Positions 1 through 63,119 of a stretch of 63,119 nucleotides of DNA are shown piece after piece. The DNA lies in assembly GCF_056746865.1 (NCBI RefSeq), contig NZ_JBWKMP010000006.1; one strand, 5' to 3'. The notes beneath the pieces are model-generated. The model was not told where the DNA came from. It was given only the letters and a program-made list of their open reading frames with translations, and did not search any database. Made by a program: the position numbers and the translations under genes. The first letter of the stretch is position 1. Each line of letters starts with the position of its first letter. This stretch comes from a plasmid.

Positions 1-2
1 CC

Positions 3-170
3 GGACTGTCCGGTGCCGCACGGGACGCAGAGAAGATGAAGAAAGGCGATGCGGCTGAACATGCAGAGTTCCATATGAAAGACAACCGCTGGGTGCCTGG
101 CTGGATGTGTGCACCACGTCCACAGACGGATGCCACTGAACGCACCGATAACCTGGCTGATGCCGCCTGA
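3..170 (+). CDS. 3-prime end of an upstream leading-region gene, truncated by the window edge; product unknown
   Basis: Open frame from the window edge to TGA at 168-170, immediately upstream of psiB; no motif recognised. Confidence 0.3.
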
Positions 171-222
171 TGAACAACCACACCGCCCCGCCGGAGACGG
201 GGCGGCAGAGGGAGATACCGTG

Positions 223-657
223 ATGAAAACTGAACTGACACTGAATGCCCTGCAGTCCATGAACGCACAGGAATATGAAGATATCCGTGCTGCGGGAAGC
301 GATATGCGCCGTAATCTCACTCACGAGGTGATGCGTGAAGTGGACGCACCGGCTAACTGGATGATGAACGGAGAGTATGGCAGTGAGTTCGGGGGCTTTT
401 TCCCCGTCCAGGTTCGTTTCACGCCAGCCCACGAACGTTTCCACCTGGCATTATGTTCGCCGGGAGACGTCTCTCAGCTCTGGATGCTGGTTCTGGTGAA
501 TGGTGGTGGACAGCCTTTCGCCGTCGTTCAGGTGCAACATATCTTCACGCCTGTCGCGATCAGTCACACGCTGGCGCTTGCCGCGACACTGGATGCGCAG
601 GGATACAGTGTTAACGACATCATCCATATCCTGATGGCAGAAGGAGGTCAGGCATGA
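223..657 (+). CDS. psiB: PsiB, plasmid SOS-inhibition protein B
   Basis: 144-aa product [25 protein letters not shown]... matches PsiB as recalled; GAGGGA Shine-Dalgarno upstream of ATG 223; the ORF-track start at 109 is an upstream extension. Confidence 0.9.
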
Positions 658-1373
658 GCGCACGTTCACGGGCACTGATCCCCCTCAGCGCAGAACAACA
701 GGCCGCCATGCAGGCGGTGGCTGTCACAGAACAACGTCGTCGTCAGGGACGCACACTTTCAGCATGGCCTTATGCCACCGCTTTCTTTCGCTGCCTGAAT
801 GGCAGTCGCCGGATTTCGCTGACCGATCTCCGCTTTTTTGCCCCTGCGCTGACGAAGGAGGAATTTCATGGCAACCGTCTCCTGTGGCTGGCTGCCGTGG
901 ATAAACTGATTGAAAGTTTTGGGGAAGTCTGTGTTCTTCCCCTGCCATCCGATGCGGGGCACCGTCTGTTCCCGTCCGTGCCTTTTCGTGAAGGTGAGCG
1001 TCGTCGTCAGAAAACCACGCTGACAGAGCAGAAATACAGCCGCCAGCGGGAACGTGAGGCAGAACGACGGGAACTGGAATACCAGACATGTTTTGCTCAG
1101 GCGCAGATTGACCTTGCGTTTCATACTCCCGCCACGGTCGGAAGCTGGTTGTCCCGCTGGTCTGGTGTTGTTGAGGAGCATGATCTGGAAACGATTTTCT
1201 GGGGGTGGTGCGGGCGTTTTCCATCACTGTCATCATTTGACCGGTTTTTCTGGCAGGAGGAACCACTCTGGCGGCTGATTTTTGAAGCCGGTGAGGCCGG
1301 TCGTGGTGCACCGGTACAGGTACGTGCACTTGAGCAGTGGATGATCCCGAACAAGCTGGAGAACGTAATATGA
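654..1373 (+). CDS. psiA: PsiA, plasmid SOS-inhibition protein A
   Basis: 239-aa ORF overlapping the psiB stop (ATGA); psiB-psiA pairing typical of F/IncI leading regions. Confidence 0.85.
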
Positions 1374-1966
1374 TGAAATCAGACGAAAAATACCAGGTTC
1401 CCGCGTGGATGCGACCTCTGTTGCCGTTGCTCTGCAACACCGGGGGGAACGATCCGGAAGAACTGCTGAATGATACAGAAACCACTGCCAGTGCGAATGT
1501 TGTCCGTTATGTACTGATAGTTGCTGTGCGGTCGCAGGTTGATCTGCTGCAGCTTCTGTACAGGAAAGGGCTGTTGCGCACAGAGATACCAGGTGGCTTT
1601 TCACCGGAAGAAGCGCAGGCACTCCTGGATAATCTGGTGCGCAGCCATATCAGCAAGGCGCTGTCGGGCGAGCGAATGGCAGCCCGTGACAGAAATGCCG
1701 ATCTGGCCTGGATTGGACAGCAACTGGTCGATGCCGCCTGGTTTGTCCGTGCCACACTGGAAGCGCATGGGATGAGCGTCGGAAATGAGAGTCCCCCTGC
1801 TCCGCCGGAGACAATGCCGGACATACAGACACGGGAACTGGTGATGTTGATCAAGCGACTGGCATCATCGCTGAAAGCGGTGAAACCGGACAGTTGTGTG
1901 GTGCGTGAAGCGCAGGACTGGCTGCGCGACAGAAAACTTGTGGATATCACAGATATTCTCCGGTGA
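1370..1966 (+). CDS. hypothetical leading-region protein downstream of psiA
   Basis: 198-aa ORF from ATG 1370 overlapping the psiA stop; same strand as the other leading-region genes; no motif recognised. Confidence 0.55.
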   Translation: MMKSDEKYQVPAWMRPLLPLLCNTGGNDPEELLNDTETTASANVVRYVLIVAVRSQVDLLQLLYRKGLLRTEIPGGFSPEEAQALLDNLVRSHISKALSGERMAARDRNADLAWIGQQLVDAAWFVRATLEAHGMSVGNESPPAPPETMPDIQTRELVMLIKRLASSLKAVKPDSCVVREAQDWLRDRKLVDITDILR

Positions 1967-1989
1967 ACCAGGCATGTATATTTTACGCA

Positions 1990-2420
1990 GGGACACGCCG
2001 ATCATGATCGTTTCATATCAGGGGTGGTCTGGAGGTCATGCGGCGTGTCCTCTGCACTCGCCGGAATAAGGAAGTCGCCGGCGGCTCCGCTTTTACCCGG
2101 CCATGCGGGGCATGGCCTTGTGGGTTTTCAGCTCTGTGGCCTCAGCGTCGTGTGCGGGCTGTGCCGTGCCTCCATCTTAGCCGGGCTGGCAGGGATGCAA
2201 GGGTACGCTTCGCCGCTGCGGTCACCCGGTCCCTCCTTCCCGTCTGCCGTGATTTTCCGGTCGTTCACCCGCTCAGATTTCGCGGTCTCACCCTCCAACT
2301 CCCGCCAGCCGTGTGCGTCAGGCTGCGGCTTCCCTTGCGCCCCTGCATCCCCGCCTTATCGCCCGGCTTTTATGGAGGCACGGCACCGCCCGGTGTCGCA
2401 GAACATGTGACTATGGAGGA
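1990..2420 (+). promoter_or_regulatory. GC-rich structured intergenic region upstream of ardA; possible single-strand promoter
   Basis: ~430 bp with no convincing ORF, high GC and many short inverted repeats, directly 5-prime of ardA; its sequence differs from the two Frpo-like copies. Confidence 0.25.
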
Positions 2421-2427
2421 TTCGGGA

Positions 2428-2928
2428 ATGTCTGTTGTTGCACCTGCTGTATACGTTGGAACCTGGCACAAATACAACTGTGGAAGCATCGCCGGACGCT
2501 GGTTTGACCTGACCACGTTTGATGATGAGCGCGACTTTTTCGCCGCCTGCCGTGCTCTTCACCAGGATGAAGCCGATCCTGAACTGATGTTTCAGGATTA
2601 TGAGGGATTCCCGGGGAATATGGCCTCTGAATGCCATATCAACTGGGCCTGGGTTGAAGGCTTCCGCCAGGCACGGGATGAAGGCTGCGAAGAGGCTTAT
2701 CGTCTCTGGGTGGATGATACCGGTGAGACGGATTTTGACACCTTCCGCGATGCCTGGTGGGGCGAGGCTGACAGTGAGGAGGCTTTTGCGGTTGAGTTCG
2801 TCAGTGATACCGGCCTGCTGGCTGACGTGCCGGAGACGGTGGCGCTCTATTTTGACTATGAGGCGTATGCGCGGGATTTATTCCTGGACTCCTTCACCTT
2901 TATTGACGGTCATGTGTTCCGTCGGTGA
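2428..2928 (+). CDS. ardA: ArdA antirestriction protein (anti type I restriction-modification)
   Basis: 166-aa acidic product [62 protein letters not shown]... matches ArdA as recalled; GGAGGA Shine-Dalgarno before ATG 2428. Confidence 0.92.
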
Positions 2929-3294
2929 TTTACTCCCCCGCTCCGGCGGGGGTATGGCCTGCCAGGCCGCCGGAAAACCCTGGCAGGCTTACGCCTGCCT
3001 GAAATGCAGGAGGGCCGCGCCTGCGGCGCTGCCCTTCCTGCCCGTCATGGTGTGAGGCATTTTTCTGTTATGTCGTTTCTGTTGTTCTGATTTCCGGAGG
3101 CGGGGACACCTTCGGCTCCCGGCTGCCTGGCGGCATCCGGTCGTCAGGCCCGACTCCGACAGGCAGCTGCTGGCGCACCCGCCAGTCTCCGCCGAACCCG
3201 CTGGCGCGGTTTCGGGCTGCCGCTACGGTCCGATGTCTGAAAAACCAGGCTTGCAGCGACCGTTCCGGTCGCGCCGCCCCTGTCGCGCCGGAAA

Positions 3295-3640
3295 CGGCGC
3301 TCCCTGCACACCTGACGGTGTGTAAGGCCACTGCGCCTGATGGCGCAGTCAACCCTTCCGCCGCCACCCCTGCGGCCTGTTTCCCGCTGTGGACTTTCCG
3401 GGGGCTGGAGTAACCACATCCCGTTTCAGCAGTCCAGGGGAAGATATACCGTCCACAAAATTTTTAGCCATAAACCCGGCAAAAAATTTTGCGTCCGCCC
3501 CGGACAGCTGCCCCGTGACGTGGTGACGGACGCCCCATCGGAAAGGTCCACTGCGGGGAGAAACCCCGAAGAAGTGGACGGCAGAAGGGGCTTTCGCCCC
3601 TCCGGGGAGCAACCGGTCGGCCCGGCGACCTGATTCAGCA
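3295..3640 (+). repeat. Frpo/ssi-like element, copy 1 (candidate single-stranded-DNA promoter)
   Basis: ~345-bp GC-rich non-coding block, about 80 percent identical over its length to 6172-6520 and beginning with the shared core CGGCGCTCCCTGCACACCT...GTGTAAGGCCACTGCGCCTGATGGCGCAG; ends just before ORF 3656. Confidence 0.5.
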
Positions 3641-3655
3641 GAAGGAGACGTTTTC

Positions 3656-4090
3656 ATGACAGTCAGCAGCACGATTTCCGTTTTTTGCCGCGACGGGGTG
3701 TTCCGTACCGTTTACTGCCACCTGCACGGTGAGCCGACCTGGAACGGTCGCATCCTGCATACCCACTATGCCACCGGTCAGCAGGCCGAAGCCCTGGTTG
3801 AACACGGTGATATCCGTTGCCTCGGTCCCCGTTGCGACAAACCCGCCGGGCATACGCTTCAGAACCCGGTGGACGGTGTGACGGCTTATTACGGACGTGA
3901 CAGTGGTTTCCGGATGGACAGTGAGGCGCGTGAGTACCGTTCTTTCAGGGAGGCTATTGCCACTGAAAGCACTGAAGAGGTGCGCTTCCATTATGTGTTC
4001 ATCGACGGCTACTGGAAGGTGATGTACCGCACGCCGGAAGGCTGGAAGATGAAAGCGCTCGCGCTGGCACTGCGTCGCTGTCCGGAATGA
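3656..4090 (+). CDS. hypothetical Cys/His-containing leading-region protein
   Basis: 144-aa ORF with AGGAGA Shine-Dalgarno, immediately downstream of Frpo-like copy 1; terminator follows. Confidence 0.7.
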   Translation: MTVSSTISVFCRDGVFRTVYCHLHGEPTWNGRILHTHYATGQQAEALVEHGDIRCLGPRCDKPAGHTLQNPVDGVTAYYGRDSGFRMDSEAREYRSFREAIATESTEEVRFHYVFIDGYWKVMYRTPEGWKMKALALALRRCPE

Positions 4091-4120
4091 AAAAAAGCAG
4101 GGCGATAAACCCTGCCTTTC
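4091..4120 (+). terminator. rho-independent terminator
   Basis: Stem GCAGGG / CCCTGC (4097-4115) followed by CTTTC. Confidence 0.5.
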
Positions 4121-4182
4121 TCCGCTGGCGCTTCCCCGTACGGAAGTCCGGCATCTCATTCACTAACTATGGAGATTATGCC

Positions 4183-4449
4183 ATGAGACCATCAATTATC
4201 TTCGCAACCGCCGAGTATGTAAAGCGTCTGCGTGAAGAGTGCCTGCGGGAGAATAAACCCCTGCACCGCCATACCCGCTTCAGACGTCAGGAGCTGGCAC
4301 AGGATGAGATTAACCCGGACGTCCTGGCGATGAGCGGCCATATCGCCAGACGCTGCAGTGAGCAGAAGCGGGTGCGTATCCCCGCCATGAAAGTCAGCGA
4401 ATGGGGCCACCTGCTCCGCGCGCTTGAAATTGAGCGGGTCTGCCACTGA
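4183..4449 (+). CDS. hypothetical small leading-region protein
   Basis: 88-aa ORF from ATG 4183 with GGAG 8 nt upstream; the ORF-track start at 4087 is an upstream extension. Confidence 0.55.
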   Translation: MRPSIIFATAEYVKRLREECLRENKPLHRHTRFRRQELAQDEINPDVLAMSGHIARRCSEQKRVRIPAMKVSEWGHLLRALEIERVCH

Positions 4450-4513
4450 TTAACCCTTGCCGTCTGCCTGTGCAGGCGGCAGGATACGTTCAGACATCTC
4501 ACCAGGAGGAACC

Positions 4514-5428
4514 GTGAGTAAGAAGAAAAACACCACAACGCCCACGCCGCATGATGCCGCGTTCCGGTCGTTCCTGGCGAATCCCGACGTCGCCAGAGAT
4601 TTTCTGGAACTGCATCTTCCGGCGGAGTACCGGCAGTTGTGCGACCTGTCCACGCTGAAGCTGGAACCCGCCACCTTTGTTGAGCCGGACCTGCATCAGT
4701 ACGCCAGCGATATCCTCTGGAGCGTGAAAACCACCGGGGGTGAAGATGGCTATGTTTATACGCTCATCGAGCACCAGAGCACCGAAAATCTGTACATGCC
4801 TTTCCGCATGTTACGTTACAGTGTGGCGGCGATGCAGAGACATCTGGAGCAGCACAAAACGTTGCCACTGGTGATTCCTGTACTGTTCTATCATGGTGAG
4901 CGCAGCCCGTACCCGTACAGCATGAACTGGCTGGACTGTTTTGAGAATCCGGCACTTGCGGCTAAAATATACACAAAGCCGTTTCCGCTGGTTGATATCA
5001 CTGTCGTTGATGACAATGAAATCATGAACCATCGCCGGATGGCCGCACTGACGCTGCTGATGAAGCATATCCGCCATCGTGACATGATGGAGCTGCTGGA
5101 CAAACTCCCGCAGGTCATGGTGGAAATTTCAGACGAGCAGGTGCGTGTTCTGATTCATTACATCGTTAACGCAGGGGACTCTGTATCACCGGAATTTATG
5201 CGGGCGCTGGCTGAGCGTCTGCCGCAGCATGAGGATAAACTGATGACTATCGCAGAACGTCTTGAGCAAAAAGGTCGCCAGGAAGGCAGGATGGAAGGAC
5301 GCATGGAAGGAGCGCTTGAAAAAGCCCTGGCTATTGCGTGCCAGCTTCAGAAAATGGGGATGACGCCGGAGCAGATTAAGCAGGCTACCGGACTTTCCGA
5401 TGACGAACTGAAGAAAATCACTCACTGA
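4514..5428 (+). CDS. Rpn family recombination-promoting nuclease (YhgA-like, PD-(D/E)XK)
   Basis: Product ...PTPHDAAFRSFLANPDVARDFLELHLP...YTLIEHQSTENLYMPFRMLRY...PLVIPVLFYHGERSPYP... closely resembles E. coli YhgA/Rpn proteins as recalled; AGGAGGA Shine-Dalgarno before GTG 4514. Confidence 0.85.
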   Translation: MSKKKNTTTPTPHDAAFRSFLANPDVARDFLELHLPAEYRQLCDLSTLKLEPATFVEPDLHQYASDILWSVKTTGGEDGYVYTLIEHQSTENLYMPFRMLRYSVAAMQRHLEQHKTLPLVIPVLFYHGERSPYPYSMNWLDCFENPALAAKIYTKPFPLVDITVVDDNEIMNHRRMAALTLLMKHIRHRDMMELLDKLPQVMVEISDEQVRVLIHYIVNAGDSVSPEFMRALAERLPQHEDKLMTIAERLEQKGRQEGRMEGRMEGALEKALAIACQLQKMGMTPEQIKQATGLSDDELKKITH

Positions 5429-5440
5429 TGAGAACCACAA

Positions 5441-5467
5441 AGCCCGGCAAAATGCCGGGCTTTTTTG
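5441..5467 (+). terminator. rho-independent terminator after rpn
   Basis: AGCCCGGCA-AAAT-GCCGGGCT stem-loop followed by TTTTTT. Confidence 0.6.
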
Positions 5468-5490
5468 TCAGCAGGAGCAGAGCAAACAGC

Positions 5491-5673
5491 ATGACGATTG
5501 CAGAACGTCTTATACAGAAAGGTTTCGACGAGGGTTTTAAACAAGGGGCTCTTGAAGTGGCGCGGGAAATAGCCTGCCGGCTTCGGGATATAGGCTGGCC
5601 GCCGGAACGGATTCAGGAGGTCACGGGACTTTCCGGTGAAGAACTGAAAAAGCTGTTTCCTGATGAGCAGTAG
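5491..5673 (+). CDS. small stand-alone paralogue of the Rpn C-terminal domain (RpnS-like)
   Basis: 60-aa ORF MTIAERLIQKGFDEGFKQGALEVAREIACRLRDIGWPPERIQEVTGLSGEELKK... with AGGAGCAG Shine-Dalgarno; aligns with the last ~60 aa of the upstream Rpn (MTIAERLEQKG...TGLSDDELKK). Confidence 0.6.
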   Translation: MTIAERLIQKGFDEGFKQGALEVAREIACRLRDIGWPPERIQEVTGLSGEELKKLFPDEQ

Positions 5674-5703
5674 CCTGGCATTCAGCCAGGCTGTGAATCA
5701 CGC

Positions 5704-5955
5704 TCACACATCCTCTGCCGTTTCCCCCAGTTCATTTTCCAGTCGCCTGATGATATCTGCCTTACGCATCCCCTGCATGTGAGGCAGCAGGTCACGGACT
5801 GAAAGTGCCTGGGTGGTCCTCCAGACGGTGACGTCCACCTGTTCCGCATTTTCCCAGGCGTGCCATGTTCTCTGCGTCACGCCAAATTCTCTGGCCGCTT
5901 TTTCGCGTGACCAGAGCATGCTTTTTCGCCAGATTCGCAGTTCCCAGCCGGTCAT
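5704..5955 (-). CDS. small helix-turn-helix DNA-binding regulator (XRE/Cro-like)
   Basis: 83-aa ORF with an HTH-like segment SREKAAREFGVTQRTWHAWE; AAGGTG Shine-Dalgarno; divergent from Frpo-like copy 2. Confidence 0.6.
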   Translation of the reverse strand: MTGWELRIWRKSMLWSREKAAREFGVTQRTWHAWENAEQVDVTVWRTTQALSVRDLLPHMQGMRKADIIRRLENELGETAEDV

Positions 5956-5966
5956 AAAACACCTTT

Positions 5967-6060
5967 GAAAAAGTGAAAAAACTTCACTTTATTTTATCAT
6001 CACAATTGCCAAATCAGCGCGATAAATAAGTGTAAAAAAGTGAAGAAATTTCACTTTTTT
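5967..6060. promoter_or_regulatory. two AGTGAA-N-TTCACT palindromes (candidate operators) in the promoter region of the HTH gene
   Basis: AAAGTGAAAAAACTTCACTTT (5969-5990) and AAAAAGTGAAGAAATTTCACTTTTT (6035-6060), AT-rich, directly upstream of the - strand HTH gene. Confidence 0.4.
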
Positions 6061-6171
6061 TGCTTGTAAATGTCGTGCGGTTTTCTCTGTTTTCACCTGT
6101 GCGGGAGTGGTGTGCCAGTGACCACCACATGCCATTGTTGTGCCGTCGTTTTTCTTCAGTCGCGCCGTATG

Positions 6172-6520
6172 CGGCGCTCCCTGCACACCTTACGGTGTGT
6201 AAGGCCACTGCGCCTGATGGCGCAGCTGTCTCTGCCTGTCTGCCGCCGCACTGCGGCCTGTTCTCCGCAGACGGACTTTCCGGGGGTACATACATGACCA
6301 CATCCCGTTTCAGTCGTCCAGGGGGGAGATGTACCAGCCACAAAACTTTTTGCCGCAGGCGTCAAAAACTTTTGCGTCTGCCCCCGGACAACTGCCCCGT
6401 GACGTGGTGAGCGTCCCCCGTCGGAAAGGTCCACTGCGGGGAAATCCCCGAAGACCCGGACGGCAGAAGGAGCTTCGCTCCTCCGGGAAATGACCTGGCT
6501 GTCCCGGCAGTCGTGACGAT
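6172..6520 (+). repeat. Frpo/ssi-like element, copy 2 (candidate single-stranded-DNA promoter)
   Basis: Homologous to 3295-3640 (same 5-prime core and shared downstream blocks such as CTGCCCCGTGACGTGGTGA and GGAAAGGTCCACTGCGGGGA); ends at the Shine-Dalgarno of ORF 6535. Confidence 0.5.
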
Positions 6521-6534
6521 GAGGAGACAATGTG

Positions 6535-7383
6535 ATGAATCAGACTTTACCCACTGCTGACCTGAATACTGCCGGCACGACAGATGTTATTCCGTCTGTG
6601 GCTATCGACCGCATCATCGCGCAGCGTAACGAAGGTATTGCACTGTTCATGCAGGCGATGGAATGCCTGGCGACAGCGCGCAAGATTCTGCTCGATGCGT
6701 CAGGTGATATTTTTCTTTACGGGTTTGAAGACTGCGTGACTGATTCCGTTCGTCGCATAGATAAACCGGAAGAAGCGAAAAGGAATATCACCCGTCTTGC
6801 CGACCGGAAAATCTGGGACCGCCTGATGACAGATACGGGCATGTACACCTTCATGAGTTCATGCCAGCGTGATGAGTGGAACAGCCAGCTGATGAGCGAC
6901 ACCTGTCCTGAAATCACCCTGGACAATGTACTGGCAACATTCCGCCATCTGAATGCCTGCAAGATGCAGACATTTGAACAGGGACTGATTGATGTCTACC
7001 GGAAATTGTCATGGGATTACAGAACCAATAATCCCTGCCGTCTGGGTAAGAAAATCATTATTGAAAACCTGCTGTACCGCTGGAGTAACGGGCGTGTGAC
7101 GCTGGACTGCAGCGGACGGGAGGCACTGGATGACCTGGTACGTCCGTTTTATCTGCTGGAGGGGCGCAACGTTCCTGACTTCAGGAACAGTATCGGGGCG
7201 CAGTATGGTGAATTTCTCGGGAACGGCGACAATGTCGGTAAGCTGTTAGAAGGGGAATATTTTACGGTGCGTGGCTACCAGAAAGGGACCGTACACATTG
7301 TCTTTAAGCGTTCTGACCTTGTTGAAAAACTGAATGATATTATTGCACGGCATTATCCAGGTGCATTGCCGCCACGAGTCTGA
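6535..7383 (+). CDS. hypothetical leading-region protein (family guess: DUF4942-like)
   Basis: ~282-aa ORF with GAGGAGA Shine-Dalgarno, directly downstream of Frpo-like copy 2; the family assignment is from memory only. Confidence 0.7.
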   Translation: MNQTLPTADLNTAGTTDVIPSVAIDRIIAQRNEGIALFMQAMECLATARKILLDASGDIFLYGFEDCVTDSVRRIDKPEEAKRNITRLADRKIWDRLMTDTGMYTFMSSCQRDEWNSQLMSDTCPEITLDNVLATFRHLNACKMQTFEQGLIDVYRKLSWDYRTNNPCRLGKKIIIENLLYRWSNGRVTLDCSGREALDDLVRPFYLLEGRNVPDFRNSIGAQYGEFLGNGDNVGKLLEGEYFTVRGYQKGTVHIVFKRSDLVEKLNDIIARHYPGALPPRV

Positions 7384-7394
7384 TTAAACAGAAA

Positions 7395-7427
7395 AGCCCT
7401 GGTATTTATGCCGGGGCTTTTTTTTCT
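7395..7427. terminator. bidirectional rho-independent terminator
   Basis: AGCCCTGG...CCGGGGCT hairpin preceded by an A-run and followed by T8; sits between convergent ORFs. Confidence 0.5.
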
Positions 7428-7468
7428 GTAATCATCATAATCTCAGAACACAATGTGACATTGTCACA

Positions 7469-7804
7469 TCAATTGTTGTTCATATCGATGCCATCTTTCC
7501 TGCCTGAATCTGTCTTTTTAGGTGCTGTTTTAGAGGAAGAACGGCGGGATGGTTTTTTCGATTCTGCTTCCCGAATAATGTCACGAAGTGCCTTCTCTCC
7601 TACTTCATACCCTGCATTTTTGAGCGTGTCACGAACATCTGCCAGTGTATAACCCTTTGTCCTTACCAGGACAATAATGTCATCACGAATGGCATCAAGA
7701 AAATCACGCAATGTTTTCCGTTGAGCGGTGAGATCTGGCAATTCCGATAAAGCAGCTTTTGCCAGCTGGATGTCATCATCTGAGTAAAATTTTTTAGAAG
7801 CCAT
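7469..7804 (-). CDS. hypothetical protein with a basic Ser/Lys-rich C-terminal tail
   Basis: 111-aa ORF from ATG (7804) with GGAGA upstream; lies between the leading region and oriT. Confidence 0.5.
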   Translation of the reverse strand: MASKKFYSDDDIQLAKAALSELPDLTAQRKTLRDFLDAIRDDIIVLVRTKGYTLADVRDTLKNAGYEVGEKALRDIIREAESKKPSRRSSSKTAPKKTDSGRKDGIDMNNN

Positions 7805-7859
7805 TGGCACTTTCTCTCCGTTTCATGTTGAAGCCTGATTTTATCATCAAAAACTGACT

Positions 7860-8030
7860 CCTGGCAGGGCTGCGCCCTGCCTCTGCCGTCTGCATAAGAC
7901 TATGATGCACAAAAATAACAGGCTATAATGGCCAAAATCGGGGCAGGATGTGGGAATGTCGGACCGCGCACGCTCGCTCAGACATTCCCCACCTGGTCAG
8001 GGCTGCGCCCCGACACCCCGTAAGGAGCTG
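7860..8030. other. oriT: oriT region (origin of transfer), candidate nic site
   Basis: Directly upstream of nikA; inverted repeat GGCAGGGCTGCGCCCTGCC (7863-7881); 9-bp inverted repeat GGGAATGTC...GACATTCCC (7952-7989); IncP-like ATCCTG motif on the - strand at 7944-7949; second GGTCAGGGCTGCGCCCCGAC copy at 7995-8014. Confidence 0.55.
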
Positions 8031-8032
8031 AA

Positions 8033-8366
8033 GTGAGTGATAGTGCGGAAAAGAAAGAAAAGTGAGGTACGGCAAAAGACAGTTGTCAGGACACTCAGAT
8101 TCTCGGAGGATGAGGATGAAATCATAAGGAAAAAAGCTGAAGATTCCGGACTTACTGTATCTGCTTACATCCGAAATGCAGCACTGAATAAGCGAATTAA
8201 CTCCCGTACAGATGATGCTTTTCTGAAGGAGTTAATGAGACTGGGAAGGATGCAGAAGCATCTGTTTGTTCAGGGAAAAAGAACCGGTGACAAGGAATAC
8301 GCAGAAGTGCTTGTTGCCATAACCGAACTTACAAATACATTGCGTAAACAGTTAATGGAAGGTTGA
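8033..8366 (+). CDS. nikA: NikA relaxosome accessory protein (ribbon-helix-helix); start ambiguous
   Basis: Product ...KKSEVRQKTVVRTLRFSEDEDEIIRKKAEDSGLTVSAYIRNAALNKR... matches NikA as recalled; best Shine-Dalgarno (AAGGAG) serves GTG 8033, but that frame stops after 10 codons and the long frame starts at GTG 8037, implying a 1-nt indel in the GAAAAGAAAGAAAAG run. Confidence 0.8.
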
Positions 8367-8376
8367 GGATTCTCCT

Positions 8377-11078
8377 GTGAATGCAGTCATTCCGAAAAAG
8401 AGAAGGGACGGCAAGTCTTCGTTCGAAGACCTGGTATCCTACGTCTCTGTCCGGGATGACATGACCGATGAGGAACTGAATTTATCTTCTTCTTCGCAGG
8501 CTGAACAACCGCACCGAAGCCGTTTCAGTCGCCTTGTTGATTATGCGACACGCCTTCGAAATGAGTCATTCGTGGCGCTGGTTGATGTCATGAAGGACGG
8601 CTGCGAATGGGTCAACTTTTATGGTGTCACCTGTTTTCATAACTGTACTTCTCTTGAAACTGCTGCTGCAGATATGGAGTACATTGCGGACGGCAGGCAC
8701 ACTATGCAAAAGATGATACTGACCCTGTTTTTCACTACATTCTTTCCTGGCAGTCACATGAAAGCCCGCGTCCGGAACAGATTTATGACAGTGTACGTCA
8801 TACGCTGAAATCACTCGGCCTTGCCGACCATCAGTATGTCTCTGCCGTGCATACTGATACAGATAATCTGCACGTCCATGTGGCTGTTAACCGGGTACAC
8901 CCTGAAACGGGTTATCTGAACCGGTTATCATGGAGTCAGGAAAAACTCAGTCGTGCCTGCCGTGAGCTTGAACTGAAGCATGGTTTTGCTCCGGATAACG
9001 GTTGCTGGGTCCATGCGCCGGGAAATCGTATCGTTCGCAAAACTGCCGTTGAACGTGATCGCCAGAACGCTTGGACACGCGGAAAAAAACAAACTTTTCG
9101 CGAGTATGTTGCGCAGACAGCGGTCGCTGGTTTACGCAGTGAACCTGTACATGACTGGTTATCCCTGCATCGTCGTCTTGCGGAAGATGGTCTGTACCTG
9201 TCTCAGATGGACGGAAAATTTCTGGTGATGGATGGCTGGGATCGCAACAGGGAAGGTGTACAGCTTGACTCGTTTGGTCCCTCCTGGTGTGCAGAAAAAC
9301 TCATGAAAAAAATGGGTGACTACACGCCAGTGCCAAAAGACATTTTCAGCCAGGTGGAAGCACCAGGACGCTATAATCCGGACTTCATTGCAGCTGATGT
9401 TCGCCCGGAAAAAATCGCTGAAACAGAAAGTCTGCAGCAGTATGCCTGTCGTCATCTTGGAGAACGTCTGCCGGAAATGGCACGGGAAGGACGGCTGGAA
9501 AACTGCCAGGCTATTCACCGCACACTGGCTGAAGCGGGATTATGGATGCGTGTTCAGCATGGTCACCTGGTTATCTGTGACGGTTATGATCATAACCAGA
9601 CTCCCGTTCGTGCTGACAGCGTATGGTCACTGCTGACGCTCGACAATGTGAATCAACTCGATGGTGGCTGGCAGCCTGTACCAACAGATATTTTCCGCCA
9701 GGTTACGCCAACAGAACGCTTCCGTGGTCGTCGTATGGAGAGCTGTCCTGCGACCGATAAAGAATGGCACCGTATGCGTACAGGTACGGGGCCGCAGGGG
9801 GCTATCAAACGCGAACTGTTTTCTGACAAAGAAAGTCTGTGGGGATACAGCATCAGCCATTGTAGCCCTCAGATTGAAGAAATGATCACACAGGGTGAGT
9901 TTACCTGGCAGCGTTGTCATGAGTTGTTTGCACAACAGGGACTGATGCTACAGAAACAACATCACGGGCTTGTTGTCGTTGATGCCTTTAATCATGAGCA
10001 AACGCCGGTGAAGGCCAGCAGCATTCATCCTGATCTGACACTGGGGCGTGCGGAGCCACAGGCCGGACCTTTTGTGAGTGCTCCAGCAGATTTGTTTGAC
10101 AGGGTGCAACCTGAAAATCGCTATAACCCGGAGCTGGCTGTCAGTGACAGGTACGGGGTCAGCAGTAAACGTGACCCAATGCTGCGCCGGCAGCGACGTG
10201 AAGCCAGGGCTGAGGCCCGTGCTGACCTGCGTGCCCGCTATCTGGCATGGCGTGAACAATGGCGTAAACCGGATCTGCGTTATGGGGAACGTTGTCGGGA
10301 AATTCATCAGGCATGCCGTCTGCGGAAGTCACACATTCGTGCGCAGTACGATGATCCGGCATTACGTAAGCTGCATTATCACATTGCAGAAGTTCAGCGA
10401 ATGCAGGCATTGATCAGGCTGAAAGAAGACATCAGGGATGAGCGACAGAAACTTATTGCTGACGGGAAGTGGTATCCACCCTCTTACCGTCAGTGGGTCG
10501 AAATTCAGGCTGCTCAGGGAGACAGGGCTGCTGTATCGCAGTTGAGAGGCTGGGATTATCGCGATCGCCGTAAAGACAAGTCACGCACAACGACGACAGA
10601 CCGCTGTGTCGTGCTTTGTGAACCGGGCGGAACGCCGGTATACGGTAATACCGGTGATCTCGAGGCCCGTCTGCAGAAGAACGGGAGTGTTCGTTTCCGT
10701 GACCGTCGGACGGGAGAGTTTGTCTGTACGGATTATGGTGACAGGGTTGTTTTCCGTAATCACCATGACCGCAATGCGCTGGCAGATAAACTGGATTTGA
10801 TTGCACCGGTATTATTCGGGCGTGATCCACGCATGGGGTTTGAACCAGAAGGAAACGACAAACAATTTAACCAGGTCTTTGCTGAAATGGTTGCCTGGCA
10901 TAATGTGACAGGCCGTACCGGTCACGAAGACTACAGGATTACGCGACCGGACGTGGATCATCACCGTGAAGGAAGTGAACGCTACTACCGCGATTATATC
11001 GCGGCGAACAGCAACGATGACGCATCACTGCCTCCGCCGGAGCAGGATAAACGCTGGGAACCGCCTTCTCCAGGTTAA
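8377..11078 (+). pseudogene. nikB: NikB relaxase (MOBP), frameshifted in this sequence around 8698-8708
   Basis: N-terminal 143-aa ORF (8377-8808) and 743-aa ORF (8847-11078) join if one nucleotide is restored; the second frame upstream reads ...DPVFHYILSWQSHESPRPEQIYDSVRHTLKSLGLADHQYVSAVHTDTDNLHVHVAVNRVHPETGY (His-rich relaxase motif); combined ~900 aa. Confidence 0.85.
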
Positions 11079-11109
11079 AAAAAAGGCCGCGCCAGAATCC
11101 GGCGCGGCC
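11077..11109. terminator. terminator between convergent nikB and trbC
   Basis: A7 then GGCCGCGCC-AGAATCC-GGCGCGGCC perfect hairpin; T-run on the - strand. Confidence 0.6.
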
Positions 11110-11114
11110 ACTGT

Positions 11115-13406
11115 TCAGTACATTCCGTCCCAGTCCGGACGGTTGGTTTTTTTATGATGAAACCCGTTTACAGGACGCCCTGTCGGGTGGTTATTGTCCT
11201 GTGGAAGCGTTAACAGGTTTATACCTGCTCTTTCTGCTCTCACTGATATCTGATTTTCCTCTTTTGTTTCAGGTAGTTCTGGTCTGTTCAGCGTGATATA
11301 GCGAATTCGTCGCTCTTCCCGTGTGGTCGTTTTAAGCGTATTCACCGCTGTTTCCCACAAGGCACTTTCACGTGCGTTGATATCTGTGTCGTACTCTTCC
11401 AGCATTGCCATAGCCGCCTGACGTCCTGCAATGCGTTGCTGAAATGTATCCACGATCGTGTGCGGCTCTGTGCGAATTTTTCGTCTTTTTCTGGAGGGTT
11501 TTGCAGTCAGGACGCCAATGATGGCACTGACATTTTCCGGTGACGGTATTCGACGTTGAGTAGTACGGGGAACAAGACGGCGGAGACGGTCCAGGCGTGG
11601 CGCATCCACGCTGATATACCTGTTTATAACAACGGGATCGCTGCTGCAGCTTTTCTCATCGTCAGGGATGAAGAATGATGCTGATGGTACGGTTTCTCCC
11701 CGGAAAATAGAAAAGAACTCGCCAGGATGAAGTTCAATCAACTCCTGAACATTTATCTTGCTTTCCATCAGGATGCTGATTTGTGGGCTGTCAATCCATG
11801 ATTCACCAAATATGCCGTCCTGACGCTGCAGGTTGTTCATTCTCGCCCTGGCTTCTTCACCGGCGGCGCTTTTCAGCGTTCTGGCCGTACTACCCTCGCT
11901 GACAATCCTGCCGGCAAATTTTGTCCCCGTGTTCTGCATCAGTGTTGCAGTATTCGTGGCTGTTGTCTGTCCTTCTATACGTTCCTGGTCCTGTGCCATC
12001 AAAATCAGAGCAAAATCCAGTGAACGCACCTGAGTGGCTTCCACAGCAATACGGTCCGTATAGTATGCCCCTACTTCATCAAGGAAACACAGATAAGGGA
12101 AACGCCCCTTATATTTTTTGACTTCCAGTGCATCGGAATCAGTTCCTTCGAGGCGGTAGCCCAAATCACGGGCGAGAATCATACTTTTCTGGGTGATAAA
12201 CATTCGTCCAAGAGCAGACGTTGTATGCGCTGATGTATCCAGAGCGGGGATCATTACCATCAGAATCCTGTCGCTGTGAATGCTGTCACGGATATCGATA
12301 TCACCGGAATCTTCAGCAAAAATATCCCCGAATGCTTCCGTGAATGTGCTGAAAGTTTCAGAAAACTGCCCGGAGAGATAAGCATGTTGTTTTCTGGGTT
12401 CTTCCGTCCAGGCTGATGGTGTCCTGACCAGCGACAGGTCGAAACCGGGAACGTCCTGAAGGTAGTTACGTAACGGTGCGATAGCTTCTTCCGGCCACTG
12501 ATCATCGAGGCCACGACAGTAAAGTTTGGCCATCCCTTCGAGAGTCATATGTTCACGGAGCATCTGCAGCGACATTGTTTTGCCTTCGCGCACACACCAG
12601 AATTTAGTACCAAATACCAGTGCCTTATTCATGGCAATGGCCCGGGACTGCCACTCGCCCCCCTGGACGTTCTGGGGCAGCATTGACTGCATTGTCTCCG
12701 CTGTGAATGCCTCGGTGCTGTAACAGAAGGGATTCCAGGTATTTGACTGAGGACGCGTTTTTTCACCACTCAGAATGATTTCACTGCGGGATTTTCCTCC
12801 GTTCATGAAGTTAATGACTTCCACATCGTCTTCACGTCCAAAGCGTCTGGCCAGATACCAGATCGTTCTTGCCGTATCATTCTGTGCCTTGCCATCGACA
12901 AGGGTGAATCCTCTTGCCCAGCAAAGTGGGTTAATCGCCCAGGCAAAGATGGTTTCCGTTTTACCGCCACCGGTGGTGGCGAAAAACATTATATGGCGGG
13001 TCAGATCGTCCATACTCAGCCATAACTCCCTGCCAATATCCCTGACGCGTTGATAACCAACATAGAATATGCCGCTGGCCGGTGATTCCAGAATGACCTC
13101 ATACTGGAACAGGGTTGGCCAGAAGCTGAAAAGACTTCTTTTAATCATTCTGTCCTGTGACGGGTCAGCACATTCCAGCGTCATGGGCATACGAAGAGGG
13201 CAGCGCCATCGCTGCAGACTAAATACCAGCATTGTTATCAGTGTGAACAACAGACATGCCGGTAATGCAAGTGGCCAGATAAAACTGGCCACAAGACTTG
13301 CCACCAGGCAAAAGCCATAGATATTGAGACTCTGGAGTGCATTCCAGACAGGATTTCCCCAGGCTGTACGGTGTAAAAGCTCGGGGTTAACGCGATGTTC
13401 ACTCAT
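11115..13406 (-). CDS. trbC: TrbC, DotL/IcmO-like type IV coupling ATPase
   Basis: 763-aa ORF with N-terminal transmembrane segments and Walker A FFATTGGGKTE; size and position match R64 TrbC as recalled. Confidence 0.85.
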   Translation of the reverse strand: MSEHRVNPELLHRTAWGNPVWNALQSLNIYGFCLVASLVASFIWPLALPACLLFTLITMLVFSLQRWRCPLRMPMTLECADPSQDRMIKRSLFSFWPTLFQYEVILESPASGIFYVGYQRVRDIGRELWLSMDDLTRHIMFFATTGGGKTETIFAWAINPLCWARGFTLVDGKAQNDTARTIWYLARRFGREDDVEVINFMNGGKSRSEIILSGEKTRPQSNTWNPFCYSTEAFTAETMQSMLPQNVQGGEWQSRAIAMNKALVFGTKFWCVREGKTMSLQMLREHMTLEGMAKLYCRGLDDQWPEEAIAPLRNYLQDVPGFDLSLVRTPSAWTEEPRKQHAYLSGQFSETFSTFTEAFGDIFAEDSGDIDIRDSIHSDRILMVMIPALDTSAHTTSALGRMFITQKSMILARDLGYRLEGTDSDALEVKKYKGRFPYLCFLDEVGAYYTDRIAVEATQVRSLDFALILMAQDQERIEGQTTATNTATLMQNTGTKFAGRIVSEGSTARTLKSAAGEEARARMNNLQRQDGIFGESWIDSPQISILMESKINVQELIELHPGEFFSIFRGETVPSASFFIPDDEKSCSSDPVVINRYISVDAPRLDRLRRLVPRTTQRRIPSPENVSAIIGVLTAKPSRKRRKIRTEPHTIVDTFQQRIAGRQAAMAMLEEYDTDINARESALWETAVNTLKTTTREERRIRYITLNRPELPETKEENQISVRAERAGINLLTLPQDNNHPTGRPVNGFHHKKTNRPDWDGMY

Positions 13407-14469
13407 GGCCAGACTCGCTGTCGGTGGTTTTCAGGAATAAATTAAGCGTGCCAGTTTCCTGCAGAATTCCTGTAGGCAGATGCCAGCCGGTGTCGGACAG
13501 CACCCATGGGGTACCGGCAAATCCGAACTTACGGAAGGCGACATTGTTAACATCAATCGCAGCTCTGGCTGCTTTCAGGCATGTTTCATCTGCAGGCGTT
13601 GTTTCTTCTGATGGCGTCATCATTCCGTTATCTGCGGAATACAGTCGGTGCCAGCCGGCAGCACGTTTCTGAGCATCTTTTTCACACAGCAGTGGTGCCA
13701 CACGGTCGGTGGATTCCTCTCCACCAATAACTGAAACCGGGTAGATAACGACATTGAAGTCGCTGGCCAGGCGTTTTAAGGCCGGCTCCAGAAGTCTGCA
13801 GTTAGGACAGGCAGGATCGAGAAATGCGAACAGGGTTCGTTCATGACCGGATGACAGGTTGATGGTAAACATGCCCCGATCGGCGTTCCGCTTCAGAACA
13901 GTAGCCAGATTATGTCGCGCAGCTGCGGCTTCCGGATTTTTGCTTGTGATTGTTTTCTCCGGTACCTGGACGTCTTTTTTCGGGGGAACCGGGAGTTGAA
14001 TGCCTTCATTTAATGGCACAGTGTGATTCAGGTGAGGGGGAAGCAGTCGTGGCTCACCTGCTGTCTGTACTGCTTCAGGCGTTGTATCATCCCAGAATAC
14101 ACGATCAACATAGCGGAACAGAGAGAAGCCAATCGTTGCCATTACGAACAGCACAACGCTGGCGATTATGCCACGGAACAAAGGTGTTCTGCTGAAGCGG
14201 CGTTCCATCAGATATTCAAGGCGCAGGCAGGAATCAATAGCTGTAAGTATCTGGTCAGCGTTATGCTCCTGTTTATCAATCAGGACGGTTTCTCTGTTAC
14301 GGGTGCCCATGGCGTCAAAGGCTATATGAATCAGTTGATTATTTCGTGTTACCAGCCCTGACAGGGCATCCCGTGGAAGGACGGCAATAATTTCTGTCCT
14401 GCCATCCGGCCAGATTGCCTGCACGGAAATATGTTTTGCAATGCGTGTTGCAAAGTACTCGATTGTCAT
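13399..14469 (-). CDS. trbB: TrbB, thioredoxin-fold disulfide isomerase-like protein
   Basis: 356-aa ORF with a CPNC motif (FAFLDPACPNCRLLEPALKRL); overlaps the trbC start. Confidence 0.8.
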   Translation of the reverse strand: MTIEYFATRIAKHISVQAIWPDGRTEIIAVLPRDALSGLVTRNNQLIHIAFDAMGTRNRETVLIDKQEHNADQILTAIDSCLRLEYLMERRFSRTPLFRGIIASVVLFVMATIGFSLFRYVDRVFWDDTTPEAVQTAGEPRLLPPHLNHTVPLNEGIQLPVPPKKDVQVPEKTITSKNPEAAAARHNLATVLKRNADRGMFTINLSSGHERTLFAFLDPACPNCRLLEPALKRLASDFNVVIYPVSVIGGEESTDRVAPLLCEKDAQKRAAGWHRLYSADNGMMTPSEETTPADETCLKAARAAIDVNNVAFRKFGFAGTPWVLSDTGWHLPTGILQETGTLNLFLKTTDSESGHE

Positions 14470-14487
14470 TTTCAGTTCTCCGGATAA

Positions 14488-15696
14488 TCAGAATTCGTTG
14501 TCTGTAGCAGGTGTGCGGGGCAGGATGTCGTCGGTGAGGGACCAGTTGGTCAGGATGCGGCGTTTCCGGTCGCGATCTGGTTGTGGTTCATCCCAGATAA
14601 GACCGAGACTGAGCATATCCCGCCGTAAGCCTTCCACCGCTTCATCAACACAGGGTTCAGGGCAGGGAAGACCAAAACGCATGGCTTCGGCCTCTGCACG
14701 TGCAACGGCCACCACGCCAGCGCCTTCAATAAATCCTTTCGTGGTATTGGCGCGGTGTAATGCATAAAACAGCGTCCTGTCCACGCCTTTCAGCCAAATC
14801 CAGTTGGGTGGCGTAAGCCGCAGGTCATGTGCATACAGCCAGACCAGCCCACTGCGGACGTAGCGATGTTGTTTCAGCCATTGCTGTGCTCCGTTGCTTT
14901 TAATCACTCTCTGGAAAGCTGATTTGGCCAGTGAATAAACAGGGGTACAGAATTTCCCACTGTCCCGTTTGCTTTTAATTCTGCATGAGAGGTTCAGTGT
15001 ATCCATGAGCTTTAATGCTGCCTTACGATCATCCAGGAAATACTGAAGACCAAATATGGCAAAGAGCGCTTTTTCATGTGGTGCCATGTCTTTCCAGGAC
15101 GTTAAAGGTTTACCCAACTGGGCCATGAAACATCGTCTTGCAGCTGCAACATCGAGCTGCATATTGGTGATGAGAGTATGCTGCTCGACAAATGCTTCCG
15201 GGGTGAGAGCAACCCGCCGTTCAGGTCGTTTGCCACCATGAAAGAGTTTTTCCGGATCACCATCTGCCAGTACAGGGGCGATAGCCAGGGACAACAAAGC
15301 AAAGATGTGTGGCAGGCGGGTAATATCTACTGGTCTGCGGGTGAAACGACTTTGTCCCGGATGTTGATACCACTCCCACAAACACCAGAGTGTCACAGGT
15401 AAGAGGTACATCCACAGAATACCTATGGTCTGCTCCATGACGTTAACCCACTGGCTATAGCTTATGTTGGCGGCGTTGTTACCGGTCATGGCAAGCAGGT
15501 TGTATCGTGGTGCTGCATAGTTATGAAATGGTCCCCAGTCAACCAGTCCCCATAAGGTATGAAGAATCAGGCAGCTGGCGTAAACCACTTCCGGCAAGAA
15601 TAACCATATAACGAATAGCAGCAGGATAAGAAGGACACCAACAGCGCCCCATATCTGCATAGGATCTTCTGCGACAGGCTGTCGATTGTAAGACAT
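14488..15696 (-). CDS. trbA: TrbA, integral membrane transfer protein
   Basis: 402-aa ORF with a hydrophobic N-terminus, upstream of trbB in the same operon. Confidence 0.75.
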   Translation of the reverse strand: MSYNRQPVAEDPMQIWGAVGVLLILLLFVIWLFLPEVVYASCLILHTLWGLVDWGPFHNYAAPRYNLLAMTGNNAANISYSQWVNVMEQTIGILWMYLLPVTLWCLWEWYQHPGQSRFTRRPVDITRLPHIFALLSLAIAPVLADGDPEKLFHGGKRPERRVALTPEAFVEQHTLITNMQLDVAAARRCFMAQLGKPLTSWKDMAPHEKALFAIFGLQYFLDDRKAALKLMDTLNLSCRIKSKRDSGKFCTPVYSLAKSAFQRVIKSNGAQQWLKQHRYVRSGLVWLYAHDLRLTPPNWIWLKGVDRTLFYALHRANTTKGFIEGAGVVAVARAEAEAMRFGLPCPEPCVDEAVEGLRRDMLSLGLIWDEPQPDRDRKRRILTNWSLTDDILPRTPATDNEF

Positions 15697-15869
15697 GACA
15701 AAGTCTCCATTTCTGGAATTTAAATCAAACGGAAAGGTTAAAAATTTATTTGCAGGCGATAAGAGCTAACCAGAGGAATTAGCCGTGTGATAAAAGGATT
15801 GTTGCAGATACGAAAGTCGTTAGAATAGCTGCGGGCGCTTGAGGCTGTATGCCGAAAGCGTTTTGTGGA

Positions 15870-15935
15870 CGGTATACAGCAGAAAGCCCCAGGCGATTTT
15901 TTTATCAATCAACCAAGGGCTCTACTGTAATGCCT
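15870..15935 (-). ncRNA. pndB: candidate PndB (Sok-like) antisense RNA
   Basis: - strand promoter-like TTGCCT-N17-TACTATAAT (15977-15943) directed across the pndC translation-initiation region; boundaries are approximate. Confidence 0.3.
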
Positions 15936-16133
15936 AGACAACATTATAGTAGCCCGATAACCGCCGTAAGGCAATGGAGGGGCTATGATGCCACAGCGAA
16001 CGTTTTTAATGATGTTAATCGTCGTCTGTGTGACGATTCTGTGTTTTGTCTGGATGGTGAGGGATTCGCTTTGCGGACTCCGGCTCCAGCAGGGAAACAC
16101 AGTGCTTGTGGCAACGTTAGCCTACGAAGTTAA
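15930..16133 (+). CDS. pndC: PndC (Mok-like overlapping reading frame)
   Basis: ATG 15930 frame MPRQHYSSPITAVRQWRGYDATANVF... overlaps pndA in a different frame, as in hok/mok. Confidence 0.5.
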   Translation: MPRQHYSSPITAVRQWRGYDATANVFNDVNRRLCDDSVFCLDGEGFALRTPAPAGKHSACGNVSLRS

Positions 16134-16140
16134 ACGTTAA
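15985..16140 (+). CDS. pndA: PndA, Hok-family type I toxin
   Basis: 51-aa peptide MMPQRTFLMMLIVVCVTILCFVWMVRDSLCGLRLQQGNTVLVATLAYEVKR (Hok/Gef signature); below the 60-aa cutoff of the ORF track. Confidence 0.85.
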   Translation: MMPQRTFLMMLIVVCVTILCFVWMVRDSLCGLRLQQGNTVLVATLAYEVKR

Positions 16141-16150
16141 CGGGCAACAC

Positions 16151-16172
16151 GGCGGCAGGTTTTCTGCCGCCG
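16151..16172 (+). terminator. terminator hairpin downstream of pndA
   Basis: GGCGGCAG-GTTTTC-TGCCGCC followed by a T-rich stretch. Confidence 0.4.
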
Positions 16173-16211
16173 CTTTGTTGCGAAGGCTGACCTCATTGCG
16201 CCCTTTCTTCT

Positions 16212-16463
16212 TCAATGAAGCGTATCCGGTATTGTTTCATTTCCCCTGAAGCCGATTAGCTCCAGCCGAATGCCTTTGCCATCGGGGGCCACGTTCTGCA
16301 TTTCGCAGATACCACGTCGGGTCATGAGTGTGAAGGCTGTCATTGCCAGCATGGCTAACGCGTTTTCCTCGCTTCCGCTGCGTTTCTCGAGAGCATCGGC
16401 AATTTCTTCTATGCTCCCCACCTGAAAGCAAGAGTCGAATTCTTTACTCCACTTTTCTGACAT
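16212..16463 (-). CDS. hypothetical protein
   Basis: 83-aa ORF from ATG (16463), weak Shine-Dalgarno; no motif recognised. Confidence 0.4.
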   Translation of the reverse strand: MSEKWSKEFDSCFQVGSIEEIADALEKRSGSEENALAMLAMTAFTLMTRRGICEMQNVAPDGKGIRLELIGFRGNETIPDTLH

Positions 16464-16614
16464 CGGATTTTCTCTCTGTATTTATGGGTAGTTATCGAAC
16501 TGAATGTGCCAGTTTTTTCAGGAGACGGCAAAGTTGAGATGATTGGTTCTGATTCAGAGCATGAGTTTCCCGGTGTGACGGGCATGTCGGGCGGATTTTG
16601 AGAAACAACAGATG

Positions 16615-16646
16615 TAAAAAAACCGACTGGTGAGGTCGGTTTTTTT
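16615..16646. terminator. bidirectional rho-independent terminator
   Basis: A7-ACCGAC-TGGTGAG-GTCGGT-T6. Confidence 0.55.
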
Positions 16647-16770
16647 ACTGTTCCGTTACAGAGTGGGTGGCTCTGACCGGAGGTCTATAACTGACGCTAA
16701 AAATGATAATTTGTTCTAACTGATTAATGTTCATGCCATAAGTTTACGGGAAAGGCTGACCACCTGATAT

Positions 16771-16801
16771 TTGCAAAATACGCAAGTCCATCCTGTATAA
16801 T
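16771..16801 (+). promoter_or_regulatory. sigma70-like promoter for the DinQ-like locus
   Basis: TTGCAA (16771-16776), 19-bp spacer, TATAAT (16796-16801) preceded by TG. Confidence 0.45.
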
Positions 16802-17028
16802 CCGCAGGTCAACCAAGCTCTGTAATGGCTAGACACATTCTGTAGCCCGCTGATATCCATCGGGACTATGGACAGCTGTGCTATTCAAAGTCCTGGCCGG
16901 ACAAACAGGTGGTGCTGCGTTTGGTGCTCTGGCCGGAGGAAGTCTCTTTTCAACTAACACTGAAAGTGCCGTTGTGACAGGCAATGTAAGAGTAAACAAC
17001 GGTGATTTCTCCAGTGATGGAGAAGCGG

Positions 17029-17142
17029 ATGATTTCCCTGTTAATCATCGTTCTCAGGGCGGTAGTTGCCGTTGCAAACGCGCTGATTGCTGTTCTGGAA
17101 CTGATCCGGGAACTCGTCTTGCTGATAAGCCTGGAAACGTAA
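17029..17142 (+). CDS. small hydrophobic peptide, candidate type I toxin (DinQ-like)
   Basis: 37-aa ORF MISLLIIVLRAVVAVANALIAVLELIRELVLLISLET with GGAG 6 nt upstream; resembles DinQ as recalled (ALIALLELIRFLL); promoter upstream and hairpin downstream. Confidence 0.45.
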   Translation: MISLLIIVLRAVVAVANALIAVLELIRELVLLISLET

Positions 17143-17143
17143 C

Positions 17144-17176
17144 TAAGGGCAGGGATTTACCGCTAACCTGCCCTTT
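17144..17176 (+). terminator. terminator-like hairpin after the DinQ-like ORF
   Basis: AAGGGCAGG...CCTGCCCTT stem followed by TTTAAC. Confidence 0.4.
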
Positions 17177-17191
17177 AACAAAAAAGAGATC

Positions 17192-17368
17192 TCACGTTAA
17201 AAATTTGTACCCTTCTTTAACTTCCAGTGCCTGCTCCTTTGACTCAAACATCAGTCTTGTTTTCCCGGGAACACCCCATGAAATGTATTCAACATCTATC
17301 CACCATTTTCCATATTCTTCATATGGCCCGGATATTACTTTTTTGACAAAGGCGTCTACCAGATTCAT
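17192..17368 (-). CDS. hypothetical small protein
   Basis: 58-aa ORF MNLVDAFVKKVISGPYEEYGKWWIDVEYISWGVPGKTRLMFESKEQALEVKEGYKFLT from ATG 17368; AGGA-type Shine-Dalgarno. Confidence 0.35.
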   Translation of the reverse strand: MNLVDAFVKKVISGPYEEYGKWWIDVEYISWGVPGKTRLMFESKEQALEVKEGYKFLT

Positions 17369-17759
17369 TGTTTTTTCCTTTTTGTGTTGAAAATAATTAA
17401 TGCCAGAGCACAGCGAAAATAATGAATGCGCTGGCTGTGATAATTGCGATTTTCTCCCATATGATATTTTTCTCATGGGGGTTTCTACGGAGATTATTTC
17501 TTCGCATTGAGATACCGGTATTCATGTTTTATCTTGGACTTTTGTTTTGTTGTCTGTCTGGCAGGCTGTTCTGCGCCCGTTTGTGACAAGGTTAGCTTAT
17601 GGGGTTAAATGGTCACGGACATCATGCGGACGGTTCCCTGTCACATGCCATCTGGTTTTTTCATTCAAATTGAGAGATATTGCTAAGTTGAGTCGCTTGC
17701 GATAGTGGACTCCTGTTTGTAAGTGAGTGCCATTGTTTATTTCATGAAGAGGATTGATT

Positions 17760-17969
17760 ATGAGCATGCCTCCTGCGATAGCTAATACTTTCTTGTTTGA
17801 AATGATGAAGAGTAAATCAAAAGACGTTACACTTGCTGCGATCTATGCATTAGGTGAAGGCCGGTGTCAGGCGGAGAACATTACTCGTGAATTACATAGA
17901 TTGAGTCAAAGTGATGATATGGAAATAAAAATTGCTGCGATTAAAGCACTTGGTCGAATTTATCGGTAA
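17760..17969 (+). CDS. hypothetical small protein with HEAT-like repeats
   Basis: 69-aa ORF with GAGGA Shine-Dalgarno; two short repeats (AAIYALGEG / IAAIKALGRI) reminiscent of HEAT/PBS-lyase repeats. Confidence 0.4.
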   Translation: MSMPPAIANTFLFEMMKSKSKDVTLAAIYALGEGRCQAENITRELHRLSQSDDMEIKIAAIKALGRIYR

Positions 17970-18040
17970 CGGCATAAGTTATCTGTTGTAATGAACAAAA
18001 GCCGGCTCATTTGAACCGGCTGTTATGGAGGGAGCTTATC

Positions 18041-18703
18041 TTAAAATACTTCGGCTACAGGCATGCCTGCAATCTGCTCCCACTCCTTACGCTTCTCCTG
18101 AATCAGGCGAGGAAAGTCGACAGGGTAATCATATCCTCGACTTGCCATAGCGTGCATGGTGTTTGATGCGGTTTCTGGATGAGTACACCATGATGGAATA
18201 GGAACCATTGGCAGGTTGATGTATTTCGTATGAATTTCCAGTGTTTTGTCGTCTGTTACAGTACGAGTGAAATTATGAATGTCAAAACCGATAACATCCA
18301 TAATGTTGCCTGGATAGATACGGACATACAACATTGTGCCATTTTTAAGGTCAATACCGAAATAAGCTCCCTGAGTTAAAGATAATCCTTCATACCCCTT
18401 CTCTGGAGAGTAGAAGCCTGACTCTTTTATTGTTTGTACAACTTTTCTTATCTTTTCTCTCCTTGTTTTTGCACGTGAATACATCCATATACCTGGCGCA
18501 AGTAATAAGAACCAACTACCAAAAGTGACAACATAATCTTCAATGTTGTCACCATAATAACGAGAACTAAATAACATCAGTGTAGATGTCAGTGCGCAAA
18601 ATAAAAAGAAAGGTATTCCTAAAAAGAAGTAAGCCTTCCTTAATACATAATATAACAACCACCAAGTTGGAAATCTGTCAGTTGTCTCTTTTTTATCTTT
18701 CAT
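18041..18703 (-). CDS. excA: ExcA entry (surface) exclusion protein
   Basis: 220-aa membrane protein immediately downstream of traY; size and position match R64 ExcA as recalled. Confidence 0.8.
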
Positions 18704-18831
18704 ATAATGCCTCCCCTCGTACTATCTATTATTTTAATGCCGATGGGGAGGTTGTGCAATAGTGTTTTATTATATTATCCTTTTATTCCGTCCTTGTCGT
18801 CACTTCCTATTATCTTTAACACGATCTGTTT

Positions 18832-21008
18832 TCATTCCGAAGGAGTATGTCGGATATTGCGACTTCCTCCAATAAATATTTCTTTAACAGAATTTGCCAT
18901 GCTGCCAAGAGTGTTGGCTCCATCACGTCCCCCAAGGAAATTAATAACATGATCAGGTAGGTAGGCCTGAAGGGCAAATATGGCAGCTACAGAGGTTGTA
19001 CAAATTCTGGCGTATATCAGCAAGAAACCAGCAAGACTGAAAATACCGGTCAGCGAATTGAACTGTACGTTAACCAGGGCAGCGCCAAATAATGCATTCA
19101 GTATTGTGCCTACGGCGATGATGGCGACAGAAGCAAAGAAAAAACCAAAGACCATGAGGGCGGCCTTATCATACTATCAATTAAGTATATATAACCGTAG
19201 GCTGCCCGACTTCCTCTGTCTTCTGATGTTCCGAGATGTGTTGCAGCCCACAGAGGCCCGGCGGTACATCCTATTAATACGCTGACTATCCAGTTCCCGA
19301 TGCCTGTCATCCAGAAAATAAACGGAATAAATGGCAGGTAAATTGATAAGGAAAATCCAGCACAGAACATCAGGAACAGCAAGAAATAAACAGGTGGTGC
19401 AAGTGCTTCAAACAGCGCGGTAAGCATCGAAGCGGCACCTGTTAGTGAGTTAAAGAATTTTACAAGAATTGAGTTTTGCCACTGGCAACGACAACTCTGA
19501 CCGTTGTATATAGTCCAGATTCCTTCTGCACTTACCATTGTTATATCTCCGATATTTTTCATTTTTATCAGATGGATTAATTTGATCGCTGGTTGTTCCT
19601 GTGCCACTTGTTTCTGTTGCAATCCTGTTAGTGAGACTAACAAGGGGGCCCATAATTTCAGACAAGGCAGATTTAGGATCTTGTGCATTTGCCATTCGTT
19701 GTTCAGTTGGATGATAGTACTGTGCCCAGCGGTGGCGTATAGGAGGAATTCTGCAGTTGCGTCCTGGTAGGCACTCATGACCGCACTGAATAAGTCAGTA
19801 TCACCAACTTCTCCCAGTGATGACATTGAAGTTACAGCTGGAGCTCTGTCAGCCAGCTCTGCCAGACGCTGGTTAGCAGTGGCAAAGGTCTGATACCATG
19901 CGCCAAGCGTTACCCACCCGTAGGTTGTGAGATAAGATTTAAGAGCCTCTTTTCTGGATTGCTCTCCGTTATCAGTGGGTAGCGATTTTTGCACAGCACG
20001 TTCATATTCGTCGGCTGCTTTCTGAATCCGTGTCTCGATATCCGGCAATGTTCCGTTGCCAGAATTTCTTTTTTCCAGAAATGTTGTCACAAACTCACTG
20101 GCAGCGTTGTCCATGTCGCTAATCATATTATCCATGGCTGCACGTTGTGCTGAGATAACACCGCTGTATTCGTTTTTACTGAAGGGATTAAAGAATTTTC
20201 CAATCGTCGATTGATCTGTTGTTCCGTTTCCTTCTACTGACAGGCTGGCTGAACCACAGATACCGCTGCCATTGGATACCGTGACAGTGTAATTACCACT
20301 GGCGGTTTTAGCTGATTCTGTCATCAGTGAAGTCGAGGATTTGGCCGTCTGATTAAAATCATTTAGTCCTGCGTTAACCGCATACTTACACAGTTCCATT
20401 TCAAAAATGCCACGCGCTGCTGTTCGTGTGGATGCCTGAACTGGCTGTACAGTCATTGAATAACCATTTGCGATATTATCAGCGGCAAGTTGCACCATCA
20501 CATTGGCGGACCCAACCCCCATTATCGATGCGCCCCATAACATAATGAGCTGAGCGATACTCCAGCCATTTCCGGTTGGAACGATCATCAGAAAACCTGC
20601 AACGACACTCAGTGTGCCGACGATATCGCGTCCGGTGCTGAATACCTGTCCCTGATGCCCCGAACGCACAACATGACGGATACCAATGAACATAAACCAG
20701 ACAACGGCAAGTACGGCGATGATACTGTTGAACGCCCCGAACATGCTTCCGATCAGAGTGGGGGCGCTGGTTGACAGTGGATTGGTGACTACATCACCGA
20801 ATATCGTGACCAGCGCCTGGCGAGACAGATCGTCAGGATTGGTTGCGGCAGACACAATATCCTGATAGGTCACTGAAGCCATTGCCGGCAGTGAGGATAT
20901 AGCAAGGCCTGCACAGAGTGCGCGAAGTAAAATTTTCACAGTAACTCCGGAATAGAATTGCGTATGGGCAAAGGCCACACAGGATTTAATTAAGGGGGAT
21001 GGCGACAT
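18832..21008 (-). pseudogene. traY: TraY (DotA-like polytopic membrane protein), frameshifted near the A6 run at 19139-19144
   Basis: 632-aa ORF (19110-21008) and 107-aa ORF (18832-19155) overlap in different frames; adding one T/A in the homopolymer joins them (...IRPPSWSLVFFFASVAIIAVG...). Confidence 0.8.
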
Positions 21009-21035
21009 GCCAGTGGTACTGGCATCTGGACGTGA

Positions 21036-21620
21036 TCAGTATTGTTTACTGGTTACGGCAATTAACGTGGCATTGCGCCAGCCATTGCGGTCGTTCAGAA
21101 AATCACGGAAAGTCCCCTGCTCGGGTTCGCTGACTTTTCGTTCATGCAACTGCCAGAGGCGGTATGTAACAATCAGTGCTCTGGAAGCACAAAGAGCGAC
21201 GCCTGACAGTATCAGCACAAGAGTGCTGATGGCGCGTACCAGAGTCGTAAGAGGTAATGAAGAGGCGGCAAAGAGCATACCACTGAGAAACAAAGCGATG
21301 GCCAGCAGACTCCAGCAACAGAATCGCCATACTGTTCTGCGCCGGCGGAAACGACGATCCAGATCGTCTACTGACATATGGCTGGCCTGCAGAGCTTCTT
21401 CCCACGTGAGGTGGAGTTGCGCCTTTTTATTATTTACCTGACGAAATCTGTCCAGCCTGCGTTTTTGTTGTTCCAGCATATGCTGTACAGAATTCGTTAT
21501 CAGGCGAGTCTCCATCAGAGGAACAAAAATGTTAATAATCCCCCGGGTGGCTATGCGGGTTATGGATGGTGATTTTTTGACGTTTTTCGTCTGGTCTGAA
21601 TTTTCCGGTAACTTATTCAT
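21036..21620 (-). CDS. traX: TraX
   Basis: 194-aa ORF with transmembrane segments; assigned by synteny. Confidence 0.65.
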   Translation of the reverse strand: MNKLPENSDQTKNVKKSPSITRIATRGIINIFVPLMETRLITNSVQHMLEQQKRRLDRFRQVNNKKAQLHLTWEEALQASHMSVDDLDRRFRRRRTVWRFCCWSLLAIALFLSGMLFAASSLPLTTLVRAISTLVLILSGVALCASRALIVTYRLWQLHERKVSEPEQGTFRDFLNDRNGWRNATLIAVTSKQY

Positions 21621-21648
21621 TTTTTCAGTCCTGTTCTGACGTCAGCTT

Positions 21649-22851
21649 TCAACGTGCGTTTGCCTGATTGATTGTTTTCTCAAGGCTACCGAGTTGTTTT
21701 TCATAATACTGGCGGGCGGTCAGAGCCAGTTGCTGGCCAGAGATAACATTACCCTGGCGGATCTGTTCTTTCAGATCGTTCAGCTGCCAGTTCATTTGCG
21801 CAGTGATTCTTACCAGTTCACGGAGCAGGTTATCCCCCTGCATTTCCTGTAAATCCACCAGGTATGCTGTGTTGGCGTAGCGCCGGCCAGCCTCAAAAGC
21901 TTCAAACTCACGGGTACTCATATATCCCCGTGCTTTTGCTTCTGGTGAAGCCACCTGGTCGAAGTAAGCGGCCGCTGAGTCTGACTGCAGTGTTTCAGCC
22001 AGTGCTTTACGTGTGCTTTCATTAGGCGTGCTGTCAGCAATCAGCGTCAGTTGGGGATTCGACGCAGAATCAATGATGCCGTTGTATTCGTTCTGGAGTC
22101 CGACGTAGGTTCGCCCACTCTGGGTATTCACTTCTCCTTTACCCAGAGCACGACCGGCAGAGGGGCGGGAAGTGTTTTTCATGTAAGCCGTCGCTGCATC
22201 TATTTGCTTCTGATCCCATGTCAGTGCTGCAGGTGTGTCCGCTGTACCTGCGCCGTGGTAAATCGAGCGTACCTGACTGTCTCCACCTGGTATTTCGCCC
22301 ACAGAAGGACAAACGGCGGTTCCTCCAAAACGTGCATATTCTGCTTCTGTACAGTAACTGGCGTGTATGGCCGCGCCATCATAAGCTTCCCGCACGGGAG
22401 AGTTTGCTGCGCTGGCCAGACGGTCGCGGATGCTACGGTTGCTCACACCGCCACCTTTACTGAGTTTTGAGGCTGCGGATGCTGAGGCACTTTTGCTTTC
22501 TGTTGCAATCCCTGATGCGGATTCACTGCAGATGGAGTCTGGCACGGTGAAGCTTTTCCGTGCCTCCTCGAGGCGCTGAGTTTCATTACTGAAAATCATC
22601 TGCTGACGTGTCGCCTGTCCGTTCTGGGCAATGACACTTGCCAGCTTTTCAGAGTTCTGATTGATAGCGGTACCCGTGGCTGTCTGGGTACTCAGTATGT
22701 CACTCAGCACACCTTTGATGGCCTCCATTCTGGGGACGACCTGCTGTTCAACGGGACGGCTGGCGACGACGGTGACTGAATAAGCATGAGCCTGGCATGC
22801 CGTTCCACTCAGGATGGCTATAAGGGCTGCGAGTAATGTTTTTCTTTGCAT
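21649..22851 (-). CDS. traW: TraW
   Basis: 400-aa ORF with a signal peptide; assigned by synteny. Confidence 0.7.
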   Translation of the reverse strand: MQRKTLLAALIAILSGTACQAHAYSVTVVASRPVEQQVVPRMEAIKGVLSDILSTQTATGTAINQNSEKLASVIAQNGQATRQQMIFSNETQRLEEARKSFTVPDSICSESASGIATESKSASASAASKLSKGGGVSNRSIRDRLASAANSPVREAYDGAAIHASYCTEAEYARFGGTAVCPSVGEIPGGDSQVRSIYHGAGTADTPAALTWDQKQIDAATAYMKNTSRPSAGRALGKGEVNTQSGRTYVGLQNEYNGIIDSASNPQLTLIADSTPNESTRKALAETLQSDSAAAYFDQVASPEAKARGYMSTREFEAFEAGRRYANTAYLVDLQEMQGDNLLRELVRITAQMNWQLNDLKEQIRQGNVISGQQLALTARQYYEKQLGSLEKTINQANAR

Positions 22852-23432
22852 TTTATTGTCTCCTGCTCGGGGTGGAGCACAAGGTCAGGAAGGCTGTCGT
22901 ATTTTCTGTCTTCAGGTAGTGGGGCCAGTGGGAAACACTGATATCGCCTGGTGATATAACCTTTCCTGTTCCGGTTATCGATGATGCTGAAAGAACGACG
23001 TCTGACGCGCCGTAAGGTGGAAGGGTCAGTATCCATAACAGGCCAGTCACCGGCACTCAGTGCCGGCGTTCCGGGAACGGATGGCCATAACCAGGTATCA
23101 TCGGACATCAGCGAAGCCAGCGGTGAAGGGAGTATCCACTGGATGACATGCTGAACGTCGAATGGTGCTTCATCCGGGACAGAAACCTGCCATATTGCCG
23201 TTGTTATCAGCTCATCTGTGCTGGACGGCAACAACAGCCGCATGCCTGTAACCTTTCCCTGTGTTCTGGCATCCGAGGCGTATATCACTCTGGGATTGGG
23301 GGCCGGATGTAACCTGAAGACACGTGACGGCAGAGTGAATGAGAAACTGTCACCTTTTACCTCAAGTTTTTTAAGAAATACCTGCCCTCTGGCAGGTCTC
23401 CGGCAGCGTGGGGTGATATGAATTGTACACAT
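22818..23432 (-). CDS. traV: TraV
   Basis: 204-aa ORF; assigned by synteny. Confidence 0.65.
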   Translation of the reverse strand: MCTIHITPRCRRPARGQVFLKKLEVKGDSFSFTLPSRVFRLHPAPNPRVIYASDARTQGKVTGMRLLLPSSTDELITTAIWQVSVPDEAPFDVQHVIQWILPSPLASLMSDDTWLWPSVPGTPALSAGDWPVMDTDPSTLRRVRRRSFSIIDNRNRKGYITRRYQCFPLAPLPEDRKYDSLPDLVLHPEQETIKCKEKHYSQPL

Positions 23433-26400
23433 CAGAGATTGTATCCCTGTTTTCGGATGAGCTCCGAGGCCAGTTCTTCAATAACATTGTCACTGTTATG
23501 TTGGCCCGCCCGGTGCTCAATTAATGACGTTGCAGAACCTCTGGGGAAGTTTTCGGCCAGAATCTTACGTGCCCGAACTGAACCTAACTTATTTGTCAGT
23601 GTTTTACGCAGGGCACTGTCTTTTGGCGATGAGTTCAGCGCCCATAGCTCCAGTGGACCGACGGTAAATTTGAGTATTCTCGCAAGCGTGCCACTTTTTA
23701 CCCTGAATACTCCCAGAACAGGAACACCACTACCATCTGGTGCCGGGCCTTCCGGCATTTTCAGGAAGCGTTTCAGCATAAATTCAGGAACGTTGAAGTT
23801 ATCCCTCAGTACGGGGATATCTTCGGGTTTGTAGCGCAGTAACCAGAGAGTATTTGCTGACTTAAGAACGCTTTCCGGGTAGTCCCTCAGATACTGCGTA
23901 CTCAGAACCGTGCGGATAGCAAACTTGCGTTGCTCACGCTCCTGGGTATCCAGATTTTCCCAGATGAAGTCAATGCCCCGGGCGTTATGCAGTTCATCAT
24001 AAACTTTTGTCTTAACCTCCTGATCAAGTTGGTTAATACGTTTAAGAGCGATTTCATGGTATTCCCGTGGAAGCTGCTTTAACACTTCATCCCTGTATTG
24101 TGGCAGGGTGAAGTCACCACCGGCGATCTGACCTGCAAGCAGGTACATGATGCCGGTTTTAAGCCTGCCTGCAGGCGTTTTGTCACCGGCAACATTATTC
24201 AGATCGACAGCGATGACCCGGGTTTCCGGGTTGATCATAAACCGGGTATACCCGGATATCATGGGGTAGTCGTTATGTCCCTGCTCGAGAGCGCGGCGGA
24301 TGTAGTCCAGCAGAAGTTCGTTTGAACCATCACGCTGAACAGTACCGAAAACATCCCTGAGACTGGTATGGCCCAGCATCGAGGACACTTCGGGAAGCTG
24401 GGGCATTGCCTGATAATGTGCCCGCTGAGCCGCCATGATATACCCGGCATTGTGGAGCATATCCCGGACTTCGAACCAGGTTGATCTGGCCCACCAGGCT
24501 GCATCATGTTTTTCATACAGTCCCGAGTCCTGCAGTGCTGAATCCACCAGTTCTTCCGTTGAGGCGCGATAAAGTCGCGGATTATTTTCACCGTACTCTT
24601 TAAAAGCCAGCTCGATAAGCTGGTTGATAATTTGTCGGGTGTCTCCGGGGTTACAGGGTTGACCGGTACCGGTATCGACACAGAGAGCACACAGCACCGA
24701 TGACATGAAATTCTTTTCCGGCGTAATAGGCTTTTTAGCGCCGTACATCACGTCAAAAAGGTTACGGGTGTATTCCGGATCATTGCTCAGAATAATACCG
24801 ACAGCTTCGTCTTTTCTTTCCGGAGGAAGACTGTCGCGAATAAGCTGAACCAGTCCCTGAGCACTGTATCCCTTATCGATATAGGCAATGAAGGGCAGGT
24901 TTTTCTGAGCAGATGATATCTGTATTTCCGACAATGTATTAATCAGAACTGATTTACCCAGTCCCGGATCGCCTGGTGCGAGTTCTGTATGTTTATTTTG
25001 TTGGGATGACGCCAGACCAACCTCAATTGCGGAACCGTCTTCTGTATGTAACATCAGATTCCCTTTGCCTCGCCAGACAGAGCCTGCCCTGTTAAGCGGG
25101 AAAAGCGAGATGGCATGTGACAACGGGGGATACAGGGGAACCGGGCCGGAGCCTCCGGATGCCGCGAGAATGGTATTCACCCAGGCGCGTCGGGGATCGC
25201 CAAATGTTGTCGTGGTGCCACATACGCCCCAGCCTTCAATGGCTGATTTCAGAATGGCCTGGTTTCGTGTGCATATTTCACGTGTTTTTCCCCACGTGGA
25301 GGCCATGATGGTCATTATGCAGACAGGTTCTTTTTCATCCGTTGCCGCCAGGGCCATAACGGATTCATACATTGGACGAACGGCAGAAATGAAGCTGCTG
25401 TAAGTCAGAAGCGTTTTCTTCAGATTAAGAGCCTTCATCCCGCCGGGCATCAGATCCATTCTGATGCGCCAGGGGACTGCGCGGGGGACGGCACGGACCA
25501 GTTCGTTAAACGTCTGCAGATTTTGCGGAGGTAAAGTAATCGATACCATTCCGTGCCAGAGTCCGCCCGCCTGAACCAGGTTGCCCTGTGTGGTCACCTG
25601 AGTGTTGAATAACTGCAAATGCAATGAAGGAGCATGTAGTACGGATTCATCGTCAGTCCAGCGATATCCCGCTGGCTGGGCATCTTCAGGCAGGTGGGGT
25701 TGCCAGTTACGCGGTGTGCTGTGCCGTTCTGTCTGACGACGTATTTCACGCCCGACCTCGTGTATATCCAGTAGCCGGAGAATCAGGCCATCAGATGAAT
25801 GTCTCAGTGCCTGTTCCACATTATCAAGAAAAGCTTCGTGGCGGATTTTCAGTGCAGATAAGGTCCACTGCCAGGGGGACTGGGCAAAGCGTGCTTTCGG
25901 TACCCGTTCAGCCAGTCTTCTGACAAGCTCATCATGGGCGGTGCGATCGCTGTTGCTGATAAGGTCGGGTCCACTCCAGATCGCCAGCCAGCAACGCTCC
26001 CGGACCAGCCATGGGGACAGTGTTGTGACTTTCTCATCGACCACATCCTGTAACTGGATACCTGTATTAGCCAGTGAGCGCTTTTGTGGGGCGACCATGT
26101 CTTCGATTTCTTCTTTCCCCATGTCAGGATCACGCTCAAAAACGAAGCTGATTTTATGACCGCTGTTTTTATATGCCGTATTCAGGCTGTCACTCATGCT
26201 GGTGATCAGCGATTCCAGTGAACCTGGGCCAGTCTGGTCGGATGCTTCATCCATTTCCCTGAAAGCACCGCTGACTTCAAAGACAGAGAGATATTCTCCA
26301 CGCTTTGTGGCTGCAATATAGGGCGAATTCAGCCATGGGCGACGTTCACGATCCTGTCTGTCCAGACCAATTACAGTACGTAAATCGCAATACTCAACAA

Positions 26401-26476
26401 AACTGCTTGCGACAGAGAAACGGGATAGCGTGTTCAGACAGTCTTCGATAGTGAAGATTAAACGGTTTATGTTCAT
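23432..26476 (-). CDS. traU: TraU (DotO/IcmB-like ATPase)
   Basis: 1014 aa from ATG (26476, MNINRLIFTIEDCL...), matching the recalled size of R64 TraU; the ORF-track start at 26569 is an upstream extension. Confidence 0.8.
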   Translation of the reverse strand: MNINRLIFTIEDCLNTLSRFSVASSFVEYCDLRTVIGLDRQDRERRPWLNSPYIAATKRGEYLSVFEVSGAFREMDEASDQTGPGSLESLITSMSDSLNTAYKNSGHKISFVFERDPDMGKEEIEDMVAPQKRSLANTGIQLQDVVDEKVTTLSPWLVRERCWLAIWSGPDLISNSDRTAHDELVRRLAERVPKARFAQSPWQWTLSALKIRHEAFLDNVEQALRHSSDGLILRLLDIHEVGREIRRQTERHSTPRNWQPHLPEDAQPAGYRWTDDESVLHAPSLHLQLFNTQVTTQGNLVQAGGLWHGMVSITLPPQNLQTFNELVRAVPRAVPWRIRMDLMPGGMKALNLKKTLLTYSSFISAVRPMYESVMALAATDEKEPVCIMTIMASTWGKTREICTRNQAILKSAIEGWGVCGTTTTFGDPRRAWVNTILAASGGSGPVPLYPPLSHAISLFPLNRAGSVWRGKGNLMLHTEDGSAIEVGLASSQQNKHTELAPGDPGLGKSVLINTLSEIQISSAQKNLPFIAYIDKGYSAQGLVQLIRDSLPPERKDEAVGIILSNDPEYTRNLFDVMYGAKKPITPEKNFMSSVLCALCVDTGTGQPCNPGDTRQIINQLIELAFKEYGENNPRLYRASTEELVDSALQDSGLYEKHDAAWWARSTWFEVRDMLHNAGYIMAAQRAHYQAMPQLPEVSSMLGHTSLRDVFGTVQRDGSNELLLDYIRRALEQGHNDYPMISGYTRFMINPETRVIAVDLNNVAGDKTPAGRLKTGIMYLLAGQIAGGDFTLPQYRDEVLKQLPREYHEIALKRINQLDQEVKTKVYDELHNARGIDFIWENLDTQEREQRKFAIRTVLSTQYLRDYPESVLKSANTLWLLRYKPEDIPVLRDNFNVPEFMLKRFLKMPEGPAPDGSGVPVLGVFRVKSGTLARILKFTVGPLELWALNSSPKDSALRKTLTNKLGSVRARKILAENFPRGSATSLIEHRAGQHNSDNVIEELASELIRKQGYNL

Positions 26477-26565
26477 AGGTGAGGGAACTCCGGACTTACA
26501 GGAGGGAGGTTTGTGCAGTTTGATTTTTTTAATGCCACCCCGCGCTGGAGTGGCATGAAGAAAAA

Positions 26566-27366
26566 TCAATCAACGTATTCTTTTTTGATGAATGAATCTG
26601 GTGTCAGAATCAGGGCAATCCCGTTCATTTTTTCACGCAGGGGCGAACGACCGGAAGGTGGATAGCGACGAAAAACGTCAGCGAAATCGGCCGGGCGGAA
26701 ACTGCGGAATTTATCCTCAACCGCCAGTCTGTTTTGCATCAGTGCAGAGAGCGCTTCCCGTCCCCGCCGGACCCGGAACTTATCATTACTGAAAACTTCC
26801 TGTAATGAACGACGGTTAAGGGCCACGACCGTGGATGGATGAAGGTCGGGTAGCCACACCATAACGCCCTGTGCTGCGGCATAACCATTCAGTGAATGCC
26901 AGGCGTGGCAGAAAGCACATAAGCTGTAAGGCGGGCCGTCTTCATGAAACAGTTCCTGCTCTTTCTCTGACAACGACTCTGTACTGGTGATTTCAGCTTT
27001 CTGTACATGGCGGAGTGAAAGACGTCTGGCAGACAGACGGGCCTGCTCAAGCGCCCGTTCAGCGGCTTTTACTGCCGTGTTGTACTTTTCCTTTTCGCCG
27101 GTTGCGACTGGTTCACCACGCTTTTTTAACTTATCCAGATGTTCTGTGGCCTTATTAAGACGAACTCGTGTGTCACTGATTGTGTCGGTAAGCTGTCTGA
27201 GTGGCCATGAGTCATCCAGTCTGAAACGGTGCCTGACGTTTTGCCGGCAGCAGATACATCGACCGGGCGTTGTTAATTCCGGTTCCGGTAACAGTGGCTC
27301 CTGTGTATGAACCACATCAATTTCTGGAAAGGGATACAACCACAAGTCTTTAATGCTGTGTTGCAT
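26566..27366 (-). CDS. traT: TraT
   Basis: 266-aa ORF; assigned by synteny. Confidence 0.65.
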   Translation of the reverse strand: MQHSIKDLWLYPFPEIDVVHTQEPLLPEPELTTPGRCICCRQNVRHRFRLDDSWPLRQLTDTISDTRVRLNKATEHLDKLKKRGEPVATGEKEKYNTAVKAAERALEQARLSARRLSLRHVQKAEITSTESLSEKEQELFHEDGPPYSLCAFCHAWHSLNGYAAAQGVMVWLPDLHPSTVVALNRRSLQEVFSNDKFRVRRGREALSALMQNRLAVEDKFRSFRPADFADVFRRYPPSGRSPLREKMNGIALILTPDSFIKKEYVD

Positions 27367-27538
27367 GAGCAGGCTCCGTACTGGTGTAACGTTTCACGGC
27401 TTCCAGAATGATGTTTGCGATTTCATCGGAACAGCATTCTGCAAAAATGAATTCCTGATCGTCCCGACTGTCGTGGGCAATCACATTGCCGTTTTCTGTT
27501 CGTCGTAACGTTATGTGCTCCGGGCTCCAGGCAGACAT
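27350..27538 (-). CDS. traS: TraS
   Basis: 62-aa ORF overlapping the traT start; assigned by synteny. Confidence 0.5.
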   Translation of the reverse strand: MSAWSPEHITLRRTENGNVIAHDSRDDQEFIFAECCSDEIANIILEAVKRYTSTEPAHATQH

Positions 27539-27601
27539 ATGTGCCTCCTTGTATTGCCGAACAGGAAGGGCACCGGATAAATGCCAGTGCCCTGGACAAG
27601 A

Positions 27602-28006
27602 TTAGCCAATGGAAATTGAGGAAATCCCCAACTGTTTCTGGCTGCGACTCATCATTTCAGGTCCGGCGACAAGTACCGCCCCAATGACGATAGATACAAT
27701 GCAACTAGCCAGTCCCATCCCCCCTTGTTTCCCAACTTTTTTCAGGCCAATCAGGCCCCCGAGAAACAGAATTACGCCGATGAACTGCGCAATAGTCAGT
27801 GATGATGACTGTGCTGTTTTGGCACCTTGTTCGACATTGCGAACCATATCGGCAAGATCTCCATCGGCAAGAACGGCTTTGGGCAGCAACATCATGGGAA
27901 TGAGCAGCAGGAACTTAGTCAGTTTGCTCCGGCATGACATTACAAACAGTTGTGCGTGGATAAATGCGGCGTACAGACGGGCCGCTACGACACGAATACG
28001 TGACAT
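27602..28006 (-). CDS. traR: TraR (small membrane protein)
   Basis: 134-aa hydrophobic ORF; assigned by synteny. Confidence 0.6.
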   Translation of the reverse strand: MSRIRVVAARLYAAFIHAQLFVMSCRSKLTKFLLLIPMMLLPKAVLADGDLADMVRNVEQGAKTAQSSSLTIAQFIGVILFLGGLIGLKKVGKQGGMGLASCIVSIVIGAVLVAGPEMMSRSQKQLGISSISIG

Positions 28007-28056
28007 AGTTTCTCCTTAAATGGATATATCAGTGGTTTATATGAAGGTGAAAAAAA

Positions 28057-28584
28057 TCAGAAGACGATTCCAATGCTTGCCAGCAGGGCATTGAGGACAC
28101 GATCGATAAAGACCAGCAGGACGCCGGCAATAAATTTGACGTTTCCCTTACTGACGGATTCACTGGCACTCAGTGCGGTATGTCCATCGAGTCCGGCCTT
28201 GCGCCAGATGGATATCCCGTTCATTACAAATCCAACACCGGCCAGCTTGGCCAGCGACAGAACTGCATTTGCTGCGCCAGCAGCAGCGCCAAACGTCTGA
28301 GGTTGTACATATGCAATCGGGCCAAATGAGTCAGCCCTGAATCCCATTTGTACGCCTCCGGCGTTAATCATTGCCGGGAGTGATACGAGCATGCAGCTGG
28401 TTAACATCCCCGCAATAAATTTTCCGGGAGACATTTTTACCGGACCGGCTGAACGGGCGCGGGCAAACAGGGTAATCATGCTGATCACCCCGATGAATTC
28501 TCCCCAGGTAAACAGGAAATCCATTCCGGCACTGAAAATACTGCTGGCAAAGTTCTCAATGGCGGTCAGGGCATCCATGTTCAT
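28057..28584 (-). CDS. traQ: TraQ (membrane protein)
   Basis: 175-aa hydrophobic ORF; assigned by synteny. Confidence 0.65.
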   Translation of the reverse strand: MNMDALTAIENFASSIFSAGMDFLFTWGEFIGVISMITLFARARSAGPVKMSPGKFIAGMLTSCMLVSLPAMINAGGVQMGFRADSFGPIAYVQPQTFGAAAGAANAVLSLAKLAGVGFVMNGISIWRKAGLDGHTALSASESVSKGNVKFIAGVLLVFIDRVLNALLASIGIVF

Positions 28585-29288
28585 CAGCGTAACGTCCCTG
28601 CACTGGTGATGATGGTCCGGGTAGTCGGATCAATCCGCTGGATCACCACATTGCCCAGCGTCTGACCTTCTCTGACAGCCCAGGTACTACCCTGCCAGCG
28701 AATCCAGGCCATACCAGTTTCCATCGACATGATTTTCATTCCGTTAAGTACAGACGACGTTTTTTTCTTTGCTGGATGCGGTGTGGAAGAGGATTCAGTG
28801 ACGCTTTTCTGTGTCATTATTCCGTTCAGGCGGCTCCGGATATCATCCAGCTGACGGCGTGTTTCCTGTGCGTATTCTTCATCCTTTTTTATAGCTTCGC
28901 CCAGCTTGTTAATGCTGTCGTGAAGCATATTCAGTGTTGCCTGAATTTTTTCATCGCGGTTATCCAGCTCTGTTTTTACATCCCGGGCAAGCTGGCTCAT
29001 ATCTTCTCCTGTCCGGACAGTCATAGTCTCAGTGGACTGAACGGAAGGTGATGATTCTTGTGTGGTTTGCCAGGTCTGTACGCCAGCATCCGCATCATTA
29101 AACGGAGGCATGCCTGTTTCCGATGGCGCTCTCAGGAACAGATACCATATGGCTGCGAGCAACACGACTGCACATAGCCCCCATGTTGCTACAGATATCC
29201 CCCAGACGGAACGTTTCCAGAAGGGGGCGGGTTTCTCTTCGGGTTCACCGAAGCTGCCGGTTTCATCTATTTCTGTTTCAGGTTTCAT
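28584..29288 (-). CDS. traP: TraP
   Basis: 234-aa ORF with one transmembrane segment and a coiled-coil-like region; assigned by synteny. Confidence 0.65.
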   Translation of the reverse strand: MKPETEIDETGSFGEPEEKPAPFWKRSVWGISVATWGLCAVVLLAAIWYLFLRAPSETGMPPFNDADAGVQTWQTTQESSPSVQSTETMTVRTGEDMSQLARDVKTELDNRDEKIQATLNMLHDSINKLGEAIKKDEEYAQETRRQLDDIRSRLNGIMTQKSVTESSSTPHPAKKKTSSVLNGMKIMSMETGMAWIRWQGSTWAVREGQTLGNVVIQRIDPTTRTIITSAGTLR

Positions 29289-30577
29289 TATGGTGTCTCC
29301 GGTTGTTCATCATACCGACGTTGCATCACAGCTTTTCTTTGCTCCATGGCTGTCTGCATTCGTGCCTGCGAGCGTTGTTCCGCCTGTGATGTACGATTAA
29401 CTGAAGGGGAAATGCCACTGGAAAGGGAAGATGACCTGGCGTCGTTTGTCATTACCGGGTCAACAAACAGAATTGATACGACTTCATGCTGATACACTTC
29501 TACCTGTTTATAGGGCTCACTTTCTGCCTGGCGGGTTAATATCTGACTTCCTCTTTCCGCCATACCACCGGCAATAACGCCCGCAACAGCTTCACCACTG
29601 GGCATTCCCACGCGTCCGGTAACCGTGCCATAGTTACCCTGAATAACCTGCGTGTTGGCATCTTTATAAAGTGTGCCAATACTGCCCACACCTCCTAACA
29701 CTGACGGCAGAATGATATGTTTAAACCAGCGTGTATTCACATTGCTGGCCACGGATGACATCAGGTTGTCTTCCCGTTGAGCATATGCATTGACCTTAAG
29801 GTCCATGCCGTTCCAGCTCATCCGGTCGAAATGGATCTCCACGCCGTTACCCACCAGTTTGACTCCCGGACTGAACAGCGTTGCCCCTGCCCAGGGGCCA
29901 GCGGGAATGGTTGCGATAACCTTGGATGACGGGTTATCAGAATCCACTGCAGTATCAATATATGCCGGTATACGGGTCAGGGCAGGTATCAGTTGTATCC
30001 CTTTTTCTGCTACAGGCGTGGACAGGCTGGCATTCTGTAATGCGAATTGCTGCGTACCATTCTGCCCTGTTGTTTCTGCCGGAGATTTATTCCACATAGT
30101 CGTTGCTATGGTTGGTGTACTACCGGCAGGATGCTGATCTTTTATTCTTACAATCAGCTTTTGCAGCCGTTCCATACGCTTTTCACTGGCTGCTCGATCC
30201 TCCTGTGGTGTGCCGGAAGCCTGGCGATAAGCATAGTTTTCCGGTTTTGCTGCAGGCTGTTGTTGCTTTTCCGGAGTGTCCGGAATATCAAGCCCCTGCG
30301 GAAGACTGGCAATGAACGTCTGATTATTGCGGGCTGCCGCTGCAGCCCCTCGTTCATTATCCGCTCTTAACAGTTCACGATAGTGAGGCGTTTCGGTAAC
30401 GCTGCGCGTACCGCCGCTTGCTGCACTGTTTATGTTCACGGCTGACTGCATATCGCTGTTACTCCCTGATAGTTTGGAAAACGCGATATAGCCGCCGCCA
30501 AATAAGATGATGCTGCCCAGCCCAAGCAGGGCAGCCAGTTTCTTTCCGGATTTACCGGCATCCTGTTCAGCACTCAT
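29288..30577 (-). CDS. traO: TraO
   Basis: 429-aa ORF; assigned by synteny. Confidence 0.7.
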   Translation of the reverse strand: MSAEQDAGKSGKKLAALLGLGSIILFGGGYIAFSKLSGSNSDMQSAVNINSAASGGTRSVTETPHYRELLRADNERGAAAAARNNQTFIASLPQGLDIPDTPEKQQQPAAKPENYAYRQASGTPQEDRAASEKRMERLQKLIVRIKDQHPAGSTPTIATTMWNKSPAETTGQNGTQQFALQNASLSTPVAEKGIQLIPALTRIPAYIDTAVDSDNPSSKVIATIPAGPWAGATLFSPGVKLVGNGVEIHFDRMSWNGMDLKVNAYAQREDNLMSSVASNVNTRWFKHIILPSVLGGVGSIGTLYKDANTQVIQGNYGTVTGRVGMPSGEAVAGVIAGGMAERGSQILTRQAESEPYKQVEVYQHEVVSILFVDPVMTNDARSSSLSSGISPSVNRTSQAEQRSQARMQTAMEQRKAVMQRRYDEQPETP

Positions 30578-30579
30578 GA

Positions 30580-31563
30580 TTACTCCAGTTCTGGTGTCAC
30601 GTGAACGGACTGGCCATTCACAGAGAAAGTCAGTAGTGGGGTGACGGGAAGTTTCCAGAGATGAGTTCCGTCGGCAGAGGACAAGGTCTGTTCAAATTCA
30701 TCGCGCAACATCGCCCGGGAACGAACCAGAAGGTCATCGCCGTGTTGCCAGATCGTTGTATCCGGGACATTACCTGTGAATTTCAGCCTCTTAACTGAAG
30801 GGTCCCGGGGAGGAATACCATCCAGAAATGCCTGTAATGTTGCATCATGCAGGGCGATTTTATCCGTCGGGATGGAGACAACCGGGCTGGTTGGTCCCTG
30901 CCGTGGTATTCGCAGATCCAGACGACTGTCCATTTCCTGACTGGATGACGGCGTATCTGTTTCGCCACTGGTTACGTTCAGGATGACCGGTACCGACAGA
31001 CCTTTCAGGTAGACAGAAATATTTCCGGATGCCCATGGCCGCAATGGTGTGATTGTCACCATGTTCTCGTTGTACTGCACATCAAAGAGTTTTGGTGCCG
31101 CGTTATAAGGAGGATCGGATTGTGGCCATGGTGAACCGTTGATATCGGTAAATGTCACCACGCTCAGGTTGTTCATGGCTGTGCGAACAAGAGGAAGGCT
31201 GGCACCGGGGGACAGATTAACTGTCAGAGAGCTGATACGGGGTACAACACTGGTGATGGGCGCATTGATGGCCCGCTCGTTATCCGCCATGAGACTGCGT
31301 AGTGAGCGAATCTCATCGGCGGAGAGCTCAGAATCAAGCCTTGCCGCATCCTGTACCAGCGGGCTGGCCTGCCCGGGGGCAGGCAGCTCACCTTTTACCA
31401 GTGTTGCCGGAACACCTCCGGTGTTTTGGGAGGCGTTCTGAACGTGATCGCTGGCAGAATTTGTCGTTTGTGGTGTGCGTGCGTTCTGCCATCCTGCGTT
31501 ATCTGCAGACGTGGCGGCGCTGCACACCAGGAGCAGTGTGCTCAGTAAATAACGTGATTGCAT
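30580..31563 (-). CDS. traN: TraN (secreted/periplasmic)
   Basis: 327-aa ORF with a signal peptide; assigned by synteny. Confidence 0.7.
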   Translation of the reverse strand: MQSRYLLSTLLLVCSAATSADNAGWQNARTPQTTNSASDHVQNASQNTGGVPATLVKGELPAPGQASPLVQDAARLDSELSADEIRSLRSLMADNERAINAPITSVVPRISSLTVNLSPGASLPLVRTAMNNLSVVTFTDINGSPWPQSDPPYNAAPKLFDVQYNENMVTITPLRPWASGNISVYLKGLSVPVILNVTSGETDTPSSSQEMDSRLDLRIPRQGPTSPVVSIPTDKIALHDATLQAFLDGIPPRDPSVKRLKFTGNVPDTTIWQHGDDLLVRSRAMLRDEFEQTLSSADGTHLWKLPVTPLLTFSVNGQSVHVTPELE

Positions 31564-31573
31564 ATTACTTATC

Positions 31574-32266
31574 TCAGGAGTTCGGTCCGGCGTTACGGGA
31601 GATCATCTGCCGGATTTCCATACCGGATGGTTTCAGTCTGGGGTCAACACGCTGGATGGTGATTTCGAAAACAAAAGACTGTTCTGGCTTGCTGGTTGTC
31701 TGGCCGACCAGACGCATACGGACAGGATACTGGAATGTCCAGAACCATACGCCGTCGGACATTTGTCCCTGTCGTACCAGAACGCCAGCACCTGTCGTGG
31801 CGGTCAGATTCATCTTCTCTTTCTTGATCGTCTCCAGAATGTTAGATGCCTGTAATGCATTCACATATCCGACAAAACCTTCGTCAGAAAAACGCGGAGA
31901 CAGGGAGGAGATCTGTGAACGATAGTGCACAAAATCCAGGTTGAATGCGGTCGCCAGTGCCTGGCTGCCAAAGGCCATTGCATCATTCTGACTCCATGCT
32001 GGCTGACTTGTTGGTGCCAGCCTGACCAGACGACCATTGTCTGTAGCGAAATATTCGCGCTCCACATTCGTTGAGTGCCAGTACTGAATGGCGTTACCAG
32101 TAATACTGATAAGAAGACATGTGCCCGTACATAAAAGCGCTTTTATCAGCGCAGGGACATTATTTGCCCGCTGTTCTGACTGCTTCATAGCCCTGATTGT
32201 GCTCTTCAGTATTTCCGGGTCAGGTGCCGGATGTGATGGCGAGGATGGCTCGGTATTTTCGGTCAT
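31574..32266 (-). CDS. traM: TraM
   Basis: 230-aa ORF; assigned by synteny. Confidence 0.65.
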   Translation of the reverse strand: MTENTEPSSPSHPAPDPEILKSTIRAMKQSEQRANNVPALIKALLCTGTCLLISITGNAIQYWHSTNVEREYFATDNGRLVRLAPTSQPAWSQNDAMAFGSQALATAFNLDFVHYRSQISSLSPRFSDEGFVGYVNALQASNILETIKKEKMNLTATTGAGVLVRQGQMSDGVWFWTFQYPVRMRLVGQTTSKPEQSFVFEITIQRVDPRLKPSGMEIRQMISRNAGPNS

Positions 32267-32610
32267 AGGTTGTAGTCCTTCCAGGGATCAATATTCCCCG
32301 GCAGCTTTTCATTCACCTTGTCCACGACCGCGTCGCAGACCTGGTTTTCCAGCTGCGACAGAATGTCGTCAAGGCTGGGGAACTGGGGGAGGTTTATGCT
32401 GATTTTTTTGATTCGTGACAGACAGGACTGCAGGGATGAGGAAACATCGTTTTCACGTTGTGACCATGCATCCGCAGCTGCACGTGCTCGCTCATATCCT
32501 GTATTACTACCGGCCTGTGCCGCGCTACCCGCACGACAGGTTGCAGCACTTGCCGTGGATGAAATCAGGATAAGGCCGAGCACGGCAACCAGAGACTTAT
32601 GCATGTTCAT
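32263..32610 (-). CDS. traL: TraL
   Basis: 115-aa ORF with a signal peptide; assigned by synteny. Confidence 0.6.
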   Translation of the reverse strand: MNMHKSLVAVLGLILISSTASAATCRAGSAAQAGSNTGYERARAAADAWSQRENDVSSSLQSCLSRIKKISINLPQFPSLDDILSQLENQVCDAVVDKVNEKLPGNIDPWKDYNL

Positions 32611-32627
32611 ATGGCTTCCTTACCGGC

Positions 32628-35600
32628 TCATCGGCCGGGGCTGTGGGAGAGATCCTGATGCAGAGTTTTTTCCTGCCTGTCCTCCGGCTTTTGGCTGTTG
32701 GACCACTGCTGCCATGACTGCTCGAAGCCCAGGTTCCGGTACAACGCATCAGGTTGTTTTTCCGGCGTGTAGACAGCAGCAAAAAGCGGTTCTTCCCGGG
32801 TTTTCAGATGAAACTGCATAAGCTCCGGTGCGGGGCGATTCGTGCTGTCAGCATCGTGGTTTACCGCTTCACCATAACCTGCAAAGCGTAAACCTTTGTC
32901 GGTCAGCGCATTGATAACCAGCTGACTGTTGTCGGCTGATGGGGTGGCCAGTGCCGGATACAATGTGCCGTTCAGCCGGACCACACCCTGCAGATGTTCA
33001 TCGGCACTCTGGACAAGTAGCAGGTTGAGTTCACGCGTATCCTTATCCACTGATCCCAGAACAGGTGTCAGCTTGTCAGGGGCTGCGCTGGTTATTTCTG
33101 TTACCTGATTTGCGTTCTGTGGCGCGGAGACCGGATGTCGGTCTTCACCGATAAACAGATGTGAGCCGACGTTTTCTGGCATACGTAACGCTTTCATCTC
33201 TTCGGGCCACCCCTGGCTGATTTGCGCAGCCACTTTCATAAAGGTTTCGACCGGAATCGCCTGAATACGCTGACCTTTATCCGGATTATCATGTGATACC
33301 GAGATCCCGTTGGTAACTGACTCCATGGACCACTTATTCCGGAAACGTGCTTTTTGCTCTCCCGGGAGGATGAATTGTTCGCGGTTCTGAAGTGTCAGTG
33401 TCACCACGTCACCTTTCTGATGGTTTTTGACCAGACTTTCCAGTTGTTCCCCCCAGTAGAGTTTGCTGCCACTGCGGTTTTTAAGCTCAACAAAGAAACT
33501 CTCTCCTTTGCCGGGTGCATATTCAGCACGACCAAAATTGTGCAGTACGGCAGTCACGCTCTCTCCCGGGCGAAGTTTTCCTGGTGGTTCTTCACCTTGT
33601 GCCGCATCTGCCGTTTTGCCAGGTTCAGCCGGTGATGATGCAGGGACGGTGCTGACGGTTGATGCTTCAGGGGCAACTGGGGACGCCGGGGATTGTGTGG
33701 CTTCTTTTTCCTGAACGGGGTCAGGGACAGCCGGTTGTTCAGGGGTATTCCGGTTAAGTTCCGGTGTTGGCTGATGGGTGACAACAGCATCCTTACCGAC
33801 AGCCATTTCCTTGCGTAATTTTTCGAGCTCCAGACGCTGATCAGGCAATTTCATGCGCACATTGATGTTGTGCTCGATAATCAACTGCATCGCTTTTTGC
33901 TTAAAGGCATCACTGCCCGTCAGCTCAATGACGCCACCATAAAAATTAGTGGCCACAGCAAGTGCGGCCAGAACACTGCGATCGTCATTGCTGGCACCGT
34001 TGACCATTTCCAGCCGGTTTACCCGGTCAATGAAGGCAGGTTTGCCATCCAGTTTGTACAGGACGGTTCTGTCTGCTCGTTTTTCCCCTTCAGTGATTTA
34101 ATGATTTCGTCCAGATTGAGCGATATCGGTGCATCAGGACGTTCCGGGGCGTAGACAATACTGTCAGGTGTCGGTGTGGTCGTCGTGGTTTCCGGTGAGG
34201 GCGTGGGATCACTGTTCTCATGTGCCTGTGAATCCGTTTTTTTACGCGTAAAAAAGCCACGCGCTTTGTCGAGAAACGATGAAGTATTATCAGAAGGTGA
34301 TGTGCTCTGAACAGGTTGCTGTGGATTGGGTTCATCCCGGACAGCCGGTTCTGCAGTATCTGTTGTGGCCTGAAGTTCTGACTCATCTGCCTGAACGTGG
34401 TCTGTGTCCGGTTGCGACGGCATATCACTGTTTTCCTGCAGATGCTCAGGATTTTCATTGTTCATCAGCTCCTGATATGCGCTGTAGTTTTCGTATTCTT
34501 CGGGGCCATCTGACTCAGGAAGGAACGGCTCTGGCTGAAGGGGAATGTCTTCAGTTACATGGCTGACCGCCTCTTCCCGGGGAGTATCCGGGGATATTCC
34601 GGTGCTTTGTTTGTCATCAGGCTCCGTCATCACGGTCATTTCCTCTTTGACTGCATCAGGGGAAGGTGATGGCTCGGCTGATTCATTCATGGTTTCAGAT
34701 GAGGGACTGTCTTCAGGGGATGCGGGGGCGGCAGCAGGGGCCGGTATTTCAGGTGAAGTGCCGGATTCCTGTTGTGACTCGTTTTTTTCCGGTTGTGACA
34801 GTTCGGCTTCAAATTCACGCCAGTCTTTATCTGTGGCCACCGAGACAACTTTTTCCGGAGGTTCCGCCGGATGAGCGGGTTCATCAGGGGCAGATGCCGT
34901 TGTACTTTCCGGGGACGCCGGTGATTCTGCAGGGGAGTCCTGAACTACAGAGCTTTCCGTTTGCGCCTGAACGTTATCAGCGTGCCGCTCATCTTTGCCG
35001 TTATTTTCAGTGGCGTGACTGGTAAATGACTGTGTTTCATCAGCAATGTTACTGCTGGAAGCAGCTGGTTGTTCCTGCTGCGTGGCGGACGGCAGAGAAG
35101 GTCCCTGGTCATGGCTGTGCCCTGTATCGGGTGATGTTTCAGGATATTCTGTCGGAGTCATGGTTTTTTCCTCAGTGTGGACCGGTGTAAAAACGAGGTT
35201 GCCGATCACCAGTGCCTCGCGGATTTCCGGGGTGTTACTGTTGGGGGTGGAAACCCCGATGTGTTCTAACTGGGCGTTGATGACATGCTGAAAAGCGGCC
35301 CGTCCCCGGCTTGCGTCCAGGTCATTGAAATCGGTCAGCCCCTGCGCTTTTTCGGCATCGGTGAACGCAGGAAAGATGACCGTTCCTCCTGTCAGTTCTG
35401 CGGCTTTTGTTGCACTGACGATACCTTTGTTAACCCGGATTGCATGATCGTTGTCGGCACAGAAGATAAAGGGGCTTTGCGTCCACTTTTGCCGGGCATT
35501 TTCGGCAACGGCAATCATGTTGCCTCCATCCACCGTCATCAGTACCGGAAGGCCCGTGGCTTCGTGCAGGGAGGCCGCAGTGGCATAGCCCTCGGCAAAC

Positions 35601-36394
35601 AGTACCGGCTGACCGTTGCGCGGTGTGCCCAGCGCAAACCAGTTACCGGTTTTCTCTGAATCTTTCAGGATGCGGGCATCCTTCCCCCCGGTGACCGGAA
35701 TACGCTGGTAAGAGCGTATCGCGCCGTTACGGTTACTGAAGGGAATAACCAGTTCATTTTTGTTGTTTACCCGCACCCCCGGTGCAGCCTGAATGCCTTT
35801 CCGGGTCAGGTATTCATGTGCTGTGGCCTGCGGCCATTTGTTGACATAGCGGCGGGCATACGCGGCCTGTCGGTTGTACTGTGCTTTCAGTTCCCGCTCC
35901 GCGTCCTCCCTGCGTTGCATTGAATGCGCTTTCAGGTGGAGTCTTGCGCGGGGATCTGTCTGTTCTCCGCCGGAGAAGGTCCAGGTGATCGGCGAATCAT
36001 CCGCGCTGCGATAATCCCTGTACCAGCCGGCAGGTCTGCCGTCCAGGAATCCGCGATATGCGCCACTTTTTTGTCCTTTTTTGTCATCGGCGGTCGGGAC
36101 ACGGTGGATTTTCCCGTCCATGACCGGCAGTTCTTTCAGAACCAGTCCGGCATTCTCCAGAACCTGGGCAAACTCGGTGACCGGATCACTGCCGTTCATG
36201 GAGACGTCCTGTGGCCGGGGCAGCCAGCGGTCCAGCCTGGACAGGTCCGCCCCCGGGCGGGCGAACCAGAGTTTGTGCTCCTTGTCCCAGATGACGGGCG
36301 TGTGCCCGTTCATCGGGGGATGTGCTTTTTTGAGATCTTCTATTTCATCTGCAGGCACGGCAAGCCAGGTGCGGTAGCGGGATACAGACGGCAT
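32628..36394 (-). pseudogene. sogL: Sog DNA primase (SogL/SogS), frameshifted between 34022 and 34098
   Basis: N-terminal primase part (ORF ending 34019, start ATG 36394 with AGGAGA) and 459-aa C-terminal ORF (32628-34007) are in different frames; a G4A5 run at 34081-34089 is the likely indel site; Asp/Glu/Pro-rich linker is typical of Sog. Confidence 0.85.
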
Positions 36395-36483
36395 GAGTGC
36401 TTCTCCTGAAAAAAGACGGAAAAAAACCACCGCCGGAAGCCGGGGGTGGCTGGGGGGATAGAAAATCGGGGGAGAAATGTTTG

Positions 36484-37035
36484 TCAGGGTCTCCAGTCTG
36501 TACCCTTATTCCAGCGATCCTGCCAGTGTTCAAGATATTGTGCGGCTACATCCGGCATATTCTTGAGCACAACGACATTCTCTGAATTCTTGCGTGCAGC
36601 AGCACGAGAGAAGTTATAGGAGCCAGTTTCAACCGTGTTTCCGTCAACAATGATGACTTTGTCGTGATGGATGGGGAAGGCATCTACAGTCCGGAGAGGA
36701 ATGTCCAGCAGGTTGATATATTTCATCGCTTCCTGACTTGCCCGGTTCGTATTCCCCTTGTCATCAACAACAATACGGACGTCCACTCCGCGTTTTTTCG
36801 CTTTTGCCAGCGCATGCATTACATCCGGGTCGGTGAAGGAATATGCCATCATCCTGATGGAGCTTTCCGCACTGTTGATTGTGTCAAGCACCAGAGCGGA
36901 TGCGCTTCCTTCAGGAGAAAAGCCGACCTTCACGGATGGCGTGTCGATCATTGCAAACGATGGTGTCGTGAACAGTAACGGGCATGCCAGTAGCGATACC
37001 CGGAGCAGAGTAACGATAGTTTTTTTACCTGACAT
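36484..37035 (-). CDS. nuc: Nuc endonuclease (phospholipase D family)
   Basis: 183-aa product from ATG 37035 (MSGKKTIVTLL..., GGAG upstream) with signal peptide and HxK(x)4D motif (HHDKVIIVD). Confidence 0.8.
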   Translation of the reverse strand: MSGKKTIVTLLRVSLLACPLLFTTPSFAMIDTPSVKVGFSPEGSASALVLDTINSAESSIRMMAYSFTDPDVMHALAKAKKRGVDVRIVVDDKGNTNRASQEAMKYINLLDIPLRTVDAFPIHHDKVIIVDGNTVETGSYNFSRAAARKNSENVVVLKNMPDVAAQYLEHWQDRWNKGTDWRP

Positions 37036-37049
37036 AAAGACTCCAGAAT

Positions 37050-37340
37050 TTAATCGAGGCCAGTCCAGTCTCGTGGTGATTCCGTATGGTGGCGATACCA
37101 CCATGGACGACCGGAGGCGATGGCCCCTCTCAGAATGCTGAAAATGCGTGTACAGATAGTCCTGACAGTCCAGCCTGAACGGTCGAGAATAACGAAAAAT
37201 AAAATGATGCCGGTGCAAATCCAGAAGGTTGTTTTGGAGGGAAAGGGGCATATAAACAGATAAATCATGGTGAACGGCAGAGGTACGCCCTGGATGTTGA
37301 CTGGCGGTGTTGCATATCGCCAGAAACCTTCTCTTTTCAT
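37050..37340 (-). CDS. traK: TraK (small membrane protein)
   Basis: 96-aa hydrophobic ORF between traJ and nuc; assigned by synteny. Confidence 0.55.
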   Translation of the reverse strand: MKREGFWRYATPPVNIQGVPLPFTMIYLFICPFPSKTTFWICTGIILFFVILDRSGWTVRTICTRIFSILRGAIASGRPWWYRHHTESPRDWTGLD

Positions 37341-38485
37341 GACCGTAACTCCCCTGGCGGGATAAAAAGAATCGCTTCTCTTCGGTCAACTTCATTCCGG
37401 ATATACATTTCCAGAATCTGGTCCCGGATACGGCGCTTCTCCTGCCGGATTATGGCATCAATGTGATGCCCCCACTCTGCATGCGGCATTCCGGAAAGAT
37501 TGTCGCGAAGCTCATCGTTAATGACGATATATTCCCGGACGGCTTTACGACCACCGTCATTTGTTCTGACCAGAACCTGAACCAGAATGAACTGCAACAG
37601 TGACAGGACAGCCCAGGCCATCGAATCCCTGATGACAGGGGGAAACAGCCCAAGAAGACGTGCCAGCGTTTCACCAGGAGATTTCGTATGCATGGTGCTC
37701 AGGCAGTAATGCCCGGTGTTGCCTGCCTGTACCGCTGCGTCGGCGGTTTCGTTATCCCTGATCTCACCAACACCGATAATTTCGGGATTACGTCGTACAG
37801 CAGAACGCAGTCCGGCAGCAAAACTGACCACATCACGCCCGATTTCTGCCTGATGCGGTGGGAGCAGATCGTTTTCATTTCCCAGGATATATTCCACCGG
37901 GTCTTCATATGTCACGATTTTGGCGTCGGGGAAATTGTCCATAATGTAACGGTACAGTGCTGAACACAGCGTTGATTTTCCTGACCCGGTTTCACCACAT
38001 ACAAATCCCAGACCGCTTTTGCAGACCATTGCTTCAAGCAGGTCTGGTTCAATGTTCATGGAGAGAATGTCCGGTATTTCTGTCGGGATGACACGCATGG
38101 TTATTGAGATTGCTTTCTCCTCCGCACCAGATGTGCCCTGAATGAGGTGAGAGCGTAACCGGATGCGTTCTCCGCGTTTAAGACCATAGCGCCCGGATGC
38201 ATCCCCGTTAATCTGTATCGTCCTGTCAACCGGATTGCCTGCCAGAACGCGGGGAATGACTTCCCGACCGAACAGTTCATCAATCAGGGAGGACATGAGT
38301 GTGGTTGGTAACGTTGCACTGGAACAACGCACCCGTCGGCCAAAGCGACTGACAGATACAGGTGACCCGCCGGTCAGATCCACATCACTGACTTTATGTG
38401 CGGCACACCAGACAAAGAAATGCCGTAGTTCATCTGCAGTGAAACGCTGAAACGGAAAAAGACCAAACTCATCAGGAATATTCAT
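37337..38485 (-). CDS. traJ: TraJ (DotB/PilT-like secretion ATPase)
   Basis: 382-aa ORF with Walker A GETGSGKST. Confidence 0.85.
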   Translation of the reverse strand: MNIPDEFGLFPFQRFTADELRHFFVWCAAHKVSDVDLTGGSPVSVSRFGRRVRCSSATLPTTLMSSLIDELFGREVIPRVLAGNPVDRTIQINGDASGRYGLKRGERIRLRSHLIQGTSGAEEKAISITMRVIPTEIPDILSMNIEPDLLEAMVCKSGLGFVCGETGSGKSTLCSALYRYIMDNFPDAKIVTYEDPVEYILGNENDLLPPHQAEIGRDVVSFAAGLRSAVRRNPEIIGVGEIRDNETADAAVQAGNTGHYCLSTMHTKSPGETLARLLGLFPPVIRDSMAWAVLSLLQFILVQVLVRTNDGGRKAVREYIVINDELRDNLSGMPHAEWGHHIDAIIRQEKRRIRDQILEMYIRNEVDRREAILFIPPGELRS

Positions 38486-39300
38486 CGGGAGCCTCCTTCA
38501 GTGCCTATAAGCGGACGCCAGTGAGATTTCTGAAGATTGAATTCCGCATGATTTTTAAGGCGACGAACACGATCTCCAGTGACCAGTTTTTTCCCGTCAC
38601 CTGTAACGGTTTGCATTTGATCAGAAACATCCGGACGGGTGATCATGCCCTGACGCCAGAGAAGTGAGTACAGCATCATGCCCCGGTAATCACGGGTGAG
38701 GGTTTTCTGGTTGGCTTCAAGCGTCAGGTCGGCGTTTTGTCTTCCTTCCTGCCATCCCTGCCGTAATGCGGTTTCCCACACTTTTCGTTGCACGCTGTCT
38801 TCTGGAACGACGCTGCCTTCTGTACCCGGAGTGGCTGTTGTTGAAAGCCCCCGGAGAAGCCAGTCACGCCAGCCCGGTGGATTGCTGACAAAGCGTTCAG
38901 GGCGAATGATGGTCCAGACCCGGGAAGAGGTCCGGATTTGATCTGGCGTGATATGAGCAACGTCCTGTGCTTCATCAATAACCGGTGGTAGCCAGCCTTC
39001 CGGGCTAATCAGTGGCCGGAAATCGTATAAGGCATTAAGTGTGCTTTCCCGGGCGTTGAGTGCCTGAATCAGCTCCCATGAACGCTGAGCCTTGCCACCA
39101 CGAAATCCAAGCGTTTTACCTGCGTCGGTCAGCATTTTCCAGCGGGTTTCTGACAGACTATCCGGCTTTTCACTTCGTGGTTTAAGCCATGCATTAATGT
39201 CAGGTGGTGGCGTATTGACACCACCTGGCGAGATGGTGGGGGAAGAAGAACAACCAGTAAGCAGTATTACTGGCAAAATGAGAGAGGTGAGTGCTTTCAT
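38482..39300 (-). CDS. traI: TraI (lipoprotein)
   Basis: 272-aa ORF with lipoprotein signal (LLTGCSS). Confidence 0.7.
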   Translation of the reverse strand: MKALTSLILPVILLTGCSSSPTISPGGVNTPPPDINAWLKPRSEKPDSLSETRWKMLTDAGKTLGFRGGKAQRSWELIQALNARESTLNALYDFRPLISPEGWLPPVIDEAQDVAHITPDQIRTSSRVWTIIRPERFVSNPPGWRDWLLRGLSTTATPGTEGSVVPEDSVQRKVWETALRQGWQEGRQNADLTLEANQKTLTRDYRGMMLYSLLWRQGMITRPDVSDQMQTVTGDGKKLVTGDRVRRLKNHAEFNLQKSHWRPLIGTEGGSR

Positions 39301-39755
39301 TTTTTCCGGTTCTCCGGCTGCATGAAGCTGACCTGTAACAAGCCCGGATATTGATGGATTGTTGCTCTCCAGGCTGTCTGGGCTTCAATAAGTCTCAACG
39401 TATTGGAAAACGTCATATCCCGGACGTGAAGGTTGACTGGTAACGGCAGGCGGACACCATTGTAGTTAAACTGCATCCCCCTGACTCTGGCCAGTTCGTT
39501 CAGTAATTCAATTGCATCACCTTCCCAGTCAAAGGAAAGGCGATCGCTGTTAGCTGTCAGAAGATGAGACCCCGTTGAAACCGGAAGTTGGCCGGAAAAC
39601 ACACCTTTGTCCCATAATGTGTACTGAGTGTGCCGGGTAACCGCCACATCAGAGGCAGCACCGTAGTTACGCGGAACAGGAGTATGCTGAGAAGGGGAGT
39701 TGCAGCCAGCCAGAAAAAGGGCGGCAAGACACCCCGCAGGTATAATACGGTTCAT
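39297..39755 (-). CDS. traH: TraH (lipoprotein)
   Basis: 152-aa ORF with lipoprotein signal (FLAGCNS). Confidence 0.7.
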   Translation of the reverse strand: MNRIIPAGCLAALFLAGCNSPSQHTPVPRNYGAASDVAVTRHTQYTLWDKGVFSGQLPVSTGSHLLTANSDRLSFDWEGDAIELLNELARVRGMQFNYNGVRLPLPVNLHVRDMTFSNTLRLIEAQTAWRATIHQYPGLLQVSFMQPENRKK

Positions 39756-39962
39756 AATAATTCCTGAGCAGTTAAATCAGAATGGGATATACCGGTGCTC
39801 CGGTACAGACAGGATGATGTTTGTTTCCGGCTATACTTGCGTTACCGGAAATAAATGCCAGTGTGGCCAGGTAAATAGCCTCATAGTTTACTGAAGGTGA
39901 TTATTCCTGATACTGGCTGGTTGATGTGTCGTCAGACATAAAACGAATATGAGCGTAATCTT

Positions 39963-40110
39963 TAACGCTCCGCGCCGAATCGATCCATGATGGATGACTC
40001 GACGATTTATGAATCGAACGTACCGGCGCTTGTCCCTGAAACAGTTCCCGGCCCTCGTCCGGATAACCTGCAATTCAGACAGGCACATGTGCCCGTACAC
40101 TCTTGTATCT
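39963..40110 (-). repeat. conserved leader module E1 (family of three) upstream of traH
   Basis: ~150 nt with conserved ends shared with 59013-59165 and 60075-60230 (5-prime TAACGCTCCGCGCCGAATCGATCCATGATGGA, 3-prime CCTCGTCCGGATAACCTGCAATTCAGACAGGCACATG) and a divergent middle. Confidence 0.5.
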
Positions 40111-40149
40111 TACTGAGTATATCAGAATTTATGTAAATTCAAATATCCT

Positions 40150-40734
40150 CTATGCCTCTTTGTTGTATTTTCCGTCAAGTATGAGCCGGGTACCATCGTA
40201 ATGCATGATCAGGGCATCAAGGTACGCCGGTTTGAATTTCTTGCCGAGCCTATCTCTGGCCAGAAATGATAAACAATGATTATGTGTCATTATTACTATG
40301 TTCCTTTTATGAGATTCTCTTGCGATTGATTCAAGCGTCTTATAAAGATCATTATTGCAGTCTGATAAACTGTCCATAACGACGGGTTCTTTACCGGAGA
40401 AGAATTTTGCAGTTTGTATGGTTCTTACCGCATTGCTGGAGTAAATATCATATTCACTGAAGATTGTTGCGAACTTAATACCTTCCTGCTGTGCTTTCTC
40501 TGTACCGGTAATAGTGATTCCGCTTTTATCCGAATAGCATGGCATATCTGAACGGTCGCAACGTTCTCCATGGCGGAAAAGGAAAATAACGGTGTTATCA
40601 GCATTAATTTCTTTTGCCTGTTCCAGGGTGATATCGGGAAGCGAGCTTTTTGCTTTTGTCACTGCCGCTACCAGGAAAACAGAAAATAAAAGAATGAATG
40701 CTGTTTTTGAATAAGAAGAACGTGGTTTCATCAT
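40150..40734 (-). CDS. traG: TraG-position protein with a histidine-phosphatase (PGAM-like) signature
   Basis: 194-aa secreted protein with an RHGE motif (VIFLFRHGERCDRSD); symbol assigned by size and synteny only. Confidence 0.5.
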   Translation of the reverse strand: MMKPRSSYSKTAFILLFSVFLVAAVTKAKSSLPDITLEQAKEINADNTVIFLFRHGERCDRSDMPCYSDKSGITITGTEKAQQEGIKFATIFSEYDIYSSNAVRTIQTAKFFSGKEPVVMDSLSDCNNDLYKTLESIARESHKRNIVIMTHNHCLSFLARDRLGKKFKPAYLDALIMHYDGTRLILDGKYNKEA

Positions 40735-40793
40735 GTTATTTAAACTGAATATAAAAATACCCCCGGGTTTAGTGCCGGGGGCGGGGACAGTAA

Positions 40794-41996
40794 TCAGAAA
40801 GTGAACTGAAGTTGTGCCATTGCACCGTAATCGTGGTCAGTTCCTACCAGGCCGGAAACATCGATATGTACGACGTCAAATGGAGAGATACCAACGCCAG
40901 CGGTGAAGGCGCTTCCGGAGTTTGATGCCATGTTCTGACGATAACCGGCACGCAATTGCGCCCATTTCCATGCGTTAAATTCAGCACCAACACTTGCAAA
41001 CTGACGTTTGCTGTCAGAAGTGAAGCCACTGGCAGGAGTCAGATCAATGTCAAGAGCAGTGGTAAACAGGTCATTATGCCAGGATACACCGGCGGTTGCC
41101 TGCGGACGAACTTTGAAGGTTTCTTTAAAGCCATTGACGACTTTAGTATCAATACTGCGTGGAATGATGTTCTGGGCAACAAGACCGACAGTCCAGTTGT
41201 CATTCAGGTCTGTATAAGCACCAATATCGGCGTTGAATCCGTTTTTCGTGTTGTGGTACTTGTCACCGTCAAAATCGTCTTTGTCGTAATCACGAACCGT
41301 TACGTTGTAGTTAAACAGGTCCACACGCTGATATTTTGGTGTGACGCCAAGAGACCATTTTTGTCCGGCCGTTTCCAGTTCTTTGGCAAATGAAATTCCG
41401 ACGTCGGTAATTACAGCTGCACGCCCGAATGCGCGTGAGGTCAGGGCATTCTTATCGACGTCGGTAATTGTTCCATTGGCAACTTTGTCCAGATAATCCA
41501 GGTCTGCATCGTTTACTTTTCCGTTTACGCTGACAGTTCCGTAAGACTTGACCATAAGGGCAAACGGCAGAGTGTCATTTGCCATGGCTGCTACAGCTGA
41601 TACACCTACCTGAGCATCTGCATTGATATTGCGGAATTCCTGCAGACGATGTTTAAGATTTGCCGCTGCCTGTTGTACGCCATGCTGGTTATCTACAGCA
41701 CTGTCAAACAAATCCCAGTCATCTTTAACATCATCAGCTTTATTTGATACATCATCAGGATCAGCAACTTGTGCCCCAACAGACGGCAGAAGAAGGCTGA
41801 AATCATCATTGCTGTTGTGCTTTGTCAGTAAAGCCGGGTTTGCCAGAGGTGCCACACCATAATGGGAAGATGCTACCCCGGTACCACCCATTGCATCGTT
41901 ACGCGCTTCAAAATATGACGTCGCTGCTGCAGCGTTAAAGGAAAATAATACAGCAGATGCAATGATGGTGCGGGTAATATGATTTTTCTTCATCAT
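40794..41996 (-). CDS. traF: TraF-position outer-membrane beta-barrel protein
   Basis: 400-aa ORF with a signal peptide and a C-terminal aromatic beta-signal (...AQLQFTF); symbol by synteny. Confidence 0.55.
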   Translation of the reverse strand: MMKKNHITRTIIASAVLFSFNAAAATSYFEARNDAMGGTGVASSHYGVAPLANPALLTKHNSNDDFSLLLPSVGAQVADPDDVSNKADDVKDDWDLFDSAVDNQHGVQQAAANLKHRLQEFRNINADAQVGVSAVAAMANDTLPFALMVKSYGTVSVNGKVNDADLDYLDKVANGTITDVDKNALTSRAFGRAAVITDVGISFAKELETAGQKWSLGVTPKYQRVDLFNYNVTVRDYDKDDFDGDKYHNTKNGFNADIGAYTDLNDNWTVGLVAQNIIPRSIDTKVVNGFKETFKVRPQATAGVSWHNDLFTTALDIDLTPASGFTSDSKRQFASVGAEFNAWKWAQLRAGYRQNMASNSGSAFTAGVGISPFDVVHIDVSGLVGTDHDYGAMAQLQFTF

Positions 41997-42080
41997 TTAA
42001 TTTCCTGTTTATCAGAATTTAGACAAAACAACGCTATGACACGGATGTGCCGTAATTTTTACTTTGGTACTATCTGGTAT

Positions 42081-42905
42081 TTACCAGGGTAATAAAGACG
42101 TATTAAATAAGCTAACAGGTAGTATTTGCCCTGTAATAAGGTTCCCGGCAAGGCCAGGTCTCAACGTGACGCGTCGCAAAGACATTGTTGTATTCTGCCT
42201 GGTTGTATATTCAGTTAACCATTTTCTTTTTTCATCGTTCAGAAGTGTTGGTGATAATGATAGTGCCGGATATATTACAGAGCCATTTATTTCTTTTTTC
42301 TGTCTCAATATTACCCCGCAATATTCTCTTTTCGTATTTCCTGCGAAGGGGAAACTATGCCAGAAAATAACTTCAGTGTTGCTGCTATCACTAATAAGCA
42401 TTCTGAAATTATCAGCAGTATCTGGCCATTCACCGGACAACGCTATCGGATAGTTTTCATGGCCATTCAGCCAGTCCGGATTGAGATTAAAACATTCAGC
42501 AAGATGTTCGAGAGCGTCAGCTGAAAGATAGTCTGCAAGTCTGGCCGGGTCCTGTATAACCGTGGAGCGGATATTCCATGGCGACAGCAATGTTGCCAGT
42601 AATGGCGCATTTATATCATGCGACAGCATGATGTATTCAATTCTGCTTATTATGTTTCCTGTGGTGTTATCCGCAGGCATAAACATATTATGAAGAGCAT
42701 CCTCAAGCAGGATTCGGGTTAAATCAGCGGTGGATATGGCTAATTGTTCGCTCATTATCCCCAGAACTTCTCTTACCCCTTGGGGGTAACGGACCTGCAG
42801 AGGTGTCGGGTTTATCTGACGACCGTTGATGAGTTTTTCGCCGATTGCTTTTTTGTCCAGCGAGAGCATCATTCGGGCCGCAATACCGGTCGTATTCAGT
42901 CTCAT
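42081..42905 (-). CDS. traE: TraE-position protein
   Basis: 274-aa ORF between rci and traF; symbol by synteny. Confidence 0.45.
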   Translation of the reverse strand: MRLNTTGIAARMMLSLDKKAIGEKLINGRQINPTPLQVRYPQGVREVLGIMSEQLAISTADLTRILLEDALHNMFMPADNTTGNIISRIEYIMLSHDINAPLLATLLSPWNIRSTVIQDPARLADYLSADALEHLAECFNLNPDWLNGHENYPIALSGEWPDTADNFRMLISDSSNTEVIFWHSFPFAGNTKREYCGVILRQKKEINGSVIYPALSLSPTLLNDEKRKWLTEYTTRQNTTMSLRRVTLRPGLAGNLITGQILPVSLFNTSLLPW

Positions 42906-43055
42906 TGTTCCTCCGACTGAAAAAGTCTTTTCAGCTCATGTGGTTATTGTATCTTCGGTGTTTTTTCTGGTGAAACGAATAATTTCGATCATGCAGATCG
43001 AATGTGTTTGGCGAGTTGTTGCAACTCGCCTTTCTGTATGTGTTTTGAATGATGT

Positions 43056-44210
43056 TTACAGCGGGGTGCTGCCCGGGTTCAGAGGGCAAATCATAATGTA
43101 GTCAGGGTCGTTAACAGGTAACGCTCCGGGAGATGGGACACGTTCGCCTTTCTGTGCTGCAATGGCCAGTGTACGCAACAAAACCTCACTGGCGCGGTGA
43201 ACTGCTTCCTCTTTCGTTGTGGCAGTGACGTGAAGGTTATCAAAATCACCGATCTCAATACGATGCGCTTTCTGCCCATTTTCTTCATCGATGGTCGTGA
43301 TATGGGCAGGATACGGCACAAACCATGCTGCCACTTTTTGTGTCTGCCGCCGGCGGGCATCAAGCTTACTGACCAGTTGCCATGCACGAAGATGAGTATA
43401 CCGTTTCAGCATATTCATGGAACGATGTCCTGATATTGCAGCAATCTCCATTACATTCAGGCTACCCAGTTCGAAGAAGCGGCTTATTGCTTCATGCCGT
43501 AGATCGTGAAAATGCAGGTCCTCGATGCGAAGTCGTTGTGTGGCTATTCTCCAGGCATTTTTAAAGCCGGATGCGGTGTAATCAAAAACATTGCCGTGGA
43601 GATTAACGGGCATCATCTGAAGAAAGTTACGGGCACGTCTGGACAGAGGAACATCCCGTGAGTGACCGTTTTTGGTTTCAGGTAAATGAGCCACACCGTG
43701 GCGCAAATCAATGTGCTCCCAACGTAAGGCCAGTATTTCGCCCTGCCGCATGGCTGTCTCAAGGGCAAGATGGAAAATGACATACAACATCAGATTTTTT
43801 TCGCGGAAATAGCGAGAAAGGCGACGTTCTTCTGAAGACGTTAGCCGGCGATCTCGTCCCGAGGATACTTTCGGCTTGCGAACCAGTTCAACCGGGTTAG
43901 TACGACAGGTTCCCCATTCAACACGAGCAATATTGAACAGAGATGACAGAAGGGCGAGTTCAAGACGTACAGTATTACCTGTAATGGGTTTACCCGTTCG
44001 GGGGTTGATTTCTGCTAAACGAACGTCTCTGTATGTAGCAATATCAACGGTTGTTATTTCGTCCATATTCCGAAGGGCAATGGGATATCGCTTGATAACA
44101 TTGCTCCGGTAAAACTCCTGTTGATGCCCTTTCTTGTGAACAGAAACTGTTTTCAGGTACTTATCCAGTGCGCGTGACAGGGACATTTTACGGATGCGTG
44201 GAGACGGCAT
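43056..44210 (-). CDS. rci: Rci shufflon-specific tyrosine recombinase
   Basis: 384 aa from ATG 44210 ([19 protein letters not shown]...) with tyrosine-recombinase motifs ([14 protein letters not shown]); adjacent to the shufflon repeats. Confidence 0.9.
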
Positions 44211-44261
44211 GCTAACCTCAAAAGAGGCAAAAAATAATGCCAACAATCATTCTCTGCAAGC

Positions 44262-44274
44262 GTGCCAATCCGGT
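44262..44274 (+). repeat. shufflon repeat r1 (core)
   Basis: GTGCCAATCCGGT. Confidence 0.8.
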
Positions 44275-44741
44275 CGGTGGTCTGGAGGCAATAAAGTGAA
44301 CTACTCCGCCTGTAAGTGGTATCAATCATCTGTAGCAATGAATCACTTCATTGGCGGGAAAAGTGGAGGATCTATCTACTACAAACCCATTCAATGCCCG
44401 ACCGGATTTATCATGACAGGTACACGCATGTATGGCATTGGTGATGGCGTTGATGAGGAACACGTTGATGCTTATTGTTGCCCCTTCGGTTAAATCCCAG
44501 CACCAGGAAGATTCAGGCATGTAACAGTAATTGTGCCGCCGGACTCATAATTTCCCCACGCATAATTATTCACATACCAAACCTTGTTTTGGTCGGAGTA
44601 TACCTGCTGAAACCCACCAAAAGGTGCACCATTAAGGTATGTCCACGAACAGTACGCATGTACGCCAATGCTCAGATTTCGGGTGTTTTTCCCGATATTG
44701 TACGTACTGGTAGTGAAGTTCACTTTTGCCGTTGTCCAGAT

Positions 44742-44754
44742 ACCGGATTGGCAC
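44742..44754 (-). repeat. shufflon repeat r2 (core)
   Basis: ACCGGATTGGCAC on + strand. Confidence 0.8.
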
Positions 44755-45132
44755 GGAGGCCAGCAGCGCCAGCAATTTAATCTCAGTTCTGACACGCGAC
44801 GACATAACTACATTTTCCGGTTAAATCAGCTCTAAATGTCCCTTTATGGAAATTGTATTCGTCATAGAAGCCGCATTTCACAATTCGATTGGCATCATAG
44901 GTTGCAACTGACCCCGCAAAATAATTCGGCTTCCACCCGTGCGGATTTTCTGCATTACTGACACTCCATGAGTCAGGCATGTCAATAGGAACGACTTCTG
45001 TTTCTGCCATTTCACGCCCGTCAATACGATAGGTGTTAATACACAGTTTAAACCTCCCTAAGACCTGTGTGTTTTTGGGATATAACGTAAATGTTTTTAT
45101 ATTGTGTCCATATCGACGCTGATTACGCCAGG

Positions 45133-45145
45133 TACCGGATTGGCA
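45133..45145 (-). repeat. shufflon repeat r3 (core)
   Basis: ACCGGATTGGCAC on + strand. Confidence 0.8.
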
Positions 45146-45153
45146 CGTAGGCC

Positions 45154-45166
45154 AGTGCCAATCCGG
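45154..45166 (+). repeat. shufflon repeat r4 (core)
   Basis: GTGCCAATCCGGT, 8 bp from r3 in opposite orientation. Confidence 0.8.
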
Positions 45167-45621
45167 TACGTGGGGGACAAGACTTGGCAAGCCGTTACTC
45201 ACAGTATTCGTCCTACTTTCTGACAGATTACTTGCTTGAAATAGCTTATTGCCAGAATGGTTCACATAGAGGATGCATTCACTACTGCCGGTAGTTGAGA
45301 GCCCAGCAGGGGGCAGTACATTGTTTATTTATGCATCTGGTAAGGTCAATTAAGGATCTGCCGGAGGTGCAAATACCGCCGCCAATACATCCCGTTTTGC
45401 AGTTGGATATGTTGCTCCAGGAAAGCGCCAAGTAGCCTGCAATGTACAGCAAAGCTGATAAAGGCTGTTTTTCCTGCATATGGAAAAACAGCCTTTATCA
45501 GCTTTCCACCACTGTACCTGGGGCAGGTACTTCCTATCAGATGGGCAAACATCCTATCCAACAGAAAATACATCATGTGGTGCCGGGGTTGTTTGCGTCG
45601 TATTTGGATATCAAATTAAGT

Positions 45622-46926
45622 TTAATTGAGAGTTACACAGGACGCAATACAACCTGTCTTGTGCTCGTATTTGTACCATTTTCGTGAACCAGATGGACTC
45701 TCGACTACCTGGCAGTAATGAGAATCCTCAGCATTTCCCATTCTGGCAATGGCACAAAAGTCAAATTGCCCCAAGTAACCAGTGCTGGAAAGTTGAGTAA
45801 CCTTGAGCTTTCCACCTAATGCCCTCCACACACCGGATTGGCACGAAAGTATCGCCCCTGTACTGTCGCGGCCTACAAGCCCGTTAGGGGAGCAGGAAGT
45901 GCCAGCAACGGCAGTTCTTTCCAGTTGTAAGTATTCACCAGTATAAAGGCGACCATCAGCACGAACAGTACCGCCTTTCACCTGACCGCCGGTATAGATG
46001 CCCTTGTTGTTTACACTTCGAACCCATGATCCATCGGACATATAAAATCCGCCACCGTGAGTTTCATTGAGCCAGCCTTTACTGTTACGAGTAATTAACC
46101 AACCATTATTACTTCTGATATCACCGCCAGCGGTGACATTTACGTCAAAGTTTCCGCTATTGCCTTTTACCTGACCGCTGAAAGTGCCATTTACACCATT
46201 CACATTGCCGCTGAAATTACCAGTCTGGGCATTTACTGCCCCAACGTTATTCAGGTTATTTGATCCCATATCAATGGCCGTGTGCATTTTGTTTAAGTCA
46301 GGGCGACCATTGACCTGGAATCTGTAAAGACGATCAGTGTCCTCAGCTGCACCACTAAGTTCATCTGTCGATAACAATACGGCAATATGCCCGTTACCGC
46401 TTTTGGCACCATAATTACTTAAAGCTACTGACCAGGAACGTAATGCACCTGTGGCTGTTTTGCCGTCCTGGATATATCCACCAAGACCAGTGGTAATATC
46501 CTTAGCCATCTGGATAAGTGCTTTCACTGGATAAGGTGTGCCACCACTGGATACAACCATTGCCTGTAGTAATTCCGGGTTTTGGGCGTTTCGAACCACA
46601 TATGCCTGTAACCGCTGCCCCTCGCTGTTTGTCTCAGTAAACCCGCTGGACAAAAAGCCGGTATTTTTCAGCATGGTTGTCGTGATAACGGCAGGAGTTG
46701 TTGTGGTACTACTGCCCTGGAGAGTTGTGTAGTTTTTCCCTATATAAGAGCGGGCCGCACTGGTCCAGTTGCTGACAAGACGTGCTTCAGTTTGCCATCC
46801 TTTTGTTTGAATATAGTCCTGCCATATGCCTGCTCCCCAGGCAACTATGATCATAACAATCAGTAAAGCCGCGCCAGTTTCCAGCGATGCCCAGCCTCGG
46901 TCATATTTTTTCATCAGATTACCCAT
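45622..46926 (-). CDS. pilV: PilV thin-pilus tip adhesin (constant region plus the currently joined shufflon C-terminus)
   Basis: 434-aa ORF with prepilin-like N-terminus; crosses repeat r5 into the shufflon. Confidence 0.85.
45832..45844 (-). repeat. shufflon repeat r5 (core), junction with the pilV constant region
   Basis: ACCGGATTGGCAC on + strand, inside the pilV ORF at ...[14 protein letters not shown]. Confidence 0.8.
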
Positions 46927-47597
46927 AGTGGTTGATAAAGATTATCCAGCAGCAAAAGGACATGGCCAAAACATAGCCATGGACCCAGAGGGCCTTCTTT
47001 ATGCCCTTTTATGCACCATGTTGAATGCCATAAGACAAATCCTCCTGTGCCCAGCAACACACACCATATGGCGTTATATAGCCCTGACCATGCGGTAATA
47101 CCTGCAATAAGCCACAGGTCTCCTGTGCCAATATTAAGACGATGGCGGTTAACCAGTTTATGCAGACAGAATAAGACAATTGCGGCAGAGACAATTTCTG
47201 TTGCACGGAGCCACCATATATCAGTCGTGATTTGTGATAGCATTCCTGCAATTAAAAAACGTCGGGTGAATGTTCCTGGTAATAAACCTGTCAGTGCATC
47301 CGTTACCGCCATTTGCAGTATGAACGAAAGAATAAGGACAGCATGAATACGGTAGAGCAGTGGTGATGATGATAAAATAATTAACGCCACAGCTATACTG
47401 TATAGCCATATTCCTGACAGAACAGCAGGGTGTGTCTTATACCAGAGATGTCCCGTATCAGATAAAAAATAACGAACTCTGAATAGCAGAGTTCGTCCAA
47501 TAATGGAAAATGTGAACATCAATGGCAGTATATAAACAGGGGATAGACTTATGCCTACGATTGTCTGCATTGCCTGCCTCCCTGTCCGGGAAGACAT
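46914..47597 (-). CDS. pilU: PilU prepilin peptidase
   Basis: 227-aa polytopic membrane protein with peptidase-A24-like motifs. Confidence 0.8.
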
Positions 47598-48115
47598 ATC
47601 CCTTTCATGTCACGATAAATTCTCCATATTTTATTGGCATATTGCTCTCTTGTTTCATGTCTGTCCTTACGGAATCCGGCATTGTATGACCCAAGGCAAT
47701 TCCAGCTGACGCCACATATCTGAAAATGTCTTGCCAGTATCCAGCTTCCTATATGGATATTAAGGCATGGTTTGGTAATTAAATCCTCAGACTTTTTTAT
47801 TACGCCCATATTTATCAGCTTTGGAATATGGGTTGAGTTTATTTGCATCAACCCATAATCCGTGCTACTGGCTTTACCTGTTTTTTTGTCCTTATTTATA
47901 TTAATTGCGCCCGGCCTCAACGAAGATTCCCCGGCAGAAATAGCCTTCAATAATAATGGTTCAATTTGATAGCGCGCGCCGGCAGCGGCAAAGCAATTGT
48001 CCCACTTGTTGGTCCAGATCTGTTTGGGAGCTACGTATGAAGCTCGGGCGGGTGGAATAAGAGAAAAAAGCAGGATTAATGAAATAAGTCTGAGGGGTAC
48101 TGTACCCCCTGACAT
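47555..48115 (-). CDS. pilT: PilT lytic transglycosylase
   Basis: 186-aa ORF with signal peptide and SLT-domain motifs (ES...GLMQIN). Confidence 0.8.
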   Translation of the reverse strand: MSGGTVPLRLISLILLFSLIPPARASYVAPKQIWTNKWDNCFAAAGARYQIEPLLLKAISAGESSLRPGAININKDKKTGKASSTDYGLMQINSTHIPKLINMGVIKKSEDLITKPCLNIHIGSWILARHFQICGVSWNCLGSYNAGFRKDRHETREQYANKIWRIYRDMKGICLPGQGGRQCRQS

Positions 48116-48124
48116 TAAAACTCC

Positions 48125-48739
48125 TTAACCATTGATGGTGAAGATAAGTTTGTTTGTACCAGTGCTGCCATTATCTGCCTTGCATTGCGTACTGGCTTCT
48201 TCAGTAGTGACTTTTCCATCACTGTGAGCAGTACTGTTCAGGGTAATGCCGTTAGTTAAACCAGTTTTACTGATTCGTGTGGCAATCTGGATACAGGCAT
48301 CCTGTGGGACTTTATCATAGGTAACGGTAAAACCGTTGTTGAACCCTGATGTTGAAGCCGGGGCAACAGTTACAGCACCGCCCCATGCGTTATAGAGCGT
48401 TGCTGTACCAGATGTTTTGTCGCCCTGTACGGTCATCCCAGAGGGAATGACACCCATCTGAATGAGGGCACCTGTCATTTTGGCACTGCTGGTAAATGTA
48501 TATCCATCGCTACCTTTTAGCAGGCTCTGGGCACTTGTGATAATTGTTTGTATATTTGCGGTTTCAGTTGCCACATTGGCTCTTGTACGCAACGCATACA
48601 AACTACCCAGAACAACGACTATAACAAAAAGAACAACGAGCGCTATTGTTCCCTGCTCCAAAATTGCCCATCCTTTATCATGAGGCTCATTCTTCTTATT
48701 ATTTCCAGTTAAAGTGGTATTAATATTTTCTACTAACAT
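48125..48739 (-). CDS. pilS: PilS type IVb prepilin (major pilin)
   Basis: 204-aa ORF with a long leader then WAILEQGTIALVVLFVIVVV pilin N-terminal helix. Confidence 0.8.
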   Translation of the reverse strand: MLVENINTTLTGNNKKNEPHDKGWAILEQGTIALVVLFVIVVVLGSLYALRTRANVATETANIQTIITSAQSLLKGSDGYTFTSSAKMTGALIQMGVIPSGMTVQGDKTSGTATLYNAWGGAVTVAPASTSGFNNGFTVTYDKVPQDACIQIATRISKTGLTNGITLNSTAHSDGKVTTEEASTQCKADNGSTGTNKLIFTING

Positions 48740-48756
48740 AAATATCCTCGTTTTGT

Positions 48757-49854
48757 TTAAAAGTTACCCATGCTGTTGTCACTAATAGACTGAATATCCA
48801 TAATGGCAAAAACCAGTAACATGAGAGACATGACAAGAAATATCAGCATAATTAAACGAATCACGTTTGCCCGTTTCTTTACACGTTGAAGTGTTTGACT
48901 AAGCCATCGTTGACCATAATTGCTGATTAGCTCTGTTGCGCCATCTCCCTGTAATAAAGACAGGAAGTTGGCTGCTTCCCTGGATGGGAACTGATAACCG
49001 CACTGACGCAAAGCCAGTCCAAGATGATCCCCCTGGCGGACGCGGTAAATAATGCTGTCAAGACGTGTGCTTAACCATGGTGATGCAAACTCCTGAAGAA
49101 TGTTTAGCGAGTTGAGCGTCGTCATTTTGGCTTTCAGAAGTGCAGCCATATTCAGGAGAAATGTTGCTCCCTGTATATCCTGATAAATACTCCATGGCAT
49201 TATCTTGTCGGCAAAAGTACGAACACTGTCAGGGCTTTTCCAGTTTGGCAGAGACCATGATATTAAACCTGTGATCACTGCAAAAAGAACGGCACATATA
49301 GCGCCGTAATTATCGACAAAAACAGATAATCCATAAAGAAAACCAAGAGCACCACTCCATGAATCAGGGGAGCTTATTTTGCTCAGTTCAGGTATTAGCT
49401 CTGTATTCAGAACATATAATGTCCCCGTCATCATGATTAACAATCCCACCGGATAAATAGCCATTTGCCATATAGCCTGATGGATTTGTTCTTTTGCATC
49501 TGTAAGAGTGGTGGCGAATTGCAGTGCATCCACAATTGAACCACTTCTTATCCCGGCGCTGATTACTGCGGCCTCTTCCTGAGGAACCCATAAACTAAGA
49601 GTATATTCCAGAGAGTTTTCGCCACTGTTTTCACGAAGAGACTCAATACAGTCTGTGGCCAGTTCAGCAAAGGGATGCCATTTTCGTCCAAAGTCTGTCC
49701 AGGCATCCCGCATCTGTTCCAGTGCGGTCTTTAATGGCTGTTTATTTTCCAGCAGAAAACGCAGAGCTTCGTAAAACTGCACCCTGTAGGGGGCGCTGAA
49801 CGTTTTTCTGACAATGAAACGTCTCAGCCGTTGACTGAAATTCATTTCACGCAT
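48757..49854 (-). CDS. pilR: PilR inner-membrane platform protein (GspF-like)
   Basis: 365-aa polytopic membrane ORF; position in the pil operon. Confidence 0.8.
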   Translation of the reverse strand: MREMNFSQRLRRFIVRKTFSAPYRVQFYEALRFLLENKQPLKTALEQMRDAWTDFGRKWHPFAELATDCIESLRENSGENSLEYTLSLWVPQEEAAVISAGIRSGSIVDALQFATTLTDAKEQIHQAIWQMAIYPVGLLIMMTGTLYVLNTELIPELSKISSPDSWSGALGFLYGLSVFVDNYGAICAVLFAVITGLISWSLPNWKSPDSVRTFADKIMPWSIYQDIQGATFLLNMAALLKAKMTTLNSLNILQEFASPWLSTRLDSIIYRVRQGDHLGLALRQCGYQFPSREAANFLSLLQGDGATELISNYGQRWLSQTLQRVKKRANVIRLIMLIFLVMSLMLLVFAIMDIQSISDNSMGNF

Positions 49855-49866
49855 GTTGTTCTCCTG

Positions 49867-51421
49867 TTAGGCATCATCGATGCTGAGGCGTTCGTCTTCG
49901 TCCAGAGGGATGATTCTGTCGGCTTCAAGAGGGTCCACCAGGCCTTCATTGATACGGCGAAGAAGATGCTCTACACGACTGATGCCATGCATGTTTTCAA
50001 GCCAGTATTTACGTGCTGCAACTTTGCCGCGTGTTTTCAGAATCTGAAATAAGCGATTATCAGGTTCTATCACTTCAGCAATTACGGTCCTGCCGGTGAG
50101 GCCTTTACCTATTTCACCGCGCTTTCTGCCGTTAATAATTACGTCGTGATTACAGTCGGAGCATCCGTGAGGATTTCGGAACCAGATATTATCTGTACTG
50201 CAGAGTGAATCTTTATTGCAGTGCCGCTCAAGGTAAGCGCGGTCGTCTTCGCTAAGTTCAGGTACTCGCTTTTCCCATGGAATACGGCAGGAGGGACACA
50301 GAGTTGGTACAAGGCGCTGGCTGATCATCCCAATCAGTAATTGCGCATCGCAAATAAGATCGGCATTCATACCCATCGTAATCATTCGCTCCGGTATACC
50401 CAGAGCTGAGTTTGTATGTAATGTCGTCAGAACGATGTGACCGGTCTGAGCCGCGTAGGTGGTTGACATCATCGAGACAAGATCGCGCATTTCCCCTTCC
50501 ATGATGGCATCGGGGTCAAGTCGCATTGCCGATGAAATAGCACGACTCCATGCCAGTTTGACGGCCTCTTCGTCGGATTTGTCACAGATAATCGGGGTTT
50601 GTGTTGCCCCCAGTATCTGTCCTTCCAGCGGATCTTCGATCGTCAGCAGGTGTCGCCCCTGATTATCGTCAAGATATACACGGCAGGCACTGCGTAACGT
50701 TGTTGATTTACCGGAACCTGTTGGACCAGACAGAACTATTTTCCCTTCCGGGCGGCGCAGCATGACGTTCAGCAACCGGATTTGCTCCGGTATAAAGCCC
50801 AGTTGCTTAAACGTGGGAACTTTGTCTCCGTCATCGGGTATCAGGCGCATAACTGCAATCAGACCATCTCCCGTAGGTCTGTGACTGTATCGTGCACCAA
50901 ATATTCCTATTTTTCGCATTAATTGTGGGGACAGGCGCGCATCCTGTTCCCTTTGAGGGAAGAAACTGGTTTCAGTGACATCAGCCATTGACAGAATGGC
51001 TGTTGCGCAAAGTGAATAACCCAGTGCAGGTTGATCTTCATCTACAGTCTGCAGTTCACCGAATATTCTCATGCGAACTTTGAAAATAGACTCTGAAATT
51101 AAAAAATGAATATCTGAAGCACCAAGTTTTCTGGCCGTTTCAAAATAAGAGAGAACTTTCTTCTCACTTTCACTGACATCTGCAAGATCTTTCAGATGAA
51201 TAATCCGTTCTTTCGGACCTTTATTTTTCATCATCCTGACCGGCTTCCTGTAACTCAGACAGCGAGACTACTTTTGGGTTGATGTCAGGGTATAATTTTA
51301 GCAGTTCCTGGAGATTACTCTGTACGTCAGGTCTTGTTCGCTGATTTGTTTCGATGAGAATTTCATGGGTGTCTCCCCGGGATATAAAAAGGAGAGCATC
51401 CTTCAGATTATATTTGTCCAT
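49867..51421 (-). pseudogene. pilQ: PilQ pilus assembly ATPase (GspE-like), frameshifted at the A5 run 51225-51229
   Basis: 66-aa ORF (51221-51421) and 455-aa ORF (49867-51234, Walker A GPTGSGKST) join into ~517 aa if one A is removed. Confidence 0.85.
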
Positions 51422-51431
51422 ATCACATCAC

Positions 51432-51884
51432 TCAGAAAGTAAGGGTGGTGCCATCACTTAACGTGACGCCAGACAATGAGATCGACTTCACCGTGACGGA
51501 TGTACCCGGAAGCTGGCTACCAGTGGTGACGCTTGTCTGACGTCCATCAGCCATGCGAAGAACGGCATGAAGACGTTTATCTTTGCCGTTTATTTCCATA
51601 ATAACGGGCAATTCCTTTCTGTTTTTAGATGTCGGCTGCTCTGAAACTGATGGCAAAGAGGCAGTCACACCAGAGAAACCTGAAACAGTTTCAGATGACA
51701 GATTAACATCTGATTCTTCGAGTTGTTTCTGTAGCTGTGCGCCCTGAACTTTTGCCTGTAAAAGAATATTCCGGTTTTGTTGTGCTTCAAGTTCTCCTAT
51801 TGTGACAAGAGGTTGTGTTGTTGCAAATGAAAAACCGGAGAAGAAAAATATGGATGGAATAATGAGTAATTTACCTGGACGCAT
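51432..51884 (-). CDS. pilP: PilP
   Basis: 150-aa ORF with signal peptide; synteny. Confidence 0.7.
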   Translation of the reverse strand: MRPGKLLIIPSIFFFSGFSFATTQPLVTIGELEAQQNRNILLQAKVQGAQLQKQLEESDVNLSSETVSGFSGVTASLPSVSEQPTSKNRKELPVIMEINGKDKRLHAVLRMADGRQTSVTTGSQLPGTSVTVKSISLSGVTLSDGTTLTF

Positions 51885-53166
51885 AAATATGACCTTCTGA
51901 GGAATAACTGAAAGTACCGCCGTTTAATTCAAAATGGATATTGCTCAGACGAACGCCGGTATCCTGAAATAAAGGGAACAACTCATCAGGATTTACAGGC
52001 GTTGATAAACTGAACTGATATTCTTTCCATTTCTGAACAGGGGCTGGTTCACCATCGTTACCTGGTAATGGTTCCGGTATGGCTATTTCATTAATGGCCG
52101 GCGTTAACTGTTTTTTCTGAAACCACGTGAACACCCGCATCAGTTGTTCTGAGGGGGCAGGGACTGCCTCATCCCTGCGGGGCAGGGAAGGCAGTGGCCG
52201 GGTTACAGAAGCCAGGCGTGCACCATCTTTAAGGTTAAAGTCAGGAATAACATTAAAGATTTCTTTGCTTCTTGCCAGAAAGCCTTCAATAGTTCCTCCT
52301 GGCTGTCGTTCGTAAATCAGTGTGAATGTCTCGGGAGTACATGTTCCACCGGTAAGTTTCCAGCCTTCTAGCGCGACCGGTGATGGTTTTCGAAGGTCCG
52401 CGCAGGCTTTCAGAAAATCACTGATTACAGGTTGTGACGCCCATGGATGCGGGAGCTCCGGTGGTGGTTCGGGCTTTTTAAACTGTAATCTTGCCCGTGC
52501 AGCTATCTCCTCGGCGGTCGGTCCGACATCAGGCTCTGGCTGAGTCATCCAGAATACTGTGCCTGCGCCGGCTGCTACTAAAAACAGTACGGCAGGCAGT
52601 GTGAATTTGCTGCGATTGCCGACAGTAAGTTTGCAACGGCGGAGGTCTGCTGATGATAACCGGGTAATAATACTTTCCCAGTTATCAGGATGTTCCAGAG
52701 ACGATACAACCTGCCATTTTTCGGGGGGCTCTTCGTTCATCGCCAGAAAAAGGCTGACCTTTTGGGCAACATCGGCATCATTTCCTGATAAGTCAGCCAT
52801 AACGGCAGGCTGGCCATTAATGGAAGCAAGGAATAAGAGCTCCTTATCGCTGTACCGGAAGACACCGTATCCATTTCTGACCCATGAGCAGAAAGCCAGT
52901 GCCAGGGAAAAATAATGATTGCGTTCTGGCCTGGTCAGTATTCCTGTGCCGGTAAGGCGGCTGATCTTTCCACGGGAATTTCTGCTGCCTACAGTCACTT
53001 TCAGGGAGGTAAGCCGTCTGGGTTTTACATGATACTTGTGTTTATGATGTGAGGGGACGCGCTGTTTTTTTACGACAGGAGTCCATTTAAGACAGGCAGC
53101 CCACACGCGATGATTTACTTTAGGATCTGCGAGAAGCACTACCGGGTTGATATCTTCATCAGCCAT
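51871..53166 (-). CDS. pilO: PilO
   Basis: 431-aa ORF; synteny. Confidence 0.7.
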   Translation of the reverse strand: MADEDINPVVLLADPKVNHRVWAACLKWTPVVKKQRVPSHHKHKYHVKPRRLTSLKVTVGSRNSRGKISRLTGTGILTRPERNHYFSLALAFCSWVRNGYGVFRYSDKELLFLASINGQPAVMADLSGNDADVAQKVSLFLAMNEEPPEKWQVVSSLEHPDNWESIITRLSSADLRRCKLTVGNRSKFTLPAVLFLVAAGAGTVFWMTQPEPDVGPTAEEIAARARLQFKKPEPPPELPHPWASQPVISDFLKACADLRKPSPVALEGWKLTGGTCTPETFTLIYERQPGGTIEGFLARSKEIFNVIPDFNLKDGARLASVTRPLPSLPRRDEAVPAPSEQLMRVFTWFQKKQLTPAINEIAIPEPLPGNDGEPAPVQKWKEYQFSLSTPVNPDELFPLFQDTGVRLSNIHFELNGGTFSYSSEGHIYASR

Positions 53167-54841
53167 TATTGCCTCCTGACGGGAAAGTCGGGGTAATGAT
53201 GATCACAAGCGTGCTGCGTTCATTTTTCCCGGTTTGTGAACCACCAAATAATGGATTTGCTGGCGTAAACGTACCGGCTTTACTTGTCGTCGTATTGTTC
53301 TGATCGAAACCAGTAACGACAAGTGATTGCCCTTCTTTCAGATTGACCTTCTGGCTCAGTGAACGCAGTTTGGTATATGGCATTTCGATGTAACTGTTTC
53401 CGTCTTTTGACGTAAAGCTACGGATAGTTGGGGGATCAGACAGATTAAAGTTCATCTGCAACTGGAGATTGCCTGTTTTCTGAATTAAAGGCAGCAGGGT
53501 CATATTGAATCCAGTGGTGATCATGCCCGGTGTTAATGTTGTTGTTGCTCCTACATCCGTAGTCGTAGTTGTTGCTGACTGGGCGACGTAAACTGTCTGA
53601 TCTGCCATCTGGATAGGTACCGGCGTCAGGTTTGTGACAGTGCTTTCTTGTGAAGTTACAACGCTGACATCGCCTTGTTCACTCAGTGCTTTAATCAGAA
53701 GGCTGGAACCGCTGAATTTGGCGGCATTCCCTGTTGCCGTATCCAGAATTGATACGCCTGCAGATGTAGCGCCTGTAAAATCTCCGCTTGCATTGTTCAA
53801 CGTTGCTCCGGCGGAATGTAGCGATTTATAAACAAGGTTCCAGTCCAGACCGAACTGTTCGTTTCTGGTATTGCTGACGCTCAGAACCTGTACGTTCAGG
53901 GCTACCTGGCGGTTCATAATACTGTTTTGTTCGTCCACATATCGTGCGACGGCTTCCTGGACAGCTGGAGTATCAGTGACTGTCAGCGTTGAGCTCGATG
54001 CAGATAACCAGTAACGGCCTTTTTCTGGTGTCAGCATTGCTTCAATAGTTTTCCGGATATCTTCATACAGATCGTATTCCTGACCAACGGTTGTGCTCTG
54101 AGAGGACGTTGCATCACCGGATGCTGAGTTATCCTGGCCTCCTGTTGCCCCCATTGTGCTTGTTGAGCCAGAGCTGACACTGGAACTGCTGCTGGTTTTG
54201 GTGTTCAGCATATGAAGTGGATACGTTCTGGTTTCAGTCAGATAGAATACAATCCGACCATTATCCATGCGCCAGTACAGACCACTCCGGCTGGCCATCA
54301 GATCCAGAAGACCATTGATATCTCCCTGCCACATGAGGTTATTCAGCGTTAATGGCTGAGTGGAGGTAGTCATTGTTGTGCTGCCCAGGCTGCTTAACGG
54401 TAGACGTCCATTTTCATCTGGTGCTGGTAGTGTTCCTGTCATCTGGCGGGTAGCGCCTCCTTCAAGAGTTGAATTGGCTGCGTCAGGCGTGATGATCACA
54501 GGGATGCCGCATACGGCAGTAATACGTTGCCCCAGTTCCTGCAGAGTGATCTCTCCTTTTCTTGCCTGCGTGATGTAGCAGGCCGGAGCTGTTTGTTTTT
54601 TCTCTCTTGATACCTGAGCGACCGGAACAGGGTTTATCCATTGATTATCGAGCCAGGTAAGAGCCTGCGATTTACGGGCCGAAAGGGCTGATACCTTTTC
54701 CCGTGCATGTGCTGAGTCTTCCTGTGCTTTTTTCTGCATTTTGTTGATTTCGCTGAAAGTACATCCGGAGATGGAAAGAGCGACGGCGATCATGCAGGGG
54801 AGCACCGCCAGCTTCATTGAACGCTGGTGTGATTTTTTCAT
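53159..54841 (-). CDS. pilN: PilN secretin-like outer-membrane lipoprotein
   Basis: 560-aa ORF with lipoprotein signal (ALSISGCTF) and a Ser/Thr-rich secretin-like C-terminal half. Confidence 0.8.
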   Translation of the reverse strand: MKKSHQRSMKLAVLPCMIAVALSISGCTFSEINKMQKKAQEDSAHAREKVSALSARKSQALTWLDNQWINPVPVAQVSREKKQTAPACYITQARKGEITLQELGQRITAVCGIPVIITPDAANSTLEGGATRQMTGTLPAPDENGRLPLSSLGSTTMTTSTQPLTLNNLMWQGDINGLLDLMASRSGLYWRMDNGRIVFYLTETRTYPLHMLNTKTSSSSSVSSGSTSTMGATGGQDNSASGDATSSQSTTVGQEYDLYEDIRKTIEAMLTPEKGRYWLSASSSTLTVTDTPAVQEAVARYVDEQNSIMNRQVALNVQVLSVSNTRNEQFGLDWNLVYKSLHSAGATLNNASGDFTGATSAGVSILDTATGNAAKFSGSSLLIKALSEQGDVSVVTSQESTVTNLTPVPIQMADQTVYVAQSATTTTTDVGATTTLTPGMITTGFNMTLLPLIQKTGNLQLQMNFNLSDPPTIRSFTSKDGNSYIEMPYTKLRSLSQKVNLKEGQSLVVTGFDQNNTTTSKAGTFTPANPLFGGSQTGKNERSTLVIIITPTFPSGGNNG

Positions 54842-54854
54842 GAATATATCCAGA

Positions 54855-55292
54855 TTAGTTAACGTAGACGACAGAACCAGCAGTAATGCCTGCCGGGGGT
54901 GTCAGACCGGTTGCAGTTCCTGATAGCCAGGTGAGTTGCCCGTTTTGGAAGATCCCTATTAGTGCAGAACCACGACTTTTTGAACGCAAAGTTTCAACAA
55001 GTCCTGGTTGTTCAGGCATCCATACCCACAGACGCCCCTGTTGTAACTGATGTTTAATTCGGGAGTCCGGAGTGACAGGGAGAGCCAGTTTATCTGAGGA
55101 AATTACTCCGTCCTGCTGGCCTGATACGTATCTGATATCATTGATTCTGTTAGCAATCATTAGTATCTGACTTGCCCATACAGACGCACTTGCATATTGC
55201 TGGGCGTTTGTGGTTTCAGACATCTTCTGATTCTGGTAGCTACCAGTGATAATCAGAATGGTCAGGCCGACGGCCATGACCAGCCATCCCAT
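54855..55292 (-). CDS. pilM: PilM
   Basis: 145-aa ORF with N-terminal transmembrane segment; synteny. Confidence 0.7.
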   Translation of the reverse strand: MGWLVMAVGLTILIITGSYQNQKMSETTNAQQYASASVWASQILMIANRINDIRYVSGQQDGVISSDKLALPVTPDSRIKHQLQQGRLWVWMPEQPGLVETLRSKSRGSALIGIFQNGQLTWLSGTATGLTPPAGITAGSVVYVN

Positions 55293-56359
55293 TAGCGACC
55301 ATCCCTTGTATCAGAAACTGTAATGATGCACTGCATGCGAGAAGCCTGTGCGTATAAAGGTTTTTGCGCAGTCCGATATAACTCAAATACCTGCTCCATG
55401 GCTGATTCAAATGATCCCCGGAACATCAAAGGCGCATCAAGACGGTAATCGGTTACAGAAAGTGGCCATATGACCATCCAGTGCGTTGATGCCATGCTTT
55501 CGCATTTTGTTTCTTCTGCCCACTTAATAATGTTTTCCCTTAATGTAGTGCCTGCCGGCGCACGCCACTCTTTACCCTGAGATACCGGTTTGACAGGTGT
55601 CCCGGTCATGAGTGGGATAGACTTGACTGTGGAGCCGGTCGGAGTCGGGATTGCAGCGGGCGTAGACGGAGATACGCTGTTTCCCCTGAATGGGTTTCGT
55701 GGTTTGTTCTGGCTATTTGCTGTCGTTGAAGACTCCGGGGAAGTGGATGTGGTTACCATGGCTGCTGGCGAGATAGTGGTTGCCGTGTCCTGTGCCGGTG
55801 CAGTAGCCGATGTTGTGACGGTCAACGTTTTATTATCCCAGTCCAGATGGCCCCAGAGGTGTTGTTCTTCCAGCAACCGGTTCAGAGAACGGGTCCACTG
55901 ATCATTGGCAGACCATGAAACCAGTTTGGTATTCAGTTTGGGCGTGGCTGCATTCTCTTGTCTGAATTTCCATCCTTCCGGTAGTAATGTTTTTATCCAC
56001 TGACTGACGGTCCGGTTACGGGCCGTCGGCGATAGTGTTACAGGGGCGCTACCAGGCTTGCCTGTAATGATTAACCGGGAGAAATTCTGACTTATTGTTG
56101 GTGAAGGTAACGGTCGGGATTCGCTTACTGGCTGTGCTGTTTTTACTGTCTCTGGCACGCTGACTCTCGGGGGCGGAGTTATTTTAGGTGGAGAAAGTCG
56201 TTGTTGCGTAAGTGCCAGGACGCCAGCACTCTCACTGATTTGTCCGTCAACAAAAACCAGAGCAGGCGTATCTGATGGTGCCACGTTATTGCCGCCGGAA
56301 ATTCCGGCACAGCCGGACAATAATGACGGCAGTATAAGTGTCAGACAGTTTTTTTTCAT
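55292..56359 (-). CDS. pilL: PilL lipoprotein
   Basis: 355-aa ORF with lipoprotein signal (LLSGCAG). Confidence 0.75.
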   Translation of the reverse strand: MKKNCLTLILPSLLSGCAGISGGNNVAPSDTPALVFVDGQISESAGVLALTQQRLSPPKITPPPRVSVPETVKTAQPVSESRPLPSPTISQNFSRLIITGKPGSAPVTLSPTARNRTVSQWIKTLLPEGWKFRQENAATPKLNTKLVSWSANDQWTRSLNRLLEEQHLWGHLDWDNKTLTVTTSATAPAQDTATTISPAAMVTTSTSPESSTTANSQNKPRNPFRGNSVSPSTPAAIPTPTGSTVKSIPLMTGTPVKPVSQGKEWRAPAGTTLRENIIKWAEETKCESMASTHWMVIWPLSVTDYRLDAPLMFRGSFESAMEQVFELYRTAQKPLYAQASRMQCIITVSDTRDGR

Positions 56360-56392
56360 AACGGAGACTCCGTGTTCGTATATACGAGTTTG

Positions 56393-56686
56393 TTAATTGA
56401 TGTGAGGCGGCTGGAGAGGACGAATGACGACTGTCATTCCGTCCGAATGCAAATGCGGGAAAGACCACTGAAATAAGAGATATATAAAAGGAATTGATAA
56501 TTTTTCGTACAGACTTGTTTTCCGTGGGTATGTAATAACTGAAAAACTCAAATCATAAGATTTCAGTCTCTTTATAAGTTTATTTATTCTTGCTGGAGTA
56601 AAGAGATGTGAATGCATGACAATGATTTCATCATTATTAATTGCTTTTGATATCAGAGAAAGCAATACATCCCAGTGTTTCCTCAT
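56393..56686 (-). CDS. hypothetical protein in an AT-rich island (pilK position)
   Basis: 97-aa ORF, ATGA-coupled to the upstream ORF; GC content well below the backbone. Confidence 0.4.
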   Translation of the reverse strand: MRKHWDVLLSLISKAINNDEIIVMHSHLFTPARINKLIKRLKSYDLSFSVITYPRKTSLYEKLSIPFIYLLFQWSFPHLHSDGMTVVIRPLQPPHIN

Positions 56687-56985
56687 TGACTTCGGGCAAC
56701 GTGTGTCAGCATAGGGGCTAAGATGTATAGTTGATTTCTTGCTTCCCTTTTCTTCTTCACAAAGAATGTGAAGTCGTATTTAGATGCAGACCTTACAATA
56801 AGAAGTACACATCTGAAAAGTAGTGGGAAAATGCAAATCACAACCACCACACAGAAATATAACATATAAGGCAATGATAAGTTGTCAGTGTATGGATAAC
56901 GTAAGTATTGCCATGGGGTAGTGATGTACAGACAAAGCGTACACCAAAGCAACCAGAGATATAATGGTACGTTATTATTTTTCAT
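56683..56985 (-). CDS. hypothetical small membrane protein in an AT-rich island (pilJ position)
   Basis: 100-aa ORF with two or three transmembrane segments; AT-rich. Confidence 0.4.
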   Translation of the reverse strand: MKNNNVPLYLWLLWCTLCLYITTPWQYLRYPYTDNLSLPYMLYFCVVVVICIFPLLFRCVLLIVRSASKYDFTFFVKKKREARNQLYILAPMLTHVARSQ

Positions 56986-57109
56986 GTTGGCTGAGGCAGG
57001 CGACTAAAATAACAGACTAAGGAGGATTAACTGTTTAATTCTTTGGAACAAAAAAATGCAGTTCCTGATCATCACACACCATTGAATAAACATTTTGCTT
57101 CGGTTGCGT

Positions 57110-57364
57110 TCATGATAGCCAGTCCTGTAGATGCTGATGGCGGGAGCTGCTGCCCTTGTGCCAGCGGCAGTGGCTGCCGGGAGCACGCTCCAGTCGGAAC
57201 AGAAATCGGTTGTCGCGTAGTACCACCACGAGACAGTTATCCGGCGTGCAGAAACGTCGGGCAAGCTCATCGGGGTCTGTCGGTGTTTTCGTTGAAAACA
57301 GCCTGCGTTTGCAGTGTGCGTCGACGACCAGTATTTGCAGTCGTCCGGGATGTTGCTGTGGCAT
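57110..57364 (-). CDS. small protein, candidate PilI
   Basis: 84-aa ORF from ATG 57364 with strong AAGGAG Shine-Dalgarno at 6-nt spacing; overlapping ORFs on other frames rejected. Confidence 0.4.
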   Translation of the reverse strand: MPQQHPGRLQILVVDAHCKRRLFSTKTPTDPDELARRFCTPDNCLVVVLRDNRFLFRLERAPGSHCRWHKGSSSRHQHLQDWLS

Positions 57365-57535
57365 CAAAGACTCCTTCCGGAACGGGAAAAGAAGCAGCTG
57401 TACCGTCATAACTGCACGTACCGGTTGCGAAAAAACGGCACAAGCGAGTAGTGACAGAAAGAATGTCGGAAACGGCAGGAAGGGCGGTACAGGCTGCGAA
57501 GACTGGAAACGGGGTATGCCGGGGATTACACATCC

Positions 57536-58219
57536 TCAGTGTAATGTGATAGTCGTCTGCTCCTGTGTTGCACCCCAGACATCTTCTGGCAAGCTGGGCA
57601 GCCCGATAAATAGGGTGTGAAAGAGGGTTTCTCTGCGTTCGATCCCGAATTGATGTTCGTATCCTCTCACCACCTGAAATCCTTCGTCGGAGAATATTAA
57701 CTCTGCCGTTTCCAGAAGCTGCATAGTTTTGCGGTGTAGTGGAGTGATCAGCTGCAACGTAACTGGTGCCCTCATATCGCCTGTCGGTAGAAAACACTCT
57801 TCGGTGCGACTTAGTTGTAGCAGATGGCGTTTCCCGGAACAGGCCCGTTCAATGGATTCATTGAACACCCTCTCAGGCCATGGGCAGACATAAGTGCGCC
57901 AGCCTGCTTTCTGTAATTTACCCAGCGCAGCCCGAAAACGAAACAACGGACATTCCCCGACAGTGGCAGAGCTGAGAAAGAGCGTATTCAGCGTTCCGAT
58001 GATGGGAATATTGCGATCTTTTTCGGTCAATGCTTTTAACGCCATGATTTCGCCAGGGAGACTACTGAACTCAGGATGTCTGCTGGCACCAGAAAGCCAT
58101 TCAAGCAGGTAATGCCGTAATCCGGTTTCACTGGTTATATTGTGGTTTTCCTGTGCCGTTTTCAGGGCATTCAGTGCACACCAGAGCAACTGGCGCACGG
58201 GATGTTCTGTCGTGGTCAT
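57536..58219 (-). CDS. traC: TraC-position regulatory protein
   Basis: 227-aa ORF immediately downstream of traB; symbol by synteny. Confidence 0.6.
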   Translation of the reverse strand: MTTTEHPVRQLLWCALNALKTAQENHNITSETGLRHYLLEWLSGASRHPEFSSLPGEIMALKALTEKDRNIPIIGTLNTLFLSSATVGECPLFRFRAALGKLQKAGWRTYVCPWPERVFNESIERACSGKRHLLQLSRTEECFLPTGDMRAPVTLQLITPLHRKTMQLLETAELIFSDEGFQVVRGYEHQFGIERRETLFHTLFIGLPSLPEDVWGATQEQTTITLH

Positions 58220-58472
58220 GCGAATGTCCTACTGTGAGATGAAAAGAAGACCGGTATCCGTTCTCTCCGCCACACGTGATGGCACGGGCCGGCCTTTGAT
58301 AAAACGAATCAATACTCTGGGGTGAAGCCTTTTATTTCTTTCGCCATTAAGAAATACACGGTTCCATCAAAAGACAGGGGGAGTCCATGGTGGGGATGGC
58401 TTCGTGCAGGCTTCACTCCGGAATATTCTCTTGAATTGAAAAAAGCCCGGCCCGAAGGCCGGGAAATACTGG

Positions 58473-59006
58473 CTATGGGATGTTTACAAGGCGCTCCATA
58501 AAGCCGTGATGTTCGGCATTTGATACCAGTTCCAGGAGCAGGGATATCCTCGACTCAGGCTGGAGAGTATTTTCCATTCTGAGGAGATACTGATATTGTG
58601 CTTTTGTCAGCCATATGCTGGAAGCCGCATTCAGCTCTTCCCTGGCTCCCGGATTTAGCACAGGGTCCGGGTAAATCTTCATTAATCCATCAACAATATC
58701 TTTATTGACGGGTTTTATTTCACCGCCAAACTTCACGAAATCAATGAAGGCGCTATGGCGACGTAATGCCGATACTGGTTGAATGTCAAAATTAGCCAGA
58801 ATAAAAAAGTACCCTGGAAAAATAGCGAATATTCTTTCACGGTAACAGCACCTGGAGTCTGCCCGTCTTATCTTTCTTGTTATTAATGGAGTCCATGGTA
58901 CGACGTTTTGCTCATTCAGCCATGAGAATAAAGATTCTCTGTTTTTGCCGGCTGTATTATATTGCGCAAGATACCAGTTCCGGTTATTCAGGTGTTCTAT
59001 ATTCAC
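58473..59006 (-). CDS. traB: TraB, NusG/RfaH-like transcription antiterminator paralogue
   Basis: ~177-aa ORF with NusG-N-like motifs (NWYLAQY..., FPGYFFILANFD, FVKFGG); no ATG, likely GTG 59006 (TTG 59027 is the alternative). Confidence 0.65.
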   Translation of the reverse strand: MNIEHLNNRNWYLAQYNTAGKNRESLFSWLNEQNVVPWTPLITRKIRRADSRCCYRERIFAIFPGYFFILANFDIQPVSALRRHSAFIDFVKFGGEIKPVNKDIVDGLMKIYPDPVLNPGAREELNAASSIWLTKAQYQYLLRMENTLQPESRISLLLELVSNAEHHGFMERLVNIP

Positions 59007-59012
59007 GAAGTT

Positions 59013-59165
59013 CAACGCTCCGCGCAAAACCGATCCATGATGGACGATTTTGCGATGTCAGGCGAATATGCTAAATCATATGTCTGAAGCAGTGTCCAGC
59101 CCATATCTGGATAAACTGCAGTTCTGACAGGCATATAACCAGCAGACTCTAGTACGTTCTGTATC
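59013..59165 (-). repeat. conserved leader module E2 upstream of and abutting the traB start
   Basis: Same conserved ends as E1 and E3; the - strand end GCGCGGAGCGTTGAA runs into the traB initiation region. Confidence 0.5.
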
Positions 59166-59407
59166 GGTGATTTGGCGAACTCACAGATAAAGAACGGCTA
59201 AGCACTAATATCAGCAATACAGTGGCACAGTATTGTGATACGCGAAATAAAACATCAGCACGTCAGTTCAGAGTAAGGTCGCCATATATCGGGCATGAGC
59301 CAGATACAAATAATTGGGACACCGTCTGAAGTGATTTGCTTTATTAAAGTAACTTGTGCTTGGTGTTTATGTTTATCAATTTGGGATCGCCTGTAAAGTG
59401 CAAAATG

Positions 59408-59440
59408 CAATTTCCATGAAAGTGTCCCCTTTAATGGGGA
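59408..59440. terminator. terminator-like hairpin downstream of traA
   Basis: GTGTCCCC-TTTAAT-GGGGACAC perfect hairpin. Confidence 0.4.
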
Positions 59441-59447
59441 CACCTGT

Positions 59448-59735
59448 TCACATTTTTTCGTTTTCTTTAGCTGTATTGCTAATCATGAAAACGAACGTTC
59501 GCATCAGCACAGCAGAGCGAAGTGCATCATATCCTTCCAGATTTAAGTTCTTCAGGCTTCGCTTCAGGTAGGTTCGTACCGTTTCGGGAGAAAGCCGACA
59601 GTTCTGAGCAATGGCGTCGTAAGGAACACCCATTGCGTAAAAAACGCAGACTTTAAGCTGGTTTGTTGATAGCTCGGGAAACATGCCTTCCAACAGAGTG
59701 ATGGCCGGGAGTTTCTGTATCAGTTGAGGTGACAT
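59448..59735 (-). CDS. traA: TraA, small LuxR/GerE-family HTH regulator
   Basis: 95 aa from ATG 59735 (GGAGA upstream) with GerE-type HTH (LSTNQLKVCVFYAMGVPYDAIAQNCRLSPETVRTYLKRSLKNL). Confidence 0.65.
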   Translation of the reverse strand: MSPQLIQKLPAITLLEGMFPELSTNQLKVCVFYAMGVPYDAIAQNCRLSPETVRTYLKRSLKNLNLEGYDALRSAVLMRTFVFMISNTAKENEKM

Positions 59736-60074
59736 AGCAAAGGTCTCCGATGACAACTAAAAACGCTATCACTGAGTTCCTACGCTCATTGGTGATAGCC
59801 CAGACGGGGGTAGGAATACCGGCGTCATCGGAAACCGGCCAGGCTAATGCCTGCCCCGCCTGAGCTACCATAGATGACGACAAGAAATACAAGTTCCTGT
59901 CTTTATGGTATGGCAAAAAACGACGCCAAATGAAGAAATTAACTTCTGCGCCGACGATGACTACGCGGGTTCCTACGCCCGATCACAGTTTTGCCTGTGA
60001 CCAGTAAAGGGTACTTAGTATAACGCACCGAGTCAACTAACAGCTTAAAAAACATACAAAAAAGCGTCAAAACT

Positions 60075-60230
60075 TAACGCTCCGCGCCGAAGCGATCCAG
60101 GCGTGATGCTTCTGCTTTGTGGCGTTCGAACATGCTGGTCCATATGCACGAAACGGTGTCTGACCCTCGTCCAGACAATCCGCAGTTCTGACGAACATAT
60201 GAACAAATATGCTCTTGTAGAGGCTGTTGT
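60075..60230 (-). repeat. conserved leader module E3 upstream of traA
   Basis: Same conserved ends as E1 and E2 (TAACGCTCCGCGCCGAAGCGATCCAGG...CCTCGTCCAGACAATCCGCAGTTCTGACGAACATATG). Confidence 0.5.
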
Positions 60231-60279
60231 TACACAATTGGCGGGTTGTGTAACAAATGGTTTTATCATCTAAGAATTA

Positions 60280-60560
60280 TTCTATTTACGATCGAATGAT
60301 CTACAAAATGATTTTTTAAAGGTTTTTTAGATCGTTTAATTGCATTAAAACAGAATATTATTCTGTTAGGTGGATCGGTTGTAAGATAAATGATCGTGAG
60401 TAGGACAAAAGTCGATCTTTTAATCCAAAAGAAAGATCTAAAGCAGAAAAATCTGCTTTTAAAAATAGATTTTATTTTTTTGACGCAGGTCAAGATTAAC
60501 TTATTAGAGGTATTAGTGAGGAGGCACTGGAAGAGAAGAGATCGTTGTAATGCTTTTCAA
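60280..60560. promoter_or_regulatory. AT-rich GATC-dense intergenic region
   Basis: Eight GATC sites in ~270 bp, several palindromic (AGATCTAAAGCAGAAAAATCTGCTTT); no credible ORF. Confidence 0.35.
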
Positions 60561-60721
60561 ATTAACGTAAAGCGGGTATATTTCGGCTGTTATTAGCTGT
60601 GCAGAGGGTGGCACTCTGTGGAGCAAAGCGGCGAAAGTCGGACGGCAGAATGCGCCATAAGGCATTCAGGAGAGATGGCATGTACGGGCAGTAAGTCAGA
60701 AGACTGAAGATGTTCCGGAAG

Positions 60722-60797
60722 CCATAAAAGGAAAACCCCCACTATCTTTCTTACGAACTTGGCGGAACGACGAAAGATAGTGGGGGCCTCACAGAAT
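60722..60797 (-). ncRNA. inc: Inc antisense RNA (copy-number control of repZ)
   Basis: Perfect 15-bp stem (60736-60750 / 60772-60786) with loop containing TTGGCG (60759-60764); - strand promoter TTGAAT-N17-TATACT (60832-60806) and T-rich tail after the stem. Confidence 0.55.
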
Positions 60798-60811
60798 ACG
60801 GGTAAAGTATA

Positions 60812-60901
60812 ATGAAACCGTACCAGAGATTCAACCCTGTGCAGTGTATAAATACACGGCACAATCGCTCCGCCATAAGCGACAGCTTGTGGCAGGTCTG
60901 A
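60812..60901 (+). CDS. repY: RepY leader peptide
   Basis: 29-codon ORF MKPYQRFNPVQCINTRHNRSAISDSLWQV ending at TGA 60899-60901, overlapping the repZ start. Confidence 0.65.
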   Translation: MKPYQRFNPVQCINTRHNRSAISDSLWQV

Positions 60902-61920
60902 AGAATACTCCATATAACGCAGTACACTGGAGTCAGTTAGCACCCGAAGAGCAGATCCGTTTCTGGGAAGACTATGAAGCGGGAAGGGCGACCACTTTCC
61001 TGGTTGAACCGGAAAGGAAGCGCACGAAGCGTCGTCGTGGTGAGCACTCCACCAAACCCAAATGCGAAAATCCGTCCTGGTATCGTCCTGAGCGCTATAA
61101 GGCGCTGAGCGGGCAGCTCGGGCACGCCTACAACCGTCTGGTGAAAAAGGACCCGGTGACCGGCGAGCAGAGCCTGCGCATGCACATGTCTCTGCATCCT
61201 TTTTACGTGCAGAAACGAACGTATGTCGGTCGCAAATATGCTTTCCGTCCGGAAAAACAACGCCTCCTCGATGCCGTCTGGCCGGTTCTGGTCAGCTTCA
61301 GTGATGCGGGCACACATACCGTAGGCATGAGTGTTTCCCGTCTGGCCAGAGAAATCAGCCCGAAAGACAGCAAGGGGAAGGTTATTCCGGAACTGGAAGT
61401 GACGGTCTCCCGCCTTTCCCGTTTGCTGGCCGAACAGGTACGTTTTGGTGTGCTGGGTGTTTCAGAGGAAACCCTGTGGGACCGTGAAACCCGCCAGCGT
61501 CTGCCACGTTACGTCTGGATAACACCGGCAGGCTGGCAGATGCTGGGCGTCGACATGGTAAAACTTCACGAACAGCAGCAGAAACGACTGCGTGAAAGTG
61601 AAATCCGCCAGCAGCTCATTCGGGAAGGTGTTCTGCGTGAGGATGAAGATATCTCCGTACATGCGGCCAGAAAACGCTGGTATCTGCAGCGCAGCCAGGA
61701 TGCACTGAAACACCGTCGTGCAAAAGCGGCAGCCAGTAAGCGCGCCAGACGCCTGAAGAAACTGCCTGCCGACCAGCAGATTCATGAGATGGCAGAGTAT
61801 CTCAGGAAGCGTCTGCCGCCGGATGAAGCCTATTTTTGTTCCGATGACCATCTGAAGCGACTGGCCATCAGGGAGTTGCGTCAGCTTGAACTGACGCTGG
61901 CTGCGCCACCGCCGCACTAG
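60889..61920 (+). CDS. repZ: RepZ replication initiator (IncFII-RepA-family)
   Basis: 343 aa from GTG 60889 (no in-frame ATG available); preceded by repY and the Inc hairpin, followed by a DnaA box; the ORF-track start at 60844 is an upstream extension. Confidence 0.75.
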   Translation: MAGLKNTPYNAVHWSQLAPEEQIRFWEDYEAGRATTFLVEPERKRTKRRRGEHSTKPKCENPSWYRPERYKALSGQLGHAYNRLVKKDPVTGEQSLRMHMSLHPFYVQKRTYVGRKYAFRPEKQRLLDAVWPVLVSFSDAGTHTVGMSVSRLAREISPKDSKGKVIPELEVTVSRLSRLLAEQVRFGVLGVSEETLWDRETRQRLPRYVWITPAGWQMLGVDMVKLHEQQQKRLRESEIRQQLIREGVLREDEDISVHAARKRWYLQRSQDALKHRRAKAAASKRARRLKKLPADQQIHEMAEYLRKRLPPDEAYFCSDDHLKRLAIRELRQLELTLAAPPPH

Positions 61921-61952
61921 ACAGCACCATTCCTTCAGCACTGAATCATCGC

Positions 61953-61975
61953 CAGCCCCTCCGGGGCTTTCGGCG
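61953..61975 (+). terminator. hairpin immediately downstream of repZ (CIS-like)
   Basis: CAGCCCC-TCC-GGGGCTT stem-loop. Confidence 0.35.
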
Positions 61976-62086
61976 CTGATTCCGCTCAGCCCAAAATCTG
62001 CAGTAATCACCTTAAATCCCCTCAGAGGGGCATATCTGCCCATAAAACCACGTATCAGTCATCAGAACATGGCCACGTTGTTTCAG

Positions 62087-62095
62087 TTATCCACA
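62087..62095 (+). promoter_or_regulatory. DnaA box in the putative oriV
   Basis: Perfect TTATCCACA ~170 bp downstream of repZ. Confidence 0.4.
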
Positions 62096-62762
62096 TAAAT
62101 CCGCAAACAAAGAACTTTAAAAAGCTGCAAACCTGAAACAGCAAACCTGCAATATAGTCCTAACCCCATTATTTAATCCCCTGCGTTGCTTCGCCGCAGG
62201 GAAAGTCTTTATCTCTGAAACCACTGTGAACAAATTAAGAGGCCTTCGCTTGCAGCGGCCAAGGCCTCGCCGCTCAGAATCAAGAAGCCTCCACGCTAAC
62301 GCGCGGGCCCCGAACCTGATTTCAGCGCAAACCTCAATGCAACCACCCACACAAACACGACGCCGCTGACCCCTCATAACTGAAAAGCAGAGAAGCCGCC
62401 CGCCCGAAGAGGACGGCGTCAGCTTGACGCTTGATATTTAATCTCCTGCCATCATTCATCTCTCAATAATGTAAAGATCACATCATCACCGACCATAACC
62501 GTTAACGCAGAGATCGCCCGACTTAATCCCATATAGCGACCACTCAACCACACCGCACAGAAGCTATTTCATGGCTGAAAGCGGGTATGGCTTCCAGACT
62601 GGCGGCGATCGTTAGCGCTAATATGATCGGTAAAGCGTACCATTTAAGCGGTTTGTTGCTGTGTAACAACGGGGTCCGGCACCTTATCCTGACGCGCATT
62701 ATTTGCCTTGTTTCGTCTGAAAGTAATCACTATGATTAAATATGATTAACAGCTAATCGGAT

Positions 62763-63047
62763 ATGCAAATGAAAAACAATACCGCACAGGCAACAAAAGT
62801 AATTACCGCGCATGTGCCATTACCTATGGCTGATAAAGTCGACCAGATGGCCGCCAGACTGGAACGCTCCCGGGGCTGGATTATCAAACAGGCGCTTTCT
62901 GCATGGCTTGCCCAGGAGGAGGAGCGTAATCGCCTGACGCTGGAAGCCCTGGACGATGTGACATCCGGACAGGTTATCGACCATCAGGCTGTACAGGCCT
63001 GGGCGGACAGCCTCAGTACTGACAATCCGTTACCGGTGCCACGCTGA
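62763..63047 (+). CDS. RelB/ParD-family antitoxin (ribbon-helix-helix)
   Basis: 94-aa ORF overlapping the start of a downstream toxin-like ORF (TGATG). Confidence 0.65.
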   Translation: MQMKNNTAQATKVITAHVPLPMADKVDQMAARLERSRGWIIKQALSAWLAQEEERNRLTLEALDDVTSGQVIDHQAVQAWADSLSTDNPLPVPR

Positions 63048-63119
63048 TGGAACTGAAGTGGACCAGTAAGGCGCTTTCTGATTTGGCGCGGTTATATGAT
63101 TTTCTGGTGCTGGCCAGTA
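63047..63119 (+). CDS. ParE/RelE-family toxin, 5-prime part only (truncated by the window edge)
   Basis: Begins MELKWTSKALSDLARLYDFLVLAS... coupled to the antitoxin stop. Confidence 0.55.
   Translation, partial: MELKWTSKALSDLARLYDFLVLAS

Follow-up and report, generated by a model that had tools for sequence, protein, structure and literature searches.

The thin-pilus gene pilQ on the stretch of IncI-type plasmid DNA analyzed here (63,119 nucleotides, hereafter the window) is interrupted by a single extra A, and this base is fairly likely to be a sequencing or consensus-calling error. As written, pilQ (49867..51421, minus strand) is a frameshifted pseudo-CDS; the real plasmid probably encodes an intact PilQ of 517 amino acids. 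Taken at face value, the base would place a TAA after 66 codons, with loss of full-length PilQ and thereby of thin-pilus assembly. Unique frameshifts in nikB, traY and sogL of the same record most likely reflect similar errors, local in extent and random in type.

The window represents 63 kb of an R64-like plasmid, for which more than 1,300 related plasmids were found by BLAST against PLSDB. The gene order runs from the end of parB through psiB/psiA/ardA, oriT-nikAB, trbCBA and excA to traY through traE, sogL, rci with the shufflon, pilV through pilI, traCBA and a replication gene. The alignment with R64 (NC_005014.1) covers nearly all of the window. When each R64 protein was compared with the window, about 55 genes proved to be full length; among the transfer and pilus proteins, 18 (5,055 codons in total) were 100% identical to those of R64. 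Two stretches of tra genes, at 20-33 kb and 35-44 kb (22 kb in all), are free of indels relative to R64 and have 0-21 mismatches per kb. The first-pass annotation had cautioned that other small or odd ORFs might be artefactual. This caution is not borne out: apart from the disrupted genes treated below, the remaining R64 homologues are full length except parB, which is cut by the window edge, and pilV, the C-terminus of which varies with the shufflon. Large-scale divergence from R64 is limited to two absent genes, pilJ and traD, which span about 450 and 680 bp there, respectively; the corresponding sites are 57083-57117 and 57528-57533. No IS insertions were seen in the window comparisons.

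R64 alone is a poor reference for this window. It gave about 90 gap openings, most of them alignment noise from regions of natural divergence (4-5.5 kb, 16.7-16.9 kb and the shufflon), and the nearest allele per segment was used as reference in its place. A panel-based list of 'private' substitutions was left out quantitatively, because the panel was small and the result panel-dependent. Between the hok/pnd region and dqlB, a block that is extra or diverged relative to R64 (16684-16876) is read as a naturally variable spacer. The Rpn-family nuclease gene at 4514-5425 shares 79% identity with the R64 protein and shows several in-frame length differences; it is a different, intact allele.

With the extra A removed, the product of the window gene has the same length, 517 amino acids, as PilQ of R64 (WP_000362202.1) and shares 97% identity with it, the two alleles differing at 14 amino acids and 76 nucleotides. 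Both fragments align to the R64 protein, and the neighboring products, PilP (98%) and PilR (100%), are encoded in the R64 order within a pilI..pilV operon common to both plasmids. At the site of the lesion the window belongs to an allele group that reads DDENKG (DEKNR in R64), and the exact protein of this group is encoded on other contigs. Pfam family PF00437 (T2SSE) covers residues 86-464 of repaired PilQ (E = 2.5e-63). Among solved structures, those of BfpD and GspE give matches with E values from 1e-45 to 1e-42, the best relative being BfpD (chain 8dze_A, E = 2.6e-45). The four motifs of the GspE/PilB/BfpD family are all present in addition to the T2SSE domain: Walker A (GPTGSGKS, 232-239), the Walker B/Asp-box (GEMRD, 309-313), the His box (TGH, 326-328) and the tetracysteine motif (CPSC...CSDC, 375-423). 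The N-terminal 85 or so residues have no sequence similarity to the solved GspE, PilB and BfpD members, and it is within this part, upstream of the conserved ATPase core, that the frameshift falls. By these comparisons the gene is to be regarded as the orthologue of R64 pilQ, coding for an assembly ATPase of GspE/PilB type; its position between pilP and pilR, as in R64, assigns it to the thin (type IVb) pilus. It is thus a known R64-type gene in a known operon and not a new kind of system.

Unlike R64 pilQ, the window copy as written carries one additional A and lacks a single uninterrupted frame of about 517 codons. A stop follows after 66 codons, and 455 codons lie in another frame. The 5' ORF of 66 amino acids (51221..51421, minus strand) comprises PilQ residues 1-65 plus a lysine, followed by TAA, and ends in ...GQDDEK. 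The 3' ORF of 455 amino acids (49867..51234, minus strand) starts with MMKNKGPKE at an ATGATG inside the overlap and contains the whole T2SSE domain. The two ORFs overlap by 14 nt, and the coding strand at the overlap reads GATGATGAAAAATAAAGG, that is GAT GAT GAA AAA TAA in the first frame and ATG ATG AAA AAT AAA GGT in the second. The extra A sits in an A4 run at codons 64-66. In the first-pass annotation the resulting A5 run had been placed at 51225-51229; the run of five exists, and its position is 51224..51228 on the minus strand (T5 on the plus strand). All relatives with the same flanks have A4. Deletion of one A yields a single ORF of 517 amino acids, and tblastn with R64 PilQ (97% identity) assigns residues 1-65 to frame -2 and 65-516 to frame -3. 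Together with the T2SSE match this confirms the earlier proposal that removal of one A fuses the two ORFs into a GspE-like ATPase of about 517 amino acids. Judged from the alignments, the split is a true frameshift within one gene and not a pair of chance ORFs. The extra base is the sole indel in 1.7 kb relative to the two nearest plasmid alleles, the remaining 12 differences from each being substitutions.

The A5 allele is private to this record. A 61-mer carrying it was exact in none of the 557 PLSDB records that matched it (the corresponding A4 60-mer was exact in 531), and it was likewise exact in none of 247 E. coli RefSeq records. An exact-pattern scan with an A5 37-mer gave no match, either in 100,044 species genomes or in a collection of metagenome contigs. 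Exact-product look-ups for the 66-aa and 455-aa fragments found neither on record as a gene product, and a search of the literature turned up no relevant account of pilQ frameshifts in IncI1 plasmids. The repaired protein, on the other hand, is encoded residue for residue on independent contigs, whose pilQ genes differ from that of the window by 13 and 25 nt without a single amino acid change, all differences being synonymous. PilQ has therefore been under purifying selection up to the tip of the lineage. This conservation, together with the uniqueness of the A5 allele, leaves two options for the extra A, a very recent origin or an artefact.

The same surveys bear on the idea that the split is functional, be it by programmed +1 frameshifting at GAA-AAA-TAA, by phase variation via the A run, or by a PilQ made in two pieces; as a whole this is very improbable. 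A few features of the site are in its favor. The first ATG of the 455-aa ORF lies within the overlap and is preceded by AGGAAG at a distance of 9 nt; the ORF retains the whole T2SSE domain, and the part of PilQ alignable with solved ATPases is downstream of the break. A translational restart at the ATGATG is conceivable from this arrangement. If the A5 run were real and termination at the TAA were coupled to such a restart, the gene would yield a 455-aa ATPase with a complete T2SSE domain and, as a second product, the 66-aa N-terminal peptide, and assembly of thin pili would be retained or modulated; we give this two-piece form very little credence. What speaks against a functional split is that the two-frame form is missing from all 557 plasmid and all 247 E. 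coli relatives, that A4 is invariant in the 531 relatives with exact flanks, and that neither fragment is a recorded product. Programmed ribosomal frameshifting, which requires a conserved two-frame architecture, was rejected on the same counts, the 531 A4 records being one-frame. A phase-variable contingency locus requires a long polymorphic tract and was rejected as well, the run here being 4-5 nt and invariantly A4 in the 531 relatives. Both a contingency locus and transcriptional slippage need runs longer than four to five bases.

Whether the extra A belongs to a systematic error was examined over all homopolymer runs of at least 4 nt in the window. Of the 834 testable runs, i.e. those whose flanks match a reference, 830 keep a length seen in a reference, and among the 20 testable runs of 7-8 nt not one has changed. 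Four runs differ from every reference: two at intergenic sites, one in pilQ and one in pilK. A platform-systematic error would affect many runs and be enriched in long ones, and neither was found. Systematic homopolymer error is not supported, because 830 of 834 runs are unchanged and 22 kb are free of indels relative to R64. The earlier argument that systematic sequencing indels fit better than independent decay is therefore kept in part: error remains likelier than decay, but it is not systematic.

Several other conjugation genes are nevertheless disrupted, as had been proposed, and nikB, traY, sogL and pilQ are broken as written. In the relaxase gene nikB (8377..11078, plus strand) the lesion at 8688-8689 is a complex +2 in which GGA stands in place of C, leaving ORFs of 143 and 743 amino acids. 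It involves no homopolymer, is absent from four references and is shared with 0 of 328 plasmid records. The primase gene sogL/sogS (32628..36430, minus strand) has lost one base near 34086, which shifts the frame; relative to the nearest allele it is a single A lost in TTTTTC[A]CCC, a state found in 0 of 771 plasmid records.

The most heavily altered gene is traY (DotA family; 18778..20939, minus strand), the frame of which breaks at 19158. Private indels lie at 19158, 19475, 19507, 19573, 19706 and 19766, with two more in the last 20 codons. The references R64, CP090862 and pNORD58_3 agree with each other at these sites. Most of the six to eight indels are not in homopolymers, and several are complex, with a substitution paired with an indel outside any repeat. 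Six events within 610 bp are a marked departure from an even spread (Poisson P about 4e-8). In the R64 frame, the substitutions relative to R64 comprise 22 synonymous and 9 non-synonymous changes, including stretches that are out of frame in the window. This synonymous bias persists even where the frame is shifted, and the indels therefore postdate selection. The shifted stretches are shared with no protein in a database of 5.8 billion sequences, and for the garbled 263 amino acids the best database protein is 62-66% identical. Inspection of the indel contexts by eye for Dam/Dcm motifs revealed no consistent motif. The patch looks like local poor sequence rather than the outcome of evolution.

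Two further genes alter the earlier tally of five disrupted genes, four of them at homopolymers, which does not stand. The first is nikA (8037..8366, plus strand), which had been counted as disrupted. Its 5' end is changed, by -1 at 8027, before the start codon, and by T to AA at 8049, yet a frame of 109 amino acids is open from the GTG at 8037, and the gene is probably not disrupted. As described above, the nikB lesion is a complex +2, traY is altered mostly outside homopolymers and sogL has lost a single A. Pure homopolymer length changes among the disrupted genes are confined to pilQ and pilK. The exact NikA product was not on record in an exact-product look-up. Codons 22-30 of nikA (8100-8126) carry a clustered change relative to all references, from TCTCCTGTT to TCGGAGGAT, which creates a GAGGATGAGGAT direct repeat and turns SPVEDET into SEDEDEI; this has the look of a templated change of several bases, not of a series of point mutations.

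The second gene is pilK (56393..56985, minus strand), a real homopolymer frameshift that was missing from the earlier list. An A5 run is shortened to A4 (T5 to T4 on the plus strand, 56748-56751), leaving ORFs of 100 and 97 amino acids. Among 937 plasmid records, two carry the T4 allele, NZ_CP139841.1 (pNORD58_3) and NZ_CP027396.1; the allele could be a pseudogene truly in circulation or an error that recurs. Over 50-58 kb, pNORD58_3 and the window share about 99.5% identity. pNORD58_3 has the pilK allele in common with the window and differs from the window in having an intact pilQ (A4), an R64-like traY at every indel site and differences independent of nikB. Neither pilK nor traW is listed as a CDS in pNORD58_3, so disrupted tra or pil genes also occur in other deposited IncI plasmids. 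Between the traW gene of that plasmid (41732-42926) and the window there is an indel of 4 nt (window 21882-21885). Codon differences between the pil genes of the window and pNORD58_3 (18 synonymous, 11 non-synonymous) were considered as a sign of relaxed selection and set aside as too sparse to show it.

The strongest alternative is that the pilQ frameshift is a real and very recent loss of function in which slippage in the A4 run added an A and truncated PilQ after 66 codons. Transfer would then have been lost through nikB, traY and sog, and the thin pilus dismantled stepwise, with pilJ absent, pilK frameshifted and then pilQ. We consider this rather unlikely, and it has several points on its side. 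The pilK frameshift is shared with pNORD58_3, an independent and closely related record, and therefore may be a real allele; pilJ is absent; and if the thin pilus were already disabled, a real second hit in pilQ would be more plausible. Homopolymer slippage is a natural type of mutation. The record is not generally poor, being accurate over most of its length, as the unchanged runs and the indel-free 22 kb attest, and other IncI records in the database have disrupted tra or pil genes too. The window also holds private features that are clearly natural, namely the compensated oriT repeat variant and the mostly synonymous excA patch described below, and in a poorly sampled lineage arguments from uniqueness are weaker.

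Against a real mutation stand the absence of the A5 allele from some 800 related sequences and a PilQ with zero amino acid changes relative to independent alleles. The cluster of complex indels in traY, in the same record, is very hard to obtain naturally. Moreover, the lesions are confined to small indels, with no IS insertion seen, and four unique frameshifts lie beside 18 transfer or pilus proteins identical to those of R64. Natural mutation in E. coli yields about ten substitutions per small indel, as known from mutation-accumulation studies. Decay that produced four indels should therefore have left about ten amino acid changes in the 18 identical proteins, and none is seen. From this combination we infer error rather than mutation as the cause of the extra A in pilQ.

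The private features at oriT and excA are observations in their own right. In oriT (7934-8020) the inverted repeat reads GGGAATGTC...GACATTCCC in the window and GCAATTGTAATA...TATTACAATTGC in R64, both arms being changed in a compensating manner. An 83-86 bp core of this variant occurs at 96-98% identity in 11 metagenome contigs (L009-L019), often as inverted pairs that adjoin a replication gene for a 332-aa Rep_1 (rolling-circle) protein. In one of these contigs (L010), two copies of the core lie upstream of an R64-like oriT with an IncI backbone. The arrangement suggests that an oriT of IncI type may reside on small rolling-circle plasmids and pass between these and IncI plasmids. The divergent patch at 18491-18840 comprises the 5' end of excA and the excA-traY spacer. 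About 35 nt changes within 160 nt at the 5' end of excA result in only 12 amino acid changes. No closer ExcA relative was found among database cluster representatives (best identity 93-94%), and the exact ExcA product was not on record. The patch has the appearance of another entry-exclusion allele acquired by natural import.

The pil genes of R64 are needed for mating in liquid and not on solid medium, and its nikAB/oriT and traH-trbC block are needed for transfer. NikB, SogS and TraY were scored as required for IncI transfer in a transposon screen of pESBL (PMC4288162). The window represents a standard transfer region of the IncI (R64) type, and the main value of the present result lies in annotation quality. 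The rest of the window is reliable by this audit, and its other small ORFs need no distrust on this ground. The apparent pseudogenes pilQ, nikB, traY and sogL should not be taken as evidence of a non-transmissible plasmid unless reads confirm them. Should the lesions in nikB, traY and sog be real, the plasmid would be unable to transfer by itself, and this would bear on risk assessment of its spread.

Follow-up and report, generated by a model that had tools for sequence, protein, structure and literature searches.

The window, a stretch of 63,119 nucleotides (contig NZ_JBWKMP010000006.1 of assembly GCF_056746865.1), is an R64-like IncI1 plasmid, and the 3 kb around the motif discussed here are 99.9% identical to hundreds of IncI1/I-gamma plasmids. 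In the annotation of one matching plasmid, the minus strand carries traA, a "NusG family protein" (traB), traC, pilI-pilV, rci, traE-G, and traH-J. The repZ gene, whose pseudoknot is matched by Rfam, is divergent from these tra genes. Upstream of traA, traB, and traH lie three copies of a leader module of ~148 nt, each with a short motif at its end (Table 1). The exact 12-mer common to the copies, GCGCGGAGCGTT, occurs three times in the window and only on the minus strand, the sense (non-template) strand of the three genes. A preliminary description of this DNA had given one sequence for the end of all three modules. The three positions and the strand hold, but the copy before traB is one base off: it begins with T rather than G (TGCGCGGAGCGTT) and is otherwise identical to the copies in the traA and traH leaders.

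Table 1. Positions of the leader modules, the motif copies, and associated genes, hairpins, and RNAs in the window.
Feature	Position	Strand	Remarks
sok antitoxin RNA (pnd-type locus)	15833-15990	+	Rfam
AgrB	16614-16694	-	Rfam
Hairpin GAGCGT-N8-ACGCTC, traH copy	39951..39970	-	followed by ATATTCGTTTT; local fold ~-10.3 kcal/mol
traH leader module, traG-traH intergenic region	39960..40107	-	covariance model R1, 144.5 bits; traH ATG at 39755
Motif in traH leader	39964..39976	-	GGCGCGGAGCGTT; 208 nt before traH ATG
traC, essential co-regulator	57536..58219	-	first gene past the terminator; from annotation
Intrinsic terminator directly after traB	58437..58463	-	CCCGGCC-TTCG-GGCCGGG + CTTTTTT; dG -15.8 kcal/mol
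traB, RfaH-like NusG paralogue	58473..59006	-	177 aa, GTG start
traB leader module (TACTAGAG ... motif)	59010..59154	-	covariance model R1, 136.6 bits; paralogous to the traA and traH modules
Motif before traB	59014..59026	-	TGCGCGGAGCGTT; core GCGGAGC at 59017-59023
Hairpin 2 of traB leader	59027..59050	-	AAATCGTCCA-TCA-TGGATCGGTTT; RNAalifold
Hp1 ORF	59653-59916		covers the C4 RNA
C4-like antisense RNA, between traA module and traA	59788..59875	-	Rfam RF01695, 77.5 bits (gathering score 45)
isrK-like element	59916-60001	-	traA leader cassette
a1b1-like element	59962-60014	-	c4-a1b1 target, 32.9 bits, E 4e-6, below gathering
Terminator-like hairpin, traA copy	60061..60083	-	GGAGCGTTAA/TTGACGCTTT, then T-rich tail; local fold ~-11.0 kcal/mol
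traA leader module	60072..60219	-	covariance model R1, 137.7 bits; from alignment of the copies
Motif in traA leader	60076..60088	-	GGCGCGGAGCGTT; 340 nt before traA
repZ pseudoknot	60728-60876	+	Rfam

The three modules are paralogous (nhmmer E values of 1e-57 to 1e-59, with the next match at 0.28), and nhmmer and the covariance model recover only these three in the window. The motif sites are therefore not independent chance matches, and it is within the module that conservation has to be tested. The share of columns without variation among the three copies is 11% upstream of TACAAGAG, 53% in the module, 88% in its last 24 nt (from GGATCG through the motif), and 19% immediately downstream. 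Similarity between the modules runs from TAC(A/T)AGAG to the motif and then ceases. The module ends at its 3' side with the motif, and the sharp fall in invariant columns just beyond the motif bears out the earlier view of it as the conserved module end. Upstream of TACAAGAG, each module also has an inverted repeat, all three different (60227-60256 at traA, ~59165-59206 at traB, and ~40110-40148 at traH); that at traA has perfect 11-bp arms, TTGTTACACAA/TTGTGTAACAA. Each repeat may be an operator of its own, with the LuxR-type TraA as one possible ligand. The leader is common to the three modules, whereas the inputs at the promoter level probably differ.

The GTG start codon of traB follows the motif by 7 nt, so that the gene is directly downstream of one copy, as had been noted. 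The reading of its product as a NusG/RfaH-like protein was confirmed by several searches. Pfam matches TraB to the NusG N-terminal domain only. The best NCBIfam match is RfaH (TIGR01955) with 42.2 bits, far from the cutoff of 144.5, and TraB is not an RfaH equivalog; a LoaP model matches weakly (17.6 bits). The closest solved sequence is PrfaH of IncX3 (9ik0, E value of 1e-11), and E. coli RfaH aligns with TraB by sequence from end to end with an E value of 0.07. An AF2 model (pLDDT 79) consists of an NGN domain and a helical-hairpin C-terminal domain with helices at residues 135-146 and 150-162. Foldseek matched this model to autoinhibited RfaH (5ond, 8pfg, 8pib, and 2oug) over ~160 columns with a TM score of up to 0.81 on the target, and also to PrfaH (9ik0). 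TraB is thus predicted, from the model, to fold like autoinhibited RfaH. The RfaH residues that contact ops (K10, H20, R23, Q24, T72, and R73) align with N, W, E, Q, H, and S in TraB. Since these residues are not conserved, the specificity must be TraB's own, and binding by TraB cannot be deduced from residue homology; the changed residues would fit a different target site.

Directly after traB lies an intrinsic terminator, and traC and the pil genes lie beyond it. A GC-rich hairpin with a T-run follows the traB stop codon in 14 of the 19 TraB-family loci and was undetected in the other 5. The stem sequences differ among loci, and hence the feature is conserved rather than the sequence. An antiterminator would accordingly have something to act on. 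Two further strong hairpins with T-runs on the minus strand, at 36426-36450 (~3.3 kb into the traH unit) and at 40759-40782 (between traF and traG), are terminator-like and may likewise have to be overcome by a processive antiterminator. TraC always follows TraB. It had no match in Pfam, NCBIfam, or the PDB by sequence, and its AF2 model, a confident one (pLDDT 85), had no Foldseek match in the PDB at E values up to 1e-3. By its model TraC is an orphan fold, and we have dropped the idea that it is a recognizable DNA- or RNA-binding protein.

Is the motif conserved where the plasmids themselves have diverged? A DNA-level search of PLSDB for diverged traB leaders was uninformative, as nearly all matches were at least 95% identical, and a protein-led search was used instead. 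TraB homologues were found without regard to the motif by tblastn on plasmids and genome contigs (the latter contributed 7 loci only) and in a set of 5.8 billion proteins with contig look-ups, and the upstream DNA was then read. For all TraB-family genes examined, to a protein identity as low as 26%, the motif core lies upstream. Its consensus is GCG-(G/A/AG)-AGC, with the forms GCGGAGC, GCGAAGC, and GCGAGAGC among clades, and GGATCG stands at the foot of the preceding hairpin, usually 5 to 8 nt upstream. The motif reads TCGCGGAGCGTT in the IncK-like lineage (65% TraB identity), GGCGCGGAGCGTT in S. diarizonae (61%) and Klebsiella sp. (48%), GCGCGAAGCGTT in Citrobacter/Enterobacter (53%), GTGCGGAGCC in a clade from Salmonella, Hafnia, Apirhabdus, and C. 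amalonaticus (51 to 53%), and GGCGAGAGC in Yersinia/Erwinia (52 to 55%). Pectobacterium (50%) and two metagenomic lineages (41%) have GGCGGAGC. A further lineage (36%) has GTGCGGAGCGT ~285 nt upstream of the gene with a small ORF between, and Serratia proteamaculans (26%) has GGCGGAGCC, grouped with the GGCGGAGC type, 54 nt before the ATG. The Serratia protein differs at the ops-contact positions, yet the motif is kept.

A structure-guided covariance-model alignment was made with 14 distinct leaders, taken from diverged plasmids, and among its windows of 12 columns the motif ranks first in conservation. The same model finds the leader in 7 of 7 later loci, and all TraB-family loci examined have orthologous leaders. 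The distance from the motif to the start codon varies from 1 to ~290 nt among traB orthologues and the reading frame is not kept, which argues that the motif is neither coding nor merely a Shine-Dalgarno or ribosome-binding site. Both of these candidates were rejected: the frame of a TTG-started ORF of 184 aa through the motif is closed in orthologues, and the start-codon distance is too variable for a simple Shine-Dalgarno site. We also discarded a metagenome scan with the pattern GGATC-N6-7-CGCGRAGCGTT, which returned mostly chance matches in GC-rich soil contigs, with true leaders only on IncI-like contigs. Two low-GC metagenomic contigs, L048 (3740-3840) and L058 (1700-1790), have a repeat in common (TTAGCCCGGATCGGAACGGCGCGGAGCGTTCAAA..GGAGCGAAAGCGGAACCGTGCAGAGCCGG) that matches the pattern by chance and is unrelated to TraB.

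The preliminary description spoke of leader modules on the minus-strand operons, each ending in the motif. This is correct for traA, traB, and traH in the window, but diverged plasmids have a single leader, and no second module was found there before traH. In Hafnia, Salmonella, and Apirhabdus plasmids, the leader, traB, traC, pil, traH, traI, and traJ form one co-directional cluster, and in all loci repA is divergent from the leader-traB-traC-pil-tra genes, and traB opens the conjugation operon. A single co-directional leader-traB-traC-pil-tra cluster is the ancestral layout. In IncI1, rci, the shufflon, and traEFG are inserted, and the duplicate leader lies exactly before traH, which is the first essential tra gene according to the literature.

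RNAalifold with seven leaders predicts three elements, namely, a long hairpin, hairpin 2 with GGATCG at its end, and a mini stem-loop, G-CGC-GGA-GCG-T, in the motif. In a model-guided alignment, 86% of the cells at leader pairs are paired versus 74% in column shuffles (0 of 500 as high), and pairing falls to 28 to 44% when the partners are slid by 1 to 3 columns; both sides have changed at 32 of the 41 pairs. Because the alignment was fitted to the covariance model, these pairing and covariation figures are somewhat inflated. Hairpin 2 has compensatory changes at 8 of its 10 pairs, and 87% of its cells are paired. Many pairs in the leader are G-U, and the structure is therefore strand specific. 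Covarying RNA that runs up to the motif means that the motif is transcribed in the sense orientation, in agreement with its earlier assignment to the non-template strand. The mini-stem is nearly invariant; at its outer pair, 9 sequences have C:G, one has G:C, and one clade has U.C. In DNA form, the mini-hairpin CGC-GGA-GCG is marginal (-1.9 to -2.1 kcal/mol); since its stability does not exceed that of shuffles, we do not count it as support. No Rfam family, JUMPstart included, matched the modules at the gathering score or at E values up to 5. The long hairpin contains a nearly invariant single-stranded stretch, GTCAGAACTGCAG, and a GATC (Dam) site in hairpin 2 is invariant apart from Pectobacterium.

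How closely does the motif resemble ops? In the best alignment, CGCGG-AGCGTT corresponds to ops (GGCGGTAGCGTG) minus T6 with 9 of 11 positions identical, and the 13-mer is in the top 0.15% of all 13-mers of the window for likeness to GGCGGTAGCGTG. The resemblance noted before is thus real, with the GCGG-AGCGT core in common, but it is modest, and the alignment with an inserted C that was first proposed is poorer than that to ops without T6. Canonical ops (GGCGGTAGnnTG) has no exact match in the window, and its matches with up to two mismatches are at chance level (57 found, 42 +/- 7 expected). T6 of ops is the base that RfaH flips into a pocket, and it is essential for recognition. Its loss from the motif may be linked to the changed contact residues of TraB. 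The Yersinia/Erwinia variant restores the length of ops.

We favor, with a little more than even confidence, the reading of the motif as an ops-like loading site specific to TraB that licenses read-through into traC and the pil genes and into the traH operon; our confidence is no higher because we infer every step beyond the conserved element, the RfaH-like gene, and the terminator. Transcription would start at or upstream of TACAAGAG and pass the structured leader of ~130 nt. From the 3' end of hairpin 2 to the first T after GCGGAGCG there are 12 nt, the spacing of hairpin-stabilized pauses. A pause is plausible here, and a polymerase paused at these T's would hold the motif in the transcription bubble. 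TraB would recognize the exposed core, leave its autoinhibited state, and remain on the polymerase. Modified in this way, the polymerase would ignore the terminator after traB and continue into traC and the pil genes; it would pass in the same way through Rho-dependent stops in the long operons and through the terminator-like hairpins that follow the motif in the traA and traH leaders. The GGATCG block is nearly as conserved as the motif, and thus the recognition element could include hairpin 2 or be hairpin 2. Autoregulation of traB, which had been part of the original proposal, is not evident: the anatomy does not support it, since no terminator lies between the motif and traB. According to the literature, traB is needed for transfer or pil transcription in R64, pESBL, pMS7163B, and pESI. 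No paper with a mapped TraB site for I-complex plasmids turned up in a literature search.

The structured leader also invites a different reading, which we consider unlikely although it is the likeliest of the alternatives to a TraB loading site. The motif could act in RNA, either as the last small stem-loop of the leader, bound by TraB in the manner of LoaP, by TraC, or by the plasmid's ProQ/FinO-like protein, or as an element of attenuation or translation. The RNA is structured, with covariation, over the entire leader as far as the motif, and TraB has the weak LoaP match mentioned above. In two of the three IncI1 copies, those of traA and traH, GAGCGT, the 3' half of the motif, pairs as the 5' arm of a hairpin with a downstream ACGCT(C), and a T-rich tail follows. 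In most orthologues GGAG stands 5 to 12 nt before the traB start, which together with these hairpins makes RNA-level functions possible, and an effect of hfq on traA and traBC expression has been published as "data not shown" (PMC5801416). On the other hand, neither the traB copy nor any other traB-family copy has a downstream partner for the 3' half of the motif, and the motif is conserved in all of them nevertheless. The wide range of start-codon distances and the near absence of covariation in the mini-stem, in which only the outer pair is compensated and only once, also speak against an action in RNA, and the closest characterized relatives of TraB, RfaH and PrfaH, read non-template DNA.

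It is rather improbable that the motif serves as a duplex DNA operator, bound by a host factor, TraA, or TraC, or that it is simply carried along, with no specific role, in a leader that was duplicated recently. In favor of these views, CGC-GGA-GCG forms a short inverted repeat, TraC, whose fold is without a match, is essential, and TraA activates traB expression (PMC5801416). In addition, the three IncI1 copies are paralogous, so that identity within the plasmid alone is weak evidence. Yet a position ~130 nt downstream of the start of the covarying transcript, where the motif lies, is not that of a promoter; plasmids without traA conserve the motif as well; and the separate inverted repeat upstream of each module could serve as the operator. 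Neutral persistence is excluded by the loci with 26 to 41% TraB identity, in which the motif persists in a leader that is otherwise scarcely recognizable.

It is very improbable that the chromosomal RfaH of the host reads the motif as ops. In favor of this reading, Liu et al. claimed an ops element for pTF2 (IncI1) and found that deletion of rfaH abolishes the cefotaxime-induced induction of traF and lowers transfer ~3-fold (PMC6768964); in the window, no tra leader has an ops-like element other than the motif. The claim came with no sequence or coordinates, however, and is traceable to no sequence. In the same paper, mutants in the LPS-core genes waaP and waaQ, which are RfaH targets, show the same phenotype, so that the effect is likely indirect. 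The motif moreover lacks T6 and co-occurs with TraB genes across hosts, and the window has no canonical ops and only chance-level numbers of matches with up to two mismatches.

A loading site for TraB would have parallels in known systems. RfaH and ops of E. coli and relatives, which also serve the tra operon of F, share with TraB and its motif the GCGG-AGCGT core and a NusG paralogue with an autoinhibited helical C-terminal domain, the latter predicted for TraB. In both, the element lies in the transcribed 5' leader in the sense orientation, here before traB-traC-pil, before traH and the downstream tra genes, and before traA. The IncI element differs from ops in lacking T6 or in its loop (GCG-G-AGC, GCG-A-AGC, or GCG-AG-AGC) and in being embedded in a ~148-nt leader with covarying RNA hairpins. 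TraB, unlike RfaH, is encoded by the plasmid and by the first gene of the operon that it would control.

The second parallel is PrfaH/ActX of IncX plasmids. PrfaH of IncX3 is essential for conjugation and binds a non-template ops-like hairpin of 18 nt at positions -42 to -25 of its own 5' untranslated region; the same paper names R64 TraB as a homologue and maps no IncI site (PMC11880322). PrfaH is encoded by the first gene of a type IV secretion system (T4SS) operon, as TraB is by the first gene of the conjugation operon, and in both the paralogue is needed for conjugation. In both, too, the cis site or core lies upstream of the paralogue's gene on the sense strand, with a possible termination signal downstream in IncX, as after traB. 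The sites themselves are unrelated: the IncX site is TTCGGGGTCATCCGAG at -42 to -25, IncX1, X3, and X5 leaders carry TTCGGGGT(C/T)ATCCGAG, and the IncI family carries GCGGAGC instead of the IncX sequence TCGGGGTCATCCGAG. The N-terminal domains of TraB and PrfaH are only ~30% identical. The IncX leader is without a long structured RNA, whereas IncI1 has three copies of the site for three transcription units, and TraB always travels with TraC. LoaP of Bacillus and UpxY of Bacteroides are likewise NusG paralogues dedicated to particular operons, and they depend on a cis element in the leader. The LoaP element is an RNA stem-loop, to which the structured IncI leader would be a parallel, but the match of the LoaP model to TraB is weak. 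Phage lambda N/nut and Q/qut share the same logic, in which a promoter and a loading site precede the antiterminator gene or an early region, then a terminator and a long operon; the proteins and the types of site are unrelated.

The type of switch is most likely one already known, RfaH-like loading, with a new candidate site in the I-complex plasmid family. In E. coli and Salmonella, IncI1 and its relatives in the I complex rank among the principal carriers of ESBL and AmpC genes, and TraB and TraC, which switch on their transfer genes, were first described in 1993. A defined cis site of 7 to 12 nt, a terminator, and three target leaders make the statement that TraB is a positive regulator directly testable, and the motif would be a compact target for blocking transfer. 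Taken together, the sites of RfaH, IncX, and IncI illustrate how NusG paralogues may re-tune a tiny DNA element, here through the loss or replacement of the flipped-out base, which bears on the evolution of sequence-specific elongation factors.

Between its module and the gene, the traA leader contains a complete phage P1-like c4 antisense cassette (59735-60020, minus strand). The loop of the C4-like RNA, ATTCCTAC, is complementary to GTAGGAA near 59975 and again near 59780, immediately ahead of the ribosome-binding site of traA. In pESBL the region of the cassette is called "Hft"; according to the literature, traA is derepressed there by transposon insertions and by point mutations of the drd type, which give rise to superspreader plasmids. 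Destruction of a C4-like repressor probably explains the Hft superspreader region; the two Hft papers mention neither C4 nor any antisense RNA.

One may go further and regard the module as a portable antitermination cassette of ~148 nt, made of a covarying leader RNA and an ops without T6, which IncI1 copied to sites before traH and traA. This extension is speculative, and we would not expect it to hold in full. In it, hairpin 2 would be the pause hairpin 12 nt behind the polymerase, TraB would read the T6-less ops on the non-template strand, and the copies before traH and traA would rewire the split operons. TraB loading at the traA copy would override termination by the P1 c4-like antisense RNA. 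The resulting positive loop from TraA to traB and back to traA could make conjugation bistable and thereby explain both Hft and the drd superspreader mutants. The other RNAs matched by Rfam in the window, namely, sok, AgrB, and the repZ pseudoknot, are ordinary features of IncI1 plasmids.

Follow-up and report, generated by a model that had tools for sequence, protein, structure and literature searches.

An oriC-like density of Dam sites upstream of repZ in IncI1 plasmids, a possible hemimethylation-sensing control region

INTRODUCTION

Why are eight Dam methylation sites crowded into about 270 bp of AT-rich DNA between traA and the replicon of a conjugative plasmid? The plasmid belongs to IncI1/Igamma and was analyzed as one window, that is, the whole stretch of 63,119 nucleotides. 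Plasmids of the I-complex play a major part in carrying ESBL and other resistance genes in E. coli, Salmonella, and Shigella. Their copy-number control has so far been ascribed entirely to the Inc antisense RNA and a pseudoknot, and their transfer control to traABC and the poorly understood Hft region. GATC clusters that tie the activity of a promoter or an origin to its methylation state are already known, and E. coli oriC carries ~11 GATCs in 245 bp. The cluster considered here belongs to this known kind and has apparently been undescribed so far. The original prediction was that it could be a methylation-sensitive promoter or SeqA-binding region that couples the expression of tra regulators or repZ to the replication state.

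RESULTS

The number of GATC sites far exceeds expectation

GATC occurred at positions 60290, 60298, 60330, 60373, 60392, 60414, 60435, and 60540, giving eight Dam sites in 254 bp (60290..60543) with a G+C content of 30%. The enclosing 281-bp stretch likewise had 30% G+C, compared with 50% across the window. The expected number in the cluster stretch was 0.70, whether calculated from the local base composition or from the window-wide rate, and 0 of 5000 local dinucleotide shuffles reached eight sites (mean 1.13, maximum 6). Among the 256 tetramers, GATC ranked first in over-representation (8 versus 1.17 expected from a Markov model, P ~3e-5), and it was the only over-represented palindromic tetramer in the cluster region. 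No other 260-bp stretch of the window was as dense in GATC, the runner-up having four sites, and the AT-rich stretches of 260 bp elsewhere in the window had 0–1 each. The cluster is the more striking because GATC was depleted across the window (171 observed versus 262 ± 13 expected). An artefact of chance or composition was thus ruled out by the local and global shuffles and by the other AT-rich stretches. Count, composition, and shuffles all bear out the predicted excess of eight sites over about one, whereas the accompanying statement that several sites lie in palindromes was overstated: two sites are held in 6-bp palindromes (CGATCG at 60289 and AGATCT at 60434), and longer imperfect inverted repeats contain some of the GATCs.

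A second group of GATCs was observed at 62476–62628. It was rejected as a partner of the cluster, being unconserved even in the near-identical plasmid L001.

The cluster lies between the transfer-regulator and replication modules

The local map was drawn from the annotation of near-identical records and from Rfam, and its features are as follows.

57536–58219, minus strand: traC (annotation of near-identical records/Rfam)
58473–59027, minus strand: traB, NusG-like regulator (annotation of near-identical records/Rfam)
59448–59735, minus strand: traA (annotation of near-identical records/Rfam)
59788–59875, minus strand: C4-type antisense RNA (Rfam, 77.5 bits)
59962–60014, minus strand: c4-a1b1, a weaker match (Rfam)
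60290..60543, no strand: GATC cluster of eight sites (count versus expectation; 8/8 also in pESBL-EA11)
60728–60876, plus strand: repZ leader pseudoknot, context marking the replicon (Rfam PK-repZ, 194.5 bits)
~60728–60821, minus strand: Inc RNA antisense (CopA-like RNA model, 38.2 bits, below the gathering score of 60)
60812–60901: repY (annotation of near-identical records/Rfam)
~60889–61920: repZ (annotation of near-identical records/Rfam)
62088–62096: DnaA box of the origin, downstream of repZ

The predicted location between traA and the replicon was therefore right according to the annotated near-identical records and Rfam. More finely, the cluster has on its left the leader upstream of the Hft/C4-traA module and on its right the predicted repZ promoter, and it lies ~1.5–1.8 kb upstream of the origin, across repZ from it. 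The cluster region matched more than 1000 IncI1/Igamma plasmids from E. coli, Salmonella, and Shigella at 95–100% identity. Plasmid pESBL-EA11 aligned collinearly (offset 24364), without indels and with identity at 1581 of 1601 bases.

This collinearity placed published genetics on the map. Transposon insertions in the 270-bp Hft region of pESBL give superspreader mutants (PMC4288162), and this region corresponds to window positions 59758–60027, namely the C4 RNA module. The cluster was rejected as part of this superspreader locus, as Hft lies ~260 bp further left. Deletion of Hft abolishes traA::lacZ (PMC5801416), and for this reason the traA promoter is probably located in Hft, outside the cluster. 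Neither the transposon insertions in Hft nor its deletion changed repZ mRNA (PMC4288162), an observation with no direct bearing on the cluster.

No Rfam family matched positions 60280–60560 at E ≤ 1. A coding role was also rejected: in relatives, indels interrupt the ORFs of 68 and 75 aa in the cluster as well as the one of 74 aa at 60045–60269, and no similarity to the long TraB form was seen.

A divergent control region is predicted in the spacer

Reading outward from the cluster, a predicted tra-regulator leader runs to the left and a predicted repZ promoter points to the right. The elements of this divergent control region, from left to right, are the following.

60227..60256, minus strand: 11-bp hairpin at the start of the predicted leftward leader, loop CCCGCCAA (-11.7 kcal/mol, z = -4.3)
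60279..60306, minus strand: P_left, predicted promoter of the tra-regulator leader (-35 TTGTAG at 60306–60301, 16-nt spacer, -10 TAGAAT at 60284–60279)
60328..60341, plus strand: site 3 within the motif TAGATCGTTTAATT, the most conserved GATC
60349..60367, no strand: perfect 9+9 palindrome AACAGAATA-T-TATTCTGTT, between sites 3 and 4
60373..60438, no strand: central run of four GATCs with spacings of 19, 22, and 21 bp (about two helical turns)
60440..60459, no strand: AT-rich hairpin/palindrome AAAGCAGA-AAAA-TCTGCTTT, terminator-like on both strands
60475..60493, plus strand: block TTTTTTTGACGCAGGTCAA with a TTGACG -35-like hexamer
60554..60582, plus strand: predicted repZ promoter from the promoter scan (-35 TTTTCA at 60554–60559, 17-nt spacer, -10 TATATT at 60577–60582)

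P_left is a weak, predicted promoter that was read from the sequence and missed by the consensus promoter scan. Its spacer in IncI1 contains GATC sites 1 and 2, and its K/Z counterpart, column for column, is the better promoter TTGCCA-16-TAATAT. On the other side, 10 bp separate the end of GATC site 8 from the -35 of the predicted repZ promoter, of which GCTTTTCAAA and GGTATATT were identical in all 16 of the I1 and K/Z/B-O sequences compared. Transcription from the two promoters is predicted to start near 60589 (plus strand) and 60272 (minus strand).

Between the two promoters, conservation differed from element to element. Site 3 was unchanged in a five-sequence alignment of I1 and K/Z and was lost in only one examined plasmid (pEA13_1, GGTC). 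The palindrome at 60349–60367 was kept in I1, K/Z, and IncI2, with a symmetrical change in L006 (CAGC...GCTG) and a related shorter palindrome, AGAATAATATTCT, in a Citrobacter relative (L024). The hairpin at 60440–60459 was specific to IncI1 and not kept in K/Z. The block TTTTTTTGACGCAGGTCAA was largely kept between IncI1 and K/Z, although it varied at 1–2 positions within each clade (L013 has TTTTTTTGATTTATGTCAA).

Elements of replication were also sought in this stretch. A secondary origin or unwinding element was rejected, as there was no DnaA box with fewer than two mismatches in 60200–60650 and the origin lies downstream of repZ. The motif TCGTTTAA resembles the R1 RepA consensus, TCNTTTAAA; Rep-binding sites were nevertheless rejected, since this consensus had no match in the window, origin included. 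No repeat family indicative of an iteron array was found in the cluster beyond short two-copy matches, and the 10-mers common to the cluster and the ori region (15 versus a shuffle mean of 7.7, maximum 29) were not in excess. The origin proper, with its DnaA box at 62088–62096, contained no GATC; therefore, origin sequestration is not involved.

The BglII site at 60434–60439, within site 7, is where many database records begin. The published ColIb-P9 coordinates (GGCG 327–330 and CGCC 437–440) agree with this start. Classic mini-replicons thus probably replicate without sites 1–6, and the role of the cluster would therefore be modulatory rather than essential.

GATC density is maintained across the I-complex with turnover of sites

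By BLAST, the IncI1 form of the region was found in IncI1/Igamma plasmids only, and the visible homology of the rep leader to IncK/Z/B-O apparently begins near 60633. Alignment with MAFFT showed that the whole traB-rep spacer is homologous in IncK/Z/B-O, with 56–59% identity in the AT-rich part. The records comprise ~1450 plasmids with the IncI1 form of the region and ~550 with the K/Z/B-O form. IncK/Z/B-O plasmids carried 5–9 GATCs in the cluster interval, of which 2–3 were in IncI1 alignment columns. When the IncI1 sequence was neutrally mutated to 56–59% identity, a mean of 1.4–1.7 GATCs remained, and at least five remained with a probability of 0.013–0.02. The homologous interval that was compared with this model had 5–6 GATCs, 2–3 of them in shared columns. 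Because 5–6 sites were observed against a neutral value of ~1.5 and few columns were shared, the alignment indicates that GATC density is maintained while individual sites turn over. For example, IncI1 site 8 (GAGATCGT) reads GAAATCGT in K/Z, whereas the -10 is immediately followed by a GATC in K/Z plasmids but not in IncI1.

Conservation within each clade was then counted by column. Among nine K/Z/B-O sequences of 84–95% identity, 1 of 24 GATC columns varied versus 108 of 454 others (Fisher p = 0.023); five core sites were unchanged across these diverged sequences, while 24% of the other columns vary. Among seven IncI1 sequences, GATC columns were no more conserved than the rest (5/32 versus 54/439 varying, p = 0.58). 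Most of the IncI1 losses fell in pEA13_1, which lacks sites 1, 3, and 4; the I-type tra region of this bfp plasmid is degenerate. EHEC plasmids with defective tra genes retained 8–9 sites, which argues for a rep-linked role of the cluster.

Smaller clusters and promoter-proximal GATCs recur in distant relatives

IncI2 plasmids shared the palindrome (ACAGAATAATATTCTGT) and had, besides a GATC-N4-GATC pair, two further GATCs within 105 bp; their left neighbour differs from that of IncI1. A Citrobacter werkmanii replicon had six GATCs in 135 bp along with the related, shorter palindrome AGAATAATATTCT, and Buttiauxella and MAG relatives had 4–5 in 60–115 bp; Rep identity was 61–78% for the Citrobacter, Buttiauxella, and MAG relatives. 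All these clusters, including that of IncI2, were located 450–720 bp upstream of rep. IncFII-type relatives had no cluster and a single GATC, in TGATCGTTTAAAGAAT of the repA-promoter area.

In IncI1, K/Z, IncI2, and IncFII relatives alike, the rep core promoter contained or adjoined a GATC. For IncI2, the repA start has been mapped by 5'-RACE to -253 (PMC8053102), and the GATC at position 1510 of the IncI2 plasmid L018 lies ~10 nt upstream of this start.

Seven of the eight sites share one helix face in IncI1

With a period of 10.5 bp, seven of the eight GATCs were in phase, on one face of the helix (R = 0.875, p ~0.003). SeqA favours GATCs on the same helix face within ~3 turns of each other (PMC2691817), and such pairs were present in the IncI1 cluster. 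The K/Z plasmids, with spacings of 61, 21, 40, and 133 bp, did not reproduce this phasing. The helical phasing is thus limited to IncI1 and may be due to chance.

DISCUSSION

Taken together, the data are best read as a conserved control region that senses Dam methylation, or more exactly hemimethylation, which would most likely act through Dam and SeqA, possibly with H-NS, and damp the repZ promoter and perhaps that of the tra leader. We place the probability of this reading at about 0.45, somewhat short of even odds. Passage of the replication fork, or synthesis of the complementary strand in a new transconjugant, would leave all eight GATCs hemimethylated. The seven same-face sites and the four with a spacing of about two turns would favour cooperative binding of SeqA, and the AT-rich flanks could slow remethylation by Dam. 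The bound region may then transiently occlude both promoters: that of repZ, whose -35 is preceded by a GATC at a distance of 10 bp, and the leftward one, whose spacer contains two. The result would be a short refractory period after replication or entry, on top of copy-number control by the Inc RNA, in analogy to the sequestration of the dnaA promoter. H-NS might share the region, as site 3 fits its nucleation template. We infer the dependence on SeqA and Dam, the identity of the IncI1 promoters, and how strongly and in which direction they would be affected.

The original prediction finds partial support, in that the maintained density under turnover, the K/Z/B-O core sites, the phasing, and the rep-promoter GATCs all suit a Dam/SeqA-type element under selection at a promoter region. 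Coupling to repZ is better supported than coupling to traA, whose own promoter is apparently located elsewhere, in Hft. The literature searched yielded neither Dam, SeqA, or methylome data nor mapped transcription starts for the IncI cluster region, and no paper linking IncI plasmids with Dam, SeqA, or the cluster. In fresh pESBL transconjugants, repZ mRNA is unexpectedly lower than in donors (PMC12672017). Such a low level would be expected from repression of the repZ promoter on hemimethylated new DNA, which is circumstantial evidence.

A wider claim would be that all I-complex plasmids (IncI1, Igamma, K, B/O, and Z), and IncI2 with its smaller cluster of four to five sites, carry a dedicated hemimethylation sensor that resets the tra-activator and rep promoters at replication or entry; from sequence comparison we consider this doubtful. 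If it were true, copy number and transfer would both come under a further, epigenetic layer of control that is coupled to replication and exerted from the spacer between the tra-activator operon and the rep promoter. Replication would have an eclipse period that does not depend on the antisense RNA, the burst or shut-off of the transfer-gene activators would be timed in new transconjugants, and the repZ mRNA drop in fresh pESBL transconjugants would be explained. Point mutations in the GATCs would then be a simple handle on the timing of plasmid establishment.

Among the closest parallels are the SeqA clusters of E. coli oriC and the dnaA promoter, which share with the present cluster a similar GATC density, AT-richness, and same-face spacing at 1–3 turns. 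As at the dnaA promoter, the cluster adjoins the promoter of a replication initiator gene. By contrast, the cluster lies away from the origin and has no DnaA boxes, the plasmid origin has no GATC, and most of the cluster is apparently missing from the classic mini-replicons. For traJ and finP of the Salmonella virulence plasmid and of F-like plasmids, Camacho and Casadesus have reportedly described regulation by Dam. There, one or two GATCs lie inside defined Lrp or promoter sites. Common to both cases are a conjugative plasmid, GATCs in the control DNA of transfer regulators, interplay with Lrp or H-NS, and hemimethylation after replication or transfer as the proposed signal; the differences are the dense eight-site cluster in a spacer shared with a replication promoter and the unrelated transfer system (MPF_I). 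P1 oriR has its GATCs within heptamer repeats of the origin, which initiates only when fully methylated, and the -10 of the IS10 transposase promoter contains one GATC. These too are control DNAs of mobile elements in which, as proposed here, the methylation state of GATC links function to fork passage, whereas an upstream phased array is not known from either of them. IncFII plasmids (R1/R100-type) have the same Rep family and the same antisense-RNA control, and their TGATCGTTTAAAGAAT, just upstream of the CopA-target region, resembles the I-complex motif (T)AGATCGTTTAA. However, they have a single GATC and a CopB repressor gene and no cluster.

The strongest competitor, which we regard as rather unlikely, is that the GATCs are incidental to protein sites. 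H-NS/Hha on TCG(T/A)TA(A/T)ATT-like motifs, or another factor at (A/T)AGATCGTT, would silence the tra-leader and rep promoters, and methylation would be irrelevant or serve for tuning. Methylation has reportedly been found to tune H-NS binding at finP of the Salmonella virulence plasmid. This explanation draws on the flanks of the sites. Many sites carry the oriented extension GATCGT(T), which occurred 21 times on the plus strand versus 7 times on the minus strand (p = 0.0125); a G followed GATC in 21 of 43 sites, and then T and T. The orientation is unexplained by the symmetric recognition of Dam and SeqA. ATCG and TCGT were likewise over-represented in the cluster region. No conserved box was found around the sites beyond GATCGT(T). 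Against the H-NS template tCG(t/a)TA(a/t)ATt (PMC2094087), the 10-mer TCGTTTAATT that overlaps site 3 scored 9/10 and its K/Z orthologue TCGTTATATT 10/10. The other sites fitted poorly, so a single orthologous site had a good fit, and the four matches of at least 8/10 in the region (~0.8 expected) are ordinary for AT-rich DNA. The G+C content of 30%, the conserved perfect palindrome beside the sites, and a pESBL hha homologue that behaves as essential in TnSeq (PMC4288162) are also in keeping with silencing. On the other hand, GATCs do not arise from AT-richness or H-NS binding by themselves, since other AT-rich stretches have 0–1, and the GATC core was kept while the flanks diverged heavily, for example between K/Z sites -254 and -233.

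A functionless remnant is less probable still and, in our view, unlikely. Here, an ancestral GATCGTT promoter-like unit, akin to TGATCGTTTAAAGAAT of IncFII, would have been multiplied by duplication or slippage, and the GATCs would not yet have decayed. The motif is indeed common to the IncFII repA-promoter area, and the 7-bp unit GATCGTA is present in one, two, or three tandem copies among K/Z plasmids, indicating that slippage creates sites. The lack of excess conservation in the IncI1 GATC columns and the three sites lost from pEA13_1 also fit decay. By contrast, density was kept at 56–59% identity by mostly non-orthologous sites, well above the neutral level, the five core K/Z sites were invariant amid variable columns, and clusters recurred in IncI2 and in the Citrobacter and Buttiauxella relatives. 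If the cluster were inert all the same, an oriC-like GATC density would be able to persist without function.

We also considered a phase-variation switch of the pap/agn43/opvAB type, in which a regulator such as Lrp, OxyR, or similar would shield subsets of GATCs, giving a heritable ON/OFF state of the tra-regulator operon and a transfer-competent subpopulation. The likeness consists of several GATCs with helically related spacing upstream of a promoter. Site 6, TCGATCTTTTAAT, resembles the pap 'GATC box'. Transfer of IncI1 is, moreover, normally repressed and active in few cells (PMC5801416). Nevertheless, a pap-type box at site 6 was rejected, as its flanks vary within IncI1 (GATCCTTT in L015) and differ in K/Z (GATCTCTT or GATCGATT). 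Unlike the known switches, the cluster has no conserved regulator box and no local co-regulator, with no PapI-like or other local regulator gene adjoining, and it is retained in IncI2 and in plasmids without a working transfer system. The literature yielded no methylome evidence of stably unmethylated sites, and a switch of this type seems distinctly improbable.

Finally, a structural role at the end of a replication round, with SeqA on the last-copied DNA holding sisters together or stimulating decatenation or partition, is very improbable. If replication here were unidirectional from the origin downstream of repZ, as in R1, the cluster would be among the last DNA to be copied. The position of the cluster ~1.5–1.8 kb upstream of the origin, with repZ in between, and its SeqA-compatible site geometry would suit such a role, but no Tus Ter site above chance was present in the window. 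The best match to the Ter core GNRNGTTGTAAYKA, at 60540, had two mismatches, and the window total of 15 was below the shuffle mean of 23.8; Tus-Ter was therefore rejected. The sequence GTTGTAA follows sites 4 and 8 and is not kept in K/Z. Transcription is favoured instead, since every relative has a GATC within or adjoining its rep core promoter.

Modular control region and slippage of the GATC unit

The RepA protein of the IncK2/Z plasmid L005 (L005 positions 2771-3640) is just 23% identical to RepZ (window 60889-61917), while the upstream control regions and leaders of the two plasmids are clearly homologous, indicating that control region and initiator gene are distinct modules that were shuffled independently of each other. 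A NusG-like traB homologue also points away from a GATC-rich spacer and rep in two distant relatives, the Citrobacter werkmanii sequence L024 (170-1591, together with traC) and the Buttiauxella noackiae sequence L029 (739-1296). Because these distant sequences share the layout, the order of NusG-like regulator, GATC spacer and rep is old.

In the K/Z/B-O plasmids, a 7 bp unit of the control region varies from plasmid to plasmid, being present in one, two or three tandem copies in L003, L004 and L012, and slippage therefore alters the Dam-site count.

K/Z/B-O control region, roughly -260 to -246 relative to the leader anchor: tandem unit GATCGTA

Candidate RNA elements on the tra side of the cluster

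The 270 bp Hft superspreader region of the collinear IncI1 plasmid pESBL-EA11 (35394-35663) corresponds to window positions 59758-60027, and it coincides exactly with an Rfam match to C4 antisense RNA and weaker matches, among them isrK, which scored below the gathering score.

59788-59875, minus strand: C4 antisense RNA, Rfam match of 77.5 bits, above the gathering score
59962-60014, minus strand: c4-a1b1, weaker Rfam match, below the gathering score

Given this coincidence with C4 and the weaker c4-a1b1 and isrK matches, Hft looks like a C4 RNA module of the phage P1 immI type located upstream of traA-traB-traC. The ORF annotated as 'ash family protein' or Hp1 (59653-59916), which overlaps the C4 module, is probably spurious. 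A literature search found no paper tying a C4 RNA to Hft or to IncI1.

Two further structures lie between Hft and the GATC cluster.

60061-60094, minus strand: terminator-like hairpins with a T-run after them
60227-60256: perfect 11 bp hairpin, loop on the minus strand CCCGCCAA

The terminator-like hairpins and T-run arise from a 20 nt insertion that is specific to IncI1 and missing from the K/Z plasmids. They may mark the end of the ancestral traB leader in IncI1, giving an RNA of ~200 nt from about 60272, or may act as an attenuator for the NusG-like TraB.

The minus-strand loop of the perfect hairpin has the hexamer CGCCAA in common with the Inc RNA loop, and thus complements the GGCG in structure I of repZ. 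A tra-leader RNA might base-pair with the leader of repZ. In the K/Z plasmids the aligned position is occupied by a weaker hairpin, whose stems differ and whose loop is CCCGCCU.

GATC sites outside the cluster and the BglII site

Over the whole window, GATC is below expectation, with 171 sites compared with 262 ± 13 in dinucleotide shuffles, all of which gave higher counts. A second, weaker group of four sites was observed downstream of the origin (62476-62628). Half of them read GATCGTT and GATCGGT, resembling cluster sites 3 and 4, and the otherwise near-identical plasmid L001 lacks this group.

Site 7 of the cluster lies within the BglII site AGATCT (60434-60439), where the numbering of many IncI1 database records begins by convention. 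The sequence of such records ends at window position 60433-60434, so annotation pipelines meet the cluster divided between the record ends.

Follow-up and report, generated by a model that had tools for sequence, protein, structure and literature searches.

The plasmid DNA that we analyzed, a 63,119-nucleotide stretch of contig NZ_JBWKMP010000006.1 (NCBI RefSeq assembly GCF_056746865.1) to which we refer as the window, encodes a RepA-type replication initiator, RepZ, whose reading frame overlaps that of a 29-codon leader peptide, RepY, and is preceded by a stem-loop that would be the target of a small antisense RNA, Inc. The features of this replicon are as follows, with positions given in window coordinates.

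60554 to 60582, + strand: candidate promoter for the repZ mRNA (TTTTCA, 17-nt spacer, TATATT), named from its consensus match alone
60728 to 60799, − strand: predicted Inc RNA gene, an antisense RNA of ~70 nt, with the 5′ end placed from the −10 box and the 3′ end formed by a hairpin followed by UUUUCCUUUU
60736 to 60786, + strand: stem-loop I of the repZ mRNA, the Inc target, with a 15-bp lower stem (PK-repZ match and fold)
60806 to 60834, − strand: promoter-like site for Inc RNA; −35 TTGAAT (60834 to 60829), 17-nt spacer, −10 TATACT (60811 to 60806), with 9 of 12 positions matching the consensus
60812 to 60901, + strand: repY (rep leader peptide), 29 codons, from ATG at 60812 to TGA at 60899 to 60901; product MKPYQRFNPVQCINTRHNRSAISDSLWQV
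60838 to 60863, + strand: structure II, a predicted hairpin within repY (MFE fold) that holds a nonused in-frame GTG at 60844 and includes two compensatory pairs
60865 to 60901, + strand: structure III, a predicted inhibitory hairpin (MFE fold) whose core, 60870 to 60896, is invariant in eight aligned replicons
60870 to 60875, + strand: predicted distal pseudoknot partner CCGCCA, with core CGCC at 60871 to 60874, read from the sequence
60889 to 61920, + strand: repZ, RepA-type replication initiator of 343 amino acids, GTG start, 1032 nt
61943 to 61982, + strand: G+C-rich hairpin just 3′ of repZ (−26.4 kcal/mol; z of −3.4), conserved with ColIb-P9
62087 to 62149, + strand: origin region, with a perfect DnaA box TTATCCACA at 62087 to 62095 and GCAAAC(CTG) repeats at 62103, 62127, and 62141

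Elements of the repZ control region

The control region as a whole is recognized by Rfam family RF01087 (PK-repZ), described in Rfam as the "pseudoknot of the regulatory region of the repZ gene," which matches 60728 to 60876 with 194.5 bits (E value of 5.7e-46; gathering cutoff, 44 bits) across the entire model (positions 1 to 150 of 150). The closest known system is the inc-repY-repZ-CIS-ori replicon of the IncI-alpha plasmids ColIb-P9 and R64 (Hama, Asano, Mizobuchi; RF01087). When ColIb-P9 (NC_002122) and R64 (NC_005014) are aligned with the window from 60600 to 60960, the alignments are gapless and the sole difference is a single leader base at 60638; the stretch from 60650 to 61037 is matched base for base by both plasmids. 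Stem-loop I with its UUGGCG, Inc RNA, repY, structure III, CGCC, and the GUG, as well as the initial 150 nt of repZ, are all 100% identical to their ColIb-P9/R64 counterparts. A database search returned a control region at least 99% identical to this one in 1114 plasmid records, and the 25 kb upstream form a pil/shufflon/tra backbone of the IncI1 type. The first-pass annotation had claimed that all of the parts of an IncI/IncB-type copy number control are visible here. Each part was indeed located, the named elements sit at the coordinates that it had assigned to them, and the circuit is identical in sequence to the experimentally dissected ColIb-P9 system; the alignment to the ColIb-P9 repY-repZ region, which it had proposed as a check, returned the same RepY and the same repZ start, with no different start seen.

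In stem-loop I, the arm CCCCCACTATCTTTC (60736 to 60750) pairs with the arm GAAAGATAGTGGGGG (60772 to 60786), and the 21-nt apical region between them carries TTGGCG (5′-UUGGCG-3′) at 60759 to 60764, within which GGCG occupies 60761 to 60764. The Inc-strand RNA, folded from 60800 to 60722 on the − strand, forms a single long hairpin (−34.9 kcal/mol; z = −6.8) that none of 200 shuffled sequences equaled, while the fold of the mRNA leader on the + strand has a z of −5.7. The Inc hairpin of the first-pass annotation is therefore present, but the TTGGCG loop ascribed to it sits on the + strand and belongs to the mRNA target, whose loop it forms; Inc itself has CGCCAA in its loop. The edge of the region that had been drawn at 60722 likewise needs a small adjustment, as it lies a few bases past the likely 3′ end of Inc, a U tract at ~60728 to 60735. 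From the promoter-like site, which overlaps the start of repY, Inc transcription would begin near 60799 and end near 60728, for a length of ~70 nt. This predicted − strand RNA agrees with the published Inc, a cis-antisense RNA of ~70 nt with a 3′ stretch of four U residues (PMC7491321). Incompatibility is determined by the Inc stem-loop. Transcription of the repZ mRNA, in turn, would start from the candidate promoter at 60554 to 60582, which, like the other transcript ends given here, we infer from consensus motifs. A rule-based terminator scan listed neither the Inc terminator nor the CIS hairpin downstream of repZ, the loops or T runs of which fall outside the rules of the scan; both were located by folding. 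FopA, the FinO-domain chaperone that speeds the pairing of Inc with repZ in pCol1B9, had no tblastn match within the window, and the ColIb-P9 gene for FopA lies ~4 kb past repZ, that is, past the corresponding end of the window.

To place these elements in a broader context, we aligned eight I-complex replicons that span the IncI1/B/O, I-gamma/K1, and K2/Z types. Stem I is variable among them, with 5 of its 15 pairs changing on both sides in a compensatory manner; 91.6% of the alignment cells are paired, versus 35 to 44% with slid partners, and not one of 500 shuffles reached the observed covariation. The loop CTTGGCGG, the block CCGCCATAAGCGACAGCTTGTGGC (which comprises CGCC, the Shine-Dalgarno [SD] sequence, and GUG), and the ATG and TGA of repY are, by contrast, invariant in all eight. 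The repY reading frame can be read directly from ATG to TGA, and despite amino acid substitutions, it has 29 codons and the same stop position in every one of the eight replicons, with a constant offset to the GUG and an overlap of 13 nt, which bears out the 29-codon repY of the first-pass annotation. RepY matched no family in Pfam or NCBIfam, as is expected for a leader of 29 amino acids.

In the predicted fold of structure III, 60870 to 60880 pair with 60885 to 60896. CGCC (60871 to 60874), the weak SD sequence UAAG (60876 to 60879), and the bases that follow would pair with GCUUGUGGC.GG, the GUG at 60889 to 60891 would be paired, and the repY stop codon would pair at the base of the structure. 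UGGCGG of loop I (60760 to 60765) is complementary to CCGCCA (60870 to 60875), which extends the GGCG/CGCC core of the putative pseudoknot to 6 bp. Both GGCG and CGCC are invariant in the eight-replicon alignment, and the pseudoknot pairing consequently draws no evidence from covariation.

The start of repZ merits a closer look, as the long open reading frame (ORF) that ends at 61920 follows an in-frame stop at 60778 and contains in-frame GTG codons at both 60844 and 60889. An ATG does not occur in this frame until 61180 (codon 98), so that the earlier statement that repZ has no in-frame ATG holds for the first 97 codons and fails thereafter. GTG 60889 begins 10 nt 5′ of the point at which the repY stop codon begins. 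A mechanical ORF listing gives 60844 to 61920, since GTG 60844 is the first start after the in-frame stop, and initiation there would yield a protein of 358 amino acids; this GTG is, moreover, present in all eight aligned replicons. In three of these eight (97-3250 and two K2/Z plasmids), however, an in-frame TAA lies two codons on (V-Y-stop or V-H-stop), and GTG 60844 therefore cannot be the conserved start. It also has no SD-like sequence upstream and lies inside the predicted hairpin within repY. RefSeq places the start at 60889 rather than at 60844, the repA coding sequences (CDS) of ColIb-P9, R64, and pPWD4_103 (455 to 1486) mapping exactly to 60889 to 61920 of the window, and so does the reannotation of pESBL, in which RepY (36448 to 36537) and RepZ (36525 to 37556) have the same 13-nt overlap. 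The ColIb-P9 rep gene initiates at a GUG that is masked, together with a weak SD sequence, by stable secondary structure (Asano 2014, PMC4705826), and this GUG sits beside the repY stop, within structure III. A start at 60844 is, in our assessment, exceedingly improbable. GTG 60889, 10 nt before the repY stop, is the start that had been proposed in the first pass, and its coordinates hold: they equal the RefSeq starts and fit both the GUG start of the literature and the conserved context. RepZ synthesis would then initiate at GUG 60889, require translation of repY, and be repressed by Inc. The protein itself is matched by NCBIfam NF040977 (RepA_IncFII_LM) with 315.1 bits over the full profile (1 to 266 of 266; cutoff, 70 bits) and, marginally, by Pfam IncFII_repA (PF02387) with 23.0 bits against a cutoff of 22.9.

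The predicted copy number switch and its relatives

We estimate a probability of roughly 96% that this region, equal in sequence to that of ColIb-P9 and R64, serves as the control module in the basic replicon of an IncI1 (I-alpha) plasmid and would act by the ColIb-P9 mechanism. The features described above are our own sequence observations, and their identity with ColIb-P9 is the basis on which the mechanism is carried over to this plasmid. Every sequence element of the published model (PMC4705826) is present and unchanged here. In that model, CGCC, directly 5′ of the SD sequence, becomes exposed when the ribosome terminates translation of the leader peptide, Inc RNA competes for GGCG by kissing, and a later complex blocks the SD sequence of the leader; a change of GUG to AUG weakens control in ColIb-P9 rep (PMC4705826).

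Applied to the window, the mechanism would proceed as follows. The repZ mRNA would be made from an upstream promoter, with the repZ GUG and its weak SD sequence locked in hairpin III. A ribosome translating repY would open hairpin III and, when halted at UGA 60899 to 60901, would free CGCC at 60871 to 60874 to pair with GGCG of loop I, forming a pseudoknot that would hold the repZ start open and allow a ribosome to reinitiate at GUG 60889, 10 nt upstream of the repY stop. Inc RNA (~70 nt) would be made constitutively from the opposite strand, so that its level would follow copy number. By kissing loop I through the same GGCG, Inc would first block the pseudoknot and hence repZ, and the longer Inc-mRNA duplex that would form next would block translation of repY. 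The RepZ produced would work on the downstream CIS-ori region. The first-pass annotation had regarded the region as a consistency check rather than new biology, and we judge this to be right for the copy number switch: the switch is correct but ordinary, the system being already known in detail. The ColIb-P9 mechanism was solved in the 1990s, and the sequence is identical here, so no new biology is to be expected from it.

The same design is found beyond the IncI-alpha plasmids. The RNAI-repB-repA system of the IncB plasmid pMU720 (RF01089, PK-repBA) and its IncK and IncZ counterparts share the antisense RNA, the leader peptide, the pseudoknot, and the GUG start. The loop CTTGGCGG, the block CCGCCATAAGCGACAGCTTGTGGC, and a 29-codon leader occur in the IncB, IncK, and IncZ replicons just as they do here, whereas several positions of stem-loop I differ by compensatory changes, and the RepA sequence of the K2/Z plasmids diverges directly after the start. 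Two further Rfam models matched below their thresholds, and the region is accordingly a member of neither family: RF01089 (PK-repBA) with 41.0 bits (cutoff, 45) and RF00042 (CopA) with 38.2 bits (cutoff, 60), the latter on the − strand in a match that includes the CGCCAA loop. These subthreshold matches fit distant relatives of one design. The CopA-tap-repA system of R1/IncFII shares an antisense RNA directed against a stem-loop in the leader, a translationally coupled leader peptide, and an initiator of the RepA_IncFII family. R1 has an additional repressor, CopB, and, to our knowledge, lacks an activator pseudoknot.

Sequences that flank the control region

The G+C-rich hairpin at 61943 to 61982 is one that we take to be the putative CIS/terminator, given its position, which in ColIb-P9 lies between repZ and ori. 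Three iterons have been reported 176 to 301 bp downstream of repZ (Zhang 2019, PMC6361801), and the three GCAAAC(CTG) repeats of the window sit at this distance. The CIS/ori stretch is nearly identical to that of ColIb-P9 up to ~62320. Between 62320 and 62700, the window departs from the sequences of ColIb-P9 and pPWD4_103 alike, several indels included, and similarity to pPWD4_103 returns near 62690. An ORF of 94 amino acids at 62763 to 63047 encodes a ribbon-helix-helix protein and is overlapped by the start of a RelE/ParE-type toxin gene, which is cut by the end of the window at 63119; this antitoxin and toxin start are of the allele type found in pPWD4_103 and not that of ColIb-P9 yacA/yacB.

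The window is part of a molecule, and the replicon could in principle be an inactive relic, that is, a second replicon, no longer functional, on a plasmid or chromosome that another origin maintains. Nothing that we found speaks specifically for such a relic. All of the control elements are intact and identical to those of a functional replicon, repZ is full length and free of frameshifts, and the CIS hairpin, the DnaA box, and the iteron-like repeats are all in place; control regions at least 99% identical to this one occur in over 1100 plasmid records, and the flanks are those of a normal IncI1 backbone. We consider a relic very improbable.

On its other side, the control region is preceded by two observations of a different kind. 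Just 5′ of the candidate repZ promoter, 60290 to 60540 contains eight GATC sites in ~250 nt with a G+C content of 30%, the densest 300-nt stretch of such sites in the window (background, 2.7 per kb). This cluster may subject the replicon or a promoter on the traA side to Dam/SeqA-sensitive control.

Farther upstream, before traA, the − strand carries a C4-type antisense RNA (Rfam RF01695) at 59875 to 59788, which scores 77.5 bits against a cutoff of 45, together with a subthreshold match to the Rfam c4-a1b1 target element at 60014 to 59962. Two predicted single-stranded segments of the C4-type RNA have complements nearby: UUCCUAC (59816 to 59810) is complementary to GUAGGAA at 59976 to 59970 and again at 59783 to 59777, and UCCGAUGAC (59832 to 59824) is complementary to GUCAUCG at 59961 to 59955 and to GUCAUCGGA at 59754 to 59746. 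The target at 59754 to 59746 covers the SD sequence of traA, the ATG of which is at 59735 on the − strand. The layout is that of a1 b1/C4/a2 b2 in the immI locus of phage P1. Two of the three R64-drd11-specific substitutions fall within the module, one at 59864, a paired base of the C4-like stem, and the other at 59774, which belongs to the traA leader and lies 3 nt 3′ of the a2 target. The adjoining position of the traA leader, 59773, has a T that is private to the window, as pESBL, R64-drd11, and ColIb-P9 all have a C. Window coordinates equal pESBL-EA11 coordinates plus 24364 throughout a gapless alignment, so the Hft region, 270 bp at pESBL-EA11 35394 to 35663 (Yamaichi 2015), corresponds to 59758 to 60027, which contains both the C4-type RNA and the a1b1-like element. 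Insertions or a point change in Hft derepress traA ~50-fold (Hft papers). By its sequence position, the predicted C4-type module coincides with this functionally unexplained region before traA. The two Hft papers on the superspreader region of pESBL-EA11 make no mention of a small RNA, and our literature search returned no report of a C4 antisense RNA together with IncI1 or traA.

Two other RNA matches lie far from the replicon, each above the Rfam gathering level. One is a sok antitoxin RNA at 15833 to 15990 on the + strand (131 bits), presumably the pnd/hok-sok-type postsegregational killing locus of IncI1 plasmids, and the other is AgrB at 16614 to 16694 on the − strand (50 bits).

Mosaic structure of the replicon and the typing conflict

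The identity to ColIb-P9 does not extend through repZ. Over the 1032 nt of the repZ CDS, the window has 68 mismatches to ColIb-P9 (~93.4% identity) and only ~16 to pSTY-blaCTX-M-65, a plasmid typed as Igamma/K1. All 68 are densely distributed over 61038 to 61911, and from 61038, the repZ body differs from that of ColIb-P9 by ~8% of nucleotides and 5% of amino acids. The comparison with pSTY-blaCTX-M-65 shows the reverse pattern, with eight differences in stem-loop I (60743 to 60780) and few in repZ. The RepZ protein is 95% identical to that of ColIb-P9 and 99% identical to the RepA proteins of pPWD4_103 and pSTY. The apparent junction of the recombination falls in the interval from 60932 to 61038. 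We think it probable that the replicon is a recombinant in which a ColIb-P9-type control region was joined, near codon 50 of repZ, to an Igamma/K1 repZ body, which would give the initiator a history separate from that of the incompatibility determinant and make typing by RNA disagree with typing by rep.

This arrangement is common, as at least 99% identity over 1.6 kb was found in 203 records. In pESBL-EA11, from Escherichia coli O104:H4, and in pPWD4_103, an IncI1-type control region is likewise combined with a repZ of the Igamma/K1 clade. Their control regions are 99.3 to 99.6% identical to that of the window, with few point differences. In pESBL, RepY and RepZ occupy the corresponding coordinates and overlap by the same 13 nt, and the alignment is gapless over traA, Hft, and repY.

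The mosaic bears directly on how the replicon is to be named. Typing based on repZ groups sequences with more than 95% nucleotide identity within a clade (Zhang 2019, PMC6361801), and at ~93.4% identity to ColIb-P9, the repZ CDS of the window falls outside the IncI1/B/O clade of R64 and ColIb-P9. One could argue from this that the replicon belongs to IncI-gamma/K1 rather than to IncI1 and would be compatible with ColIb-P9: MOB-suite, which types on the rep gene, assigns the nearest plasmids, pPWD4_103 and pESBL-EA11, to IncI-gamma/K1, the RepZ protein is closer to that of pSTY-blaCTX-M-65 than to that of ColIb-P9, and the mismatches to ColIb-P9 crowd 61038 to 61911. What sets incompatibility in the I complex, however, is the antisense RNA (RNAI), on which PlasmidFinder types (PMC10286972), and here, Inc, stem-loop I, and repY are identical to those of ColIb-P9, whereas eight stem-loop positions separate the window from pSTY. 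Furthermore, the literature counts pESBL, which is arranged in the same way, among the IncI1 plasmids. An assignment to IncI-gamma/K1 with compatibility toward ColIb-P9 is therefore unlikely, and the typing conflict arises because the tools type different parts of a mosaic, not because the mechanism differs. For the IncI1-type module that we favor, the identical Inc region and the RNAI-mediated nature of incompatibility (PMC10286972) predict that the plasmid would be incompatible with ColIb-P9 and R64. Details of the interaction between initiator and origin could differ slightly from those of ColIb-P9, since the RepZ body is 5% of amino acids away. The replicon assignment made in the first pass thus holds for the control module, which is of the IncI1(alpha) type, but has to be qualified for the repZ body, which from ~61038 clusters with plasmids typed IncI-gamma/K1.

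These results fix the annotation of the replicon as IncI1-type by its incompatibility RNA, with repZ read from GTG 60889 and not from the first ORF start at 60844, and the annotation should gain the Inc RNA and the hitherto unannotated 29-codon repY. The mosaic also explains why MOB-suite labels the nearest relatives of this plasmid IncI-gamma/K1. If the breakpoint is a preferred site of exchange, module swapping there could let I-complex plasmids change their incompatibility and yet retain an initiator and an origin that match.
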